A stretch of DNA of 64,000 nt from Gemmatimonas sp. (GCA_965279375.1 OZ257156.1:352001-416000), one strand, 5' to 3'; shown: positions 1-64,000, counted from the stretch's first letter. Notes: generated from the letters alone by a model not told the origin. A program made the numbers and translations.

Positions 1-83
1 CCGCTGGGGGCCGCGACACTCGTGCCGCATCCGGCGAGGATGACTATCGCTCCTCCGGCCACTACCCAAAATCCGCGACGCAC
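1..83 (-). CDS. Partial lipoprotein (N-terminus only, runs off the left edge)
   Basis: Not in ORF track. Manual translation from GTG at 83 gives MRRGFWVVAGGAIVILAGCGTSVAAPS (basic N-region, hydrophobic core, lipobox LAGC); starts 6 nt after the symporter stop. Confidence 0.6.
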   Translation of the reverse strand, partial: MRRGFWVVAGGAIVILAGCGTSVAAPS

Positions 84-89
84 GATCGG

Positions 90-2006
90 CTAGCTCCGCG
101 CTCTCGCGTCCTCGCGCGCCTGCGATTGCGTGCTGTCGGCCCAGAGCTGCTGTGTCACGCGCAGCAACACGAAGCCGCTCACGACCAGTACGCCGGTAAG
201 CATCCACGCCGTGTTCAGGCGCGACGGATCGCCCGAGGAGTACAGGAAATTTCCGATCGCGAACAACGACGACCAGATCACCACACAGCCTGAAATCCAA
301 CCCACGAACGCGGCGCCAACGCGATTCTCCTGCGACACCACGGCATCCGACACGCCGGCAGCGGCGCGCAGCTCCGTCCATCCCGGACCGGCCGGCTTCA
401 CCTTCTGCACAAATGCAATCAGCGTCGCACGATCGGTCTTGGGTCCCACGAACGCGGTGATGAGCCACGCGACGGTGGTAATACCCACCTGCACGATCGT
501 CGTCGTCGCGAAGTCAGCACCGGGCATCAGCTTGGGCACCAGCAAGGACGTGATCAGCGACATCACCATCGCGACGATCTCACACCACGCCGACACGCGC
601 CACCAGAACCAGCGCGCGATGTACAGCAGACCCGTACCGGCACCGATCGAGAGCAGCACCTGAAACGCTTGCTGCGCGGAGCTCATCGTGAGGCTGAGCA
701 GCGCGGCGATGACGTACAAGGCGATCGTCGACAGTCGTCCCGCATTCACGTAGTGCGCTTCGGTGCCGTCCTTCTTCACGAAGCGACGGTAGAAGTCGTG
801 CACGAGATACGACGAACCCCAATTGAGGTGGGTGAGAATCGTCGACGAATTCGCCGCCAGCAAACCGCCGATCATCAGCCCCACAAATCCAACGGGGAGG
901 AACTTGAGCATCGCGGGAAACGCCGAGTCGTGGCCGATCAGCGAGGCATCAGCATTCGGGAACGCCGCCTGAATCGATGCCAGGTCCGGATACACGATGA
1001 TCGAGCAGAGCGCCGTGATGATCCACGGCCACGGACGCAGCACGTAGTGCGCGATGTTGAAGAACAGCGTGCCGCCGAGCGAGTCTTTTTCCGACTTGGA
1101 GGCCAGCATGCGCTGTGCGATGTAGGAGCCACCGCCCGGCTCAGCGCCCGGGTACCAGTTGGCCCACCAGCTGATCGCGATAGGCAGAATGAATATCATC
1201 AGCGCCAGCTCCGACATGCTGAAATTCGGCAGCATGTCGAGAATGGGCTGCCCTGCCCCGTCCTTGGGTGACATCACCGGCTGCGCGTTGGCGGCCGTGC
1301 TCTGCACCACCTGCAACGTGGAGAGCTTGGCGACGAGCAGCTTGAGCCCAACCCAGCCACTCGGATCGCCCGCCAGACGCCGGCCCACTTCAACGAGCGA
1401 GAACCACGCCGCCGCAAACACGGCCGTCATCTTGATGAAGAACTGGATCATGTCGATGACGAGCACGCCCCACAGACCCGAGTGCGCCGCGAAGACCACG
1501 TTCAGCACGCCGCAAATGACGATGGTTTGCCACGGCGCCAAACCGAACAGGATGTTCGCGATCTTGCACGCCGCGAGCGTCACCATGCCCATGATGAAAC
1601 AGTTGAAAAACAGACCGAGGTAGACGGCGCGGAATCCGCGCACGACCGAGGCTTCAGTGCCGGAGTAGCGGAGCTCGTAGAACTCGAGATCGGTGAGCAC
1701 ACCCGATCGACGCCACAGTCGCGCGAAGAAGAACACCGTGGCCACGCCCGTCAACACGAAGGCCCACCACTGCCAATTGCCAGCCACCCCGTAGCGACGC
1801 ACCTGCTCGGTCACCCAGTTGGGCGTGTCGGACGAGAACGTCGTCGCCACCATCGAGAGGCCGGCGAGCCACCACGGCACCGAACGCCCGGACCCGAAGA
1901 ATTCCGCGGTGCTTGACCCTGAGCGCTTGGCGAGAAACAGCGCGGGAATAAAGCAGACCAGAATGGAGACAGCAGCGATGACCCAATCGATCCAGGAAAT
2001 GTTCAT
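90..2006 (-). CDS. Sodium:solute symporter (SSS) family protein
   Basis: Many TM helices; FFGSGRSVPWWLAGLSMVATTFSSDT and YIAQRML motifs typical of SSS. Start trimmed to MNISWIDW (ATG 2006). Confidence 0.9.
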   Translation of the reverse strand: MNISWIDWVIAAVSILVCFIPALFLAKRSGSSTAEFFGSGRSVPWWLAGLSMVATTFSSDTPNWVTEQVRRYGVAGNWQWWAFVLTGVATVFFFARLWRRSGVLTDLEFYELRYSGTEASVVRGFRAVYLGLFFNCFIMGMVTLAACKIANILFGLAPWQTIVICGVLNVVFAAHSGLWGVLVIDMIQFFIKMTAVFAAAWFSLVEVGRRLAGDPSGWVGLKLLVAKLSTLQVVQSTAANAQPVMSPKDGAGQPILDMLPNFSMSELALMIFILPIAISWWANWYPGAEPGGGSYIAQRMLASKSEKDSLGGTLFFNIAHYVLRPWPWIITALCSIIVYPDLASIQAAFPNADASLIGHDSAFPAMLKFLPVGFVGLMIGGLLAANSSTILTHLNWGSSYLVHDFYRRFVKKDGTEAHYVNAGRLSTIALYVIAALLSLTMSSAQQAFQVLLSIGAGTGLLYIARWFWWRVSAWCEIVAMVMSLITSLLVPKLMPGADFATTTIVQVGITTVAWLITAFVGPKTDRATLIAFVQKVKPAGPGWTELRAAAGVSDAVVSQENRVGAAFVGWISGCVVIWSSLFAIGNFLYSSGDPSRLNTAWMLTGVLVVSGFVLLRVTQQLWADSTQSQAREDARARS

Positions 2007-2171
2007 GGGCGGGGCGAGGGGGACGACTTGGGGGACGACGAAGCCTACGATACGGGGCGGAATGTGGGGGACGGCCCTGTGTGCTGCAACGCACAATTCC
2101 CACTAACTCAATCACGTCTCAGGACGCGTTGGAGCCTTTCGGCGGCACAGGATCGCACTCACATTCCATCC

Positions 2172-3356
2172 ATGGCCGAAGACGAGCTGGTCGCACGCGT
2201 TCGCGAGTCGGTGCGGGAGATGTACCGACTGGGCCGGGAGCTAGGCGGCGGGGGCATGTCGCGGATCTTCCGGGCGACGGACGTGCGCGTCGGCCCGGAG
2301 GACAGTCCGGCGGCCGATCAAGAAGTCGTCATCAAGGTGCTGCCCACAGACCTTGCCGCCGGCATTTCGCTGGCGCGGTTCCAGCGTGAGATCGCGGTCG
2401 CGGCACGCATGCAGCATCCCAACATCGTCCCCCTGCTCAGCAGCGGCGATGCCGGCGGCAACCCGTGGTTCGCCATGCCGTTCGTGCCGGGCGAATCGCT
2501 GCGGGAGCGGCTGACCAGCCGCGGCTCGCTGCCGCTCCCCGAAGCGATACGTGTGCTCCGTGACATGGCCAGCGCGCTCTCCTACGCGCACCGGCAGGGC
2601 GTGGTGCACCGCGACATCAAGCCGGAGAACGTCCTCTTTGCCGGCGATCGCGCCATGATCGCCGACTTCGGCGTGGCCAAGGCACTCCTGAGCGCCGAAG
2701 GACAGGGCGGCGCTCAATCGGGGCCGGCGCTCACCACGCGCCGCATCGCGTTGGGTACGCCCACCTACATGTCCCCCGAGCAGGCGTCCGGCGATCCGCG
2801 GGTGGGCACGCGCGCCGACATCTACGCGTGGGGGATCGTCGCCTACGAGCTGCTCGCCGGCCAGACCCCGTTCGATGGCCGGAGCCTGCACGGCCAGCTC
2901 CGCGCGCATGTCAAGGAAATACCGGTGTCCGTCTCAGTGCACCGCCCGAACGCTCCGGCCGCGCTGGTCGAGCTGGTCATGCGCTCGCTCACCAAGGCAC
3001 CGGCCGAACGGCCACAGTTGGCGGAGTCGCTGGTGGAAGCGCTCGACGCGATCAGCAACGCGAGCATCGTGCAGTCGCGCCAGACCGGCGAACATCCCAA
3101 AGCGTCCGACGCCCCGACACCGCATTTCCCCACCGGATTCGACACGGCCGTCACCGAGGAGATGCCGACGGCAGATACGCCGCCGCGACCGTCGGGAGAC
3201 GCCGCGCAGGGCGGCGCAGCACCTCTGACGCCCAACGCAGCGCAGGCAGCGGGTGCGCGCATCGCGCTCTCGCCGCGCTCCCATCTGCCCGCCGTCAGCC
3301 TATCGCTCGGCGCACTCGCCCTGCTCATCTTCTTCGCGACGATCGCGCGTCGCTGA
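2172..3356 (+). CDS. Hanks-type Ser/Thr protein kinase with C-terminal membrane anchor
   Basis: GGGGMS loop, VVIK, HRDIKPEN, DFG, GTPTYMSPEQ; hydrophobic C-terminal helix followed by RR. Start MAEDEL at 2172. Confidence 0.92.
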   Translation: MAEDELVARVRESVREMYRLGRELGGGGMSRIFRATDVRVGPEDSPAADQEVVIKVLPTDLAAGISLARFQREIAVAARMQHPNIVPLLSSGDAGGNPWFAMPFVPGESLRERLTSRGSLPLPEAIRVLRDMASALSYAHRQGVVHRDIKPENVLFAGDRAMIADFGVAKALLSAEGQGGAQSGPALTTRRIALGTPTYMSPEQASGDPRVGTRADIYAWGIVAYELLAGQTPFDGRSLHGQLRAHVKEIPVSVSVHRPNAPAALVELVMRSLTKAPAERPQLAESLVEALDAISNASIVQSRQTGEHPKASDAPTPHFPTGFDTAVTEEMPTADTPPRPSGDAAQGGAAPLTPNAAQAAGARIALSPRSHLPAVSLSLGALALLIFFATIARR

Positions 3357-3359
3357 CGT

Positions 3360-3398
3360 GTTCAGCTAAAGCGTTCGGCTAACAGGTTCAGCTGGCGC
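3360..3398. repeat. Degenerate 13-bp tandem repeat (3 units) between convergent genes
   Basis: gttcagctaaagc / gttcggctaacag / gttcagctggcgc. Confidence 0.55.
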
Positions 3399-3413
3399 GC
3401 CCCCGTACTCGGC

Positions 3414-4202
3414 TCAGGTGCCGCCGTACCAGTCGTAGCCATTGTCGGTCCAGTAGCCGCCGTTCTTCTGCGCCATGAACGCAACGCGCGTGAGGTACTT
3501 GGTGTTCTTGTAACCAAGCTTCACGGGCGAGTGCAATCGCGCCGGCGCACCGTACGCTGGCGATAGGAGTTGCCCGTCCTTCGCATACACGACGAGCGTT
3601 TGCGGGTGCAACACGCTGTCGATATCCCAGCTCTCGTGGTAGCCGTCGTCGAACGACTGAAAGTCCACCACCTCGGCGCCGGGCAGCACGCCGGCCAGTT
3701 TTGCGATGGCATGCATCGGCACGCCGCGGAAACGCGCAATCGCGTTCCATCCTTCCACGCAGAAGTGATCGACGCGCTGCTCGACGTGCGACATGGCCAT
3801 CAGTGCGGGAAGATCGAGACGGAGCGGCGTGCGTACCATGCCCGTCACCTCGAGCGCCCACTCACCGCGCGCGGCGATGTCCCACGTGGGCAGCTGGCGC
3901 GAGATGAAATACGACGGGAAGCGCGCACCGGCCACAATGCCACTCGCCGACGCATGATCCATCGACGTATGACGGAACAACCAGCGTTCGACGGCTTCGT
4001 TCTTCTCTCCAGCGAACTTGAGCACCCGTTGCGCGCTATCCGGCCCGTTGGATCCGCACGCGGCCAGCAGCGTCGACGCCAGAGAGGCGGCACCGAGACG
4101 AAGGAACGATCGCCGTGACGTGATGTGCTCTCGCGATTCGAGTGACGCCACGACGCGATCGATCGCCTGACGCGCCATCCGCATTTCTGTACGCGAGGGC
4201 AT
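3414..4202 (-). CDS. Molybdopterin-dependent oxidoreductase, sulfite oxidase family (MsrP/YedY-like), Tat lipoprotein
   Basis: SRRSFLRL twin-arginine motif plus LAAC lipobox; Mo-ligand HFCVEGW; YGAPARL...KLGYKNTKY; GGYW. ATG overlaps the upstream stop (TGATG). Confidence 0.88.
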   Translation of the reverse strand: MPSRTEMRMARQAIDRVVASLESREHITSRRSFLRLGAASLASTLLAACGSNGPDSAQRVLKFAGEKNEAVERWLFRHTSMDHASASGIVAGARFPSYFISRQLPTWDIAARGEWALEVTGMVRTPLRLDLPALMAMSHVEQRVDHFCVEGWNAIARFRGVPMHAIAKLAGVLPGAEVVDFQSFDDGYHESWDIDSVLHPQTLVVYAKDGQLLSPAYGAPARLHSPVKLGYKNTKYLTRVAFMAQKNGGYWTDNGYDWYGGT

Positions 4203-4948
4203 CAGGGCGTCTCCGTCGTGGTGGGCACGGTGGCCGGCGATGAGGTACGTGGCTTGGGGAACATGCCTTGAAACGGGCGTGCGTTGCGCGCGATCGGCGA
4301 GAAGCGCTCGCTGTGCCCACCCGTGATCATGCTGCGCAGACTGTACGGATCGACGCTGATGACCATGAAGACGTGAACGACGGAGAGCAGTACCAGCGAC
4401 AGCATGCCCATGAAGTGCCAGTAGCGCGCCCACACGTAGCCGCCAAAGATGCTCGTCAGCCAGCCGAGCGTGACTGGCTTCCAGATCGCGATTCCCGAGA
4501 GCACGATCACCGCGCCGATGAACGGCATGATGAAGTAGGCGCCTTTCTGCAAGGCGTTGTGCTTGCCGTGCGGAGGATGGTCTTTGCGCTGATACAAGTA
4601 GAACCGGATCATCTCCCAGCTATCGCGCACGTCGCCGCGTCGCGGTACGAGATCGCGCCACTCACCGTGCAGATAGATGAAGCTCACGTACACAAGCCCC
4701 GTCGCGACGAGTACCCACATCATCGCGAAGTGCCACTCGCGCGCGCTGCCGAGGAAGTTTCCGAAGGTGAGCCAGACGGGGGCTGGTGTGCCTTCGAAGG
4801 GATAGCAGCAGAACGTCTCGCCCTTGCGATGGAACGATGGATAGGCGTTGAAGATGCGCAGGCCGCTGCCCACCATCAGCGTCAACGCGACGGCGTTGAG
4901 CCAATGCGTCACGCGTACAACCCAGTGATGCCTTGCGTGTGCGGCCAC
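4202..4948 (-). CDS. Cytochrome b/b6 (Ni/Fe-hydrogenase-type cytochrome b) membrane partner
   Basis: VRVTHWLNA, WHFAMMW, KHNALQK, WHF...VVHV heme-ligand His pattern, 4 TM. GTG start 4948 follows an AGGAG RBS (ORF track start 4987). Confidence 0.85.
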   Translation of the reverse strand: MAAHARHHWVVRVTHWLNAVALTLMVGSGLRIFNAYPSFHRKGETFCCYPFEGTPAPVWLTFGNFLGSAREWHFAMMWVLVATGLVYVSFIYLHGEWRDLVPRRGDVRDSWEMIRFYLYQRKDHPPHGKHNALQKGAYFIMPFIGAVIVLSGIAIWKPVTLGWLTSIFGGYVWARYWHFMGMLSLVLLSVVHVFMVISVDPYSLRSMITGGHSERFSPIARNARPFQGMFPKPRTSSPATVPTTTETP

Positions 4949-4949
4949 G

Positions 4950-5240
4950 CTAACGCTCCTCCGTTGGCGAGTCGTACGAGGGCGCATCGATCAGCGCACG
5001 CACGCGCGCGCGTACCACATCTGATGCTACCGTGTTGGGGCGCGCGTTGTGCATGAGATCGAGAAAAGCGCGCTCGAAGGCGAAGTGCGATGCGCAGTTG
5101 CTGTGGCAGACGCGCAGATGCTCGTCCACTGCCTGCACATCCACCGCCGAGAGTTGGCGATCCAGGTAGTCCCAGAGGAGACGCACAGTCTGCTCGCAGT
5201 CCAGCACCGGCGTTTCAGGTGAAGCCGATGAAATGGTCAT
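4950..5240 (-). CDS. Zinc-binding anti-sigma factor (zf-HC2/RsrA-like, soluble)
   Basis: DCEQTVRLLWDYLD...HLRVCHSNC; overlaps the ECF sigma stop by 4 nt. Confidence 0.85.
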   Translation of the reverse strand: MTISSASPETPVLDCEQTVRLLWDYLDRQLSAVDVQAVDEHLRVCHSNCASHFAFERAFLDLMHNARPNTVASDVVRARVRALIDAPSYDSPTEER

Positions 5241-5872
5241 GCGTGGTCGCGTGGTGAGGTGGAAGGATGCGTCGTGAAGAAACCAAGGTCGCGGGCGTGC
5301 TCGCGCAAACGTTCCTGCAACTGCCGCCGCGCGCGGAATAGTCGAGAGCGGATCGTGCCGACCGGTACATCGAGCATCGACGCTGCCTCGTCGTAGCTGT
5401 AGCCTTCCATGTCCACGAGGACCACCACCAATCGCGCCGGCTCTGCCAGCTGTGCGAGCGCGGCGGTGATGGCATCCGATGTACTCAGCGCATCGAACAT
5501 CGACGCCTCGCCGCTCGCTACGATCGCATTGTGCAGGCGCACCGTGGCCAACGTTTCGTCCGTCGGGTCATCCGAGAGCGACTCGTGGCGCTGCTCTCGC
5601 TCGTACGAACGCAGGAATGCATTCTTGCAGATCGTGAAGAGCCAGCGTCGCATGTCCGAGCCGTCCTTCCAAGTATGCCGACTCTTGAACGCCCGTAGAT
5701 ACGTTTCCTGCACGAGGTCGTCCGCTTCGTCTGGTGCGCGCGTCAATGACTGCGCAAAGCGCGCCACGGCGTCGAGACAACGCATGGCGTCCTCTTCAAA
5801 CGTTGCGGCCGTTGCACCAGTCGGCATCTGCAGATCGGCGTCGTGCCCAGCGTTGTGCGCAGCGTTATGCAT
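5237..5872 (-). CDS. ECF sigma-70 factor (SigR/SigH-like)
   Basis: Region 2 ADDLVQETYLRA...WLFTICKN; region 4 EGYSYDEAASMLDVPVGTIRSRLFRAR. Confidence 0.92.
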   Translation of the reverse strand: MHNAAHNAGHDADLQMPTGATAATFEEDAMRCLDAVARFAQSLTRAPDEADDLVQETYLRAFKSRHTWKDGSDMRRWLFTICKNAFLRSYEREQRHESLSDDPTDETLATVRLHNAIVASGEASMFDALSTSDAITAALAQLAEPARLVVVLVDMEGYSYDEAASMLDVPVGTIRSRLFRARRQLQERLREHARDLGFFTTHPSTSPRDHA

Positions 5873-5883
5873 GGAGCGCGAGG

Positions 5884-6453
5884 TCAGTTGGACGAGCGTT
5901 TCCCGACGGGCATCGCCTTGCGGACGGCCGCATCGATGTCCTGCTCCGGACCTACGCCGGTGTAGACGACCGTTCCCTTGGCATCCACGACGACAACATA
6001 CGAGGTGTGCGTGGCCTTGTAGGCTTTGTAGATGGCGCCGTCGCGATCGAACCCGTACGTGCCGGTCATCTGCTGCTGCGTGACGAAGGCCTGCTGGCGC
6101 TCCGGAGTCTGGTTCTGTGGCACGCCCACGCCGATGAACGCGACGTCCTTGCCGTACTTCGCGCGGGCGGCCGCCATCGCCGGCTCAAGCTTCTTGCACA
6201 ACGGGCACCACGTCGCCCAGAACTCGATCACCATCGGCTTCCTGCCGATGATCGTCCCGAGATCCATCGAGGAACCATCGAGCATCTCCATGGTGACCAC
6301 CGGCGCCTTCGTGCCGAGGTCGAGCCCCGCTTCCTGCGCTGAGGCGGTCCTCGTGGTAACGGTGCTGACGGCCAGCGCGAGCACGGATGCAGCCGCGGTG
6401 AGAATCACTCGACGCATGCTGCGTTGAGCCAACGACGTATTTTGAAACGGCAT
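5884..6453 (-). CDS. Exported TlpA/ResA-type thiol-disulfide oxidoreductase
   Basis: FWATWCPLC thioredoxin motif; signal peptide ending TASAQ. Confidence 0.9.
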   Translation of the reverse strand: MPFQNTSLAQRSMRRVILTAAASVLALAVSTVTTRTASAQEAGLDLGTKAPVVTMEMLDGSSMDLGTIIGRKPMVIEFWATWCPLCKKLEPAMAAARAKYGKDVAFIGVGVPQNQTPERQQAFVTQQQMTGTYGFDRDGAIYKAYKATHTSYVVVVDAKGTVVYTGVGPEQDIDAAVRKAMPVGKRSSN

Positions 6454-6523
6454 GAGGAAGCGCTCTCGAAGGATGGTGAAAAGTGTTGTGCGAGTGTGTG
6501 CGGCGAACCCGTTCAGACCAGCA

Positions 6524-7273
6524 TCAGAACAGCACTTGTCCTGCGCCAACCAGGTAGTACTCGGCGGCACCAATCATCAGCACGGCGAAGACGCGCTTGA
6601 CGTGCACCATCCATGCGCCGGGGCGCGGCAGTTGCACGGCGCCGCCAGCGGCCAGCCCGACGACTACCAGCAGGGAGCACATGCCGAGCGAGAAGACGAA
6701 GAGGTAAGCGAAGCCGAGGACTGCGCTCTTGGTGGCAGCCACCCAGGTGAGCAGCGTGGCCATGACCGGCGCACCACACGGTGCCGCGACCAGCCCCGAG
6801 GCGGCTCCCATCCCGAAGGCACCCAGCAGTCGTCCTCCGCCGCCCATGCCCGCTGCGCGCGCGAGGAGTGCGTGCGGTATCGGTACCGGGAGCACGTCGA
6901 GCATCATGAGGGCGAAGAGCAACAGCAGGTTGCCCATGACGATCAGCAACCATGGGTTCGTGCTGACGCCGCCGAAAAGCGTTCCGGTGAGCCCGGCCAG
7001 CAACCCGAGCGATGCATAGGCCATCGCGAGCCCTGTCACGTATGACAGCGTCAATGCGAGCACCCGCCCACGTGATCGCGCGATCGGTGCAGCTCCGATG
7101 CCAGCCAGGCCGCCCGCCCCCTGCCCCGACTGCGAACCAACCACGGCCGCCGTGATCGGGATCATCGGATAGATGCAGGGTGTGAGGCTGGTGAGCACGC
7201 CACCCAGAAAGACCAGCGGCACCGCGCTCGCGGGGCTCTGGGACAGCAGCGTGGTGACGTTGGGGAGCAGCAT
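6524..7273 (-). CDS. ccdA: CcdA/DsbD transmembrane electron transporter
   Basis: SLTPCIYPMIP and AAPCGAP redox-Cys motifs, about 6 TM helices. Confidence 0.88.
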   Translation of the reverse strand: MLLPNVTTLLSQSPASAVPLVFLGGVLTSLTPCIYPMIPITAAVVGSQSGQGAGGLAGIGAAPIARSRGRVLALTLSYVTGLAMAYASLGLLAGLTGTLFGGVSTNPWLLIVMGNLLLLFALMMLDVLPVPIPHALLARAAGMGGGGRLLGAFGMGAASGLVAAPCGAPVMATLLTWVAATKSAVLGFAYLFVFSLGMCSLLVVVGLAAGGAVQLPRPGAWMVHVKRVFAVLMIGAAEYYLVGAGQVLF

Positions 7274-7315
7274 GAATGATGGTCTGGAGAGGGTCGTGGT
7301 CCCGTCTGGCGCACC

Positions 7316-7341
7316 TATTCAGCAGCCTCTCCGAAAGTTCC
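7316..7341 (-). promoter_or_regulatory. Candidate ECF-type promoter for the ccdA operon
   Basis: Minus strand GGAACTT-N14-GAATA about 40 nt upstream of the ccdA ATG; the -35 resembles ECF GGAAC boxes, the -10 is not verified. Confidence 0.3.
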
Positions 7342-7371
7342 GCCCTCTCTGAAACGAGGTGAAACGCCTCC

Positions 7372-7399
7372 GTGACAGCGTCGTTCGATGGCGTACATT
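7372..7399 (+). promoter_or_regulatory. Sigma70-like promoter, probably leaderless
   Basis: GTGACA-N16-TACATT with ATG 7406 six nt downstream. Confidence 0.5.
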
Positions 7400-7405
7400 C
7401 ACCCG

Positions 7406-10400
7406 ATGACCATTCGTCCAGCTTTCGATCGGCTGCGCCACTCAGTGGCGCTCACGATGTGCGCGGCTGTCCTGTGCGCGCAGGCGTCGTCCTCCCGTGT
7501 GGCGAGCGCGCAGGGCACCGCAGTGCGCGGTGAGATCCCACGCGACGCAGCCCGCGAACGCATGCTGATGCAGCAGGTCACGGCACCCGATGGCTTTCGC
7601 GCGACGCTGTTCGCCGCGCCTCCCGTGGCGATGTATCCGACGTGTCTCACCGCTGCACTCGCGCGCGTCGTGTTCGCGTGCGTGGACCCGAACCTCTCCC
7701 TGACAGCAGCCAAGGGGAAAGGGCGCGTCGTACGACTGGAAGACACCGACAGCGATGGTCACGCCGATCGCTATTCGGTATTTGCGACGATGGACAGTCC
7801 ACGCGGTCTCGCCTTCGACGGGCAGACGTTGTACGTAATGCATCCGCCGACCCTAACGGCGTATCGCGATACCACCGGCGATGGGATCGCGGACACCTCG
7901 GTGGATCTGGTGACCGGACTCGGATTCGATCTCGACTTTCGCGGCGCGGACCACACCACCAACGGCATCACGTTGGGCATCGACGGGTGGATCTACATCG
8001 CCGTGGGTGACTACGGGTATCGCCGAGCCGTTGGCAAGGACGGCACGACGATCGCGCATCGTGGCGGCGGGGTGGTGCGCGTACGCACGGACGGCTCGGG
8101 GCTCGAGCTCTATGCCAGCGGCACGCGCAACATCTACGATCTCGCGGTCGATCCGATGTTGCATGTGTTCACGCGCGACAACACCAACGACGGCGATGGC
8201 TGGGATATTCGGCTGCACTACCTGCCGGCGGGCGCGTTCATGGGCTATCCGACACAGTACAAGAACTTCTCGAGCGAGCACATGCAATCGCTCGCCGATT
8301 ACGGCGGCGGCGCGGGGACCGGTGGACTCTGGGTGCATGACGCGGGATTCCCGGGTGCATTCGGCAACGCGCTCTATACGGCCGACTGGCTGCTCAATCA
8401 GATCTTTCGTCATCCGCTCGCGCCGAGAGGCGCCAGCTTTGTCGCGGGCCAGGAAAAGTTTCTCTCGATACCGCATCCGGCCGACATGGTGATGGATGGC
8501 CAGTCCAACATGTACGTCGCGAGCCTCGCTGGCGGCGAGTACACGTATCAGGGCGACTCGGTGGGCTTCATCGTACGGGTACAGCCGGTTGGCGGCAGGC
8601 CAAGCGTTGCGGCGGACCTGGACACCGTGCCCACGCTCAGGCTCGTGCCGCTGCTTCGCACGCAGAACGCCGAGCATCGCCTGCAGGCGCAGCGCGAGTT
8701 GCTGCGCCGCAAGGATGCGCTGCGCGCGACCGCCTCGCTCAAGGCGATGATTCTGGGCGCGACTGCGCCCGACTTCGCGCGCGTCGCGGCGATGTTCACG
8801 CTCACGCAGCTCGTTGGCGCACAGTCGCGCACGGTGTTGACCGCAGCGGCCGTTGCTGCTGATGCGCAGGTGCGGGCCCTCGCGCTCCGTGCGCTCGCCG
8901 ACAAGATCGCAGCGGAAGGTGGACGCTCGCTCGGAGTCATGCTCAAGGGGCTGAAGGATCGCAACGCCCAAGTGCAGGTGGAAGCGATAGCCTCGCTGGT
9001 GCGATTGCGCGCCGTCGAGACCGCGTCGTCCATCGTGCTCTTGACCGCGAGCGATGATCCAACGGTTTCGCATATCGCGACGAATGCGCTGGTATCACTC
9101 AACGCCGTTGCGGCGTCACTCAAAGCGCTCGACGACAAGTCGCCGCGTGTGCGCGCAGGCGCACTGCGCGCGCTGTCACAGATGCACGACACCGCCGCTG
9201 TGCACGGGTTGATGCGTGCCGGTGTGAACGATCGCGCGGCGCCCGCACGCGATATCGTGCTCGCCCTGGCGCGCCTCTACCACACCGAGGCGCCATGGAG
9301 CGGAGACTGGTGGGGCACGAGACCGTCCTATATCGGTCCGTACTTCGCACCAGTAACGTGGGAGGCGAGCGGCGAGATCAGGACTGCACTCTCAATTGCG
9401 CTGCTCGCTGCAACGCCGACGGAGCTCCCAGCGCTAGCCGCGGAGTTCGTGCGCAACCGCGTGCTGCCGCAGGGCGCGGCACCACTACTCGCCGCCAGTG
9501 CGAACAACGCGAGTTTGCGAGGCACCGTCGTCTCTGCATTAGTCGGCTACGACAAGCTTCCCGCCAGCGCCATCGCCAGCGCCGCTCGTTGGGATAGCGC
9601 TGGTGTCGAGGCACACGCGGCTGTGGCGCAGCTATTGGCGGGCGAAACGGCTGTAGTGGATGGAGCGCTGCCGCTGATTCGCGAGTCGGCCGCGGACGCC
9701 GCCTTGGCGGAAGACGTGCGCGCCAAATTGATCGGCCTCATTGGCGCGTTGCCCGGTCGCGCCGGCCTCGACGCGGTCACGCCGCTTCTCGCTCGCACGA
9801 TCCCCGCAGCCACACCAACGGCGGGAGCTACGGCCGGCCCGCTCGAGGGCGCGTGGCGGCGCTTCGTTGGGGATCGACGTCGCTTGCAAGAGCTCGACTA
9901 CTTCATCGATCTCTCGCATGCGGCGACACCGGACGCGCGAACACTCGGATTCGCTGTGTTGCTGCAAGCCGTGCGCGGCAATCGCGCGCCAGCCGCCATC
10001 ACCGACAAGGTGCGCCCGGTCCTCGACGCGGCGTTCCGCAGCCGCGCATCGGGTGATGATCTTGCGCGCGCGGTTGCGGTGATGCGTCTCGAAAGCGCCT
10101 ACACCGCGCAACTCGCCGCGCGTCGTGCTGCGAGCGCTGCCCCAGCGCCTTCGTTGGACTGGGTGCAGCTCTTCAACGGCAAGAACCTCGCGCGCTGGAC
10201 GCCCAAGTTCACCGGTCAGCCACTCGGCGTGAATCTGCGCAACACCTTCCGCGTGGAAGACGGACTCCTCAAGGTGCGCTACGACCAGTGGCCCGACTTC
10301 AAGGGCGAGTTCGGCCACCTGTTCTATGATACGCCGTACTCGTACTACATCATCGCCGTGGAGTACCGCTTCGTCGGTGAGCAACCGCCCGGTGCAAGCG

Positions 10401-10942
10401 GGCCGTATAGCTGGGCCACGCGCAACAATGGCATCATGGTGCACTCGCAGAGCGCCGCCAGCATGGGGCTGCAGCAGGACTTCCCCATCTCGCTCGAAGT
10501 CCAGCTGCTGGGCGGCACGGGCACGGGCACGCGTACGAACGGCAATCTCTGCACGCCGGGCACGAATGTCGTCATGAACGACAAGCTCGTCACCACCCAC
10601 TGCATCAACGCGAACGCCATCACGTACGAAGGCGATCAGTGGGTGCGCGTGGAGGCAATGGTATTGGGCGACTCGGTCATCAAGCACATCGTCAATGGCG
10701 ATACGGTGATCACCTACCACAAGCCGCAGATGGGTGGTGGTCAGGCAAACAACACCAACCCCGGCGTGCTCGTGGCGGGACAACTGCTCTCGAGCGGATT
10801 CATCACGCTGCAGGCGGAGTCCGCGCCGATCGACTTCCGCAAAGTCGAATTCGTGAACCTGGCCGGCTGCATGGACCCCAAGTCGGCCAACTACCGTCCG
10901 TACTTCGTGAAGTCGGACCCGGCGGCATGCGGCAAGCGTTGA
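7406..10942 (+). CDS. PVC-type putative membrane-bound dehydrogenase beta-propeller + HEAT repeats + DUF1080 (3-keto-disaccharide hydrolase-like) domain
   Basis: GRVVRLEDTDSDGHAD, DHTTNGITLGIDGWIY, GTRNIYD; HEAT-like helical repeats; C-terminal WVQLFNGKNL...EVQLL...GFITLQAE..PIDFRK; signal peptide. Confidence 0.82.
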   Translation: MTIRPAFDRLRHSVALTMCAAVLCAQASSSRVASAQGTAVRGEIPRDAARERMLMQQVTAPDGFRATLFAAPPVAMYPTCLTAALARVVFACVDPNLSLTAAKGKGRVVRLEDTDSDGHADRYSVFATMDSPRGLAFDGQTLYVMHPPTLTAYRDTTGDGIADTSVDLVTGLGFDLDFRGADHTTNGITLGIDGWIYIAVGDYGYRRAVGKDGTTIAHRGGGVVRVRTDGSGLELYASGTRNIYDLAVDPMLHVFTRDNTNDGDGWDIRLHYLPAGAFMGYPTQYKNFSSEHMQSLADYGGGAGTGGLWVHDAGFPGAFGNALYTADWLLNQIFRHPLAPRGASFVAGQEKFLSIPHPADMVMDGQSNMYVASLAGGEYTYQGDSVGFIVRVQPVGGRPSVAADLDTVPTLRLVPLLRTQNAEHRLQAQRELLRRKDALRATASLKAMILGATAPDFARVAAMFTLTQLVGAQSRTVLTAAAVAADAQVRALALRALADKIAAEGGRSLGVMLKGLKDRNAQVQVEAIASLVRLRAVETASSIVLLTASDDPTVSHIATNALVSLNAVAASLKALDDKSPRVRAGALRALSQMHDTAAVHGLMRAGVNDRAAPARDIVLALARLYHTEAPWSGDWWGTRPSYIGPYFAPVTWEASGEIRTALSIALLAATPTELPALAAEFVRNRVLPQGAAPLLAASANNASLRGTVVSALVGYDKLPASAIASAARWDSAGVEAHAAVAQLLAGETAVVDGALPLIRESAADAALAEDVRAKLIGLIGALPGRAGLDAVTPLLARTIPAATPTAGATAGPLEGAWRRFVGDRRRLQELDYFIDLSHAATPDARTLGFAVLLQAVRGNRAPAAITDKVRPVLDAAFRSRASGDDLARAVAVMRLESAYTAQLAARRAASAAPAPSLDWVQLFNGKNLARWTPKFTGQPLGVNLRNTFRVEDGLLKVRYDQWPDFKGEFGHLFYDTPYSYYIIAVEYRFVGEQPPGASGPYSWATRNNGIMVHSQSAASMGLQQDFPISLEVQLLGGTGTGTRTNGNLCTPGTNVVMNDKLVTTHCINANAITYEGDQWVRVEAMVLGDSVIKHIVNGDTVITYHKPQMGGGQANNTNPGVLVAGQLLSSGFITLQAESAPIDFRKVEFVNLAGCMDPKSANYRPYFVKSDPAACGKR

Positions 10943-11538
10943 CGCTGCGTTGGACGCACGCGCTCCAGGTGGCAGCTGCAGCGTGTCTTGCGCCCATTGC
11001 CAATACGCAAGCGCAGGTGGTCGATGGCGCACAGATCTATGCCAACACCTGCACTGCCTGCCATCAGGCGAACGGACAGGGACTCGCCGGCAAGTTTCCA
11101 CCACTGGCCGGTAGCTCGTGGGCGACCGGCGACGAGTCACGCCTGATCCGCATCGTCCTCCACGGTCTCAGTGGCGAGATCGATGTAGAGGGCGAACTGT
11201 TTAACGGCGCAATGCCGGCGTGGGGCCCTACCCTCAACGACGACGCCATTGCCGCCGTCGCGACGTACGTTCGTCGTTCGTGGGGCAATAGCGCGGGCGC
11301 AGTGAGCGTATCCACGGTGGCATCGGTGCGCGCCGCACATGCCGCACGCACCGTCCCATGGACCGCAGGCGAACTGTCGTCGCCGCTTGAGCAGGCACTC
11401 CCAGTGGCGCGTTGGTCAGAACAGCTAGGTCGCGCTCATGCCGAACCTCCTCTGCTGGCTCCTGGACGCGAACACCGGCAGGTTCGAGCAATCACAGCGC
11501 ATTTCACGGCGCAGACGCACGCTGGGAACGGCCGCTAA
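10939..11538 (+). CDS. Periplasmic monoheme cytochrome c
   Basis: GAQIY..CTACH, FPPLAGS, distal Met in GAMPAW; signal peptide. Start TTG 10939 (TTGA overlap) or ATG 10927. Confidence 0.85.
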   Translation: MTLRWTHALQVAAAACLAPIANTQAQVVDGAQIYANTCTACHQANGQGLAGKFPPLAGSSWATGDESRLIRIVLHGLSGEIDVEGELFNGAMPAWGPTLNDDAIAAVATYVRRSWGNSAGAVSVSTVASVRAAHAARTVPWTAGELSSPLEQALPVARWSEQLGRAHAEPPLLAPGREHRQVRAITAHFTAQTHAGNGR

Positions 11539-11675
11539 GTAGCGCGCGACCGTACCGCGGCTCCTGGCGCGACGGCCATTCGGTTTTCGAGGGACGAGAC
11601 CCGAACCGGCAGTCCTTCCCGGGCAACGATGAGTTCGTTGTGCGGCCGATGCTCCGGGCGCGATAGTTTCTCGAC

Positions 11676-11706
11676 CGATGAGTTCGAACCGGGACCGGAG
11701 TCAAAG
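11676..11706 (+). promoter_or_regulatory. SigG/ECF56-type promoter (autoregulatory)
   Basis: CGATGA(11676-81)-N18-GTC(11700-02)AAAG about 50 nt upstream of the sigma ATG. A second CGATGAGTTCG at 11627-11637 lacks the GTC. Confidence 0.7.
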
Positions 11707-11753
11707 CCTTAACGACGCTCCCGCCACCTCCCAGACACTCGCCGACCGCCCGC

Positions 11754-12740
11754 ATGAATCCGATTGCCGTGCACGACTCCGTGCAGGATGCTGCGCTCGA
11801 AAGTCATCGCCCCGCACTGACTGGGCATTGCTATCGCATGCTGGGCTCCATCATGGATGCCGACGATGCGGTGCAAGAAACGATGCTGCGCGCGTGGCGT
11901 GCACGAGACCGTTTTGACGGTCGCGCCTCGCTCGGCACGTGGCTGTATCGCATTGCGACCAACGTCTGTCTCGATGCGCTCGCCGATCGTGCGCCGCGAC
12001 ATCGCCCGATCGAGACGGGACCAGTGGGCACCACGGAGGACACGCTCGTAGAAATGCCGCGCACCCATTGGCTGGAGCCCATTCCTGACGCGCGCGCGAT
12101 ACCCGCCGAGGGTGATCCGCATGAGCGAGCGGTCCTGCGCGAAAGCATCCGCCTGGCGTTCGTTGCAGCGCTGCAGAAGCTTCCGCCGCGCCAGCGCGCA
12201 GCTCTCATCCTGACGCAGGTGCTCAACTGGTCGGCGGCCGAAGTCGCCGAGTGTCTGGACATGTCGGTGGCGGCGGTGAACAGCGCACTTCAACGTGCCC
12301 GGGCGACTCTGGCCGACGCCCGCGTCGATGCGCAGCTCTCGCGGAAGTCGCCGTTCAGCCCCGTCGCTCTCTCACCCGAGCAGCAACTGCTCGTCGATCG
12401 GTTCGTGGCGGCATTCGAAGCGTATGATGTGCCGGCTCTCACAGCACTGTTACGCGAAGATGCCACGACCTCCATGCCACCGTTCGCCTTGTGGCTGCAA
12501 GGCCGAACAGACATTGGCGCGTGGCTCTTGGGACGAGGCATCGAATGCAAAGGCTCGCGTCTCGTTACCACAGCCGCGTGCGGCTCACCGGCGTTCGGTC
12601 AGTATCGCGATAACGGCAAGAAGCCGTGGGCGTTGATCGTGCTGGAGCTCGACGGCGATGAGATCGCGGCGATGAACTACTTCCTCGATACGGACACGCT
12701 GTTTCCGCAGTTCGGCCTGCCGGCGCAGCTCGTTTCCTAA
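11754..12740 (+). CDS. ECF sigma factor with SnoaL-like C-terminal extension (SigG/ECF56-like)
   Basis: [25 protein letters not shown], linker WLEPIPD, region 4 [11 protein letters not shown]-terminal [12 protein letters not shown]...MPP..LWLQG. Confidence 0.9.
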
Positions 12741-12803
12741 CTCGAGCACTATTCCGCTGGCATGCCCATCGTCTATCCGATCACTCTCCACCGGTATCCG
12801 CTC

Positions 12804-13211
12804 ATGGCTGCCTCCCGCAAACTCTTCGTCAACCTTCGCGTCAACGATCTCGCCCGGTCGATGGCGTTCTTCTCCGCGCTCGGATTCTCCTTCAACAAGC
12901 AGTTCACCGATGACAACGCGGCCTGCATGGTGGTCAGCGAAGAGAGCTACTTCATGCTGCTGACGGACGCCTTTTTCCGTCGCTTCACGACCAAGGAGCC
13001 AGTGGACACATCGAGGCACATTGAAGGAATGTTCGCTTTCTCCTGCGACAGCCGCGCCGAAGTGGACACGCTGATGGAGAAGGCGATGGCCGCGGGCGGT
13101 ACGCCGGCGATGCCGGTGCAGGACCATGGATTCATGTACGCGCACAGCTTTCACGATCTCGACGGGCATCACTGGGAAGTGCTGTGGATGGACCCGACGA
13201 CGATTCAGTAG
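12804..13211 (+). CDS. VOC family (glyoxalase/bleomycin resistance) protein
   Basis: LFVNLRVNDLARSMAFF..LGF, QDHGFMY, DLDGHHWE. Confidence 0.9.
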   Translation: MAASRKLFVNLRVNDLARSMAFFSALGFSFNKQFTDDNAACMVVSEESYFMLLTDAFFRRFTTKEPVDTSRHIEGMFAFSCDSRAEVDTLMEKAMAAGGTPAMPVQDHGFMYAHSFHDLDGHHWEVLWMDPTTIQ

Positions 13212-13285
13212 TATCGACCCACATCACCGGGGAGCAGCCTCGAAGGCGGCACTCGCACCGATCGCATGACGCGTAGATTCCGGCG

Positions 13286-13666
13286 ATGAAGCTCAATCTC
13301 CTGGTCGTGATCACCGCGGTCGTTTACGCGCTGCCCGGGCTAGTATTCACGTTCGCGCCGGACGAGGTGCTGCTGCGCCTCGGGCTCGCGGCAGCGCCGC
13401 CACTGCTCCACTGGCTGTTGGAGCTGCTGGGCGGCGCGCTGATGGGTCTGGCCATCATGAACGCCATGCAGCGCTACGCGATGGTGGGTGGCGTGTACGG
13501 CAGGCCGTTGCTCCTTGCCAATCTCACGCTGCTCTCCATTGGCGGACTCTCGAGCCTGCGACTGTGGCGCACCACGGGCGATCAGCGCATCCTGATCGCA
13601 GCGGTGATCTTGTGCGCGCTGCTCGCCGCCTACGGCCGTCTCCTGTTCAAGAGCCCCACGCCGTAG
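13286..13666 (+). CDS. Hypothetical 4-TM membrane protein
   Basis: 126 aa, four hydrophobic segments; TAGATT -10 six nt before the ATG. Confidence 0.7.
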   Translation: MKLNLLVVITAVVYALPGLVFTFAPDEVLLRLGLAAAPPLLHWLLELLGGALMGLAIMNAMQRYAMVGGVYGRPLLLANLTLLSIGGLSSLRLWRTTGDQRILIAAVILCALLAAYGRLLFKSPTP

Positions 13667-13678
13667 CGAACCTCCGGA

Positions 13679-14602
13679 TCAGTGAGCCTTGAGCCACTCG
13701 ATCAATAGTGGATTCACCACGTCGGTCCGTTCCATGTGCGGCAGGTGACCGGCGCGTTCGATCGGATGAAACTCGGCCTGCGGAATTCCGCGTCGCAGCT
13801 GTTCAGCGTTCTCGATCTTGACCGTCTGATCTTCCTTGCCCCAGATGAGCAGCGTGGGCTTTCCGGCCTTACCAGCGGCTGCATACAGCGAGTCGGCGCT
13901 GACCGATGCAGCCGCGATCCGCGTGCGCAGCAGCGAGCGCCCGAAGCCCTTGAACTGCATCTGCACGCGATAGCGATCTGCCCAGTCCGGCCACTTGGCG
14001 GGCTCCACGAAATCGCTGGCTTGACCGTCAGCCATAGTCGGCACCGCCAGCGCCTGCCACAGCAGCTCGCCCATCACCGGCAGCGTGAAGAAGGACGGCA
14101 CCCCGCCGATCGTGCCCGCCGCCGGATCTACCAACACATGCGACCGCACGCGCTCAGGATGGCGGCTCACAAAGGTGCCCGTGACCGGACCGCCGAAGGA
14201 GAGCCCGATCACATGCACCGAGTCACGCCAGCCGAGTGAATCGAGGACTCCGCTGAGCTGCCGATCGAAGAGCCCGAGGTCGTACTCGGCGTCGGGGCGG
14301 TCGCTATAGCCGCGGCCGTACGTGTCGTAGCGCGCTACGTGAAAGCCGGCGTTGGTGAGTGCGACGTACGTGGAGTCCCAGATGTAGGCGGGCACGGAGA
14401 AGCCGTGCACCAGCACCACCTTGGCCCCGCTGTCAGGGCCGCCCACTTCAAGGTGCGTGATGCCGTCGGACAGCGAGACGAACCGGCCCGCGACACCTGT
14501 TCGTGCGGCGGCATCGAGCGTGCGCGATTCAGGGTCGCGTGACTTCAGGTAGAACAGCGCGCCGGCAATCAGAGCAACGAACAGCAGAGCGAGACGGCGC
14601 AT
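13679..14602 (-). CDS. Alpha/beta hydrolase with N-terminal anchor
   Basis: HGF oxyanion motif, GLSFGG nucleophile elbow, WGKED, AGH. Confidence 0.9.
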   Translation of the reverse strand: MRRLALLFVALIAGALFYLKSRDPESRTLDAAARTGVAGRFVSLSDGITHLEVGGPDSGAKVVLVHGFSVPAYIWDSTYVALTNAGFHVARYDTYGRGYSDRPDAEYDLGLFDRQLSGVLDSLGWRDSVHVIGLSFGGPVTGTFVSRHPERVRSHVLVDPAAGTIGGVPSFFTLPVMGELLWQALAVPTMADGQASDFVEPAKWPDWADRYRVQMQFKGFGRSLLRTRIAAASVSADSLYAAAGKAGKPTLLIWGKEDQTVKIENAEQLRRGIPQAEFHPIERAGHLPHMERTDVVNPLLIEWLKAH

Positions 14603-14614
14603 GGACTTTTCGCA

Positions 14615-15070
14615 TCAGAGGGTTGTGGGCGGTGCCGGGATCGGCAGCTCTCCGGTGATGCGTAAAGTATCCTCCTGATGCGTTTCGCTGCGCTCGTCGG
14701 CGGGAATGATGCCCGCGTCGTTGAGCATCAGCCCCACCGCATCCGGAACCATCGCCGGCCACATGAAGATGCCATTGATGCGCACGATCGCGCGCGGCGT
14801 GCGTCCGGAGCCTGCGTATTTGCGTCGCGCCCAGAGCTCGTACACCATCGTCAGCAGGCCGCCGAACGCCGCGAACACACTCCACGTGACCACGGCCTCG
14901 CGCCACGGAAGGTCCACCAGCATCCACACCAGCACCGCGTAGCTGAGCACCATGCCCATGATGCCCATGCCACGACGCAGTGCCGCGTTGAGCGCCACGC
15001 ACGCGGTGGTCCACAGGAGGATGCCGAACAACACGATGGCCCACATGAAATTGACGTAGTAGAACGTCAT
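14615..15070 (-). CDS. Hypothetical membrane protein
   Basis: Start MTFYYVNF after GGAG RBS; 3 TM segments; ends 12 nt before the hydrolase start. Confidence 0.65.
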   Translation of the reverse strand: MTFYYVNFMWAIVLFGILLWTTACVALNAALRRGMGIMGMVLSYAVLVWMLVDLPWREAVVTWSVFAAFGGLLTMVYELWARRKYAGSGRTPRAIVRINGIFMWPAMVPDAVGLMLNDAGIIPADERSETHQEDTLRITGELPIPAPPTTL

Positions 15071-15222
15071 CGGGGCTCCGGCGCAGCAGATGGGAGAGAT
15101 CGTCGCACAGGCAGGAGCGTGCGACGCGACTGACGACCAGCAAGTGGCGACCGGCGCATGATGCTTCGCGCATGACGACACTTGAGAGTGCAGCGCGTGG
15201 ACGGCTTACGCCAGCACCGAAG

Positions 15223-16389
15223 TCAGTGCGCTGCTTCCCACTCGAGCATGCCACCGTCGAGCGACCAGACGCGAGCAAAACCGGACCTTTGCATCTGATT
15301 TACGGCGGATGCGCTGCGTTTCCCGCTCCGGCAGAACACCACGAACTCCTGCGACGCATCCAGCGTCGGCAAGACATCGCCAAGCGTGCCGAGTGGGATG
15401 AGCTTCGCGCTGTCGATGCCCGAGACCGCTGTTTCGTGTGGTTCACGAACGTCGATGAGTTGCAGGGCATCGCCACGTGCGAGGCGCGACGCGAGCGAGG
15501 CCACGCTGATCACCGGAACATCGCTCGTTGGCGCCGCCGCCGAGAGCGCCGGCGTGCCGCAGAACTCATCGTAATCGATGAGCGCGGTGATCGTACGCGT
15601 GCCGCAGGCGGGGCATTGTGGATCGCGCGATAGCTGCACGGTACGGAATTGCATCGTCAGCGTATCGACCATGAGCAAACGTCCAGCGAGTGTGTCGCCG
15701 ATTCCCAGAATGAGCTTGATCGTTTCGATTGCCTGCATCGTACCGATGAGGCCGGGCAACACGCCAAGCACGCCACCCTCTGCACAGCTGGGCACTGTGC
15801 CCGGCGGTGGCGGCTCCGGGTAGAGGCAGCGGTAGCATGGCCCGGTTGCCGTCGCAAACACCGATGCCTGTCCCTCGAACTGATAGATCGAGCCATGCAC
15901 GTTGGGGATGCCAAGCAACACACACGCATCGTTGACGAGATAGCGCGTGGCAAAATTGTCGGTGCCGTCTACCACCACGTCGTACCTACGCAGAATGTCG
16001 AGTGCGTTCGCCAAGGTCAGCCACGCCGCATGCGTTTCCACCTGCACGTGCGGGTTGATGCCATGCAAGCGCTCCCGTGCCGCGTCGAGCTTGGGACGAC
16101 CAACGTCCGTCGTGCTGTAGAGCAGCTGCCGTTGCAGGTTGGTCACGTCGACCGTGTCCTGGTCCACGAGGCCGATCGTGCCGACGCCGGCCGCCGCGAG
16201 GTAGAGTGCCGTGGGCGAGCCCAACCCGCCCGCGCCCACCAGCAGCACTCGCGCCGCCTTGAGACGCTGCTGGCCGGCCACCCCGACATTCGGGAGCGTC
16301 AGGTGCCTGCTGTAGCGAACGCGCTCCTCGGCGGAGAGCGTCTGCGCAGCACTACGGTTGAGGCTGTCGCTGGGAGCGTTGGTGTCCAC
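15223..16389 (-). CDS. moeB: MoeB/MoeZ-type E1 adenylyltransferase with C-terminal rhodanese domain
   Basis: RYSRH, GAGGLGS, NLQRQ, PCYRC and CPAC Zn motifs, SCAEGGVLG, rhodanese CRSGKRS. Confidence 0.93.
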   Translation of the reverse strand: MDTNAPSDSLNRSAAQTLSAEERVRYSRHLTLPNVGVAGQQRLKAARVLLVGAGGLGSPTALYLAAAGVGTIGLVDQDTVDVTNLQRQLLYSTTDVGRPKLDAARERLHGINPHVQVETHAAWLTLANALDILRRYDVVVDGTDNFATRYLVNDACVLLGIPNVHGSIYQFEGQASVFATATGPCYRCLYPEPPPPGTVPSCAEGGVLGVLPGLIGTMQAIETIKLILGIGDTLAGRLLMVDTLTMQFRTVQLSRDPQCPACGTRTITALIDYDEFCGTPALSAAAPTSDVPVISVASLASRLARGDALQLIDVREPHETAVSGIDSAKLIPLGTLGDVLPTLDASQEFVVFCRSGKRSASAVNQMQRSGFARVWSLDGGMLEWEAAH

Positions 16390-16419
16390 GATGATTTTCC
16401 GGTCGAAGCAGAGTCCAAC
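16389..16419 (+). promoter_or_regulatory. Second SigG/ECF56-type promoter, for the BNR-Ubl operon
   Basis: CGATGA(16389-94)-N18-GTC(16413-15)CAAC; same spacing as 11676 and the same GAGTCNAA core. Confidence 0.7.
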
Positions 16420-16507
16420 CCCCGTGCAGTTGCCGCCCGGCGGCGATTGTAGCGGTTCCGCGTAGGAACCGTATACTTGCCAACTCTGAGCCTACGAGGA
16501 GCGACAG

Positions 16508-17623
16508 ATGCGTGGAGTCCGTGTACTGGTCGGTACGCGCAAGGGTGCGTTCATACTGACATCGGATGAAGGGCGGCAGAAGTGGCACGTCGATGGTCCC
16601 CACTTCCCCGGGTGGGAGATGTATCACATCAACGGCTCGCCCGTCGATCCCAATCGGCTCTACGCGTCACAGTCCAACGGGTGGTTCGGGCAGATCATTC
16701 AGCGCTCCGATGATGGCGGCAAGTCGTGGACGGCGATGGACAATGCTTTCACGTACGACGGCATCCCCGGCACGCACATGTGGTATGACGGAACCCCGCA
16801 CCCGTGGGAGTTCAAGCGCGTCTGGCATCTCGAGCCGTCGCCGATCGATCGCGATGTGGTGTACGCCGGCGTGGAAGATGCCGCGCTGTTCAAGTCCACC
16901 GACGGTGGCGCGAGCTGGCACGAGCTATCCGGACTTCGTCAGCACGGCACGGGTGCACAGTGGCAACCGGGCGCCGGTGGCATGTGCCTGCACACCATCG
17001 TGCTCGATCCCAGCAACGCGGATCGCATCGTGATCGCCATTTCCGCCGCGGGTGCCTTCCGCAGTGAAGACGGTGGCAAGACGTGGATGCCCATCAACAA
17101 GGGGCTGCGCTCCGGAGGCATCCCCGACGAAGACGCCGAAGTGGGACACTGCGTCCATCGCATCGCCATGCATCCATCCAATCCGCAGCGCCTCTTCATG
17201 CAGAAGCATTGGGATGTCATGCGCAGTGATGACGGCGGTGATCATTGGTACGAGATCAGTGGCAACCTCCCCACCGACTTCGGCTTCCCCATTCAGGTTC
17301 ACGCGCACGAGCCTGAGACCGTCTACGTCGTGCCAATCACGAGCGACCACCATCACTTCCCACCCGATGGCGCACTGCGGGTGTATCGCAGTCGTAGCGG
17401 CGGCAACGAATGGGAAGCGCTGGGCCCCGGACTGCCCACGCGCGACTGCTACGTGAACGTGTTGCGCGATGCGATGGCGGTGGACACACTCGATTCGTGC
17501 GGTGTGTACTTCGGCACCACCGGCGGCCAGGTCTACGTCTCCAGCGACTCCGGCGACAACTGGATGCCCATCGTGCACGATCTGCCGGCGGTAATGTCCG
17601 TCGAAGTGCAAACGCTGTCGTGA
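16508..17623 (+). CDS. Cytoplasmic BNR/Asp-box beta-propeller protein (often annotated exo-alpha-sialidase)
   Basis: Repeated SxDGGxxW Asp-boxes; no signal peptide; His/Cys motifs GGMCLH, GHCVH, QKH; GAGGAG RBS. Confidence 0.88.
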
Positions 17624-17625
17624 GC

Positions 17626-17928
17626 ATGCGCACCGTTCGCGTTGTCCTGCCGGCGCCGCTGCGCGTGTTGTCGAGCGTCGGCAGCGAGATCGCGGTGGAC
17701 GTTGCGGGTGAGATCACGCAGCGCACGGTGGTCGATGCCATCGAGCAACGCTATCCGATGTTGCTCGGCACCATCCGCGATCGCAGCACGAAGCAGCGGC
17801 GCGCGTTCGTACGCTTCTTCGCCTGCGAACGCGACCTGTCGCTCGAGTCGCCCGATACGGCCCTTCCGTCGCGCGTCGCCGACGGCGAGGAGCCGCTGCT
17901 GATCGTGGGCGCAATGGCGGGCGGATAG
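17626..17928 (+). CDS. MoaD/ThiS/CysO-like ubiquitin-fold sulfur carrier ending in Gly-Gly
   Basis: 100 aa MRTVRVVLPAPLR...RYPML..TIRD...VRFF...GAMAGG-stop; starts 2 nt after the BNR stop. Confidence 0.88.
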   Translation: MRTVRVVLPAPLRVLSSVGSEIAVDVAGEITQRTVVDAIEQRYPMLLGTIRDRSTKQRRAFVRFFACERDLSLESPDTALPSRVADGEEPLLIVGAMAGG

Positions 17929-17934
17929 CGCACT

Positions 17935-17980
17935 GCGTCTGCCGCATCGCGTCTGCCGCGTCGCGTCTGCCGCATCGCGT
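17935..17980. repeat. 14-bp tandem repeat (3.3 copies)
   Basis: gcgtctgccgcatc / gcgtctgccgcgtc / gcgtctgccgcatc / gcgt. Confidence 0.85.
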
Positions 17981-18129
17981 GCGCTGAGTGGCGCGAACCG
18001 AGCCGAGGAACGACGTGCGCTGACGGCGATTCGGGTGCACTTTGGGTGAGTGCGGCGGTCCTGCCGTCGCTGCGCTCGCTTCGTTCCCATCGTTTGCACT
18101 CAGCCCGTCGGCCCATGCCCCCTCGGCTC

Positions 18130-19614
18130 ATGCCTCGTCATCCGTTCGCTCCCCGCGTCCCGCGTGTAGTCACGCTCACGATTGGCGGCGCCTTCGTCAG
18201 CGGGATGCTCGCCTGCACCGCAGCAGCACCGGGCGTTTCGCCGACCGCGCAGAGCGCCGGCACTGCCCCACGCGTTGGTCCGGCCAAGGGGTCGGTCATG
18301 GTGGTCGGCGGTGGTGCGCAGGGTCCCGAGGTATACGCCAAGTTCATCGAGCTGGCGGGCGGACCTGATGCGCTCATCATCGACGTGCCAACAGCCGGCG
18401 GCGACTCGATCGACGTCACCACTGCCGGTCGCGCCTGGAAGAATGCCGGTGCGCGCAACGTGGTCGTGCTGCACACCACCGATCGCACCGTCGCCAACTC
18501 GGATGCCTTCTCCGCCAAACTCGCCACAGCTGGCGGCGTCTGGTTCGATGGCGGTCGGCACTACCGCCTCGTGAACAGCTACCTCGGCACCAAGACCCAG
18601 CGCGCCTTCGAGCAGGTGCTCGAGCGCGGAGGCGTGGTCGGTGGTTCGTCGGCGGGCGCGTCCATCCTCGGCGACTACCTCGTGCGCGGTGCCCCCTCCA
18701 ACGACAACCGCCTCTTCAACCACCCCGACTACCTCAAGGGCTTCGCGTATCTGCGCGGCGTCGCGATCGATCAGCACGTGGTCGCGCGCGAGCGGCTGCC
18801 GGACATGCACGACTCGCTCACGTCGCGTCGCTCTGACCTGCTCGGCATCTCGGAAGACGAAGGGACCGTGTGGCTTGTGCAGGGCGACATGGCCACGATC
18901 ATCGGGCGCAACAAGGCGTTCGTGTACAATGGCAAGGACGCCAACGACGCCGGCAAGCCGTTCCTCACACTGCACCCGGGCGATCGCTACAACCTCGCCG
19001 CACGCCGCGTGGTATCGCGCGCCAGTACAGGAACCGCTTTAACCACGAAATTCATCGATGGTCTCTTCGCGCCGTATCGTGACAGCGCCAAGGGTGGTGC
19101 GACCGTCGTGGTGGCGCAGGACGGGAAGGTGCTGGCCAACGCCGCGTACGGCATCGGCGTTCAAAAGCGCCTGCAGCCGGAGACCGGCGTACCCAACTTC
19201 GCACTCGGCGCACTTTCCGACGTGATCAACGCCGCCGTGCCCGCAGGGAACGCCGCGACGCGCTTCAATCAGGCTGCCGCGCGACGTGTCCTTGGCATCG
19301 GCGGCATGCAGCGCTCCGCCGTGGACTCGGCGACCGGCGCATGGCAGGGCAGCGTGGACGATCTGTATCGCTTCGAGCAGGGACGCTGGCCGTGGCGCGG
19401 TGGCGTGGCAGACACCGTCTCACGCGGCTTCGTGGTCGATCAGGATCATGGCACGGCGCGCTGGAGCGCGTTCGCCAAGGCGGACGGCAAGCGCGGCGCG
19501 TGGGTGCGCTATCCCACTTCGCGTACGGCCATTCTGATTCTCACCAACGACGACAACGCCGACGTGCGCGGCATGGCGCAGCGCATCGCGGACAAGCTGT
19601 TCGCGGGGAAGTAG
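18130..19614 (+). CDS. Cyanophycinase-like peptidase S51 lipoprotein fused to a degenerate beta-lactamase-like domain
   Basis: VVGGG, DVPTA, GGSSAGA, IDQH..ARER, GISEDEGT; lipobox MLAC; C-terminal GATVVVAQDGKV..AYG...ILILTN. Start uncertain (18115 or 18130). Confidence 0.82.
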   Translation: MPRHPFAPRVPRVVTLTIGGAFVSGMLACTAAAPGVSPTAQSAGTAPRVGPAKGSVMVVGGGAQGPEVYAKFIELAGGPDALIIDVPTAGGDSIDVTTAGRAWKNAGARNVVVLHTTDRTVANSDAFSAKLATAGGVWFDGGRHYRLVNSYLGTKTQRAFEQVLERGGVVGGSSAGASILGDYLVRGAPSNDNRLFNHPDYLKGFAYLRGVAIDQHVVARERLPDMHDSLTSRRSDLLGISEDEGTVWLVQGDMATIIGRNKAFVYNGKDANDAGKPFLTLHPGDRYNLAARRVVSRASTGTALTTKFIDGLFAPYRDSAKGGATVVVAQDGKVLANAAYGIGVQKRLQPETGVPNFALGALSDVINAAVPAGNAATRFNQAAARRVLGIGGMQRSAVDSATGAWQGSVDDLYRFEQGRWPWRGGVADTVSRGFVVDQDHGTARWSAFAKADGKRGAWVRYPTSRTAILILTNDDNADVRGMAQRIADKLFAGK

Positions 19615-19619
19615 CTCTC

Positions 19620-20927
19620 ATGTCTTTTTCGCGACCGTTCCGCATCGCCGTTGCCACCTCTGCGGTCGGTCTTGCACTGTTGCCCGCAGCAATCACCGCA
19701 CGATCCGCATCGTCCACGCAGTCTGTCGCCACCGCCTATCGCTTTCGATCCCTCGTGGACGGCAACGGCAAGCGAACGGAAGACGCGGTCGTCGTTGTGC
19801 GGGGCGATACGATCGTGCGCGTTGGTCGCGGAGCGGCTGCGGTGCCCAAGGGCGCCACGGTGGTGGACCTGCGCCGCTACACGGTCATTCCGGGATTGAT
19901 CGACGTCCACACGCACCTGACGTACTACAAGGACAAGGCGAATTCTTCGGCGCCGGCGCCACGCGCCGTCGATTCCGTGGTGGCTGCGGCGGCGTGGAAC
20001 GCCAAGCGCACGCTCGAGACCGGGGTCACGACGGTGCGCGACCTCGGCGCGTCCAACTACACCGACATCGCGCTGCGCGACGCCATCGCGAAGGGCTCGA
20101 TTGTGGGGCCGCGGATGTTCGTCGCGGGGTTCGGGCTGTCGAAGGCCACGGCGCCCGGTCGGGCCGGCGCGCCACCACAGGCGCCGCGTGGTCGCGTGAT
20201 GGACACGAGCGAGATCCGCATCGCCGTGAAAGCGCAGGTCGACGCGGGCGCCGACTGGATCAAGATGTACGGCTCCACCGGCACCTACGCGAACGTCACC
20301 GGCGTGCAGACCTTCACCGACGAAGAGATGCGCGTCGCGGTGCAGGCGGCGCACCAGTACAACAAGCCGATCGCGATTCATTCGTATGGCGATTCGGGCG
20401 GACGCGCGGCTATGCGCGCGGGCGCTGAATCGGTTGAACATCCCGGTATGCTCGACGACGCGACGCTCGCCGAGTTCGCGAAGCGTGGCACGGTGTACGT
20501 GCCCACCGTGGACCACAATCGCTTTTACGCCGAGAATGCGGCGCTGCTTGGCTATACGCCCAAGCAGGTCGCGGAGCTCGACTCGTTTCGACTGCTCAAC
20601 CTCTCGACCGTGCGGCGCGCGCACAAAGCGAAGGTGCCGTTGGCGATGGGAAGCGATGCGGTCTACTGGATGTTCGGCGAGAACACACACGAGCTCTCGT
20701 TCATGGTGCAGGCAGGACTCACACCGGCAGAAGCCCTCGCGACGGCAACGGTGATTCCAGCGAAGATGCTGCGCATGCCGACCAAGTTGGGTCGCGTCGC
20801 CCCCGGGTTCTTTGCAGACCTCGTCGCGGTCGATGGCGATCCGCTGCGCGACATCGATGTCGTCATCAACCACGTGGTGTGGGTGATGAAGGGCGGCACG
20901 GTCGTCGTGGACAAGCGGTCTCCGTGA
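19620..20927 (+). CDS. Exported metal-dependent amidohydrolase (Xaa-Pro dipeptidase/HutI-like)
   Basis: PGLIDVHTH, GVTTVRDLG, DWIK, AIH, SVEH, MGSDA, ADLVAVDGDPL; signal peptide. Confidence 0.9.
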   Translation: MSFSRPFRIAVATSAVGLALLPAAITARSASSTQSVATAYRFRSLVDGNGKRTEDAVVVVRGDTIVRVGRGAAAVPKGATVVDLRRYTVIPGLIDVHTHLTYYKDKANSSAPAPRAVDSVVAAAAWNAKRTLETGVTTVRDLGASNYTDIALRDAIAKGSIVGPRMFVAGFGLSKATAPGRAGAPPQAPRGRVMDTSEIRIAVKAQVDAGADWIKMYGSTGTYANVTGVQTFTDEEMRVAVQAAHQYNKPIAIHSYGDSGGRAAMRAGAESVEHPGMLDDATLAEFAKRGTVYVPTVDHNRFYAENAALLGYTPKQVAELDSFRLLNLSTVRRAHKAKVPLAMGSDAVYWMFGENTHELSFMVQAGLTPAEALATATVIPAKMLRMPTKLGRVAPGFFADLVAVDGDPLRDIDVVINHVVWVMKGGTVVVDKRSP

Positions 20928-21520
20928 GCGTCGAACACGATCTTCCCTCGAATATGACAAGCGCCAGAACGCGCCCCACACCCGACAGCTACTTCATGGG
21001 CATTGCACTGGCAGTTCGCGCCCGTGCCGATTGCTCCGGGAATCGCGTTGGGGCAATCATCGTGCGCGACCGACGCATCGTTTCGACCGGCTACAATGGA
21101 ACGCCGGAGAACATGGTCAATTGCACCGACGGTGGCTGTGATCGATGCGCGAACCGCGACGACTATCCGTCTGGGTCAGGCTACGACCTGTGCATTTGCG
21201 TGCACGCCGAGCAGAACGCGTTGCTCTCAGCGGCGAGGTTCGGGATCGCGGTTGAAGGCGGGACGATGTACACCACCATGCGTCCGTGCTTCGGCTGCAC
21301 CAAGGAGCTGCTGCAAGCGAAGATCCAGTCCGTGTTCTTCATCCACGACTGGTCGCATCCCGACAAGGCCAAGCAATCGCACTACAGCTTGTTGCAGTCG
21401 CGTTTTCCGGGTGGCATTCGTCAACTCGCCATCAACGACCCGGACGCCGATTGGGCCGTGACCACGCGGCGGCTCGCCTCGCGATTGCGCCCTGATGAAC
21501 TCGGGCACGACGACAGCTGA
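20924..21520 (+). CDS. dCMP deaminase family protein (ComEB-like)
   Basis: YFMGIA, VGAIIV, STGYNG, VHAEQNA, PCFGC. GTG start overlaps the upstream TGA (alternative ATG 20954). Confidence 0.9.
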   Translation: MSVEHDLPSNMTSARTRPTPDSYFMGIALAVRARADCSGNRVGAIIVRDRRIVSTGYNGTPENMVNCTDGGCDRCANRDDYPSGSGYDLCICVHAEQNALLSAARFGIAVEGGTMYTTMRPCFGCTKELLQAKIQSVFFIHDWSHPDKAKQSHYSLLQSRFPGGIRQLAINDPDADWAVTTRRLASRLRPDELGHDDS

Positions 21521-21705
21521 GCAACGCTCGCAAGACACGCACGCTCGCACTTGGGACACGCAGCACCGCCGTACGTCTCGCGCTGGTCACGAGATGTTTC
21601 TGCCCTTTACGCACTATCGTGCGAAGGCGAACGTTCCAGCGATCGCGATGTCACGCCGAATCTGTGATTGACGGTTCAGCGAAACTGCCTTCGACACCGA
21701 CCCCG

Positions 21706-23931
21706 ATGCTGTCTACGATTCTGCGCCGTGCCGTGTGCTGTGCCCTGTGGGTGCTGTTGTTTCCTGTCGGCATGCATGCGCAGGCGTCCGGCGCAGCAGC
21801 ATCACGTGACCGACGTGCCGCGATCGACTCGATGAAGCGCGCTCCCACCGCGCTCCCCGCCGTGCTGGTAGTGGGTACGGAACAGCGCGCGATCTCCCGC
21901 ATCCCGGGTGCGGTGGCCGTGGTGGATTCCTCTCGCCTGCGCAACGCGAGCCCTCTATCCATCAAGGACGCTGTGCGTAGCGTGCCGGGCATGCACGTGA
22001 TGGATGAAGACGCATTCGGCCTGAATCTCAACATCGGCATGCGCGGTCTCGCCGCACGACGCTCGCAACGCGTGCTGCTGCTGGAAGACGGTATGCCGAT
22101 CCATCTGGGTCCCTACAGCGATCCATCGGCGCACTACCATCCGCCTGTCGATGGTCTCGCGCGCGTGGAAGTCGTGAAGGGATCGGCCCAGATCGCTTTT
22201 GGCCCACAGACGGTGGGTGGGGTCGTGAACTTCGTGCGACGTCCGCCGCCGGATCGCCCGATGGCACGCCTGTCGCTTGCGGGGGGCGATCGCGGCTTTC
22301 GATCGGCACGCCTGTCCACGGGCGGTACATGGAACGGTCGCGGCATTGTACTGGATGCGGCACGACGCGAGGGTGACGGCACGCGACGTGGGCACGAGCA
22401 CCGCGTGGACGACATATCGCTGCGTGGTGTGCTGCCGTTGAGTCCTACGCAACGGCTGGCGCTATCGGCGGGGCTGTACACCGAAGCCTCGCGCTACGGC
22501 GAAGCCGGGTTGTCGCAGACCGAGTTCGATGCCGACCCGTATCAGAACCCGCTCCCCAACGACGTTTTTGATCTCTCACGCCGCGGTGCGCAGGCGGTGC
22601 ATGAGGTCGCATTCGGCCGCGGCATCACGTTGCGTACGCAGGCATACACGCAACGCATCGAACGCACGGCGTGGCGTCAGGCCAGCACGTCGGCCGATCG
22701 ACTTGGAAATGCCTCGTACGAGCGGGCGTTTGGATGTGCGCCCGGCGCCACCTCCGTGGACCAGTGCAAGAACACCGGGCGACCACGTCGTTACCTGTTC
22801 AGTGGATTGGAGCCGCGTCTGCACGTACCACACACAGTGCTCGGCGCAGACGCGGAGCTCGAGACGGGCGTTCGCGCGCACGCCGAATCGATGCGCCGTC
22901 AGGAGCGCGCGGGTACGAGCGCAACCGCACGCACTGGCCCGCTGACACGCGACAACGCCATCGATACGCGCGCGGGAGCGTTCTTCGTTCGCGAGCAGCT
23001 GCGCACAGGCGCTTGGACACTCACCCCCGGCGTTCGCGTGGAGCACGTCCGCTCCGTCAACGAGAACCGGCTGGCCGGCACGCGCAACCATGACGCCTAC
23101 ACGGAGGTCCTTCCCGGCCTTGGCGTGTCATGGGAACAGCGCAACAGCAACGGCCGATCGTTCACGCTGTTGGGTGGCGTTCATCGCGGCTTCGCTCCAC
23201 CTCGCCCCGCCGACATTCTCAATCCGGTCGCTGGCGAGGGACTCGTGCAGGTCGACGCCGAAGTGAGTTGGACTTCGGAAATTGGTGCGCGGCTGCAGCT
23301 GAGCGACGCCGCGCAAATCGATGTCACGGCCTTCCGCATCGACTTCGACAATCAGGTCGTCAGCGGCAGTCTGGTAGGGTCAGGCCAGCGGTTCGTGAAC
23401 GCGGGACGCACGCTGCATCAGGGCGTGGAGGTTGGCGCGCACATCGCCATCGACCAACTGCTGGGCGACGTGTGGCGATCGACCTCCAGCACGCTCGCTG
23501 CCGACGTTGCGTTGACGTACCTCCCCACGGCGCGCTTCGCCAGCACGCGCGCGAGCACCGTGGATAGCAAACAGTCGGTGCTGGGCAAGCGTGTGCCCTT
23601 CTCGCCGCGCTCTACGCTCAATGTCGGGCTGGGGTGGCAGCATCGACGCGGGGCAAGCGTGCGCGTCGACGGCGATGTCATCGCCTCGCAGTACGCGGAC
23701 GATCTCAACAGCATCGCGTCGGCCGCACAGGGGCGTCGTGGATTGCTGCCGAGCTATTCGGTGTTCAACGTGGCGCTACGGGCACCCGTGCGGCGCGGCA
23801 CCACGTCGCCCTTTGCCCTGACGGCGGCAGTCAAGAACGTCGCCAACCGAGTCTACATCACCGATCGGTCGGAAGGGATCATGACCGGCATGCCGCGGTT
23901 GTTCGTGATGGGCGTGGAACTGCAGCGGTGA
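21706..23931 (+). CDS. TonB-dependent receptor, FecA-like
   Basis: Plug NIGMRG...LLLEDGMP...RVEVVKGS..FGPQTVGGVVN; barrel strands; VKNVANRVY...GMPR. Confidence 0.88.
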   Translation: MLSTILRRAVCCALWVLLFPVGMHAQASGAAASRDRRAAIDSMKRAPTALPAVLVVGTEQRAISRIPGAVAVVDSSRLRNASPLSIKDAVRSVPGMHVMDEDAFGLNLNIGMRGLAARRSQRVLLLEDGMPIHLGPYSDPSAHYHPPVDGLARVEVVKGSAQIAFGPQTVGGVVNFVRRPPPDRPMARLSLAGGDRGFRSARLSTGGTWNGRGIVLDAARREGDGTRRGHEHRVDDISLRGVLPLSPTQRLALSAGLYTEASRYGEAGLSQTEFDADPYQNPLPNDVFDLSRRGAQAVHEVAFGRGITLRTQAYTQRIERTAWRQASTSADRLGNASYERAFGCAPGATSVDQCKNTGRPRRYLFSGLEPRLHVPHTVLGADAELETGVRAHAESMRRQERAGTSATARTGPLTRDNAIDTRAGAFFVREQLRTGAWTLTPGVRVEHVRSVNENRLAGTRNHDAYTEVLPGLGVSWEQRNSNGRSFTLLGGVHRGFAPPRPADILNPVAGEGLVQVDAEVSWTSEIGARLQLSDAAQIDVTAFRIDFDNQVVSGSLVGSGQRFVNAGRTLHQGVEVGAHIAIDQLLGDVWRSTSSTLAADVALTYLPTARFASTRASTVDSKQSVLGKRVPFSPRSTLNVGLGWQHRRGASVRVDGDVIASQYADDLNSIASAAQGRRGLLPSYSVFNVALRAPVRRGTTSPFALTAAVKNVANRVYITDRSEGIMTGMPRLFVMGVELQR

Positions 23932-23977
23932 CGGCCAATCGCTGAACGCTGAGTGGTGAGCATCCACCGCAGGCGTC

Positions 23978-26221
23978 TCAGTGCGGGCCGTCCGATCCCA
24001 TCGAGCGTGACTGTACACCGCGCAGCACGTCGAGTCGAAGCTCGCTCCAGCCGTCCACCTGAACGTACTGCACGCGCACGCGGTGCGTTCCTCCTGCGAT
24101 CGCGGCGTACGCGGGCCGCGTGACATGCGGCAGCCAATCGTCGATCACCAGCACGTCGTCTATCCACACCCGCACTGCATCATCGCTCAACGTGCGCAGC
24201 GTATGCGTGCCAGCGGGCAGCGTGAGCGACGACGTCGCCTCGAGCGCCAGCTTGTTGCGCGGCAGCGAAGGGAACAGTGCACGCGACGTGAAGTAGTCGA
24301 GACGCAGTTCGTCGCGCGTGAGCAGCGGCGGCGAACGCAGCAGCGCATCGAACGCATCGGGGCGTGCACGCGGATCGGTGCTGTCGGCCCACGCGTAGAA
24401 TCTGACATTCCAGCGGGCAGCAGGCTCGAAGCGCTCGTAAGAAAAGCGCACCGGCGTTCCGGCCCGATGCTCCACGCCGTCGCGTGACCGCGTGGCAGTG
24501 CCGACGTATTCGAGCGTGAGCGACCAGTCACCGATTGCAACGGACGCAGGTGTGACGACAATCGTGTCGCCGACACGTCCGCTCCGGCTGGACACGCTGG
24601 TGAGTCCGCGCTGCCCGACCACGCGCCATCGACCCGCGGGCCCCAGCACCGCCAGTCGCAGCGGCATTGCGCGCGTGCTGTCGACAGGCCAGAGCTTTGG
24701 TGAACGCCAGTCGTACGGGCCCCATTCGTCCACCACGATCGCCGAGCGATCACGATCGGCCACCGCCGTGCGCGGCCAGGTGAGTGGTTCGTCGTCAATC
24801 TTTGGCAGCCGCCAGTACGTCGTCGTGGGCGCGAGACGACGCGGATCGCAGTCGCTCGCGATGGAGTCCGCGCGGATGTTGGCGATCGTATCGAGTGGCG
24901 CCGTGTTGGTAATGGCGAACGGCGTCTTCACGCCATTCATTCGATTCTCGCGAATGAGATTGTCGCGGCTGCGCGTATCGCGAAACTTGGGATAGCCCCA
25001 GTCGGACGGCTCGATGGGGTCGGCCCACAATCGAATGCCGGTCCCGTCACCATCAAAGCGATTGGCGGCGATGGTGTTCTGCTGACCATGCTCGATGGCA
25101 ATGCCGATGCGATTGGCGCCAAAGCAGTTGCCGATCACGCGCGACTCGTAGCTGTAGCCACCCCAGAGTCCATGATCGTTGCCTACTACACGATTGGCGA
25201 TGAAGCTGTTGCGACTGAACGTCGCTTCCATGCCATTGGTGGGTGCATACGAAAAATCGTTGCTCAGAAAGACGTTGTCGTTCGCACCGCCTTTGCCGTT
25301 GTCCATCGTCTGCTGGCCAGCCCAGAGAAACAGCCCGTCGCCACCATGCGTGACCGAGTTGTACGCCACCATGTTGCCGGTGCACTGCTCGAACATCAGG
25401 ATGCCCGCCGAATCCTGCCCTCGACGATACACGCCATGACTGTAACCGCGCACGTCGTAGTCGATGCGATTGGCGACGATCGTGTTGTGGCTGGAGCGAT
25501 ACATGCCGATCCCCAACCCCGAGTTGAACGAGAAGTCGTTGGCGCGTATCTGCAGCGAGTCTGTGCGCACGAGCATCAGGCCGTTCATCCCCTGCTCCAC
25601 GCGATTACCACGCAGCGCGCCCCCAATCACTCCCTCGAGATAGATCCCCGCGCCAAAGCGCAGCCACTCGCGTTGCTCGTTCTGATGGTACGACAGCCAG
25701 TCGTTGAGACTTTCGTGCTCCACGAGACTGAACAGCCTCGGCTTCCAGTTGTGACTCAGGTCGTTGTCCAGCAGCTCGAGCGAGCGCGTACCCCGCGCGA
25801 GGATTCCCACGTGATAGCCGCGCGCGCGCAGTCCCTGCACGCGCACGCCGCTCCCGCCGTCTATGCGTACGGCCACACCGCGCGCCGCATCAGGCTCCGC
25901 ATTGTCGGGCGTGCCCACCAGCACCACACCGCGCATGTCCACCGTGATGCCGCTGCCGCGAATGACGAGCAGCGCGGAATCGAGCGAGGCACTGCCGGCC
26001 CAGCGATACACCCCCGGCTTCACTCGCACCGAATGCGTGATCACCATCCCGGGGCGAGGAACGACCGTGGGTAGGCTCGTGGGGATTGCCGCGCGTGCGC
26101 GTACTGGCGGGCCGCCCTGCGCCACCAGCGCCGTCATCGGCAGCACGGCTGCCATCATCGCCACGACCCGAACGCTGACGGCGATCCATCCAGCGCGCAG
26201 CAACGCACCACTCCGGCGCAT
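23978..26221 (-). CDS. Secreted right-handed parallel beta-helix (NosD/pectate lyase-like) protein with C-terminal PA14 domain
   Basis: Asn/Gly-rich PbH1 repeats (GIYL, GIGMY, GILM, GIAI); PA14 motif SDDAVRVWIDDVLVIDDW; ATG overlaps the upstream stop. Confidence 0.8.
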   Translation of the reverse strand: MRRSGALLRAGWIAVSVRVVAMMAAVLPMTALVAQGGPPVRARAAIPTSLPTVVPRPGMVITHSVRVKPGVYRWAGSASLDSALLVIRGSGITVDMRGVVLVGTPDNAEPDAARGVAVRIDGGSGVRVQGLRARGYHVGILARGTRSLELLDNDLSHNWKPRLFSLVEHESLNDWLSYHQNEQREWLRFGAGIYLEGVIGGALRGNRVEQGMNGLMLVRTDSLQIRANDFSFNSGLGIGMYRSSHNTIVANRIDYDVRGYSHGVYRRGQDSAGILMFEQCTGNMVAYNSVTHGGDGLFLWAGQQTMDNGKGGANDNVFLSNDFSYAPTNGMEATFSRNSFIANRVVGNDHGLWGGYSYESRVIGNCFGANRIGIAIEHGQQNTIAANRFDGDGTGIRLWADPIEPSDWGYPKFRDTRSRDNLIRENRMNGVKTPFAITNTAPLDTIANIRADSIASDCDPRRLAPTTTYWRLPKIDDEPLTWPRTAVADRDRSAIVVDEWGPYDWRSPKLWPVDSTRAMPLRLAVLGPAGRWRVVGQRGLTSVSSRSGRVGDTIVVTPASVAIGDWSLTLEYVGTATRSRDGVEHRAGTPVRFSYERFEPAARWNVRFYAWADSTDPRARPDAFDALLRSPPLLTRDELRLDYFTSRALFPSLPRNKLALEATSSLTLPAGTHTLRTLSDDAVRVWIDDVLVIDDWLPHVTRPAYAAIAGGTHRVRVQYVQVDGWSELRLDVLRGVQSRSMGSDGPH

Positions 26222-26712
26222 CACAGCCAGCGCCCCACATGCCCGCTGTACTCCATAAACTCGTCGGGAAAGCGTTCCATCAGGTGCTGCTCCTCGCGGC
26301 TGATCACCAGCGTGACGATCACCGACAGCACCAGCGGCAGCAGCAGGAGAGACCACAACAGGCCGGTCGCCAGTACGCCGCCGACGTAGGCGGTCGTCAG
26401 CCCGAGATACATCGGATTGCGTGTGCGCGCGTAGATGCCGGTGGTCACGAGGCTGCGCGCTGGCTTGTTGGGATAGATCGCCGTGCGGTGGCGCCGGAAC
26501 GTCAGCATGCCGGTGAGCACGAGCGTCGCACCGGCAGCCATCAGCAGGAGTCCGAACCACACCAGCGGTGCGCTCTCGGGCACGCGCAGCGGAAATGGCC
26601 GCACGCGCTCGAGCAACGCGCCAACCCCGAAGCCGATGACGAAAGGCAAAGGCGGCGGGAAGCGAACGGCAGGGCCGAGGTCGGTCGAGGCCGGGGCTGA
26701 GGGCGGAGTCAT
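26221..26712 (-). CDS. Isoprenylcysteine carboxyl methyltransferase/PEMT family membrane protein
   Basis: FPPP, LVTTGIYARTRNPMY, EEQHL..RF..EF.EY...VGRWL. Start 26712 or 26730. Confidence 0.88.
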   Translation of the reverse strand: MTPPSAPASTDLGPAVRFPPPLPFVIGFGVGALLERVRPFPLRVPESAPLVWFGLLLMAAGATLVLTGMLTFRRHRTAIYPNKPARSLVTTGIYARTRNPMYLGLTTAYVGGVLATGLLWSLLLLPLVLSVIVTLVISREEQHLMERFPDEFMEYSGHVGRWL

Positions 26713-26842
26713 CCCTGAAGCGTGCGGCATAGTGACCAAATCCGCCAGTTCGACACACGTTTGCACGCAATGCCTTCCGACGGCTGATATTGATTGGGTG
26801 CATCAGGGAGACGCCTTCCTCCTTCCTCCGGGCTCCGCTTCC

Positions 26843-27319
26843 ATGACGACTCTTCGAGCTCCGCTCCCGCGTGCGGCATGCGCGGCCGTTGTGCTGCTTG
26901 CAGCGCTCTCACTCGCCGCCTGCGGTCCGGCTCGCGGCAGAGCGACTGCGTTGGCCCCACGACCATCGCCGACCGGGAGCCGCTCGGTCAGCAGCGAGAT
27001 GATCGCGAAGTGGAACGTACAGGACGCGTTCGACGCGATCGTTCGGGCCGGCGGCTACAGCATCGCCGACAACAGCCGTGGTGGCGTGTCGGTTCGTCAG
27101 CGCCGCGGCCAGACGAGCATCACCAACGGCAACGCAGACAAGCCGGTGTTGCTGATCGACGGCGCACAGATGCGCGACTACGACATGCTGCGACAGGTGC
27201 GCGCCATCGATATCGACCGCATCGACTTTCTCTCACCCGGCGACGCTGCGCAGCGCTTCGGGACATCATCGTCCGGCGCGGGTGCGATCATCGTGCTGAC
27301 CCGCGGGCGCGCGCGCTGA
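26843..27319 (+). CDS. Lipoprotein consisting of a stand-alone TonB-receptor plug-like domain
   Basis: Lipobox LAAC; PVLLIDG...IDIDRIDFL...AAQRFG....GAIIVLTR; no barrel. Confidence 0.75.
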   Translation: MTTLRAPLPRAACAAVVLLAALSLAACGPARGRATALAPRPSPTGSRSVSSEMIAKWNVQDAFDAIVRAGGYSIADNSRGGVSVRQRRGQTSITNGNADKPVLLIDGAQMRDYDMLRQVRAIDIDRIDFLSPGDAAQRFGTSSSGAGAIIVLTRGRAR

Positions 27320-27347
27320 GACGACCGCCGCTCGAGTAGCGCGACGC

Positions 27348-27380
27348 AAAAGGGGCGGACGCTGGTGCGCCCGCCCCTTT
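27348..27380. terminator. Intrinsic terminator between convergent genes (best on minus strand)
   Basis: aaaggggcgg-a-cgc tggt gcg-c-ccgccccttt; the A/C mismatch is a G-U pair on the minus strand; T-runs on both strands. Confidence 0.8.
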
Positions 27381-27402
27381 CTCTGCTGCATCGCTTCGTG
27401 TG

Positions 27403-28812
27403 TTACGGCGTGAAGTCCGTGCAGACCGCAGCGCCGTTCGACGACGGCTGCAGCGGGTTGAACGTTTCGGCGGTCGGCGTGCGGAAGACCACATCCGTGC
27501 CGTAGCCAGGCGCTCGGTTGATCTGCCACGTGCCATTCGGGAAGACCTGATTCGCCGTCATGCCGTACTGCCGCATCATGCGGCGCATGTCGGGATAGCG
27601 GTGACCCGTGCCGAACAGCCAGAACGCCTTCTCGCGGAAGATCAGGTCACGCTGTGCAGCCGCCGTGCCCGGATCGGTGAGCGCCGGCAGCGCAGCGATC
27701 GTGCGGCCGTAGCCCGGCGGCGCGGCACGCAACGCATTCAAGATCGCCAACGCACCCGCGAAGTTGCCGGTACGATTCAGCGCCTCGGCCTCGTACAGAC
27801 GCGCCTGCAACCCGCTCATCAGCGCGACAGATGACGCGTCTGTGGGCCACACCAACTGATAGAGCATGTTGGGTACGGCGGTGTTGCCGCTGTCGAACGG
27901 ACGCGACGTCGTGAAGCCGGCCGCCGTGCACGCAGCCTGCCCAACCGAGCAGGTGGGAACGCGAGGATCGCTCGCCGTGCCAAAGTTGAGGCCGAGCGGC
28001 CCCTCGTTGTTGGACACGATGTAGCGACGCTGGTTGTTCAACAGCGCCCACACGCCCGGCGTACGCGACGTTTGCGCATGCTCCTGATTCCAGCTGTACG
28101 ACGTAGGAACGGACGCGACGGTCGCCTGGACCGCCGCAAAGTTCCCCTGGTTGAGCAGGATGCGCGCACGCAGTACCTGCAACGCACTGCGCACCCGCGT
28201 CTCGTTCGAACCCGTCGTGCTGCCAAGGCGCGTGATACCTGAGTCCACCTTCGCCAACGCCAGCGTGAAGATCTGCGTGTTGGGGATCGGCGCGCCGTAC
28301 TCTTCCACGCCGTCCTTGATGTAGCTGATCGGCTGACCGTTGCAGAAATACTCGGCGAGCAGATTCAGCATGTACGCTTCGACGAAGTACATCTCGCTGT
28401 AGTTCCACGCCGGTGCGAGCGGCGCGTACTTGGCGAGTGCCTCACGCGTCTGGATCGCGCCGATGCGCGGCAGATGCAATCCGCGGTACGCCGTCGTGAT
28501 GTTCGCGTTTTCCGGCGTCAGCGCGCGCTGGTCGGTCTCCACGCGCTGCGTGAAGGTATCGCCAGTGTTGAACTCGTCGCCGAAAAGGCCGCCGTAGAGA
28601 AACATCGTCTCGCCACCGGTCGTGTTCGCGTTGAATCGACCGAGGGTTCCGACACGCAGCGCGTTCGCCGCAGTCGGGTTGTTGACGGCTTCGACACCGA
28701 TGATGTCCGGGTCGGTCGCGGAAACCAGCGACTCCAGACTGCACGCCGTGGCGAACAATCCGGTGAGGGCGATGGCCGCAGTATGCGACCAGTGTGTGTT
28801 CAGCTTAGACAT
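27403..28812 (-). CDS. susD: SusD/RagB family surface lipoprotein (pair 2)
   Basis: Lipobox ATAC; GLFGDE, LAEYFCNGQP, ARILLN, REKAFWLFGTGHRYPDMRR; directly downstream of SusC. Confidence 0.85.
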   Translation of the reverse strand: MSKLNTHWSHTAAIALTGLFATACSLESLVSATDPDIIGVEAVNNPTAANALRVGTLGRFNANTTGGETMFLYGGLFGDEFNTGDTFTQRVETDQRALTPENANITTAYRGLHLPRIGAIQTREALAKYAPLAPAWNYSEMYFVEAYMLNLLAEYFCNGQPISYIKDGVEEYGAPIPNTQIFTLALAKVDSGITRLGSTTGSNETRVRSALQVLRARILLNQGNFAAVQATVASVPTSYSWNQEHAQTSRTPGVWALLNNQRRYIVSNNEGPLGLNFGTASDPRVPTCSVGQAACTAAGFTTSRPFDSGNTAVPNMLYQLVWPTDASSVALMSGLQARLYEAEALNRTGNFAGALAILNALRAAPPGYGRTIAALPALTDPGTAAAQRDLIFREKAFWLFGTGHRYPDMRRMMRQYGMTANQVFPNGTWQINRAPGYGTDVVFRTPTAETFNPLQPSSNGAAVCTDFTP

Positions 28813-28823
28813 ATATGCGATTC

Positions 28824-31800
28824 TCAGAAGCCGAAGTTGAAGCGCAGCGTCCACGTCTGGAGCGGCGGCGTGATCTGGAATTCGTCCTGCACGTTGCCAA
28901 CACTCGCCGTCGTCTCCGGATCGACACCGGTGTAGTCGCTCCACAGCTTCAGGTTGCGACCGGAGAGCGTGATCGTGCCGCTGCGGGTCTTGGGCAGACG
29001 AGACACCCAGTTCGACGGAATACGCCAGGTCGCGGCGACTTCACGCAGGCGCCAGTAGTTCGTCTTCTCGAAGTAGCCGAAGTTCGTGGACTGCACGCCC
29101 GGCTTCTGGAACGCCGCGCAGCGCGCCTGGCGATCGAGCGGCGACGACGGATCGATACGTTCGGCGGCGTTCAAGCGCGTCGCGCAACGGAAGCGTTCCG
29201 TGGTGTTGTTGACGAGGCCACCAAGCTTGCCATCGATCAGGAACGTCAGACGCAGCTGACCCTTGTCGAGCAGATCGAAACCGTTCTGCACCGAGAGTTC
29301 CGCGCGCGGCACGCTGTAGCCCAGGAAGCGCTGCAGCGAGTCGACCGTCACTTCGGAGATCTCGATCATACCGTTGCCGTTCGCGTCAGCGTACGTGTAC
29401 GGACGATCCCAGATGGAGTTGATCGGATAACCGACTGCATTGCGCTGCGTGCCCGTGCCAGCCGGGAGGCCGCCGAGGTTGAGCACCTCGTTGGAGTTGT
29501 ACGACCCGTTGAGCGTGACGTCCCAGCCGAACTTGTTGAACTGCGCCGGACGCGCACTCACGATGTACTCCCATCCCCAGTTGCGGATGGCGCCGATATT
29601 CGCCGCACGCGTCGTCGTGCCTGTGCCGATCGACGGCGCCAGCGTCTGGTTCACGATCGCATCGCTCGACTTCTTGGTGTAGTACGTGAGCGACGTCGTA
29701 ACGCGGTCGTTGAAGAGTCCGAGATCGAAGCCACCTTCGAGCTCCGTGACCGTCTCGGGACGAAGGTTCGCATTGCCGAGCGTCTGGTAGATGAGGCCTG
29801 GCAGTTCCGCGGAGTTATCGCGATAGACGTTGGACGCGAAGAACTGCAGCGCGGCGGTGGTACCCGGGCGAATGCCGGCCTGGCCCCACGACGTACGCAG
29901 ACGGAACAGATTGATCTGATCGCGCATCGGGAACCACGCTTCTTCCGACATGCGATACGACGCGCCGGCGCGCGGATAGTACGCCACGCCGAAGTTCTTG
30001 CCGAAGGCGCTGTTCTGGTCGCCACGCACCGACGCGACAAGATCGAAACGGCTCGCCAATTCGACGTTCTGCTCGATGAACACGCCAGCGGTCTTGGAGA
30101 CCGTGGTCGCCTCACTCACCGACGGAACCGCGCCCTGGCCGAGCGTTCCGCCACCCGGCGGCAGCTGGCTCCCCGTGGCGTTGTATGCATCGTCGAAGCG
30201 GTGCACGAACTGGAAACCACCTGTCGTACGGCTCGACACCCAGCTGGTCGGATTGAAGCTCGCACTCGCCGACCAATCGGCCGTCCACTGGAACGAGCGA
30301 CTGCGTGAGGTGCTCTTGAAGCCAAGACGGTTCTGCCCAAAGTTCGGGCACTCATCGCGCAAGCAGATGTTGTCGTACGACTCGATCGCGTAGTCGAGAC
30401 CGGCGTTGCCGCGCATGCCAAGCCACGTCGTCGGCGACCACGTCGGCGAGACCGAGCCGATCCAGCGCTGCAGATCGATGTTGTTGTACTGCTGGAAGAT
30501 GTCGCCCGGCGTGAACTGGCGATAACCGTAGAGCGAGTCGGTGCCGCCGGCCGTCAGCGTGCGATACGGCGTACCCGGTCCGCCATAGGCGTGTGAGCCA
30601 AGACCATTGGTGTTGTTGCCGTCCTGTGGCGCGCGCTGCTGGCTGCTCAGGAAGTAGCTGCGGATTGGGATCTGCAGCTTCGGGTTAACCTTGAGATCGA
30701 GATTGGAGCGCAGGCTGAAACGCTGGAACGTGTTGGGGTCCACCCACGCGTCCTTGAGCGCGATACCCTGACGCGCAAAGCGATCCTTGTCGAACTGCGG
30801 CATGCCGAGCGTGCCCGTCGCCGACTCCTGCTCGATGGAGACGAAATAGTTCGCCGCATCGGTGCCGCCAGCGAGGCTCAGGCCGTACTGCTTGCGATCG
30901 CCCTGCTTGAGCGGCGTCGCGCGCGGATCCTTCCAGAGATTGAACGTGGTGATGGAGTCCACCACGCACGTGCCAGCAGCGATCGTGTTGATCTGGCAGT
31001 CGGCAGCGCGCCCGTTGTTCGCGGCGTTGGTCTGATTGGCCAGCTTGCCCCATGCCGTGTATGCGACGGGATACTTGTTGCGGTCCTGCGTGAGCCCCTG
31101 CTCGGTGTACGCTGTCCAACGTGCAGCGCCCGGGCGACCGCGCTTGGTCGTGATCACGATGACGCCCGTCGCCGCGTCGGTGCCGTACGTGGCCGATGCT
31201 GCCGGCCCACGAATGACATCGAGCGTCTCGATGTCTTCCGGATTGATGTCGTTCAGGCGGCTCGCCGGCGCACCGCCGGTGCCGAGTCCAGACGACGAGC
31301 TGTTGATGCGGATGCCGTCAACGAAGATGATCGGGTCGTTGCTGAGCGAGATGGACGACGTGCCGCGGATACGAATGCGCGCGGCGGCGTTCACACCCGA
31401 GCCCTGCAGGATCTGCACACCCGCCGCCTTGGCGACGAGCAAATCGCTGACGTTCGACACCTGCGAGTTCTCGATCTGCTTGACGGCATCGACCTGCGCG
31501 ATCTGGTTGGGCACCGCGAGGCGGCGCTGATCGCCCGTGGCCGTCGTGACGATCGCCGTCAGATTGACTGCGACCTTCGTCAGCGAGAGATCCAGCGTGT
31601 TCGTGGCCGTGCCCTGCACGGTGAACTGCTTGGTGACTTCCGCGTAGCCCAACCGCACCGCGCGGATGGTGACGACGCCAACGGGCACGCCGCGAATGAT
31701 GTAGCGTCCTTCTTCGTTCGTGAGCGCGCCGATCGTCGTGCCGGCGACCGTGACTTGCGCGTTTGCGATGGGCGGACCAGCGGGCGCTTCGAGCACGCGG

Positions 31801-31910
31801 CCCGAGAGCACGCCTGTTCTGGGCTGCGCGAACAGCGCAGTGACCGGCAGTGCAAGCGCGAGACATGCAGTGGTCACTGCACGCATCGCACGCGTAGTAA
31901 AGGTGAGCAT
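28824..31910 (-). CDS. susC: SusC/RagA family TonB-dependent transporter (pair 2)
   Basis: N-terminal carboxypeptidase-regulatory-like domain, IRIRG, DINPEDIE...GPAASATYG..AATGVIVITTKRG, C-terminal Phe. Confidence 0.92.
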   Translation of the reverse strand: MLTFTTRAMRAVTTACLALALPVTALFAQPRTGVLSGRVLEAPAGPPIANAQVTVAGTTIGALTNEEGRYIIRGVPVGVVTIRAVRLGYAEVTKQFTVQGTATNTLDLSLTKVAVNLTAIVTTATGDQRRLAVPNQIAQVDAVKQIENSQVSNVSDLLVAKAAGVQILQGSGVNAAARIRIRGTSSISLSNDPIIFVDGIRINSSSSGLGTGGAPASRLNDINPEDIETLDVIRGPAASATYGTDAATGVIVITTKRGRPGAARWTAYTEQGLTQDRNKYPVAYTAWGKLANQTNAANNGRAADCQINTIAAGTCVVDSITTFNLWKDPRATPLKQGDRKQYGLSLAGGTDAANYFVSIEQESATGTLGMPQFDKDRFARQGIALKDAWVDPNTFQRFSLRSNLDLKVNPKLQIPIRSYFLSSQQRAPQDGNNTNGLGSHAYGGPGTPYRTLTAGGTDSLYGYRQFTPGDIFQQYNNIDLQRWIGSVSPTWSPTTWLGMRGNAGLDYAIESYDNICLRDECPNFGQNRLGFKSTSRSRSFQWTADWSASASFNPTSWVSSRTTGGFQFVHRFDDAYNATGSQLPPGGGTLGQGAVPSVSEATTVSKTAGVFIEQNVELASRFDLVASVRGDQNSAFGKNFGVAYYPRAGASYRMSEEAWFPMRDQINLFRLRTSWGQAGIRPGTTAALQFFASNVYRDNSAELPGLIYQTLGNANLRPETVTELEGGFDLGLFNDRVTTSLTYYTKKSSDAIVNQTLAPSIGTGTTTRAANIGAIRNWGWEYIVSARPAQFNKFGWDVTLNGSYNSNEVLNLGGLPAGTGTQRNAVGYPINSIWDRPYTYADANGNGMIEISEVTVDSLQRFLGYSVPRAELSVQNGFDLLDKGQLRLTFLIDGKLGGLVNNTTERFRCATRLNAAERIDPSSPLDRQARCAAFQKPGVQSTNFGYFEKTNYWRLREVAATWRIPSNWVSRLPKTRSGTITLSGRNLKLWSDYTGVDPETTASVGNVQDEFQITPPLQTWTLRFNFGF

Positions 31911-32253
31911 TCGTGCGACCTCGGTGGCTCGAACGAGCCAGCGGTAGGAGGGGAGCAAGGGCTTGGGCGCGTGCAGTACGTCCCTGGCGATTCCTGCGGA
32001 GCGAGGTCAGTCAAGCGGAATGATTTCTCGATGTCAACATCCCATCTCGATGCAGTTTTGCCTGTGAAGCAACGCAAGGTTAACCACGTTTCAGATCAAG
32101 CCGACGCTCCATACCGACGATCTCAGGGACACGTTGTCGGCCACGAACTGCTTGTCCCGCTGACGCGCGTATTGTCCACCGATAGCGCCGTGTCGTGCAC
32201 CATTCTCGCACTCGCGATCGGCCGCTGATCCCACACTGATCGGTGATATCCCG

Positions 32254-32296
32254 AAAACACCGAGGCCCCGAACGCAGATTCGCGTCCGGGGCCTCG
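32254..32296 (-). terminator. Intrinsic terminator after SusD of pair 1
   Basis: Stem cgaggccccg / cggggcctcg extended by 5 bp (one G-U on the minus strand), followed by GTGTTTT on the minus strand. Confidence 0.78.
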
Positions 32297-32327
32297 ATTT
32301 CATCGTCCATCAATCACGTCATGCCAA

Positions 32328-33722
32328 TCACGGCGCGCGATCGGTGCAGCCCTTGAAGTTCGGGTTGTTCCGCTCGTCGAACGAGACCGGCAGGTTCACG
32401 TCCTTGCCGTAGTTGCCACCCTTGTAGTGCACGCCCTGCGGGAAGGTGTTGGCTTCCGTGCGGCCGTACTGCTTGATGAGACGGCGCATGTCGCCCAACC
32501 GCTGGCCGCGGCTGAAGGTCCAGAACGCCTTCTCACGGAAGTGCAGCGAGACGCGCGCGTCCGTGGTGCCCGGATCGGTCAGCGCCGGAAGCGCCGCCGA
32601 CTGAACGTCGCCCATCTTGGGCGGCGCCGCACGGAGTGCATTGTGAATCGCCAGCCACGACGTGACGTTGCCGGCCTTGAGGGCCGCTTCGGCTTCGATC
32701 ATGCGCGCATCGATGCCGTTGGCAACGTCAACCGCGGTGACCTGGCCCCACATCGTCGTGGTGCGCGTGTACGTCAGGCCGTCCTGACCGTTGATGGCGC
32801 CCGTGGTCGGAATCGTGACCGGGAGACGCGGATCGCGGGCTGACGAGAACGGAATGGCGTTGGCCACGCGGATGTCGCGACGGTTCCCTTCGATGCTGTC
32901 ACCCACACTGTAGCGGCGGGAGCTGAGCCCCTGTCCCCACAGCGTGTTGGTGCCGGTGGCGAGCGACGACGTGTGCTGGTACGCGAACGTCGACGGGACG
33001 CCGGCCACAAAGCCCGCCGCCGCCGGATAGTCGTTCAACGCCAGCGCCACGCGACCGCGAGCCACACGCGACGCACGGTTGATGAGCACGCTCTGCGCAT
33101 CGGCGCCGTTGGAGAACGCGATCGCCGAGTCGAGCGAGGCCGCCGCGTAGCCGAACACTGCGGCGGTGGACTGCGGTGAGGCATCCGTCGGCGACGCCGA
33201 ATAGACGTTGCTGATCGGAATGCCGTTGCAGAAATCCGATGCCAGCTGCATCTCCGCAAAACCGCGCGCCAGATACATCTCGGCGATCAGCGAGCGGAGG
33301 TCCGGACGCACCTTCTGCAGCAGCGTGATCGACTCGCTGGCCCGCGTACGCGTGCGATACAGGTTGCGCAGCTGGCCGGTGATCGACGAGTTGTTTTCCT
33401 GAATGAAGCGCTGGTCCGTCTCGTCGTTCTGGATGAACGTCGAGCTGGTGCTCCATTCGTCGGCCAGCAAGCCGCCGAACATCCACGTGCTCTCACCGCC
33501 GCCCGTGATGCTGCGGAAGGTACCGATGGCACCGTTGGCGAGCGCGACGGCCGCTTCCGCGGAGACGACGTCGGACGGGTTGATGATGTCAGGATCGGTC
33601 ACCTGCAGGAGCCGGTCATTGGCCCCCTGACAGGCGACGGCGGAGAGCGTGAGCGAGAGGGCGAGCGTGCCGCCGATGCGGCGCGTCGAGAAGAGCCGGC
33701 CCGTGTTGTTGTATGAAGTCAT
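32328..33722 (-). CDS. susD: SusD/RagB family surface lipoprotein (pair 1)
   Basis: Lipobox AVAC; GLLADE, FCNGIP, REKAFWTFSRGQRLGDMRRL. Confidence 0.86.
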   Translation of the reverse strand: MTSYNNTGRLFSTRRIGGTLALSLTLSAVACQGANDRLLQVTDPDIINPSDVVSAEAAVALANGAIGTFRSITGGGESTWMFGGLLADEWSTSSTFIQNDETDQRFIQENNSSITGQLRNLYRTRTRASESITLLQKVRPDLRSLIAEMYLARGFAEMQLASDFCNGIPISNVYSASPTDASPQSTAAVFGYAAASLDSAIAFSNGADAQSVLINRASRVARGRVALALNDYPAAAGFVAGVPSTFAYQHTSSLATGTNTLWGQGLSSRRYSVGDSIEGNRRDIRVANAIPFSSARDPRLPVTIPTTGAINGQDGLTYTRTTTMWGQVTAVDVANGIDARMIEAEAALKAGNVTSWLAIHNALRAAPPKMGDVQSAALPALTDPGTTDARVSLHFREKAFWTFSRGQRLGDMRRLIKQYGRTEANTFPQGVHYKGGNYGKDVNLPVSFDERNNPNFKGCTDRAP

Positions 33723-33735
33723 GGGTCAGTTCTCC

Positions 33736-36700
33736 TTAGTAGCCGATGTTGAAGCGGGCGATGAAGTAGCTCGGCGGTCCGATCGTCTGGAATTCCTGCG
33801 GCGCGTCGCCGCCGCCCGTCGTGTTGAAGCCCGATTCCGGATCGGTGCCACGGTAGTTCGTCCAGAGCTTGAGATTGCGGCCCGAGAGCACCACCGAGAG
33901 CGAGCGCGCCCGCGCCAACTTGCGCGCCAGCGTGTTGGAGAACGTGTACTGCACCGACGCTTCACGCAGACGGACGAACGCGCCCGGCTGGAAGAAGCCG
34001 TCAAGCGTACGAGCCGGGTGTTCGTTGGCGGCGATGTTGGTCGCCTGATCGATCAGCTCCGCCTTGAGGTCCATGCGGCCGGCGCAGTTCGGGCGCGTGC
34101 AGCGGATGCGCTCCGTGTTGTTGTACCACTTGTTGCCACCACGGTAGTCGAACATGGTGTTGATACGGAGCTTGCGATTGAACAGCTCGAATCCGTTGGT
34201 GAACGTCGCCTGGTACGGCGGCGTCGCATAGCCACGGAAGATCGCGGAGTCGCCCACGACCACTTCGTTCTTCGCCGGATCGGCCCAGTAGGTCAGCAAG
34301 CCGTCACCATTCTTGTCCTGATAGCTCTTGATCGGCGGCGCCCAGAGGCCGGCGATCGGGTAGCCAGCGACCGTGCGCGACGTCGTGCCGATCTGCGGCG
34401 GCGTGTCACCGAGCGAGACGACCTTGTTCGCGTTGATCGAACCGGCGATGGTGGCATCCCAGCCGAACTTCTCACCCTGCGCGAGCTGCGCGGTCAGGGC
34501 CAGTTCCATACCGGCGTTCTTCACGGCACCCAGGTTGCGCAGCTGCGACGCGACCGCGCCATACGACGGCGGGAGCACGGCGCTGATCAGCGCGTCCTGC
34601 GTGATTTTGCTGTAGTACGTCGCGTCGAGGTTGAGGCGGGAGTTGAACATCCCGATTTCGAAGCCCGTCTCCTGCTCAGCCGAGCGTTCCGGCTTGAGGT
34701 TCGCGTTACCGAGCGCCGCCTGCGTCACCGTCGGCTGGTCGACATTCGCAATGCTCGTGGTGCCCGCGTTGTAGAACTGCAACGCGTCGTTGGGGCCCGG
34801 CTGCACGCCGGACTGACCATAGGCATAGCGCAAGCGCACCGAGTTCACGAACGACGGTGCCTTCCACCAATCCTCCTGCGAAATCAGATACGACGCGGAG
34901 GCCTTCGGATAAATGATGCTCTGGAAGTTCGTGCCGAACGCCGAATTCTGGTCGGAGCGGATGGCGGCCGTCAGGAACAACCGATCGCGCACGGCAATGG
35001 CCTGCTCGATGAACACGCCGAACGTCTTCTGGACCGTGGTGCCTTCGGAGACCGAGAGCGCCGTGCCCGAGCCAACGTTCTGCGAGCCAGGCGCCAGCTG
35101 CGTGGAGCCCGTCGCCGCACCCTGCGAGCGGAAGCCCACGTACTGCGCACCGACGGTGGTCTTCATGCTGAACGCGCTCAACAGGTTGTATTGCGCCGTG
35201 GAGCCGACATCAACGGACAGGTTGTTGATGTTCACGCTGTTCAGGCCGCGCGAGCCAAGCCGCGTGGTGGCCGTGAGCGGCGGGCCTTCGCCACGATAGA
35301 GCAGGTTTTCGTCGAGACGACCGGTCCAGTCGTTACCGACCGTGACGCGATTGCTCAGCCACGTGAACGGACGCCAGTTGGCGTTCGTGGACCAGATGAA
35401 GCGATTGACCGACTGGCCCGTCTTTTCCGACCACGTGTAGTACGGCGTCCACGCGCGGTAGCCCATGAGCGGCGTACCCACACCGGAGATGGTGCCGTTG
35501 TCCGTCGTGCCCGGGCCGCCGAACACCTGCGAACCGACACCGGCCGTGGCGTTGGACTCGAGCGAATAGCGCTGCGCGATGTTGATGAAGTTCGTCGTCA
35601 GTGCAACGTCGAGCTTGGGATTGAGCGCCGCGTTGAGGTTCATGCGCAACGTCTTGCGATCGAGCGCATTGGGACGGCTCGTCCACGGACGCAGCGGCAG
35701 GCCGAGCGAATCGACGCGACGACGTTCGAACTGCGGCAGCGAGAGCGCACCGACTTCGATTTCGTCTTCCACGCCCATGAAGTAGCGCAGCGCCTCGGTG
35801 CCGCCGGAGACCTGCACGCCATACTTCTGGCGGTTGCCCGTTCCGATGGGCGTCAGGTCGGGGCGGGAGAAGATGTCGAGCGAGCTGGTCGAGTCGGCGA
35901 GGCATTCGCCCGTGCCCACGCGCTGCAGGTTGCAGAAGCCGCGCGTCGAGACGGTTTCACCCGGGCGCTTGCCCCACGTGGTGAACGCCGCCGGATAGTA
36001 GTTGCGGTCGGAGATGCTGCCACCCTCGCCGGTGATCGACCAGCGCGCGGCGCCGGCGCGTCCCTTCTTGGTCGTCACGAGAATCACGCCGTTGGCGGCG
36101 TCGGTGCCGTACAGCGTGGCCGCCGACGGCCCCTTCACGACTTCGATGTTCTCGATTTCGTCGGGATTGATGTCGCCGGTACGGCTGGCGTTGTTGCCGC
36201 CGGTGCCACCGCCGTTACCCGTCGCCGTGCCGAAGTTGGCATTGTTGCTGGTCATACGAATGCCGTCGATGATCCAGATCGGCTCGTTCGACAAGCTGAC
36301 CGAGTTCATGCCGCGCACGCGAATGCGCGAGCCGGTTCCGGTCTGCGTACCGGTCGTCACGGTGACGCCCGGCGCGCGCGAGTTGAGGAGATCGCTGATG
36401 CTGCCCACCGGCGCGGTCTCGAGCACCTTCGCCGCGTCAATATTCGCCGTGGCGTTGCCGATTTCCACGCGGCGCTGTTCGCCCGTCGCGGTCGTCACGA
36501 CCGGCTGCAGGTTCACGGCCGCCGTGGCGATCGCGAACTCCAGCGTCGCCGTCTGCCCCGACACGATCGTGACGCGCTTGGTGGACTCGGCGTACCCGAC
36601 GCGCAGAACGCGCACGGTGTAGTCACCGGGCGTCACCAGACGCAGCGTCAGTTTGCCGTCAGGCGACGTCGGACCGCCGATCGACGTGCCCACCAGGAAG

Positions 36701-36861
36701 ACGCGCGCGGCTTCGACCGGGCGTTTGCTGGCGACATCGGTGACGGTAACGGCCAGCGTGCCTCCGGCAGCCTGCTGGGCTTCTGCTTGCGGTCGCGCAA
36801 TCAATAGCGCGCCGAGCAGTGTGCCCATAAGCGCCGCACGTGGGCGCCAGAACTGGAGCAT
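33736..36861 (-). CDS. susC: SusC/RagA family TonB-dependent transporter (pair 1)
   Basis: IRVRG, DINPDEIENIEVVKGPSAATLYGTDAANGVILVTTKKG signature, C-terminal Tyr; GAGGAG RBS. Confidence 0.93.
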   Translation of the reverse strand: MLQFWRPRAALMGTLLGALLIARPQAEAQQAAGGTLAVTVTDVASKRPVEAARVFLVGTSIGGPTSPDGKLTLRLVTPGDYTVRVLRVGYAESTKRVTIVSGQTATLEFAIATAAVNLQPVVTTATGEQRRVEIGNATANIDAAKVLETAPVGSISDLLNSRAPGVTVTTGTQTGTGSRIRVRGMNSVSLSNEPIWIIDGIRMTSNNANFGTATGNGGGTGGNNASRTGDINPDEIENIEVVKGPSAATLYGTDAANGVILVTTKKGRAGAARWSITGEGGSISDRNYYPAAFTTWGKRPGETVSTRGFCNLQRVGTGECLADSTSSLDIFSRPDLTPIGTGNRQKYGVQVSGGTEALRYFMGVEDEIEVGALSLPQFERRRVDSLGLPLRPWTSRPNALDRKTLRMNLNAALNPKLDVALTTNFINIAQRYSLESNATAGVGSQVFGGPGTTDNGTISGVGTPLMGYRAWTPYYTWSEKTGQSVNRFIWSTNANWRPFTWLSNRVTVGNDWTGRLDENLLYRGEGPPLTATTRLGSRGLNSVNINNLSVDVGSTAQYNLLSAFSMKTTVGAQYVGFRSQGAATGSTQLAPGSQNVGSGTALSVSEGTTVQKTFGVFIEQAIAVRDRLFLTAAIRSDQNSAFGTNFQSIIYPKASASYLISQEDWWKAPSFVNSVRLRYAYGQSGVQPGPNDALQFYNAGTTSIANVDQPTVTQAALGNANLKPERSAEQETGFEIGMFNSRLNLDATYYSKITQDALISAVLPPSYGAVASQLRNLGAVKNAGMELALTAQLAQGEKFGWDATIAGSINANKVVSLGDTPPQIGTTSRTVAGYPIAGLWAPPIKSYQDKNGDGLLTYWADPAKNEVVVGDSAIFRGYATPPYQATFTNGFELFNRKLRINTMFDYRGGNKWYNNTERIRCTRPNCAGRMDLKAELIDQATNIAANEHPARTLDGFFQPGAFVRLREASVQYTFSNTLARKLARARSLSVVLSGRNLKLWTNYRGTDPESGFNTTGGGDAPQEFQTIGPPSYFIARFNIGY

Positions 36862-37198
36862 GAGCGGGTCTCCTCAAAAAATTGGGGTACAGGGCAGTCG
36901 AGTCGCCGACTGTCGGCCTTTTCGCCGCGCTAATATCTCAGTGCTACCGGGAAATCGCCAATACTTGCGTCCGGTTGCCGAGCTGTTGCGCGGTGTTTCC
37001 GAACTGCGACCTCGCGGGACTAACAGCATTCGGCCGGTCTTTCGTCACATCGGCGCGTCGCCGTCGTCGCGCGACATCGAACGCCGCGCCATGGCATCTC
37101 GACCGCGCAACGTTTTCACCACGGCGACTGGCCTCGACGGTCTGCGCGTGTACCCTTAGCGCACCCGCCCACCACTCCACGCCAGCGTCCGAACTCCC

Positions 37199-38752
37199 AT
37201 GGATCGTCGCGATTTCCTCGTCGATGTCACGCGCGCAGCGGCCCTCTGTGCCGTCGTCCCCAACGTCTGGCGCGTCAGCAACCGCGCGCGCTTCGTAGAC
37301 AATCCATTCACGCTTGGGGTTGCGTCCGGCGACCCCACCGCAACGGGTGGCGTCCTTTGGACACGGCTCGCCCCACGACCGCTGGAAGCCGAAGGCGGCA
37401 TGGACGGCACGCGCGTCACGGTGACGTGGGAAGTGGCCGACGACGAGAACTTCAAGACCATCGTCAAGTCCGGTCGCGCGACCGCCGCGCCGGAGCTCTC
37501 GTACAGCGTCCACATCGACGTGGACGGACTCGCCCCCGATCGCTGGTACTTCTATCGCTTCTCCAGCGGCACCGCGACCGCCGGCGCCACAAGCCCGGTG
37601 GGCCGCTTCCGCACCACGCCCGCGGCAGGCGTCATCTCCCCGCTCAGCCTCGCCTTCGCCTCGTGCCAGCACTGGGAGCAGGGGCTCTTCACCGCCCACG
37701 GCCACATGGCCCGCGAGAACGCCGACCTCGTCGCGTTCCTCGGCGACTACTTCTACGAGTACGGCGGCTCCGAGGGCGCAGTGCGCAAGCACGTCGGACT
37801 CGAGATCCGCACGCTCGACGACTACCGCCGCCGCTACGCGCTCTACAAAGGCGACGTCAACCTGCAGGCCTCGCACGCCATGTGCCCATGGATCGTGGTG
37901 TGGGACGATCACGAGTTCGACAACAACTACGCCGGACTCAATGGCGAGAACAACATGGAGTCGGAAGAGCAGATGCACACACGTCGCGCTGCCGCGTATC
38001 AGGCGTGGTGGGAGCATCAGCCGGTGCGTGTGCCGCGCGTCAAGTCGTGGGCCGATCTCAACATCACGCGCCAGATCGAATGGGGCGGCCTCGCCAGCTT
38101 CTGGATGCTCGACACCCGCCAGTATCGCAACGATCAGGCGTGTGGCGATGGCACCAAGCGCGTGCCGTGCGGCGAGTGGGCCGATCCATCGCGCACGCTC
38201 ATGGGCGACGCGCAGGAGAAGTGGCTGCTCAACGGTGTCGGCGCCTCCAAGGCCAAGTGGCAGGTGCTCGCCAATCAGGTGATGATGGCGCCGTACGACA
38301 ATGATCCGACCGATGCGGTCATGGTCTCGATGGATCAGTGGAGCGGCTATCCCGTCGCGCGCGATCGCCTGCTCAAGGGGCTCGCCGATCGCGCGCCCAA
38401 TCGCACCGTCGTTATCACGGGCGACATCCACACGAACTGGGTGAACGAGCTGCACAGCGATTTCTCGCGTCCAGATCGCCCGATCACCGGCGCCGAGTTC
38501 GTGGCGACGAGCATTTCCTCGGGCGGGGACGGCGTGGCCGTGCTTCCCGCCAACGCCAAGGCGTCACTCGCGGCCAACCCGCACATCAAGTGGCACAGTC
38601 GGCAGCGCGGCTACGTGACGTGCAAGGTGGACGCGAGCACTTGGCACACGGAGTATCGCACGGTGCCGTTCGTGACCAAGCCGGACGCACCGATTGAAAC
38701 GCCGAGCAAGTGGCGGGTGGAGCATGGGAAGGCGGGGATCACCGCCGTTTAA
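37199..38752 (+). CDS. phoD: Alkaline phosphatase D (Tat-exported)
   Basis: MDRRDFL Tat motif; FTLGVASGDP, LWTR, FASC, LGDYFYE, WDDHE, DTRQYR, DQWSGY, TGDIH. Confidence 0.93.
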   Translation: MDRRDFLVDVTRAAALCAVVPNVWRVSNRARFVDNPFTLGVASGDPTATGGVLWTRLAPRPLEAEGGMDGTRVTVTWEVADDENFKTIVKSGRATAAPELSYSVHIDVDGLAPDRWYFYRFSSGTATAGATSPVGRFRTTPAAGVISPLSLAFASCQHWEQGLFTAHGHMARENADLVAFLGDYFYEYGGSEGAVRKHVGLEIRTLDDYRRRYALYKGDVNLQASHAMCPWIVVWDDHEFDNNYAGLNGENNMESEEQMHTRRAAAYQAWWEHQPVRVPRVKSWADLNITRQIEWGGLASFWMLDTRQYRNDQACGDGTKRVPCGEWADPSRTLMGDAQEKWLLNGVGASKAKWQVLANQVMMAPYDNDPTDAVMVSMDQWSGYPVARDRLLKGLADRAPNRTVVITGDIHTNWVNELHSDFSRPDRPITGAEFVATSISSGGDGVAVLPANAKASLAANPHIKWHSRQRGYVTCKVDASTWHTEYRTVPFVTKPDAPIETPSKWRVEHGKAGITAV

Positions 38753-38787
38753 CTGCCGGTAGCGTTCGCACCATCGGAGCCGTCGCG

Positions 38788-38811
38788 CGCTATCGGATCG
38801 CTATCGGATCG
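38788..38811. repeat. 11-bp direct duplication at a convergent gene junction
   Basis: cgctatcggat x2 plus cg, abutting the antiporter stop codon. Confidence 0.7.
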
Positions 38812-40623
38812 TTAGCGTCGCGACGGCTCTTTCGTACTCGGCGTCAACGACGGCATCAGTGAACTGAACTCGCGCGTCTGCATCCGCGCGCCGCCGCGCA
38901 GTTGCTCCACCACTTCGTCGGCACTGTCGTCGCTCACACCGAGCGACCGCAGGCTGTGGTACGCCATGCCAAACGCGAGTTCGCGTTCGCCCATCAGCGC
39001 CTTGGTCACGTTGAGCGCTTCGAAGAGCTGCTGTTCCTGATCGCTGTGCGTGCGCACCACAATCTCGATGTCGGGATTGCGCGCGCGCGCCAGCGTGATG
39101 ATGTGCCGCGCGTGATACGGATCTGGTGCCGCGATCACCAGCAGCTTGGCGTTCTCCGGATGTGTGTATTCGAGAATGCCCGGACGCGTCGCGTCGCCGT
39201 AGATGGTCGCAACGCCAGTCGTGCGCATCGCCTCCACTACTCGCCGATCCTGCTCCACCGCGACGAACGGAATGCCATAGCGCTGCAGCGCGTCGCCAAT
39301 AGTGCGCCCCACCCGACCATAGCCCACCACGATCGCATGATTGGGCACCATCACCACGTGCAGATCGGTCACCACCAGACTCGGCTCCTTCTGCCGTTCT
39401 AGTCGCTCCAGCAGACCGGGCTTGCTGGAGATCCAGTTGCCCACCACATCCGCCAGCCAGAAGAGCAGCGGATTGAGCACGATGGTGACCAGTGCGGACG
39501 CGAGAATGAGACTGCGCCCGGTCTCCGACAGCACACCGAGCGACACGCCGAGCGCGGCGAGAATGAAGGAGAACTCGCCGATCTGTCCGAGGCTCGCGCC
39601 CAGTCGCAGCGAAGCGCCCAGTGGATGCCGCAACAGCACCATCAGCACGGTCGAGACGAGTCCGTTGGCAATCAGCACGACGGCCACGGTGCTGAACACC
39701 TTCACCGGCTCCTGCACCAACACCAGCGGATCGATCAGCATGCCCACCGACACGAAGAACAGGACGGCGAATGCGTCCTGCAGCGGCAGCGCGTCGGCCG
39801 CGGCGCGATAGCTCAGGTCCGACTCGCTGATCACCACACCGGCGACGAACGCGCCCAACGCGAACGACACGCCAAACAACGACGCGGCGCCAACGGCCAC
39901 GCCCAATGCGACCGCCAGCACCGCCAGCGTGAACAGCTCGCGGGAGCCGCTGCGCGCGACGTGCATCAGCAGCCACGGCACCGCGCGACGCCCAACGATG
40001 CTCATCAGCCCGATGAAGGCCATAACCTTGAGCAAGGTCAGCGTGATCACCCACGCCACACTGCTGGTGGGCGACGTGCTGCTCAGCGGCGACGCGCCAA
40101 GCGCGGTGAGCACCGTTGGGAGCAGCACGAGCACGATGACGACGGCGAGATCTTCCACCACGAGCCAGCCTACGGCGATACGTCCGTCCACCGAGTCGAG
40201 CAGACCGCGCGCTTCGAGCACACGCAGCACCACCACCGTGCTGGACACGGACAGCGCGAGGCCAAATACCAGTGCAGCGGCCGGCGCCCATCCCCACGAC
40301 AGCGCCAGCCAGCCACCCAATGCAGTGGCGACGAGCATTTGCAGCAGCGCACCCGGAAGCGCGATACGCCGCACGCGCATCAAGTCGCCGGGCGAGAAGT
40401 GCAACCCGACGCCAAACATCAGCAGAATCACGCCGATCTCGGCGAGCTGACCGGCCAGCTCCACGTCGCCCACGAACCCCGGCGAGTGCGGCCCGATGAC
40501 GATACCGGCGAGCAGATAGCCCACGAGCGGCGGCAGTCCCACGCGGGAGGCCACGAAGCCAAGCACGAATGCGACCGCGAACGCGCCCGCGAGGGTGAAC
40601 AGCAACGCCGTGTGTGGATTCAT
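38812..40623 (-). CDS. ybaL: CPA2 cation:proton antiporter with TrkA-N domain (YbaL/RosB-like)
   Basis: LAEIGVILLMFGVGLHFS, SSTVV, LVVEDL, LGAFVAG, DAFAVLFFVSVG, QIGEFSFI, GYGRVG. Confidence 0.88.
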   Translation of the reverse strand: MNPHTALLFTLAGAFAVAFVLGFVASRVGLPPLVGYLLAGIVIGPHSPGFVGDVELAGQLAEIGVILLMFGVGLHFSPGDLMRVRRIALPGALLQMLVATALGGWLALSWGWAPAAALVFGLALSVSSTVVVLRVLEARGLLDSVDGRIAVGWLVVEDLAVVIVLVLLPTVLTALGASPLSSTSPTSSVAWVITLTLLKVMAFIGLMSIVGRRAVPWLLMHVARSGSRELFTLAVLAVALGVAVGAASLFGVSFALGAFVAGVVISESDLSYRAAADALPLQDAFAVLFFVSVGMLIDPLVLVQEPVKVFSTVAVVLIANGLVSTVLMVLLRHPLGASLRLGASLGQIGEFSFILAALGVSLGVLSETGRSLILASALVTIVLNPLLFWLADVVGNWISSKPGLLERLERQKEPSLVVTDLHVVMVPNHAIVVGYGRVGRTIGDALQRYGIPFVAVEQDRRVVEAMRTTGVATIYGDATRPGILEYTHPENAKLLVIAAPDPYHARHIITLARARNPDIEIVVRTHSDQEQQLFEALNVTKALMGERELAFGMAYHSLRSLGVSDDSADEVVEQLRGGARMQTREFSSLMPSLTPSTKEPSRR

Positions 40624-40640
40624 GCCGGACAGATCAGGAT

Positions 40641-41147
40641 TCAGGAGGTGCGACGCGCTTCGAACACCAGTTCCAGCAACACCGTGTCGCGCCACACGCC
40701 GAGGCGCTGCGCGATGCGGTCCCGACGCCCCACCACGCGGAAGCCAAGTCGCGTGTGCAGCGCCACGCTGGCCGCATTCTCAGGAAAGATGGACGACTGC
40801 AGCGTCCAAAAGCCGGCGAGCTCGGCCCGCGCGATGAGCGACGTGAGCAGTGCACGACCTGTGCCGCGCCCGCGTGCGCCATCGGCCACATACACGCTCA
40901 CTTCAGCCACCCCCGCGTACACCGCACGCCGCGAGATCGGCGAGAGCGCGGCCCACCCCGTCACGCGCTCGCCGTCCACCGCGACCAGTCGCGGCGCAGG
41001 CACGTGTGAAGCGTCCCACTCATCCCACGTCGGGACCTCCGTATTGAACGTTGCCTGCCCGGTCGCCATCCCCTCGGCGTAGATGCGCGCGACGTCGGGC
41101 CAGTCGGCCGGCGTCATCTCGCGAAGCTGGGGTGGGGAAAGCGTCAT
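40641..41147 (-). CDS. GNAT N-acetyltransferase (Pat/MddA-like)
   Basis: IYAEGM.TGQATF, EVSVYV...RGRGTG, ENAASVALH..LGF..VG, WRDTV. Confidence 0.88.
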   Translation of the reverse strand: MTLSPPQLREMTPADWPDVARIYAEGMATGQATFNTEVPTWDEWDASHVPAPRLVAVDGERVTGWAALSPISRRAVYAGVAEVSVYVADGARGRGTGRALLTSLIARAELAGFWTLQSSIFPENAASVALHTRLGFRVVGRRDRIAQRLGVWRDTVLLELVFEARRTS

Positions 41148-41235
41148 GATCCGAGGCAATGTGCCCCCGCTGCGAGGGCGTGTGCAAGAAATCCGGGCAC
41201 TGGCGTCTCCTGTGCGAACCCGACCTGGAGTCGTC

Positions 41236-43542
41236 ATGCGCCTGAACCGAATTGCCCTCAAGCTCGCCGCCACGCTGCTCCCTGCGCTGCTCCCCGCGAT
41301 TGCGGACGCGCAGGGGCGATTGATCGCACCGATCTGCGGGCGACCGTGCCCGCCCACTGCCATCTGCGAGATTCCGCGCCCGGACCCGGTGCGCGACGAG
41401 CCGATACAGGCCGTCCGCTGCGGTGCGCGCGTCGAGAAGCGCTCGAGCGTCACACGCGTGCAGTTGGTGGATCGCGTGCTGCGTTACGAAGTGACCGAGG
41501 TGTTCCGCAACGAAGGGAGCGCGGTTGGCGAGGCGGACTACATGTTTCCGCTGCCGGCCGGTGCGGCGTTCGAAGATCTCAAGCTCTCCATCAACGGCGA
41601 GCTCGTGTCCGGCGAAACGCTGAGCGCTGACCGTGCACGCGGCATCTACGAGGAGATCGTGCGCAAGCAGCGCGATCCGGCGCTGGTGGAATGGATGGGC
41701 AGCGGCATGCTGCGCGCGCGCATTTTTCCGATCGCGCCCGGCGAAGACAAGAAGGTCGTCGTACGCTTTCAGAGCGTGGCCGCGCGTGAAGGGGACGCGC
41801 TGCGCATCGACTATCGACGCAGCGGCGACTTCTCGCTCAGCTATCCACGCAACGACCAATTCGGCGAAGCGTATTCACCTACGCATCTGCTGCGCACCCG
41901 CGACGACGGACGCGTGCGCGTCGTGACTGCCGAAGGGAGCGCGACCGACCTGACGATTCTGCTGCCGCTACGCCGTGCGGACGCGGCCGGCATGAGCGTG
42001 CTCACGCACGGTGGCAGCAACGGTAGCGATGGCGCTGGCTTCGCGATGCTCACCATCACGCCGCCGTCGGCACCGGCACGCGCCACGCCGCGCGATCTTG
42101 CCTTTGTGCTGGACGTGTCCGGCTCGATGAGCGGCCGCAAGTTGGAGCAGGCAAAGGCTGCGGGACACGCGCTGCTCAACTCGCTGCGCCCCGCGGATCG
42201 CTTTCGCCTCATCGATTTCTCGACCGACGTACGCGCCTTTCGCGATCGCTGGGTAAATGCCACGCCCACGCAGGTGAACGAAGCGCATCGATATCTCGAT
42301 AGGCTCAACGCGGAAGGCTCCACCAACATCAGCGAGGCGCTGCGTACGGCGCTCGACTGTCTCGCATCCACCGGATCGGAGCGATTGCCGCTGGTGGTGT
42401 TCGTGACAGACGGAGAGCCGACGGTGGGCGAGCGCAACCCAGACGTCATCGCGGCGTCGGCCGCACGCCTGCGCGGTGATGCGCGCGTCTTCACCGTTGG
42501 CGTGGGCACCGGCGTAAACGCCACGCTGGTGGAGCAGCTCGCACTGCAGGGACGCGGCACAGCGCACTTCGTGCGCGACGACGAATCGGTGGAAGCGCCG
42601 GTCTCGCTGCTTGCGCGTCGTTTGTCGGAGCCGCTGCTGACGGATGTGAAGTTGAGTGCCACCGGCGTACGGCTGTCTCGCGTGATGCCCAACGGCCCCA
42701 TCGATGTGTTTGCCGGGCAGGATCTTGTGGTGCTGGCACGCTACGATGGCAGCGGCGACGCGGTCATCCGTCTCGAAGGGCGTTCGGCGACCGGTCCAGT
42801 CACCTGGACTACGCGCGCGCGATTCGATGCACGTTCCAGCGCCAACCCGTTCGTGGCGCGCCTCTGGGCGGCACAGCGCATCGGATGGCTCGCGGCGGAG
42901 AAGCGGCGCAGCGGCGGCACGAGCGAGATGGACGCGGAGATTCGCACACTCGGCGAGCGCTATGGCATTCCCACGGAGTTTTCTTCGTATCTCGTGCTGG
43001 AGCCCGGCATGACCGTGGGTAACCTCGCGCAGCCGCAGTCGGTGGATCGCAGCATGAGTCGTGGCGTGCTGGGCGCCGTCACACGCAGCGCCAAGACGTC
43101 GAGTGCGCCCATGCCGAGCGCTGTGGCGACCAGTGCACCCGCAGCTGCCCCCGCTGATTCGCGTTCTGATGCACGCTTTGAAGCCGCACGCGGTGCGGCA
43201 ATGCAGCGCGACGCCAAGTCCGTGGCGATGCTCGACAATCTGGCGGAATCGGATGCTCGGAGTGGCGAGCGCACCACACGCGTGGTCGGCAATCGGCGAC
43301 TGTCGCTCGCGTCGGGGGTATGGACCGATGCACGTTTCACCAATGCGATGCGCGTGGTGCGCGTGCGCCCCTTCTCCGTCCTCTACTTCGAACTGCTGCG
43401 ACGCATGCCCGACCTGCAGGATGTCTTCGCACTCGGTGACCGCGTGATCGTCGCCGGCCGCACCGTCGCCATCGAGTTGGCCGCAGACGGCGCGGAACGC
43501 GTGGACGCCGCGCAGTTGGCCGCACTGCAGCGCGACTGGTAA
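41236..43542 (+). CDS. Exported VIT + vWA domain protein
   Basis: Signal peptide; VIT EVFRN...YMFPLP..A; MIDAS DVSGSM...GSTNI...VTDG; FSSYLVLE; GGAG RBS. Confidence 0.88.
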   Translation: MRLNRIALKLAATLLPALLPAIADAQGRLIAPICGRPCPPTAICEIPRPDPVRDEPIQAVRCGARVEKRSSVTRVQLVDRVLRYEVTEVFRNEGSAVGEADYMFPLPAGAAFEDLKLSINGELVSGETLSADRARGIYEEIVRKQRDPALVEWMGSGMLRARIFPIAPGEDKKVVVRFQSVAAREGDALRIDYRRSGDFSLSYPRNDQFGEAYSPTHLLRTRDDGRVRVVTAEGSATDLTILLPLRRADAAGMSVLTHGGSNGSDGAGFAMLTITPPSAPARATPRDLAFVLDVSGSMSGRKLEQAKAAGHALLNSLRPADRFRLIDFSTDVRAFRDRWVNATPTQVNEAHRYLDRLNAEGSTNISEALRTALDCLASTGSERLPLVVFVTDGEPTVGERNPDVIAASAARLRGDARVFTVGVGTGVNATLVEQLALQGRGTAHFVRDDESVEAPVSLLARRLSEPLLTDVKLSATGVRLSRVMPNGPIDVFAGQDLVVLARYDGSGDAVIRLEGRSATGPVTWTTRARFDARSSANPFVARLWAAQRIGWLAAEKRRSGGTSEMDAEIRTLGERYGIPTEFSSYLVLEPGMTVGNLAQPQSVDRSMSRGVLGAVTRSAKTSSAPMPSAVATSAPAAAPADSRSDARFEAARGAAMQRDAKSVAMLDNLAESDARSGERTTRVVGNRRLSLASGVWTDARFTNAMRVVRVRPFSVLYFELLRRMPDLQDVFALGDRVIVAGRTVAIELAADGAERVDAAQLAALQRDW

Positions 43543-43549
43543 GGGACGC

Positions 43550-44089
43550 ATGGAAGACGAAGCCCTCGAACGCCTGTTCAAGCTCTATCACCAACCGCTC
43601 GTGCGCTATCTCACGCGGCGACTGGGCGACAGGGACTGGGCCGAGGAGGTCGCGCAGGAGACGTTCCTGCGCGCCCTCGGGCAGGACTCGCTTCAGAGCG
43701 AGCGTTCGTGGCTCTTCGCGGTAGCGACCAATCTCGTGCGCGACGAGGCCCGCAAGGACACGCGGCGTCGCTCGCGACTGCAGCAGCTCACGCTGGAATC
43801 ACGCGTGGAGCAGGAAGTGCACACGGTCGAGGATGACGCCGAGCAGACCGCTGAACGTGCGCATGAACGCGCCTTGGCGCGGAAAGCCGTGGACGCATTG
43901 GCGGAAAAGGATCGGCTCGCATTGTTGATGCGCGAAGAAGGGTTGGACTACGGAGAGATTGCCGCCGCGCTGGGGCTCTCGGTCGGCTCGGTGGGGACCA
44001 CGTTGTCGCGGGCGCGTCGTCGATTGACGGAGCACTACGAATCCATGCAGTCGGCGCAGGGGACGGGAGGAGCAGATGCAGCATCCTGA
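43550..44089 (+). CDS. ECF sigma-70 factor
   Basis: AEEVAQETFLR, WLFAVATNL, EGLDYGEIAAALGLSVGSVGTTLSRARRRL. Confidence 0.9.
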   Translation: MEDEALERLFKLYHQPLVRYLTRRLGDRDWAEEVAQETFLRALGQDSLQSERSWLFAVATNLVRDEARKDTRRRSRLQQLTLESRVEQEVHTVEDDAEQTAERAHERALARKAVDALAEKDRLALLMREEGLDYGEIAAALGLSVGSVGTTLSRARRRLTEHYESMQSAQGTGGADAAS

Positions 44090-45329
44090 TGAAGGCACCG
44101 TGCACGCGTGGCTGGACGATGCGCTGTCGGCGGAGGAAGCGCAGGCGCTCGAGACGCACGTAGCGTCGTGCGCGGAGTGCGCGGCGATGGTGGCGGAGGC
44201 GCGCGGACTGATCGCATCGGCGTCGCGGATCGTGCGGCAGTTGGATGGCGTGCCGGCCAAGGTGATACCCATCGCGTCGGCCAAGCGCGCGCCGGCGACT
44301 CGTTCGTGGACACGCTACTCCGGTCTGGCCGCTGCAACGCTGTTCGTGGCGACCACGGCGACGTGGGTGGCCGTGCGGGACAAGGGCGCGATCGGGGTGA
44401 CGGTGCCGTCGGTGGCGATGGAGTTCGACGCGTCGAAAGCCGCGCCGATGGCCGCCGACTCTGCTGCGCCGGCGCGATCGCCAATGCCGTCACCCGCGCC
44501 GTCTGCCATCGCCGATGCCGCGCCCGTTGCGCAGTCGCTCAAGTCAGCGCCGGCGCGTGAGAGCGTGGGTCGTGTGGCACAATCACTTGCCGATCGACGC
44601 AGCGAGGCGGTCGCCGCGCCGATGGCCGCCGCGCCGGCGGCAATAGCGCCGGCGACCACGGCCTCTGCGATGCCGGCGGCCGCCGTCGCGGCACGCATGT
44701 CCGTCGAGACGGCGAACGAAGCTCCGGTCTCGCTCGCGGGCTGCTATCGCCTCATGTCCATCGCAGCCACCGGAAACAGTGTGGCCACAACGCTCCGTCT
44801 CACCGACTCGCTCACTCCGTCGGACGCCGCCAAACGCGCCGACGCCACGCCCATCGATCGCCTCGTCGGCACGTACATCGGCTACGCGACGGGACTTGGT
44901 CCTGCAATGGCGCTGGCCGAACGCGTACAAGCCAGTGCGAAGGCGAATGACGCTGCGCTGGGCGCAGCGACTCGCGCCTCGCCAGCGGCCCCACCTGCTG
45001 CCGCGCGCACGGCAACCACGCGCTCCGCGATGGCGTCGGCTGCGGCACCAGCTGCAGCACCAGCTGCGGCTCCGGCGCTCGTACTCAACGCCAACGCGAT
45101 GATTCGCTGGTCACCCGCCGGCGACGGTCTCGTGCGCGTGCTGCTCGCCGATAAGTCCACGCTCCTGATACGACTCACGGCCGACGCCGCGGCGAGAGCC
45201 GCTGACATCAGCCGTGATCGAGATGCGTCTGCTACTGCGACTGCTACTGCTACTGCTACTGCTACTGCTACTGCTGCATCTGGGCCAACGGTGCAGTTCA
45301 CCGCGACACGCGTGAGCTGCCCGCAGTAA
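44076..45329 (+). CDS. Membrane-spanning zf-HC2 anti-sigma factor with Ala/Pro-rich extracytoplasmic region
   Basis: HPDEGTVHAWLD...HVASCAEC, TM helix, low-complexity linker; GGAGGA RBS, overlaps the sigma gene. Confidence 0.85.
   Translation: MQHPDEGTVHAWLDDALSAEEAQALETHVASCAECAAMVAEARGLIASASRIVRQLDGVPAKVIPIASAKRAPATRSWTRYSGLAAATLFVATTATWVAVRDKGAIGVTVPSVAMEFDASKAAPMAADSAAPARSPMPSPAPSAIADAAPVAQSLKSAPARESVGRVAQSLADRRSEAVAAPMAAAPAAIAPATTASAMPAAAVAARMSVETANEAPVSLAGCYRLMSIAATGNSVATTLRLTDSLTPSDAAKRADATPIDRLVGTYIGYATGLGPAMALAERVQASAKANDAALGAATRASPAAPPAAARTATTRSAMASAAAPAAAPAAAPALVLNANAMIRWSPAGDGLVRVLLADKSTLLIRLTADAAARAADISRDRDASATATATATATATATAASGPTVQFTATRVSCPQ
45231..45275 (+). repeat. In-frame hexanucleotide microsatellite (GCTACT)7 encoding (Ala-Thr)7
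   Basis: gctact gcgact gctact gctact gctact gctact gctact gct. Confidence 0.9.
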
Positions 45330-45340
45330 CCCAGCACGCC

Positions 45341-46102
45341 TTATCCCGGGCCTCCGCCCGGCAGGTGCGCAAACACTTTGCCCATGAAACCGAACATGTC
45401 CTGGTCGGGCGTGTTCGGCAGCTTCTGCGCCAACGCGGCCCCTTCGTGCTGGTACATCGTGCGCACGTTCTGGGCGATCTCGCGATTGCCCCCCGTGAAC
45501 TCGTTCACCAGCCCACGCCAACGCTCGGCGAGTGCCAGCAGCTCGGGATCGTTCGTTGCGGTGCCCTTGGCCATGTGCTCGCGCACGGCGGGGATGATCT
45601 CGCCCCACTCCGCGGCCACCTGATCCATCCGCTCCTGACTCACCGACTGTCGGCGCTGCTCCAGCTCCGCGAGTTGCTCGGTCGTGAAATACTTCTCCAT
45701 GATTTGCATGTCCTCGATGATGCGATAGAGATCTTCCGTGGAGATCGTCTTCGCCGTGTCCAAGTGATGCGCCAGCCGTCGCAACCGATCCGCGAGCCGC
45801 TGTTGCAGAGCGATCTGCATCTGAATGCGGTCGAGGTGCAGTTGAATCACGCGCTGTGCGGTGAGATCCGGTTGGTCCAGCAGCTGCCGGATCTCGTCGA
45901 GTGGAATACCGGTCATGCGCAACGACTGGATCTGTTGCAATCGCGACACGTCTGCATGCGCATACAGCCGATGTCCCGACGCCGTCCGCTGCGAGGGATG
46001 CAACAGACCGATCTCGTCGTAGTGATGCAGCGTGCGAACTGACAGCCCCGTCCGACGGGCCAACACGCCAACCTTGATGGGGACTGACCCTTCCGCTGAC
46101 AT
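45341..46102 (-). CDS. MerR-family regulator with TipAS/AlbA-like drug-binding domain
   Basis: VRTLHHYDEIGLL.PS.RT.SGHRLY HTH; C-terminal MEKYFT.EQL...W...LAERW..L...FTGG; AAGGAG RBS. Confidence 0.88.
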   Translation of the reverse strand: MSAEGSVPIKVGVLARRTGLSVRTLHHYDEIGLLHPSQRTASGHRLYAHADVSRLQQIQSLRMTGIPLDEIRQLLDQPDLTAQRVIQLHLDRIQMQIALQQRLADRLRRLAHHLDTAKTISTEDLYRIIEDMQIMEKYFTTEQLAELEQRRQSVSQERMDQVAAEWGEIIPAVREHMAKGTATNDPELLALAERWRGLVNEFTGGNREIAQNVRTMYQHEGAALAQKLPNTPDQDMFGFMGKVFAHLPGGGPG

Positions 46103-46169
46103 CCTGCGCTCCTTCAATGCAACCGGTGAATACGGTTCCGGTGAAACGGTCCTGCGTGGCCACGAGGAC

Positions 46170-46200
46170 ATGCTACGCCCTCACGTTGCGTGAGGTGCAA
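46170..46200 (-). promoter_or_regulatory. MerR-type promoter with 19-bp spacer and TipA-like dyad operator
   Basis: Minus strand TTGCAC-CTCACGCAACGTGAGGGCG(19)-TAGCAT; dyad CCTCACG-N3-CGTGAGG at 46179-46195. Confidence 0.85.
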
Positions 46201-46230
46201 GGGGGGCACGCAAAGTTGTTTCGACGCGAC

Positions 46231-47118
46231 TCAGCGCACGAAGTCGAAGCTCGCCGCCGTCGTGCGTCCGCGCCAATACGGACGCGATACACCGCCCAGA
46301 ATCCACGCGACCTCACCCTGCTCGGGGATGAGCATGCCGTCGTGCCGCGCGTACTGCCAGAACCGCCCTTCCCACGGCGCTTCGGTCGTCACGCCGTCCA
46401 CCGCACGGCCACGCGCCTTCACATAGATGCCACTGACTTCATTCTGCGCATTGAAGCGAAACTCCATCGACGTGTGCACGTCGCCGTCATCGACGGTGGC
46501 CATCGCGACCGAATCGGAAACGGGCGTCCACGTCACGCCGGCCGACGGCAGCAACGCGGTCGGTAACCACACGCCTTCCGCCAGGTAGCGCATCAGTTCA
46601 CCCTCGGCCATCGCACCGCCACCGGACACGTCGGCCATCGTCTTGAGCCCCAGCACGTCGGCGCGCAGCGCGCCCACGCCGCGACTGTAGCTGTCGCGCA
46701 CGTACACCGGCAGCAGCGGTGCCTGCCGAATGGTGGCATCCCACAGCATGCCGATTGGTGCGACGGTGAACAGCTCACGCGCGGAGAACTTGCGCCAGCT
46801 CTCCTCGCTGTCACCCATCTTGAACGTCCCTTCCTGCTCGAAGCGGGCGACGTTCACCCGACGCTGTCCCGCCTTCAGCACGTGGCGGAAATAGCGCGCG
46901 ACCGGCGCTGGCAGCCCCTCCAGTTCGGACTCCGCATACCGTGCACCCGCGGAGTGCGGGTTGGCCGAGAGTGAGTTGACCCTCTCCCCCGCCAAATCCA
47001 CGAACGACTCGTCGATGCGGGACGACGCGGACGACCAGCGCCACCGTCCCACCGCCAGCAATACGCCGTAGAGCAGCAGCAGCGACACGGTCGCGCTGAG
47101 AAGGATCTTCACCCACAT
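46231..47118 (-). CDS. Membrane-anchored conserved protein (DUF6544/DUF6920-like)
   Basis: LPAPVARYF, GELMRYLAE..WLPTALLP, PWEG....Y..HDGMLIP..GEVAW. Confidence 0.72.
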   Translation of the reverse strand: MWVKILLSATVSLLLLYGVLLAVGRWRWSSASSRIDESFVDLAGERVNSLSANPHSAGARYAESELEGLPAPVARYFRHVLKAGQRRVNVARFEQEGTFKMGDSEESWRKFSARELFTVAPIGMLWDATIRQAPLLPVYVRDSYSRGVGALRADVLGLKTMADVSGGGAMAEGELMRYLAEGVWLPTALLPSAGVTWTPVSDSVAMATVDDGDVHTSMEFRFNAQNEVSGIYVKARGRAVDGVTTEAPWEGRFWQYARHDGMLIPEQGEVAWILGGVSRPYWRGRTTAASFDFVR

Positions 47119-47217
47119 GACTTGACTGCTCCGTTGAAGGCCACCCGCGCGTCGATCGTACGAAGGGTGCACGCTTCGTGCCGTCAAGGCGGGGGGCCGC
47201 AGGCGGGACCTACACGG

Positions 47218-48768
47218 CTACTTCCGCTCGCCAGTCCAGAAGACGATCACGCCACAGGTCGATCGTCCCGTGAACTGCGCGGGCGCCGTCATCGCACTTG
47301 GGTACACCTCCACCGCGCGCACGAAGTCAGCGGCCATCACGAACTCCAAGTCATCGGTGTCCACCACCGGCGCACCGTCGATGAAAAGGCTCGGCTGACA
47401 GAGCTCTCGTCCGGTCCCACGCATCCTCACGCGATACCCGCTGCCGCTGGGGATCACCCGCACGCCCGCCATGTTGCCGAAAATGTCCGTTGTCCGAAGC
47501 GGTGGCCGCTCGAGCAGATCCTCCGGCCCGAGGAACGTGCCGCTGGCTGCCGACTTGCGACGCGCGTCGAACTCGGCGAGCGAGCGGCTGCGCACGCCAT
47601 TCACCGCAGCGCGAATGCGCAACGTGTCCATTCGCGTCAGTCGCTCGAAGCTCACCACCAGCGTGGTGCTGTCGTCGCGGATCACGTCCACCACGCGCGT
47701 CTGCGGCAGATACCCGATCGCGCGCGCGTCCAGCGTGTGCGTGCCTGTCGGCAAGTCGCTCAGCACGAATACCCCGCTCGCTGTCGACGCGCTTTCCAGA
47801 CCCGTGCCCCACACGCTCAGCCGCACGTTGTCCAGCGGGGGGCCCTGCGCCTGCATCGCCTTGCCGCGCAACTGACCGTCGCCGCGCAGCACGTCGATCG
47901 CCGAGTCCTTGCTCGTGTCCGCTGCGACCCGTTTGGTCGAGTCGCGCGATCCGACGTCGGGCGACGCCGTATCCAACGGTGCCGCAATGCTCGCGTGTCG
48001 CACGCGCCCCACGTACAGATCGCGCAGCAGCAGGCCGTCCTCCGGCACCGTCAACTCGGCCGCACCGCTCGAATCCGCGCCGCTCCATCCGCGCACGCGC
48101 AGCACACCGTCCAATGGGACACCGCAGAGCGTGAAGATGCCGTCGGCATCGGTGTCCACCTCGAGGGTTGGCACCGTGCGCTCCGTGCCTGCGCTCGTGA
48201 GAGCCAGCTCCAGCCACTGCACACGCACGGTACCCCGTACCGGGCGTCGGCCCTGCTCGGCATCTCGTAATCGGCCACGCACATACCCCGAGCGTTCGCG
48301 CACCGCCGTGTCCCCGCACACGCTGCGGATCATGCTGCGCGCGCTCGGCACCGACAGACGCACGCGCTCCGACTTTCCGTCGCGAAGCTCGACCCCGCGC
48401 GCGAGTTGCTGCACGCCGAGCGAATCCAGACGCGGATGACGCGCGCCGACCGCGTATTGGGCGGCGGGCAACGAGTCGATCGTGTACTCGCCTTGCGTAT
48501 TCGTGCTGGCGTCGCGCACAATGGCCGGATTATCCAGTCGCACCAACTGCACGGTTGCGCCAACGAGCGGCCGCTTCGCCGAGCTGTCGAACACCACGCC
48601 GTGGATGCGCCCAAGTCGCACCGGCGGGGATCCCGACGACTGCGCCCGAAGCGCCGCAGGTGCGAGACTCGCCGCACCAACGAGTATCGCGTGCCGCAGG
48701 CGCCCCCTCGCGCGCGGCGGGAGCGACCACAGGCACGACAAAACGCGCAGCGCCGTCATTCCGATCAC
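47218..48768 (-). CDS. Exported protein with carboxypeptidase-regulatory-like domains and a C-terminal TonB plug-like domain, no barrel
   Basis: GVVFDS...PLVGATVQL, LPTGTHTLDARAIGY; terminal CQPSLFIDG...VRAVEVY...P.QF...CGVIVFWT; GGAGGG RBS before GTG 48768. Confidence 0.78.
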   Translation of the reverse strand: MIGMTALRVLSCLWSLPPRARGRLRHAILVGAASLAPAALRAQSSGSPPVRLGRIHGVVFDSSAKRPLVGATVQLVRLDNPAIVRDASTNTQGEYTIDSLPAAQYAVGARHPRLDSLGVQQLARGVELRDGKSERVRLSVPSARSMIRSVCGDTAVRERSGYVRGRLRDAEQGRRPVRGTVRVQWLELALTSAGTERTVPTLEVDTDADGIFTLCGVPLDGVLRVRGWSGADSSGAAELTVPEDGLLLRDLYVGRVRHASIAAPLDTASPDVGSRDSTKRVAADTSKDSAIDVLRGDGQLRGKAMQAQGPPLDNVRLSVWGTGLESASTASGVFVLSDLPTGTHTLDARAIGYLPQTRVVDVIRDDSTTLVVSFERLTRMDTLRIRAAVNGVRSRSLAEFDARRKSAASGTFLGPEDLLERPPLRTTDIFGNMAGVRVIPSGSGYRVRMRGTGRELCQPSLFIDGAPVVDTDDLEFVMAADFVRAVEVYPSAMTAPAQFTGRSTCGVIVFWTGERK

Positions 48769-48779
48769 AAGACATTCCC

Positions 48780-48975
48780 TCCAGCCGTTCGGTGAGACGA
48801 AACCCTGTCGGGCCCACGTCGTTGTCCTCGCGCAATGTGCGCGGTGACCGCGGCGGCTGTCCAGGTCGCTCCCTCACGGCACGGGCCCGTCGCCCCCATC
48901 TATCCCGCACGCGTCACCTCGGAGCGGGACGAAGCGATATGCCGACGCCCTTGCCTCGTCGGCCGCCGTGAGGGA
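48780..48975 (-). ncRNA. Candidate structured cis-regulatory RNA leader (unassigned)
   Basis: Perfect 11-bp closing helix 48870-80/48965-75 enclosing 6-7 bp helices with G-U pairs only on the minus strand; further stems reach the RBS. Confidence 0.35.
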
Positions 48976-49001
48976 TTCGGCGCGGGCAGCGCTTCCGCGC
49001 G

Positions 49002-49030
49002 TTGACAGGGGAGTCAGCATCCCGTATGAA
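49002..49030 (+). promoter_or_regulatory. Sigma70-like promoter for the ChaN-family gene
   Basis: TTGACA-N17-TATGAA. Confidence 0.45.
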
Positions 49031-49076
49031 CCGTACTTCCTGCACGCGGTCGCTATTCGCCAAACCGGATGTCTGC

Positions 49077-50075
49077 ATGACTCTTTTCGTTCGCCCACTC
49101 GTCATCGCGCTGGCGCTGACCTCCACGCTCACGCTGGCCGCCTGTGGTGGCGCCGCACGCGTCGGCTCGGCGTCACCCACCGTATCGCCTGAGCAGGGAC
49201 CGCAAAACCTGCGCGTCTACGACACGAAGGGCGCACGCTTCGTGCCGTTCTCCCGTCTTGCCGACGCGGTCAACAGCGTGGACGTCGTCTTCCTCGGCGA
49301 GCAGCACGACGATCCCGGCACACATGCCGCTGAACTCGCCGTGCTCGCCGCGCTCGGCGCGCGGCATGATCGCGTCGTACTGTCGCTCGAGATGTTCGAG
49401 CGCGACGTGCAGCCGGTACTCAACCGCTATCTCGCCGGTACGGTGAGCGAAAAGGACTTCCTCGCTGACTCGCGCCCGTGGCCGCGCTACACCACCGACT
49501 ATCGTGGCATGGTCGAGCTCGCGCGCATTCGTGGGTGGCCGGTGATCGCCGCCAACGTGCCACGCCGTATCGCCAGCGCGGTAAGTCGCGCCGGTCTCGC
49601 CACGCTCGACACGATGAACGCCGTCGAACGCGCCTTCTCCGCCAAGGAGAACAAGTGCCCGAAGGACCTCTACTACCAGAAGTTCGTCGCCACGATGGGT
49701 GACATGTCCGCCAGCCACGGCGGCAGCGCGCCTGCTCCCGCCGCCGCAGGCAGCGCCCCCAAGCCGTCCGCCGCGCCCTCGGTCGATCGCATCTACGAAG
49801 CGCAGTGCGTCAAGGACGAGACGATGGGCGAGTCGGCCGCCAACGCACTCGCTGCCGCAGGACGTGGAGCCGTCGTGCTGCACGTGGATGGTGCGTTTCA
49901 CTCGGACTTTGGACTGGGCACCGCCGAGCGTGTGCGTCGTCGCGCGCCCTCGGCCAAAACGCTGGTCCTGAGCGCGGTGCCTGTGTCAGATCTCGCCACA
50001 GCCAACGGCAGTGAGTACGCCACGCGTGGAGATTTCATTCTCTTCACGCGCGCACCGGTCAAGGATACGAAGTAG
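49077..50075 (+). CDS. ChaN/PhuW family lipoprotein
   Basis: Lipobox LAAC; VFLGEQHD, LSLEMF, AANVPR, AQCVKDETM, GAFHSDFGLG. Confidence 0.85.
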   Translation: MTLFVRPLVIALALTSTLTLAACGGAARVGSASPTVSPEQGPQNLRVYDTKGARFVPFSRLADAVNSVDVVFLGEQHDDPGTHAAELAVLAALGARHDRVVLSLEMFERDVQPVLNRYLAGTVSEKDFLADSRPWPRYTTDYRGMVELARIRGWPVIAANVPRRIASAVSRAGLATLDTMNAVERAFSAKENKCPKDLYYQKFVATMGDMSASHGGSAPAPAAAGSAPKPSAAPSVDRIYEAQCVKDETMGESAANALAAAGRGAVVLHVDGAFHSDFGLGTAERVRRRAPSAKTLVLSAVPVSDLATANGSEYATRGDFILFTRAPVKDTK

Positions 50076-50198
50076 TCGAGCCTCGCCCGTCGGCGATTCG
50101 CGCAGTCGAGGATTCCGTCGTAGCATCTACCGACACAGTGCCTGAGGCCGCTCGGCAGTTTCCCGAGCGGCAGACCCCACGGTTTCGGAGATTGCTCG

Positions 50199-53100
50199 AT
50201 GAATTGGACGCGCCGACACGGCGACGCGCTGCCGCTTTGCGTTCTCGCCGCCGCGACATTCACGCTCGTCGCCGCATCGATCGCCGGCGCGCAAAGCCCC
50301 GCGCAGAACGACAGCGCCGTCAAGGCGGCAGCCCGCACGAGCGCGCTTCCGCTCATCACATCGCGCTCACTGACCTTCACCACCGACGAAGCATCGTGGG
50401 TGTCGCTCGATGTCTCGCCCGATGGCAAGACAATCGTGTTCGATGTGCTGGGCGATCTGTACACACTGCCCATCACCGGCGGGAAGGCAACGCGCATCAC
50501 CAGCGGCACCGGATGGGATCAGCAGCCGCGATATTCGCCTGACGGCGCGCAGATCACCTTCGTCAGCGATCGCAACGGCTCCAAGAATGTCTGGATCGCC
50601 AATGCTGATGGCAGCAAGGCCAAGGTGCTGACCAAGAGCGAACGGATCAACTACGCCTCGCCGATCTGGTCCGCCGATGGGCAGTACGTGATCGCGTCGC
50701 GTTCGGGGCAGCTGTGGCTGTACAACAAGGACGGTGGATCGGGTGCACAGCTCACGGGACTGCGCGCCGAGGGCGCGGCGGCGACAACAGGACCGGCGCC
50801 TTCGCACTATGGCGCCGCGCCGAGCGGTGACCCGCGCTATCTCTGGGTGAACGTGAGTGGCACCGTACCGCCGGTGCTGGCCTCTGGTTTTCACGAGGAG
50901 AACGCTACGTCGGCGCAGGAAGAAAACGACGAAGCCCAGGCGCGCAGCAATGCGCGGCGCGTCGGTCAGTATCAGATCGCGCAGTTCGATCGCGAGAGTG
51001 GTCGCACGCTCGTTCGGACGCACGAAGCCGATGGAGCCTTTCGTCCAGTGGCCAGCCCCGACGGCAAGTGGCTTGTGTACGCCACGCGCCATGATGCGCG
51101 CGAAGCACTCAAGCTGCGCGAGCTGGCTACGGGTGAAGAGCGCTGGCTCGTGATGGATGTGCAGCGTGACAACTCGCAGGGCGGCGGCATCAACGATCGC
51201 GATGTCTATCCGGCGTCCGCCTTCACGCCCGACTCGAAGGCGCTGATCACGAGCTTCAATGGCAAGCTGTGGCGCGTGGAAGTGCCCGCGGGCACCGTCA
51301 GCGCGATCCCGTTCACGGCCGACGTGGACCAGCGCATGGGGCCACTCGCCAAGTTCGAGTACCCGATCAACGATTCCACGCTCGTCGTCACGCAGATTCG
51401 TGGCGCCAAGCCATCGCCGGATGGTGCGCGACTCGCGTTCGTTGCACTCGATGCGCTGTACGTTGGTGAGCTGGTCGCGTCTGCACCCAATACGCCCGCT
51501 GGCACACGCACGGTGCGCAACCCGCGGCGGTTAACCAAGGGTGGCACGGTGGAGCATGCGCCGGTGTGGTCGCCCGACGGCCGCTACATCGCGTATGTCA
51601 CGTGGAGCGACACGGCCGGCGGCAACATCTATCGCGTACGTGCCGACGGCGCCGTGGCGGCAGAGCGTCTGACGCGCACCGCTGCGTACTTCGACAAGAT
51701 CGCCTACACCAAGGACGGCACGAAGCTCTTTGCCGTGCGCGGCTCGCGCTACAGCCGCATGCGCAACTTTGAAGATTTCGGCAATCTGAGTAACGCCGCC
51801 GAGTTGGAGTACGTGTGGCTACCGGCGGCGGGTGGCGAAACGACGCGGATCGCGTGGACCGGCGGCGGTCAGTCGCAGGAAGGGCGCAACGTGCCGCACG
51901 TGGGGCCGGACAGCACGCGACTGTACGTGTGGGCCGGCAGCGAAGGACTCGTGTCGATGCGCCTCGATGGTACCGATCGCAAGGTCGTGGTGCGCGTGGC
52001 CGGGCCACCGCAACCCGCACAACCACTGCCCGCGGGCGCAACTCCTCCTCCGCCACCGGTGCCGGATGAAGTCGTGCTCTCGCCAGACGGCAAGCGCGCG
52101 CTTGTCCATGCAGACAACAACGTCTATCTGATCACCGTGCCGCCCATCGTTGGACAGGCACAGGCGGTCTCGGTGACCGGCGGTTCGGTGGTGCCCACCA
52201 CGCGCCTCACCAAAGTGGGCGGTGACTTCATCGGCTGGTCCGCTGACAGCCGCAGCGCGTTCTACTCGATTGGGCGCAGCTACTTCCAGTACGATGTGCG
52301 TACAGCGGACATCGCCATTCGTGATTCCGTCGCTCGTGCGGACTCCATTGCCAACGCCGGTGGTGCTGCACCGGGTGCAGGCGCGGCTGCAGCCGCTTCT
52401 GCCGCCACACGCGACTCCACGAAAAAGGCGACGGTCGCGTACGAAGCACAGCGGCACGACGTCGAGATCACGGCCAGCAAGGACAAGCCGCGCGGCACGG
52501 TCGTGTTGCGTGGCGCGCGACTGGTGACCATGAAGGGCGACGAAGTCATCGAGAACGGCGAGATCGTCGTCACCGACAATCGCATCGTGGCCGTCGGTGC
52601 CAGTGGTTCCCTGTCCGTTCCTGCCAACGCGAAGATCATCGACGTGGCCGGCAAGTCGATCATTCCGGGCTACGTCGACATCCACGCGCACAACTGGTTC
52701 GGCTGGGGCGTGCATCGCGATCAGATCACACAGCTCCTCGCCAACCTCGCGTACGGCGTCACCACGCAACGCGATCCGCAAACGTCGGCCACCGACATTC
52801 TCACCTACACCGACCTGATGGAAACGGGCGCGCTGATTGGTCCGCGCTTGTACTCCACGGGCCCCGGCATCTTTGCGGCCGACAACATCAAGAGCCTCGA
52901 CGAAGCACGCGATGTCGTGCGTCGCTACGCCGATCACTACAACACCAAGACGATCAAGCAGTATCTCGCCGGCGATCGCAAAGTGCGGCAGTGGGTGATC
53001 ATGGCGGCGAAAGAGCTTGGCCTCACCACCACAACGGAAGGCGGCTCCAACCTCTCGATGAACCTGACCCTGATGCAGGATGGCTACCCAGGGTTGGAAC

Positions 53101-53741
53101 ACGCGATGCCGATCTTCCCGCTCATGAAGGACGTCGTGCAACTCGAGGCGGCCAGCGGCATCACCTACACGCCAACGCTCATCGTCGGCTACGGTGGCCC
53201 CACGGGGCTCAACTACTGGCTCACACACTACAACGTGGACACCGACGCCAAGCTCCGCCGCTTCACGCCCCACGAAGAACTCGACTCGTGGAAGACCACG
53301 CAGTTCTTCCGCGACGACCAGTACATCTTCAAGGGACACGCCGAACAGCTCGCCAAGATGGTGAACGCCGGCGGTCGCGTGGGACTCGGCTCGCATGGCG
53401 AGCTGCAGGGGCTCGGCGTGCACTGGGAGATCTGGATGATGCAGTCCGGCGGGCTCACGCCGCACCAGACGCTGCGCGCCGCCACGCTGCATGGCGCCGA
53501 CGCCGTGGGACTCGGCCGTGACCTCGGCTCACTCGAAGTCGGCAAGCTCGCTGACCTGCAGGTGCTGGAGCAGAATCCGCTCACCGACATTCACAACACC
53601 AACACCATCCGCTTCGTAATGAAGAATGGTCGCCTCTACAATGGCGACACCCTCGACGAAGTCTGGCCGCGCACCAAGGCGCTCGCACCGCAGTGGTGGT
53701 GGAAGGAAGATCCATCCTCCAACTCGAACAGGAACCGATGA
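50199..53741 (+). CDS. Exported PD40/TolB-like propeller + amidohydrolase fusion
   Basis: Repeated (W)SPDG motifs; PGYVDIHAH, GVTT, GLEH, GSHG, GKLADL. Confidence 0.9.
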   Translation: MNWTRRHGDALPLCVLAAATFTLVAASIAGAQSPAQNDSAVKAAARTSALPLITSRSLTFTTDEASWVSLDVSPDGKTIVFDVLGDLYTLPITGGKATRITSGTGWDQQPRYSPDGAQITFVSDRNGSKNVWIANADGSKAKVLTKSERINYASPIWSADGQYVIASRSGQLWLYNKDGGSGAQLTGLRAEGAAATTGPAPSHYGAAPSGDPRYLWVNVSGTVPPVLASGFHEENATSAQEENDEAQARSNARRVGQYQIAQFDRESGRTLVRTHEADGAFRPVASPDGKWLVYATRHDAREALKLRELATGEERWLVMDVQRDNSQGGGINDRDVYPASAFTPDSKALITSFNGKLWRVEVPAGTVSAIPFTADVDQRMGPLAKFEYPINDSTLVVTQIRGAKPSPDGARLAFVALDALYVGELVASAPNTPAGTRTVRNPRRLTKGGTVEHAPVWSPDGRYIAYVTWSDTAGGNIYRVRADGAVAAERLTRTAAYFDKIAYTKDGTKLFAVRGSRYSRMRNFEDFGNLSNAAELEYVWLPAAGGETTRIAWTGGGQSQEGRNVPHVGPDSTRLYVWAGSEGLVSMRLDGTDRKVVVRVAGPPQPAQPLPAGATPPPPPVPDEVVLSPDGKRALVHADNNVYLITVPPIVGQAQAVSVTGGSVVPTTRLTKVGGDFIGWSADSRSAFYSIGRSYFQYDVRTADIAIRDSVARADSIANAGGAAPGAGAAAAASAATRDSTKKATVAYEAQRHDVEITASKDKPRGTVVLRGARLVTMKGDEVIENGEIVVTDNRIVAVGASGSLSVPANAKIIDVAGKSIIPGYVDIHAHNWFGWGVHRDQITQLLANLAYGVTTQRDPQTSATDILTYTDLMETGALIGPRLYSTGPGIFAADNIKSLDEARDVVRRYADHYNTKTIKQYLAGDRKVRQWVIMAAKELGLTTTTEGGSNLSMNLTLMQDGYPGLEHAMPIFPLMKDVVQLEAASGITYTPTLIVGYGGPTGLNYWLTHYNVDTDAKLRRFTPHEELDSWKTTQFFRDDQYIFKGHAEQLAKMVNAGGRVGLGSHGELQGLGVHWEIWMMQSGGLTPHQTLRAATLHGADAVGLGRDLGSLEVGKLADLQVLEQNPLTDIHNTNTIRFVMKNGRLYNGDTLDEVWPRTKALAPQWWWKEDPSSNSNRNR

Positions 53742-55102
53742 GCACTCGTTCACGTCGTCCGGTCCGTGCCGTCGTCGCATTCGTTGCGACGACCGTGGCA
53801 TGGACCGCCGTTTCGGCGCAGCGCGCCCCCGCCGCCGACATCGATCCGCGCATCCAGAAGCTGGTCGCCGCAGTGTCCGAAGCGCACCTGCGTGAGCTTG
53901 ACACCAAGCTGGTCTCGTTCGGCACGCGCAACACACTCTCAGATGCGACGTCCACCTCGCGTGGCATCGGCGCGGCACGCCAGTGGATCTTCGATGAGCT
54001 CAAGCGCTCGAGCTCCAAACTGCAGGTCTCCTTCGACACGCATCAGATCGCGCAGCAGGGGCGAATCACGCGCGACGTGGAACTGCGCAACGTCATGGCC
54101 GTGCTTCCCGGCAAGTCGTCACGGCGCATCTACATCTCGGGGCATTACGATAGCGTGAACCCGGGCGGACAAGGCGCCAACAGCCAGGGCGGACCGGCGG
54201 TTCGTGACTCGCTGTACGTCAACGACGCGCCCGGCGCCAACGACGACGGCAGCGGTACGGTGCTCACGATGGAGCTCGCACGCATCTTTGCCGAAAGCGG
54301 CATCGAGTTCGACGCCACACTCGTCTTCATCTGCTGGGCCGGCGAGGAGCAGGGGCTCATCGGCTCGATGGCGCATGCGCAGAAGGCAGCCGCTGACAAG
54401 GTCGTGATCGACGCCAACTTCAACAACGACATCGTTGGCAACAGCACCGGCGGCAACGGCCAGGTGGATGGCAAGAGCGTGCGCATCTATTCGCTTGGCC
54501 CCGAAGACAGCATGTCGCGCTCACTGGCCCGCTACGTGGAGCGCGTGGCCGCGAAGTATGTGCCGTCGCATCGTATTCGCCTGATGGCGCGCGAGGATCG
54601 CTTCGGACGTGGCAGCGATCACTCGTCGATGACCGCCAACGAATTCCCAGCCATCGTTTTCCGCGAAGCCAACGAGAACTTCTCGCGCCAACACTCAGCC
54701 AACGACAAGCTCGAAGGCGTGGACTTCCGGTATCTCGCGCAGAACGCGCGCGTGAATGCGGCCAGCGCGGCGTCGCTGGCGCTGGCACCGGCCGCGCCGC
54801 GCGTCATGAGCGACCGCGGCGTCGTGCGGCTGGGTCGTACACCGTCTGGCTACGACGCGAATCTGCAGTGGGACGCCGTTCCGGGCGCGGTTGGGTATCG
54901 CCTGTACTGGCGCGACACGTGGAGCAACAGCTGGGAGCACTCGCAGACCATCGGCGCCGTGACGCAGTACGTCTTTGACGGACTCTCCATCGACGATTGG
55001 GTCTTTGGCGTCGCGGCGATCGGCGCCGACGGCCACGAAAGCCTCGTCAGCGCCTACGTCTCGCAGGTGCGCAAGATGACCGAGATCAAGCTCAAGAAGT
55101 AG
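53738..55102 (+). CDS. M28 family metallopeptidase with C-terminal FN3-like domain
   Basis: SGHYDS, PGANDDGSG, GEEQGLIGS, NNDIVG, GSDH, HSAND; ATGA overlap with the upstream gene. Confidence 0.9.
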   Translation: MSTRSRRPVRAVVAFVATTVAWTAVSAQRAPAADIDPRIQKLVAAVSEAHLRELDTKLVSFGTRNTLSDATSTSRGIGAARQWIFDELKRSSSKLQVSFDTHQIAQQGRITRDVELRNVMAVLPGKSSRRIYISGHYDSVNPGGQGANSQGGPAVRDSLYVNDAPGANDDGSGTVLTMELARIFAESGIEFDATLVFICWAGEEQGLIGSMAHAQKAAADKVVIDANFNNDIVGNSTGGNGQVDGKSVRIYSLGPEDSMSRSLARYVERVAAKYVPSHRIRLMAREDRFGRGSDHSSMTANEFPAIVFREANENFSRQHSANDKLEGVDFRYLAQNARVNAASAASLALAPAAPRVMSDRGVVRLGRTPSGYDANLQWDAVPGAVGYRLYWRDTWSNSWEHSQTIGAVTQYVFDGLSIDDWVFGVAAIGADGHESLVSAYVSQVRKMTEIKLKK

Positions 55103-55131
55103 CGCGGTCGATCGCTCCGCGCTGCAGAACG

Positions 55132-55731
55132 TCAGCGCGGAGCGGTCAGCGCTTGTTCGAGATTCTTTCGCAGGGAGCCGTGATTGCCGAACTCCCCGGC
55201 GCCGCCGTACATGACGTCCTCAATGACATCGAACGGCTTCTTCTTTCCGTTCTGCTTCTTGCCGATCAGCACCGTGTCGGTCCAGCTATAGCTGTCACCG
55301 TTGGTGATGTGGGTGAAAGCCACGATCGTCTTGTGCTGTCGCGCCGCGACGGTGTCGCGCACGAGCGCGAACTTGGTGGGCCCTTCGAAGAGACTCGAAT
55401 ACAGATCGCCCTCCGCAAAGGGGGGCTTTTCGTTGGGCGCCCGCGCCGCTTCGCGATCGCGCAGCGCACTCGCCGCACGTAAGAGCGCGGTCAGCGTATC
55501 GGACAACAGCGGCGCAAACTGCTGCAGCTCCGCCGCAGTCGGCGCACCAGTAGTGCGCGACGCCACGCGCCACGAGTAGAACGCCACCACGACAGGCGAT
55601 GGTGGTTCCGGACCGTCGTGCTTGCAAGCGCCCAACGGTAGCAGTAGCAGCGCACAAACCATTCGCGTCACTCGATCCGTCCAACGACGGTGCGGACGCA
55701 CGTTCGCAGTCCGCACCTGCTGCCACATCAT
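55132..55731 (-). CDS. Lipoprotein, YbjP/DUF3828-like
   Basis: Lipobox LGAC; VVAFY, EGDLYSSLFEG, WTD.V, IEDV.Y. Start uncertain (55731, 55728 or 55662). Confidence 0.65.
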   Translation of the reverse strand: MMWQQVRTANVRPHRRWTDRVTRMVCALLLLPLGACKHDGPEPPSPVVVAFYSWRVASRTTGAPTAAELQQFAPLLSDTLTALLRAASALRDREAARAPNEKPPFAEGDLYSSLFEGPTKFALVRDTVAARQHKTIVAFTHITNGDSYSWTDTVLIGKKQNGKKKPFDVIEDVMYGGAGEFGNHGSLRKNLEQALTAPR

Positions 55732-55776
55732 CGTTTCGTTTTGCAACGCGTCGCTGCCTGGTGCCACGAATATCCT

Positions 55777-56100
55777 CTAGCCGGGGTCGAGTATCGATAA
55801 TTCACCGTCGCGCGACGGATCGCCACTGTCCCAGTACCAGACCGTGACCACACCATCGCTGTGGTCTGCGGAATGCGAAATGCTGATCACCCTGTCCGGG
55901 CCCACGCTCGTCGCGAACGCCGCCGCCTGCGAGAACAGCGACTCCCACGACGACAGGATGCCGCGGAACGTGCGGAACGCTGCGAATGTGCTCGGCGCCG
56001 AGTCGATCACACCCGTCGCGCCCGGTACGGTCTCGTTGCAATTCCAGCAGCGATCGAAGCCGTCATCAATGTCACTGCCGCAGCGGCTGCAGCGATACAT
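55777..56100 (-). CDS. Small protein with N-terminal zinc ribbon
   Basis: MYRCSRCG...FDRCWNC, GGAGG RBS, compact C-terminal domain ending VTVWYW. Confidence 0.7.
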   Translation of the reverse strand: MYRCSRCGSDIDDGFDRCWNCNETVPGATGVIDSAPSTFAAFRTFRGILSSWESLFSQAAAFATSVGPDRVISISHSADHSDGVVTVWYWDSGDPSRDGELSILDPG

Positions 56101-56198
56101 AGGCCCTCCAGAGGTTGGGAGAATCTCTCGTTCACCTGCATCGTACGGAGCGGTGTTCCCGCAAGCGTCAGGTGTTCCCCGCCGTGGCCGTCGGCGAA

Positions 56199-56213
56199 AC
56201 GATGGTCCATCGT
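56199..56213. promoter_or_regulatory. Perfect 7-1-7 inverted repeat, candidate operator between divergent genes
   Basis: ACGATGG-T-CCATCGT. Confidence 0.35.
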
Positions 56214-56247
56214 GGCGTGGATCGGTACGACACCACAACCTACTGAC

Positions 56248-57093
56248 ATGAATACCGTAAGACGCTCGTCAAAGCTCCCCTCTGTGCTCATCGCCGGCGT
56301 GTGGGTGAGCGCGGCGGTCCTCGCTGTCGCTGGCGTCGGGCTCCTGGCAGACCATCGCACTATCTCTGGCGCGCCCGCGTGGCTCAAGCCCGCAAAGTTC
56401 GGCGCGTCCGCGCTCGTCTATACGCTTTCGCTGGCGTTCATGACGCGCGACCTGCCCCCCACGCGATGGCTGCGCTTCGCTTGGTGGGCCACCACCCTCA
56501 TGCTGGCCGGTGAGCTCGCCGCGATCTGCATGCAGGCAGCACGCGGCACCACGAGTCACTTCAACATCGACAGCCCATTCGACGTCGCCATCTACTCCTC
56601 CATGGGCGTCGGAATTGCCACGGCGTGGCTCGCCTCAGCGATCATCCTCTGGCAGCACCTGCGCTTCCCAGCACCGGATCGCGCGCTGGCGCTCGCCCTC
56701 CGACTCGGTCTTGCCCTCAACATTCTCGGCGCGGGCATCGGCTGGACGATGACGCGCCCCTTCCCCGGGCAGGTCGAGGCGATCTCACGCGGCGAGCGTC
56801 CACGCGTGGCCGGCCGACACACCGTTGGCGCACCCGATGGCGGTGCTGGACTGCCCGTGACGCGCTGGAGCACGACGCACGGCGATCTGCGCGTGCCTCA
56901 CTTTATCGGCATGCACGCGCTGCAACTGCTTCCACTATTGGTGTTGCTCATGCGCCGCGTCCGCTCGACGCAGAATGAGGCGACAGCACGTATCGTGCTG
57001 TATGGTGCCACCGCCGCCTATGTCGCGCTCGTCGCGCTGACCTTGCAACGCGCGCTCGCCGACATTCCGCTCATCGCCGCCACGGGAAGTTGA
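56248..57093 (+). CDS. Conserved multi-pass membrane protein (ABA4-associated)
   Basis: WLKPAKF, QAARG..SHFN, GDLRVPHFIGMHALQ; 6-7 TM. Confidence 0.75.
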   Translation: MNTVRRSSKLPSVLIAGVWVSAAVLAVAGVGLLADHRTISGAPAWLKPAKFGASALVYTLSLAFMTRDLPPTRWLRFAWWATTLMLAGELAAICMQAARGTTSHFNIDSPFDVAIYSSMGVGIATAWLASAIILWQHLRFPAPDRALALALRLGLALNILGAGIGWTMTRPFPGQVEAISRGERPRVAGRHTVGAPDGGAGLPVTRWSTTHGDLRVPHFIGMHALQLLPLLVLLMRRVRSTQNEATARIVLYGATAAYVALVALTLQRALADIPLIAATGS

Positions 57094-57095
57094 TC

Positions 57096-57518
57096 ATGTC
57101 AGATGCGCAGCTGTTTCAGATCGCCAACACAACGGCGCTCGTCAGTTGGATCGCCCTCGCGCTACAGCCCAGACGCGTCGTGCGCCTGTTGCAGCTGCTG
57201 GTGCCGGGGGCCTTCGCCGTGCTCTACATCTGGCTCATCGCCACGTCGCTCCCGGGCGCAGAGGGAGGCTTCGACTCGCTCGCGCATGTGAAGCAGCTCT
57301 TCACATCGGATCGCGCCGTCCTCGCGGGATGGGTGCACTATCTCGCGTTCGATCTCTTCATCGGATGCTGGGAAGTGCTGGATGCCCAGGAGCGCCGAAT
57401 ACATCATCTGTTGGTCGTGCCGTGCCTGTTCCTGACATTCATGTTCGGGCCGGCGGGACTGCTTCTGTACCTAACGCTCCGCAGCATCAAGGGACGTACT
57501 GTCGCCTCCGTCGCCTAA
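57096..57518 (+). CDS. ABA4-like family protein (DUF4281)
   Basis: AGWVHYLAFDLFIG, PCLFLTFMFGPAGLLLY. Confidence 0.85.
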   Translation: MSDAQLFQIANTTALVSWIALALQPRRVVRLLQLLVPGAFAVLYIWLIATSLPGAEGGFDSLAHVKQLFTSDRAVLAGWVHYLAFDLFIGCWEVLDAQERRIHHLLVVPCLFLTFMFGPAGLLLYLTLRSIKGRTVASVA

Positions 57519-57578
57519 CCGTGTTGGATCGCCGCGCGCCGGGATCGCCATAGGCGCGGTACGCTCGTGAAAAACAAG

Positions 57579-57609
57579 CGGGCCCGGATCTCTCGCAGAT
57601 CCGGGCCCG
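57579..57609. terminator. Bidirectional intrinsic terminator
   Basis: 13-bp perfect stem cgggcccggatct / agatccgggcccg, flanked by aaaaacaag and tcgtttc. Confidence 0.8.
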
Positions 57610-57632
57610 TCGTTTCGTACAGCAACCGCTGA

Positions 57633-60600
57633 TTAGTGCTTCTGCTTCACCGCACCGCGATCGTCGTCATCGCCACTAGCCGGCCCAAACGGGAAGCCAG
57701 ACTCACCCGCGCCCATGTTCTCGACGCGCAGCTTGGTCTTCATCGTCGTGCCGTTGACCGTCAGAACGACGCTGTAGTCGCCCGTGTTGGCCGACTGCGG
57801 ACGTCCGCCGCCGAAACCGCCGAAGCCGCCGCGACCACCCGGCGCCGCCGGAACAGGCAGGCCGATCAGCGCGAAGATCTTCCCGATCAGCGCCTGCTGC
57901 GCGGGCGTGGTCTGCGCGGGGGCACCCGGAGGACCACCTGCACCCGGAGGGCCACCTGCGCCACGACCACCGGCCGACTCCGCCGGACGCGCGCAGAACG
58001 GCTCCCACTGCGTCAACGGACGCTCGCAGGCGCCCTGACCACCGCGACCGCCACCACCACCGCCGCCACGTCCCGCCAACGCCGGGTTAAACGCGGGGAT
58101 CGGCGTCAGCAAGCGCTTCGCAGCCGCAATCGCCGAGCTGTCGAACTTCGCCTTCGTCAGCGAGTCGAGCACGACCGGCGCACGCACCGTGCGCAGGATG
58201 CTGTCTCGCTTCTCGCTTGGGCTGAGCGCCGCACGCGGCTGAGGACGCGGCGTGATGCCGTACGCCCAGTTCACCGTGTGCAAACCGGCCGTACCCGGGC
58301 CCGTGAGCGTCTGCACCGTGTCACCCGACGCATCGACAATGCTGATGCGCGCCGGCTGACCACCCGCACCCGTCACGCGATACGAGATGGTGGCACCGTA
58401 CGTCGGATTCTGCGTCGCGAAGAACGCCTGACCGTTGCCGTTGCCGGCCGCGCCGCCCGTCGGCGCCTCACCCCACATGAAGGCAGGCTTGGGATCGAAC
58501 AGGTGCGCGTTCTTGGCCACCACCGTCTTGCTCATTTGCTCGAGCGGCGCGATGTCCACGATCCAGAAGCTCCGACCATGCGTCGCGGCAATCAGCTCGT
58601 GGTCACGCGGATGGATCTGCAGATCGTACACCGGCACGCTCGGGAAATTCGCCGCGAACTTGCTCCACGTCGCGCCACGATCGATCGACACATACGCGCT
58701 GATCGACGTACCCACGAACAGCAGATCGCGGTTCCACGGATCTTCACGCAGCACGTGCACGTGATCGCCCGGGCCGTCGGTCGGCAGGTTGTTCGCAATC
58801 GACTTGAACGACTTGCCACCGTCGTTGGTCACGTAAACGTACGGCTTGAAGTCGTTCCAGCGATGGTTGTCGAAGGTGACATAGAACGTTTCCGTGTCGA
58901 ACTTCGACGCTTCGATGCGCGACACCACCACTTCGCCACCGTTCGGCAGACCGGGGATGCGCGCCGATACGTTCTCCCACGTCGCGCCATCGTTCACCGA
59001 CTTCCACACGTTGCCGTCATCGGTGCCAGCAAACAGCAAACCCTGCTTGGCCGGGCTCTCTTCCATCGCCACCACCGTGCCATACGTCTCGGCGCCGGTC
59101 GCATCGAGCGTGATGCCACCCGTCAGACGCAGCGACGTATCGATCTTGGCCGTCAGCAGCTTGGAGAGGTCGGGCGAGATGAGTGAGAAATCTTCACCGC
59201 GCTTGCTCGACTTGAGCACGCGGTTGCCCGCGAAGTAGATCACCGCCGGATTGTGCGGCGAGATGAAGAACGGCGAGTTCCAGTTGAAGCGCAGCGCGAG
59301 ATCGACCGAGTCCTTCTTCTGCTGCACGCGCAGCGCGGCAATGGCCGCATTCTGCGCCTTCGTCGCCGGTACCAGCGGATCGCCACGGACGATCGCGATG
59401 GAGTCTTCCCACGCGCGGTACTGGGTCGGCCAGTTCGGCTTGGAGAACGCGAGACGCTCGCCCGTCTTGAGATTCAAGCGCGTGGCGTTGCCGCCCTGCG
59501 ACTCGCCGTACACGATCGTTGGGTCCGTCGGATCCTGCGCCGTGTAGAAGCCGTCGCCGCCAGCGATGGTGAACCAGTACCCGAGCGTCGTCGTACCAGC
59601 GCGACGCTTGCTCGGGCCACACCACGAGCCGTTGTCCTGCGCGCCGCCGCAGATGTTGTACGGCACCGCCATGTCGTAGCTGACTTCGTAGAACTGTCCG
59701 ATGGGCAGGTTCTGCATCTGATTGAAGTTGCCGCCCTTGTCGAAGGTGAACGCAATGCCACCGTCGTTGGCGAGCACCCAGCGCTCCGGATCATTCGGAT
59801 CGATCCAGATGCCGTGGTCGTCCACGTGCACGTTCTGCGCAGCGTTCTTGGCGGTCTTGCCACCGTCGTCCGAGACCTGCAGCTCGGTGCTCGAGTAGTA
59901 CACGCGATCCGGGTTCTTCGGGTCGCTGCGCACCTGCGAGTAGTAGAACGGGCGCACGTTGGTGTTGTTCATCTGCGTCCACGTCGCACCGCCATCCGTC
60001 GACCGCCACAAGCCGTTGTCCTTCGGCGCGCGCTCGGGCGTGTAGCTGCCGTCGGCACTCGGCGCGGCCGCTTCGATCATCGCGTAGATGACATTCGGGT
60101 TGCTGCGGTTGATGTCGAGCCCGATACGTCCCTTGGCGCCGGCGGGGAAACCACCGCCCTTCACCTCGGTCCACGTCGTACCGCCATCGGTCGTCTTCCA
60201 CAGGGCCGAGCCCGGTCCGCCGCTCTTGAGTGAGTACGGCGTGCGATAGCGCTCCCAGCTGGCCGCGAACAGGATGTTCGGATCCTTCAGGTTGATCGCG
60301 ACGTCGACGAAGCCCGCCTTGTTGCTGACGAACTTGGACATCTGCCACGTGTTGCCACCGTCGGTGGACTTGTACAGGCCACGCTCCGGGTTGGACGCCC
60401 ACGCTGCACCCAACGCCGCCACGTACAGGACGTTCGGGTTGGTGGGATGCACCACGATGCGACCGATGTGCTGCGTCTTCTCGAGACCCTTGAGGGTCCA
60501 GGTCAGGCCGCCGTCGGTGGACTTGTAAATGCCGCCACCCGCTTCGATCGAGTTGCGCGAATTGGGCTCGCCGGTGCCGGCCCACACCTGCTGCGTGTCG

Positions 60601-60902
60601 CTCGGCGCGATGGCCAGCATGCCCATGGAGATGACGCGCTTGTCATCGAACACGGGACGCCAGGTGATGCCGTTGTTGGTGGTCTTCCAGATGCCGCCCG
60701 CCGCCGCAGCGACGAAGAGCGTCTTGGACGGACCCGGAATGCCGACGACGTCGGAAAGGCGGCCCATGAAATTGGCCGGACCGACGGTGCGCCAGCGCAA
60801 GCCGGCGATCGTCGCCGAGTCGAGCGTCTGGGCCGCTGCTGTGCCGGACAGCAGCAGAGCTGCGGCACCAGCGAGCGTGGGGAGAGTACGATGCAGTCGC
60901 AT
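57633..60902 (-). CDS. Secreted VPS10/sortilin-like BNR-repeat protein (putative glycosyl hydrolase)
   Basis: Signal peptide, WRTVGP..MGR, many S/T-xDGGxTW boxes, HVDDH, GGAQDNG, GGDG, AATHGRS. Confidence 0.88.
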   Translation of the reverse strand: MRLHRTLPTLAGAAALLLSGTAAAQTLDSATIAGLRWRTVGPANFMGRLSDVVGIPGPSKTLFVAAAAGGIWKTTNNGITWRPVFDDKRVISMGMLAIAPSDTQQVWAGTGEPNSRNSIEAGGGIYKSTDGGLTWTLKGLEKTQHIGRIVVHPTNPNVLYVAALGAAWASNPERGLYKSTDGGNTWQMSKFVSNKAGFVDVAINLKDPNILFAASWERYRTPYSLKSGGPGSALWKTTDGGTTWTEVKGGGFPAGAKGRIGLDINRSNPNVIYAMIEAAAPSADGSYTPERAPKDNGLWRSTDGGATWTQMNNTNVRPFYYSQVRSDPKNPDRVYYSSTELQVSDDGGKTAKNAAQNVHVDDHGIWIDPNDPERWVLANDGGIAFTFDKGGNFNQMQNLPIGQFYEVSYDMAVPYNICGGAQDNGSWCGPSKRRAGTTTLGYWFTIAGGDGFYTAQDPTDPTIVYGESQGGNATRLNLKTGERLAFSKPNWPTQYRAWEDSIAIVRGDPLVPATKAQNAAIAALRVQQKKDSVDLALRFNWNSPFFISPHNPAVIYFAGNRVLKSSKRGEDFSLISPDLSKLLTAKIDTSLRLTGGITLDATGAETYGTVVAMEESPAKQGLLFAGTDDGNVWKSVNDGATWENVSARIPGLPNGGEVVVSRIEASKFDTETFYVTFDNHRWNDFKPYVYVTNDGGKSFKSIANNLPTDGPGDHVHVLREDPWNRDLLFVGTSISAYVSIDRGATWSKFAANFPSVPVYDLQIHPRDHELIAATHGRSFWIVDIAPLEQMSKTVVAKNAHLFDPKPAFMWGEAPTGGAAGNGNGQAFFATQNPTYGATISYRVTGAGGQPARISIVDASGDTVQTLTGPGTAGLHTVNWAYGITPRPQPRAALSPSEKRDSILRTVRAPVVLDSLTKAKFDSSAIAAAKRLLTPIPAFNPALAGRGGGGGGGRGGQGACERPLTQWEPFCARPAESAGGRGAGGPPGAGGPPGAPAQTTPAQQALIGKIFALIGLPVPAAPGGRGGFGGFGGGRPQSANTGDYSVVLTVNGTTMKTKLRVENMGAGESGFPFGPASGDDDDRGAVKQKH

Positions 60903-61052
60903 GGAAAGTGGTACGAGGAAGGAACGCGGAACCGATGGCCTACAGTGTGCACTTAGCCACATAATGCAAGACGTGACTTGGGCGCTGCGCGTTGAGACGC
61001 ATCGCAGCGCATCTGGAGATGCCAAATCAGCAGCTAGATCGACGCGCGATAA

Positions 61053-61073
61053 CTTTCATAAACTTTTCATAAA
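61053..61073 (+). promoter_or_regulatory. AT-rich direct repeat with 11-bp period (PhoB/OmpR-box-like)
   Basis: CTTTCAT-AAAC-TTTTCAT-AAA just before the ADH ATG. Confidence 0.4.
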
Positions 61074-61079
61074 TCAACC

Positions 61080-62132
61080 ATGACCACCGTTCACGCTTAC
61101 GCGGCGCACAGCGCCACCACGCCCCTCGCACCGTGGTCCTTCGAGCGCCGCACGCCCGGCCCGCGCGACGTGCAGATCGACATCCTCTTCTGCGGCGTCT
61201 GCCACTCCGACCTGCACACCGTGCGCGGCGAGTGGGGCACCATCGCGTACCCGCAGGTGCCGGGACATGAAATCGTCGGTCGGGTCGTCTCGGTCGGCGC
61301 CGACGTCACGACGCACAAGGTCGGCGACATGGTCGGCGTCGGTTGCCTCGTCGACAGCTGCCAGCACTGCGCGTCCTGCAGCGACGGCCTCGAGCAGTAT
61401 TGCGAGAACGGCAGCACGGGCACCTACGGCGGCGTCGAAAAGGAGTCCGGCAAGCCCACGCAGGGCGGATACTCCTCGGGCATCGTGGTCGACGAACGCT
61501 TCGTCGTCCGCATCCCCGCCGGCATGGAGCTCGCCGCAGCCGCGCCGCTGCTCTGCGCCGGTATCACCACCTACTCGCCGCTCCGCGAATGGAAGGCGGG
61601 CCCGGGAAAGCGCGTCGGTGTCGTCGGACTTGGCGGACTCGGCCATATGGCCGTCAAGCTCGCGAACGCGATGGGCGCGCACGTTGTGCTCTTCACCACG
61701 TCGCCCAGCAAGATCGAGGACGCCAAGCGCCTCGGCGCCCATGACGTCGTCATCTCCACCGATCCGGCACAGATGAAGGCGGTCCGCAACTCGCTCGACC
61801 TCATCATCGACACCGTCAGCGCCCCGCACGACCTCGACGCCGAGCTGGGGCTCCTGCGCCGCGACGGCACGCTCGTCCTGCTCGGTGGGTCGCCGGTCCC
61901 GCACCCCGCCACGTCGGTGTGGCCGTTCATCCTGCAGCGGAAGCGACTGGCCGGCTCCCTGATCGGCGGTCTGCGCGAAACGCAGGAAATGCTCGACTTC
62001 TGCGCCGCGCACCACATCGCCTCGGACATCGAAGTCATCGCGGCGAAGGACATCAACACGGCGTACGAGCGCATGCTCAAGTCGGACGTCAAGTACCGCT
62101 TCGTCATCGACGTCAGCACGATCGGCGCCTGA
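61080..62132 (+). CDS. Zn-dependent NAD(P) alcohol dehydrogenase (cinnamyl-ADH/YahK-like)
   Basis: CGVCHSD, PGHEIVG, CQHCASC...C, LLCAGITTYSPL, GLGGLGH, VKYRFVID. Confidence 0.94.
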   Translation: MTTVHAYAAHSATTPLAPWSFERRTPGPRDVQIDILFCGVCHSDLHTVRGEWGTIAYPQVPGHEIVGRVVSVGADVTTHKVGDMVGVGCLVDSCQHCASCSDGLEQYCENGSTGTYGGVEKESGKPTQGGYSSGIVVDERFVVRIPAGMELAAAAPLLCAGITTYSPLREWKAGPGKRVGVVGLGGLGHMAVKLANAMGAHVVLFTTSPSKIEDAKRLGAHDVVISTDPAQMKAVRNSLDLIIDTVSAPHDLDAELGLLRRDGTLVLLGGSPVPHPATSVWPFILQRKRLAGSLIGGLRETQEMLDFCAAHHIASDIEVIAAKDINTAYERMLKSDVKYRFVIDVSTIGA

Positions 62133-62144
62133 TCCTCGCTTGGC

Positions 62145-62170
62145 GCTCGCGCCGCGACCGCGGCGCGAGC
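62145..62170 (+). terminator. GC-rich hairpin after the ADH stop (no U-tract)
   Basis: gctcgcgccgcg-ac-cgcggcgcgagc. Confidence 0.45.
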
Positions 62171-62286
62171 AGGGGAGCATCGCGCTCTCAGCGGTTCACG
62201 CTATTTTGTGCCGTACAGCACGAACCGTCGTACTCGTTTGCGCTTCACACCGGCAAAGCAACGTCTTCCCCCGCCTTCTCCGCTGA

Positions 62287-63006
62287 ATGCCCTTCGCAGC
62301 ACTCGCGCAATGGACTGAACCGCGCTCGCTCCTCGTGGTCGAGGACGACGATGCGCTCCGGCAAACGCTCGTGGAGTCGCTTACCGCGATCTGTCCGCGC
62401 GTACGCTCGGCCGCCACGCTGGCCGAGGCGATGCGTGAGTGCGCCGAAGAACAGCCCGACCTCGTGCTACTCGACCTCGGCCTGCCCGACGGCGACGGCT
62501 CCGAGCTGCTGACTCGACTCCGCGCGATCACCACGGTCCCCATGATCGTGCTGTCGGTGCGCGAGAACGACGAAGACAAAGTGCAGATGCTCGACGCCGG
62601 GGCTGACGACTTTCTGACGAAGCCCTGCAGCTCGGCCGAATTGCTGGCCCGGGTGCGCGGCCAGCTCCGGCGGTCGGCGGCGTCGATGGCGGCCCGCTCC
62701 GTCGCGCACATGGTCTGCGAAGACGTCGAGATCGACCTGATCAACCAGCGCGTTTCCCGCGCGGGCGTCCCGCAGCGCCTCACCCCCACCGAGTGGGCAC
62801 TCCTGCGCACGCTGGTACTGCACGCTGGCCGTCCACTCACACCGCGCCAGCTCTGGGATCTGGTGTGGGATCGCGAGTTTGGCGACTACGCCGTGCATGT
62901 TCGCGTGCACATGACGCATCTGCGCCGAAAGATCGAGCCCAATTCGGCCTCACCTCGGCTGATCATCACCGAACCGGGCGTGGGCTACCGCTTCGTCATG
63001 CCGTGA
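62287..63006 (+). CDS. OmpR-family response regulator, KdpE-like
   Basis: VVEDD, LLDLGLPDGDG, LDAGADDFLTKP, LTPTE, LRRKIE...IITEPGVGYRF. Confidence 0.9.
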   Translation: MPFAALAQWTEPRSLLVVEDDDALRQTLVESLTAICPRVRSAATLAEAMRECAEEQPDLVLLDLGLPDGDGSELLTRLRAITTVPMIVLSVRENDEDKVQMLDAGADDFLTKPCSSAELLARVRGQLRRSAASMAARSVAHMVCEDVEIDLINQRVSRAGVPQRLTPTEWALLRTLVLHAGRPLTPRQLWDLVWDREFGDYAVHVRVHMTHLRRKIEPNSASPRLIITEPGVGYRFVMP

Positions 63007-64000
63007 AGGAGAAAACGGCCTGGCAATGGGCCCGTTGGTTCCTCCTCTACGCGGTCGTCTCGCTCGCCATCGCGCGCTTTGGCGACCCGTCGTCGCTGCG
63101 AATCTCGTACGGCGTCTTGTTGTACCTGCTCATCATCGTCGGCACGGCCCTAGAGGGTGGCCGGATCGCCTCGGTGTGCATGGTCGGCGCCGGCTACCTC
63201 GCGGTGAACTGGCTCTTCGTGCCGCCACGACGAGCGTTTGGTCAGCCGAGCCATCTCGACGTAGTCATTCTCGTGGGGTTTCTCGCCACCGGGCTCGTCA
63301 TCTCGCAGTTGGTGGTCACACTCAAGCAGACGGCAACCATTGCCATTGCGCGTGCGGAAGAGATCGAGCGACTGAGTACCGAGCGGCTGCAACTGGAACG
63401 CGTTGCGTCGCGCGCGCATGTGTTGCAGGAGGCCGAGCGATTGAAGAACGCGCTGCTCGCCTCACTCACGCACGACCTGCGCTCGCCCATCACCACAATG
63501 GGGATGTTGGCCGAGTCGAGCTCTGTGGTGCCGCACAGCGAAGCACTCCGGCGCATCGGCGACGAAGTCCGTCGTCTCGAGGAATTCGTGAGCGCGATCG
63601 GTCGCTTCGCGAGTGTCGCTGGCGCCGAAACGCTGCTGGTGCTCGAGACGCACGTGGTGGAGGATCTCGTCGGCGCCGCGCTGCGCTCGAGCGAGGCTGG
63701 CCTCATCGGACATCCCGTACACGTGGAGTCCGGTCCGATGCTGCTCGTCCACTGCGACTTCACGCTGTCGCTCAAGATTCTCGACAACCTGCTCGTCAAT
63801 GCTGCGCGCTACACACCGCCCGGATCACCGATCGATATCTCGGCACGCGAAGTCGATCGCCAGGTCTACATCACCGTGGCAGATCGAGGGGCAGGACTGG
63901 ATCGGGAGGAGGCGGTCCGACTGTTTCGCCCGCTTGAGCGCGGCCGCGAGACCGCTGACGGCCCGCCGGGGAGCGGCATGGGGCTCTCGATCGCCCGTGC
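63003..64000 (+). CDS. Sensor histidine kinase, minimal KdpD-like (DUF4118-HisKA-HATPase), partial
   Basis: Not in ORF track (no stop in window). GTG 63003 overlaps the regulator stop: MKEKTAWQW...VNWLFVPP...LKNALLASLTHDLRSP...NLLVNAARY...ADRGAG...GSGMGLSIAR. Confidence 0.88.
   Translation, partial: MKEKTAWQWARWFLLYAVVSLAIARFGDPSSLRISYGVLLYLLIIVGTALEGGRIASVCMVGAGYLAVNWLFVPPRRAFGQPSHLDVVILVGFLATGLVISQLVVTLKQTATIAIARAEEIERLSTERLQLERVASRAHVLQEAERLKNALLASLTHDLRSPITTMGMLAESSSVVPHSEALRRIGDEVRRLEEFVSAIGRFASVAGAETLLVLETHVVEDLVGAALRSSEAGLIGHPVHVESGPMLLVHCDFTLSLKILDNLLVNAARYTPPGSPIDISAREVDRQVYITVADRGAGLDREEAVRLFRPLERGRETADGPPGSGMGLSIAR

Follow-up and report, generated by a model that had tools for sequence, protein, structure and literature searches.

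Results

The window analysed here is a 64,000-nucleotide stretch of Gemmatimonas sp. DNA (GCA_965279375.1 OZ257156.1:352001-416000), in which the locus of interest occupies positions 11627-17928. The plus strand encodes a sigma factor (11754..12740, 328 aa) and a VOC (glyoxalase/bleomycin-resistance) protein (12804..13211, PF00903) and, further downstream, a 371-aa propeller protein (16508..17623) followed by a small ubiquitin-like protein (Ubl; 17620..17928). On the minus strand, between these two groups, lies moeB (15223..16389, GTG start), which encodes a MoeB/MoeZ-type E1 fused to a rhodanese domain (ThiF + Rhodanese, catalytic motifs intact). Three genes between VOC and moeB (13286..15070) encode two hydrophobic proteins of no family and one alpha/beta hydrolase; they lack a promoter motif of their own, are not kept beside the propeller-Ubl pair, and are treated as bystanders.

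The sigma factor is of the ECF56/SigG type. It has a sigma2 + sigma4 core with a SnoaL-like C-terminal extension, and matches TIGR02960 (386.6 bits, over its full length) and PRK08241 (429.8 bits) above cut-off, profiles which we take to correspond to SigG. Its length of 328 aa fits the SnoaL-tailed architecture; the extension itself matches SnoaL_2 weakly (E 3e-4, below cut-off). MPPF occurs at residue 241 and the ECF41 motifs NPDKL and WLPEP are both absent, ECF56 being defined by MPP(F/Y/L) after sigma4 without NPDKL or WLPEP (motif definitions from PMC7730460 among other sources).

A first-pass annotation of this DNA had pointed to two identically spaced copies of CGATGA-N18-GTC. The window has no further matches, and both copies lie on the plus strand. 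One (11676..11702; -35 CGATGA at 11676-11681, -10 GTC at 11700-11702) is predicted to be an autoregulatory promoter of the sigma gene, with transcription starting near 11711. The other (16389..16415) precedes the propeller-Ubl operon, whose transcript would start near 16424; relatives keep this motif, and its -35 element directly adjoins the GTG with which moeB begins on the opposite strand. Common to both sites is GAGTCNAA. The 11676 site is an exact match to the Streptomyces ECF56 search string CGATGAGTT-N15-GTC, which occurs four times in the whole genome, and the 16389 site differs from it by one mismatch (T for G at position 7). The annotation had also given the M. tuberculosis SigG consensus as CGATGA(N18)GTCNNTA, with VOC targets, in agreement with the available text of PMC3776920, which reports glyoxalase-type targets; the NNTA tail given there is absent from both sites, which have NAA instead. 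A degenerate second copy of the motif (11627..11653, plus strand), CGATGAGTT with GCT replacing GTC, is probably weak or inactive. The predicted 5′ leader of the propeller-Ubl operon (16424..16507, plus strand) forms two strong hairpins (-37.4 kcal/mol, z -3.2), none of 200 shuffled sequences being equally stable. A scan for sigma-70 promoters and terminators revealed nothing relevant.

Could both motifs be chance occurrences, or by-products of the moeB ribosome-binding region, with the sigma factor not in control? Counted alone, the bare pattern is about as frequent in the window as chance predicts (2 seen versus 1.78 expected; 56 of 100 shuffles reach 2), and the 16389 site overlaps the start region of moeB. 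The significance of the motif comes from its position and conservation and not from a count of the bare pattern. Among 135 propeller orthologues, 22 carry CGATGA-N18-GTC within 250 bp upstream, with no distal or antisense matches, while spacers of 14-17 and 19-22 give 0-1 matches each. At these 22 sites, the three unconstrained bases after CGATGA favour GTT (15, 20 and 17 sites), which matches the published ECF56 consensus (bioRxiv 2020.01.30.927608, available part). An ECF56 sigma is present in 19 of 19 motif-bearing genomes versus 14 of 85 genomes without the motif (14 genomes, then, in which the sigma is present and the motif is missing at the propeller), and none of 71 sigma-less genomes has the motif upstream of the propeller; the genomes counted are related and not independent. 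Actinobacterial and acidobacterial propeller-Ubl loci that lack moeB also carry the motif. This last point, the restriction to a single spacer and the absence from sigma-less genomes argue against coincidence, which we regard as highly improbable.

The genome-wide scan that the annotation had proposed returned 97 matches to the bare pattern. Scored with a matrix, three intergenic sites stand out (30.8, 30.4 and 27.6 bits; next 20.3), and these precede sigma-VOC (rank 1), propeller-Ubl (rank 2) and a DoxX gene elsewhere in the genome. With an actinobacteria-only matrix the same three sites rank 1, 3 and 4 (16389 first, 11676 third); wrong spacers give similar top scores with this matrix (25.6 and 24.3), so no single site is proven by its score. 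Four sigma-bearing relatives have 12 strict sites between them, of which 8 lie upstream of propeller (4), VOC (3) or DoxX (1) genes; a sigma-less relative has none. The VOC gene has its own ECF56 site in three relatives; here, it is predicted to be transcribed from the sigma promoter. The motif, its tracking with the sigma, the gene pairing, the folds and the residue conservation are observations, and transcription is what we infer. Very probably, the ECF56 sigma transcribes a small CGATGA-N18-GTC regulon consisting of sigma + VOC, the propeller-Ubl operon and that DoxX gene. Control of the first two units had been proposed earlier, and the top-ranked sites, the tracking of the motif with the sigma and the repetition of the targets in relatives support it. 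The different motif of SigG1, itself an ECF56 sigma (PMC7730460), counts against the assignment of an ECF56 promoter.

Of the 135 orthologues, 113 lack the motif upstream. The expectation that it would recur upstream of orthologous operons is borne out in part, for 22 of them and at one spacer. The promoter is thus optional and ECF56 control one wiring among several, the pair elsewhere having an ECF42-type promoter or none. An ECF42-like TGTCG-N18-CGWC precedes 11 of the 135 orthologous operons, a weaker signal with 5 antisense matches. ECF42 sigmas such as RpoE10 of Sinorhizobium meliloti (PMC6180224) are also C-terminally extended, with YciI/VOC/SRPBCC-type targets; the sigma and motif differ from those of ECF56, and this is not the wiring of the Gemmatimonas sp. 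genome.

The propeller is a cytoplasmic, seven-bladed Asp-box (BNR) protein (model pLDDT 93.8). Its nearest fold is 3B7F (Z 51.1, rmsd 2.0 over 356 residues), a structural-genomics entry for Reut_B4987 of Ralstonia eutropha JMP134; fold searches found no characterised close relative beyond it, and an ESM Atlas search returned same-family clusters only. 3B7F belongs to a distant subfamily (35% identity), in which the three histidines and R320 are kept and Asp occupies the position of C215. H162, H217, H234, Q232, K12 and R320 are invariant in the propeller and C215 is near-invariant; H162, H217, H234, Q232 and R320 are kept in 172 of 172 propellers, and C215 in 171. The histidines lie at matching blade positions in the model, and conservation and blade position together point to a possible metal site. 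A complex prediction for propeller, Ubl and zinc (score 0.02, mark 0.32) speaks neither for nor against binding.

In databases, these propellers are labelled automatically as 'exo-alpha-sialidase', and a glycoside hydrolase beside which the Ubl is incidental would account for the Asp-box repeats and for the GH74 enzymes that come next after 3B7F in the fold search. GH33 sialidases have six blades and a RIP motif, GH74 enzymes have two tandem propellers, and both are usually exported. Here, there is one seven-bladed propeller with no RIP motif and no hydrophobic N-terminus or signal peptide, and its invariant core is His/Cys rather than acidic. Given also the pairing with the Ubl described below, and the listing of 3B7F as family 'not known' (PMC2716378), we give the database label less credence than any other explanation considered.

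The Ubl has a beta-grasp fold (model pLDDT 94.2) and ends in AMAGG. It starts at ATG 17626 or at an in-frame GTG (17620) that overlaps the propeller stop. The best fold matches are SAMP1 (Z 11.9, rmsd 2.0, 87 residues aligned) and CysO (Z 10.7, rmsd 2.1, 85 aligned); for the dual carrier-modifiers SAMP1/SAMP3, Urm1 and TtuB, the Z scores are 11.9, 9.4 and 8.3. The protein has no match to Pfam ThiS/MoaD (PF02597), 40 orthologues give 6 weak matches to that family (best E 0.0014), and a PDB sequence search yielded nothing significant. Gly-Gly is found in 78 of 78 complete Ubls and is terminal in 68. Its beta-grasp fold and Gly-Gly terminus, together with the presence of a genomic E1-rhodanese, are features expected of a carrier.

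The propeller and the Gly-Gly Ubl form an obligate pair. They occur together in 80 of 80 loci, and in all 119 of the close loci that have both flanks, and the pair keeps 72-84% identity across many phyla. Recurrent neighbours are YciI (15 of 80 loci), an ECF42-type sigma (10 of 80) and DoxX (8 of 80). A Ubl-propeller fusion (P0086) was considered and set aside as weak, two of four cluster members being long and both of these lying on short contigs. Our literature search found no description of the pair and no paper linking ECF56 to it; term searches in PMC9205884, PMC7776599 (text and 8 supplements) and the available part of PMC1779556 gave no mention of it.

The annotation further saw the divergent MoeB/MoeZ as available to activate the Ubl. 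An E1-rhodanese with intact motifs does adjoin the operon; it has no CGATGA-N18-GTC on its strand anywhere in the window. Of 80 loci, only 4 have the E1 next to the pair, but 10 of 10 same-genus loci do. In 9 same-genus genomes where no pair was found, its orthologue is the sole MoeB detected (in 7 of these the locus was retrieved, with no propeller nearby); the same holds for 5 pair-bearing genomes (G015, G019, G022, G027 and G032), all with MoaE. A dedicated E1, with two E1s for two Ubls, is thereby rejected. On these genomic comparisons, and particularly because it is the sole MoeB where the pair was not found, the MoeB-rhodanese is a general E1, outside the predicted regulon and common to Ubl and MoaD.

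Might the operon serve the synthesis of molybdenum cofactor or another cofactor as a back-up branch, its Ubl being a second MoaD? The constant adjacency of moeB within the genus, and MoaE in 57 of 61 related genomes, would fit. A check suggested earlier, for a separate canonical moaD-moaE, revealed a moaA-moaE-moaD operon elsewhere in the genome; MoaE sits with that MoaD, and neither MoaE nor ThiG nor CysM is encoded with the Ubl. ThiG was not found in the genome, and the 48 window proteins scanned have no family matches to MoaE, ThiG, CysM or JAB, as the annotation had stated. Across 80 loci, no cofactor gene is a recurrent neighbour of the pair, the neighbours in the regulon are stress genes, and the Ubl lacks a ThiS/MoaD profile match. 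A cofactor branch is therefore very unlikely, and the annotation's suggestion of a role apart from cofactor synthesis is supported by the separate operon and the missing ThiG.

Discussion

The reading we favour, with a probability of roughly 0.55, is that the Ubl is a sulfur carrier and the propeller a metal-binding acceptor enzyme within a detoxification regulon. The SnoaL-tailed ECF56 sigma would act as a one-component sensor that, once activated, transcribes the regulon. The Ubl, resembling CysO and SAMP, would be adenylated at its Gly-Gly end by the general MoeB-rhodanese, here a neighbour, and converted to the thiocarboxylate. The propeller would be its dedicated acceptor enzyme, binding metal through H162, H217, H234 and C215 on one face and holding the Ubl tail with basic residues, and may employ this sulfur in modifying or neutralising a reactive small molecule, beside detoxification proteins of the VOC, DoxX, YciI and DinB types. 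Thiocarboxylation, metal, binding and substrate are what we infer in this scheme. The M. tuberculosis sigG mutant shows no added sensitivity to methylglyoxal or DNA damage (PMC3776920, available part), so 'detoxification' is a label that rests on family names.

Known systems offer parallels to both halves of this scheme. M. tuberculosis SigG (PMC3776920) and S. venezuelae SVEN_4562 (bioRxiv 2020.01.30.927608) are, in the available text of both sources, likewise SnoaL-tailed sigmas with MPP(F/Y/L), a CGATGA-N18-GTC promoter and few targets, glyoxalase/VOC genes among them. Unlike these, the sigma described here has a Gemmatimonadaceae-like host outside the Actinobacteria, is predicted to be autoregulated, and has in its regulon a propeller-Ubl operon not named in that text. 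CysO-CysM, CysO-BexX (PDB 4N6E), MoaD-MoaE and ThiS-ThiG similarly combine a Gly-Gly beta-grasp carrier, a common MoeZ-type E1-rhodanese and a linked partner. Unlike CysM, BexX, MoaE and ThiG, the partner here is an unrelated Asp-box propeller with a His/Cys cluster, under predicted stress-sigma control.

It is also possible, if rather unlikely, that under the same ECF56 control the Ubl is a protein tag in the style of SAMP, Urm1 and TtuB, attached by the E1 alone to lysines of damaged proteins, and that the propeller reads or removes it. SAMP1, SAMP3 and Urm1 are among the top folds; these modifiers and TtuB are activated by E1 alone, and are known to be conjugated in this way under oxidative stress. 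Conservation of the Ubl surface is unusually high (R51, R58, R59, R63, F64 and D70 invariant in 40 of 40), and there are in-frame read-throughs of the Ubl into a sigma, a YjbR protein and an AAA-like protein. Against this, there is no E2, E3 or JAB in the window, and the only JAB match in the whole genome is RadC-like; the E1-E2-JAB ubiquitination operons described in the available part of PMC1779556 differ in having the E2 and JAB genes that this operon lacks. SAMP1, SAMP3, Urm1 and TtuB have no fixed propeller partner; an invariant one-to-one partner better fits carrier-acceptor pairs. A propeller that trims the Ubl as a protease is disfavoured: all 10 genomes with a tailed Ubl have a separate JAB, compared with 36 of 60 controls, so the propeller is not needed as a protease there, a comparison confounded by all 10 being Acidobacteriota, where JAB is common.

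Alternatively, the propeller could be a metalloenzyme in its own right, acting on a small molecule. The Ubl would then be a chaperone or a non-covalently bound subunit, and its Gly-Gly would not be activated. Of 35 distant propellers, 25 keep the His/Cys cluster and core residues without an adjacent Ubl, so the site may function independently of a Ubl, and the E1 rarely adjoins the pair. Counting against such a role, all 78 complete Ubls keep the Gly-Gly. Where distant propellers do have a Ubl neighbour, it is of another, CysO-like kind, likewise ending in Gly-Gly; and BexX borrows CysO, as orphan propellers could likewise borrow a general carrier. We consider a stand-alone enzyme quite unlikely.

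More tentatively than the sulfur-carrier reading itself, the propeller may be the founder of a metalloenzyme class that uses the Ubl thiocarboxylate as a protein-borne thiol against toxins or for repair. If so, cells would have, beside glutathione and mycothiol, a parallel inducible route of detoxification that ligand-sensing sigmas (ECF56 and ECF42) have recruited repeatedly across phyla, and the propeller substrate would hint at the signal sensed by the SnoaL domain. According to the available part of bioRxiv 2020.01.30.927608, neither the signal nor the purpose of ECF56 sigmas is known.

The ECF56 link gives a widespread pair its first handle on when a probable sulfur-carrier system is used. 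It is also a handle for induction: a truncated sigma should turn the pair on, making Ubl state, partners and phenotypes readable. If the propeller is indeed a sulfur acceptor, ubiquitin-like sulfur chemistry would gain a new enzyme fold and would reach beyond cofactor synthesis into stress defence, and many 'exo-alpha-sialidase' labels would be corrected.

Genes of the locus

The locus comprises genes for an ECF sigma factor (11754-12740) scoring above the TIGR02960 and PRK08241 cut-offs, a VOC protein (12804-13211), an intact ThiF-rhodanese E1 (moeB; 15223-16389, minus strand) and, divergently, the pair: a propeller (16508-17623) and a ubiquitin-like protein, Ubl (17626-17928). The sigma factor has a weak SnoaL match and, as is typical of ECF56, an MPPF motif; both ECF41 motifs are absent. 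ECF56 occurs in Gemmatimonadetes at low frequency, according to the accessible part of the supplement of PMC7826278, and the nearest named loci sharing the arrangement are from Gemmatimonadaceae. The propeller is modelled as a seven-bladed Asp-box fold (pLDDT 93.8) and has no detectable signal peptide; its nearest fold (Z 51.1) is 3B7F from Ralstonia eutropha JMP134, listed as family not known (PMC2716378). The Ubl ends in Gly-Gly, has no Pfam match and models as a beta-grasp fold nearest SAMP1 and CysO; a 14-base tandem repeat (17935-17980, 3.3 copies) lies immediately 3′ of its stop codon. Elsewhere in the window, genes for DsbD-type, redoxin, ECF sigma, zinc-finger anti-sigma, cytochrome b and molybdopterin oxidoreductase proteins form one run (3417-7273, minus strand), which looks like a redox repair unit of the MsrPQ type that has a sigma factor of its own, and a MerR regulator carries a TipAS antibiotic-recognition domain (45344-46102, minus strand).

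The ECF56 promoter

The first-pass annotation placed CGATGA-N18-GTC with the same spacing at 11676 and 16389; a pattern scan finds these two occurrences in the window, both on the plus strand, 78 bases 5′ of the sigma start codon and 119 bases 5′ of the propeller start codon. The M. tuberculosis SigG consensus given there is correct by the accessible part of PMC3776920. The 11676 site fits exactly the Streptomyces ECF56 search string CGATGAGTT-N15-GTC (bioRxiv 2020.01.30.927608, accessible text), and the 16389 site is off by one base. By itself the bare motif says little, because 1.78 occurrences are expected in the window, 56 of 100 shuffles contain at least 2, and the proposed genome-wide scan returns 97 matches. 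Two degenerate promoter-like copies lie 5′ of the 11676 site (within 11588-11653): at 11588 CGAGGG-N18-GTC, and at 11627 CGATGAGTT followed by a disrupted -10. Within 16387-16400 the propeller promoter's -35 lies directly against the GTG start codon of moeB and overlaps, on the opposite strand, the likely moeB ribosome-binding region, an arrangement in which the promoters may oppose and disturb one another.

That the motif is a promoter is indicated by four tests: position and spacer, tracking of the sigma factor, a matrix scan, and a stricter pattern in relatives. Close propeller orthologues (identity 60% or more) supplied 135 distinct upstream regions with leaders of 150 bases or more, and in 22 of these the motif stands no more than 250 bases 5′ of the propeller; spacers of 14-17 and 19-22 give 0 or 1, and in the same regions neither the next 250 bases nor the opposite strand holds the motif. 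The three bases after CGATGA, which formed no part of the search pattern, are G, T and T in 15, 20 and 17 of the 22 sites, matching the published consensus. Named carriers include Gemmatimonadota, Acidobacteriota, Actinomycetota and Dormiibacterota.

The motif goes with the sigma factor, which is found in 19/19 motif-bearing genomes tested (5 same-genus, including the window's own, G000; 5 broad-set; 9 actinobacteria, one with only a sigma fragment) and in 14/85 motif-less genomes (1/18 relatives; 3/50 broad-set, from 73 candidates; 10/17 actinobacteria), while 0/71 genomes lacking the sigma factor have the motif; in all these counts thresholds vary between searches, many of the genomes are incomplete, and related genomes are not independent samples. 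The conclusions do not depend on the unpublished genomes G063 (one of the 19, source of one of the nine training sites of the first matrix below, and the sole Dormiibacterota case), G084 and G089 (within the 71), G156 (within the 14, and a JAB control) or G199 (one distant propeller with Ubl).

A matrix built from nine sites of other genomes, six from close kin, finds intergenic G000 sites before the sigma gene (30.8 bits), the propeller gene (30.4) and a DoxX_2 gene (C1:869,597; 27.6), the fourth-best site scoring 20.3. With a second matrix, of 10 actinobacterial sites, used as a check on close-kin training bias, these rank 3, 1 and 4, one coding site amid them, and wrong spacers give top scores of similar height. 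The stricter pattern yields 12 sites in four sigma-bearing relatives, none in G032, a same-genus relative without the sigma factor, and 0 in reversed controls. These 12 precede propeller (4), VOC (3), DoxX orthologue, PF06983, DUF1801 and hexapeptide-repeat genes (1 each), and no clear gene (1). The three relatives with a VOC site have it between the sigma and VOC genes; in G000 the site stands before sigma, which suggests autoregulation there. Locus L043 has promoter, propeller, Ubl and ECF56 sigma in a single run. Directly upstream of the DoxX_2 gene (L131:7200-8062; G000 C1:869,196-870,061, minus strand) is another DoxX-like gene, and a gene for a rhodanese-family sulfurtransferase lies 2 kb downstream.

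At the level of sequence, the regulatory link between the ECF56 sigma factor and the pair is well supported. The earlier proposal that this factor controls both VOC and pair is supported: the motif stands at both, is conserved and tracks the sigma factor. ECF56 control of the pair is optional: 113/135 propeller orthologues lack the motif. On a FastTree phylogeny of 132 propellers the motif label needs 14 changes, implying that this wiring was gained or lost many times. TGTCG-N18-CGWC, comparable to the ECF42-type site in the accessible part of PMC6180224, precedes 11/135 orthologues (antisense matches, 5), and SigG1, a described ECF56 member, uses a different motif (PMC7730460, accessible part). 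By eye, five same-genus loci without the ECF56 motif (L097, L098, L100, L114, L115) show WTCGAC-N17/18-TANNNT, resembling a housekeeping promoter, ~30-55 bases 5′ of the propeller; the window retains TATACT at ~16473.

The propeller-Ubl pair and the E1

The Ubl lies 3′ of the propeller in 80/80 best genome loci (propellers 72-84% identical, many phyla), and the pair is also present in 119/119 close loci with both flanks. Gly-Gly is retained by each of the 78 complete Ubls: 68 end in it and 10 carry a tail beyond it. In three Ubls the reading frame runs on after Gly-Gly, into an ECF56 sigma factor (L043:1962-3182), an AAA-like ATPase (L048:7107-8861) and a YjbR protein (L060:1200-1883), as real fusions or through stops lost in assemblies. 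In P0086, a clustered protein, a ThiS-family Ubl appears fused ahead of a distant propeller (2/4 cluster members are long). Recurrent neighbours are YciI (15 loci), ECF42-type sigma (10) and DoxX (8) and, by reading of sequences, HxlR, VOC, SRPBCC and ArsR proteins. Of 35 distant propellers (27-47% identity), 10 have a CysO-like Ubl next to them; one distant clade (L217-L219) has the ECF56 motif and no Ubl. Within one actinobacterial order (L175-L192), the majority of the distant propellers lack both adjacent Ubl and motif and keep the His/Cys cluster.

Across 172 propellers, H162, H217, H234, Q232, S179, F260 and R320 are invariant and C215 is kept in 171; 3B7F has Asp at this position. In the predicted model each of these residues either begins an inner strand or lies in the loop that follows a second strand, in blades next to one another; they may form a metal site of three His plus Cys/Asp, with basic residues to accommodate a carboxylate.

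The E1 is divergent from the pair in 10/10 same-genus and 0/13 other-family loci, and adjoins it in 4/80 overall. In nine same-genus genomes lacking the pair, and in five that have it and also have MoaE, no MoeB other than its orthologue was found; the window scan found no motif on the strand of the E1 gene. The divergent MoeB, earlier put forward as available to the Ubl, can probably serve it, but as a general enzyme outside the regulon. G000 has a second E1-rhodanese and, answering a question raised earlier, a separate moaA-moaE-moaD operon; the genome has no ThiG match, and a JAB search gave only a match that reads as RadC-like.

Proposed mechanism and significance

Charging of MoaD and CysO with sulfur by an E1-rhodanese is established chemistry. 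Most likely, the sigma factor would sense a ligand or damage product via its SnoaL domain, then switch on the VOC and DoxX genes together with the pair; the E1-rhodanese would load the Ubl with sulfur in like manner, and the propeller would spend this sulfur on a reactive small molecule, the chemical steps being a proposal. SnoaL sensing is itself proposed in the accessible text of bioRxiv 2020.01.30.927608. The main rival is that the Ubl acts as a protein tag of the SAMP/Urm1 kind. An M. tuberculosis sigG mutant was not sensitive to methylglyoxal or to DNA damage (PMC3776920, accessible part), so a particular stress can be proposed only tentatively.

A search of mainly open-access literature found no description of the pair, nor does the accessible part of PMC1779556 hold one. 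The accessible text of bioRxiv 2020.01.30.927608 gives ten Streptomyces ECF56 targets; one, termed 'hydrolase', could be a propeller homologue. The sigma factor and promoter are further members of the ECF56 type, and the pair is an undescribed variant of carrier-acceptor systems. The finding is real, and its target is a strongly conserved pair.
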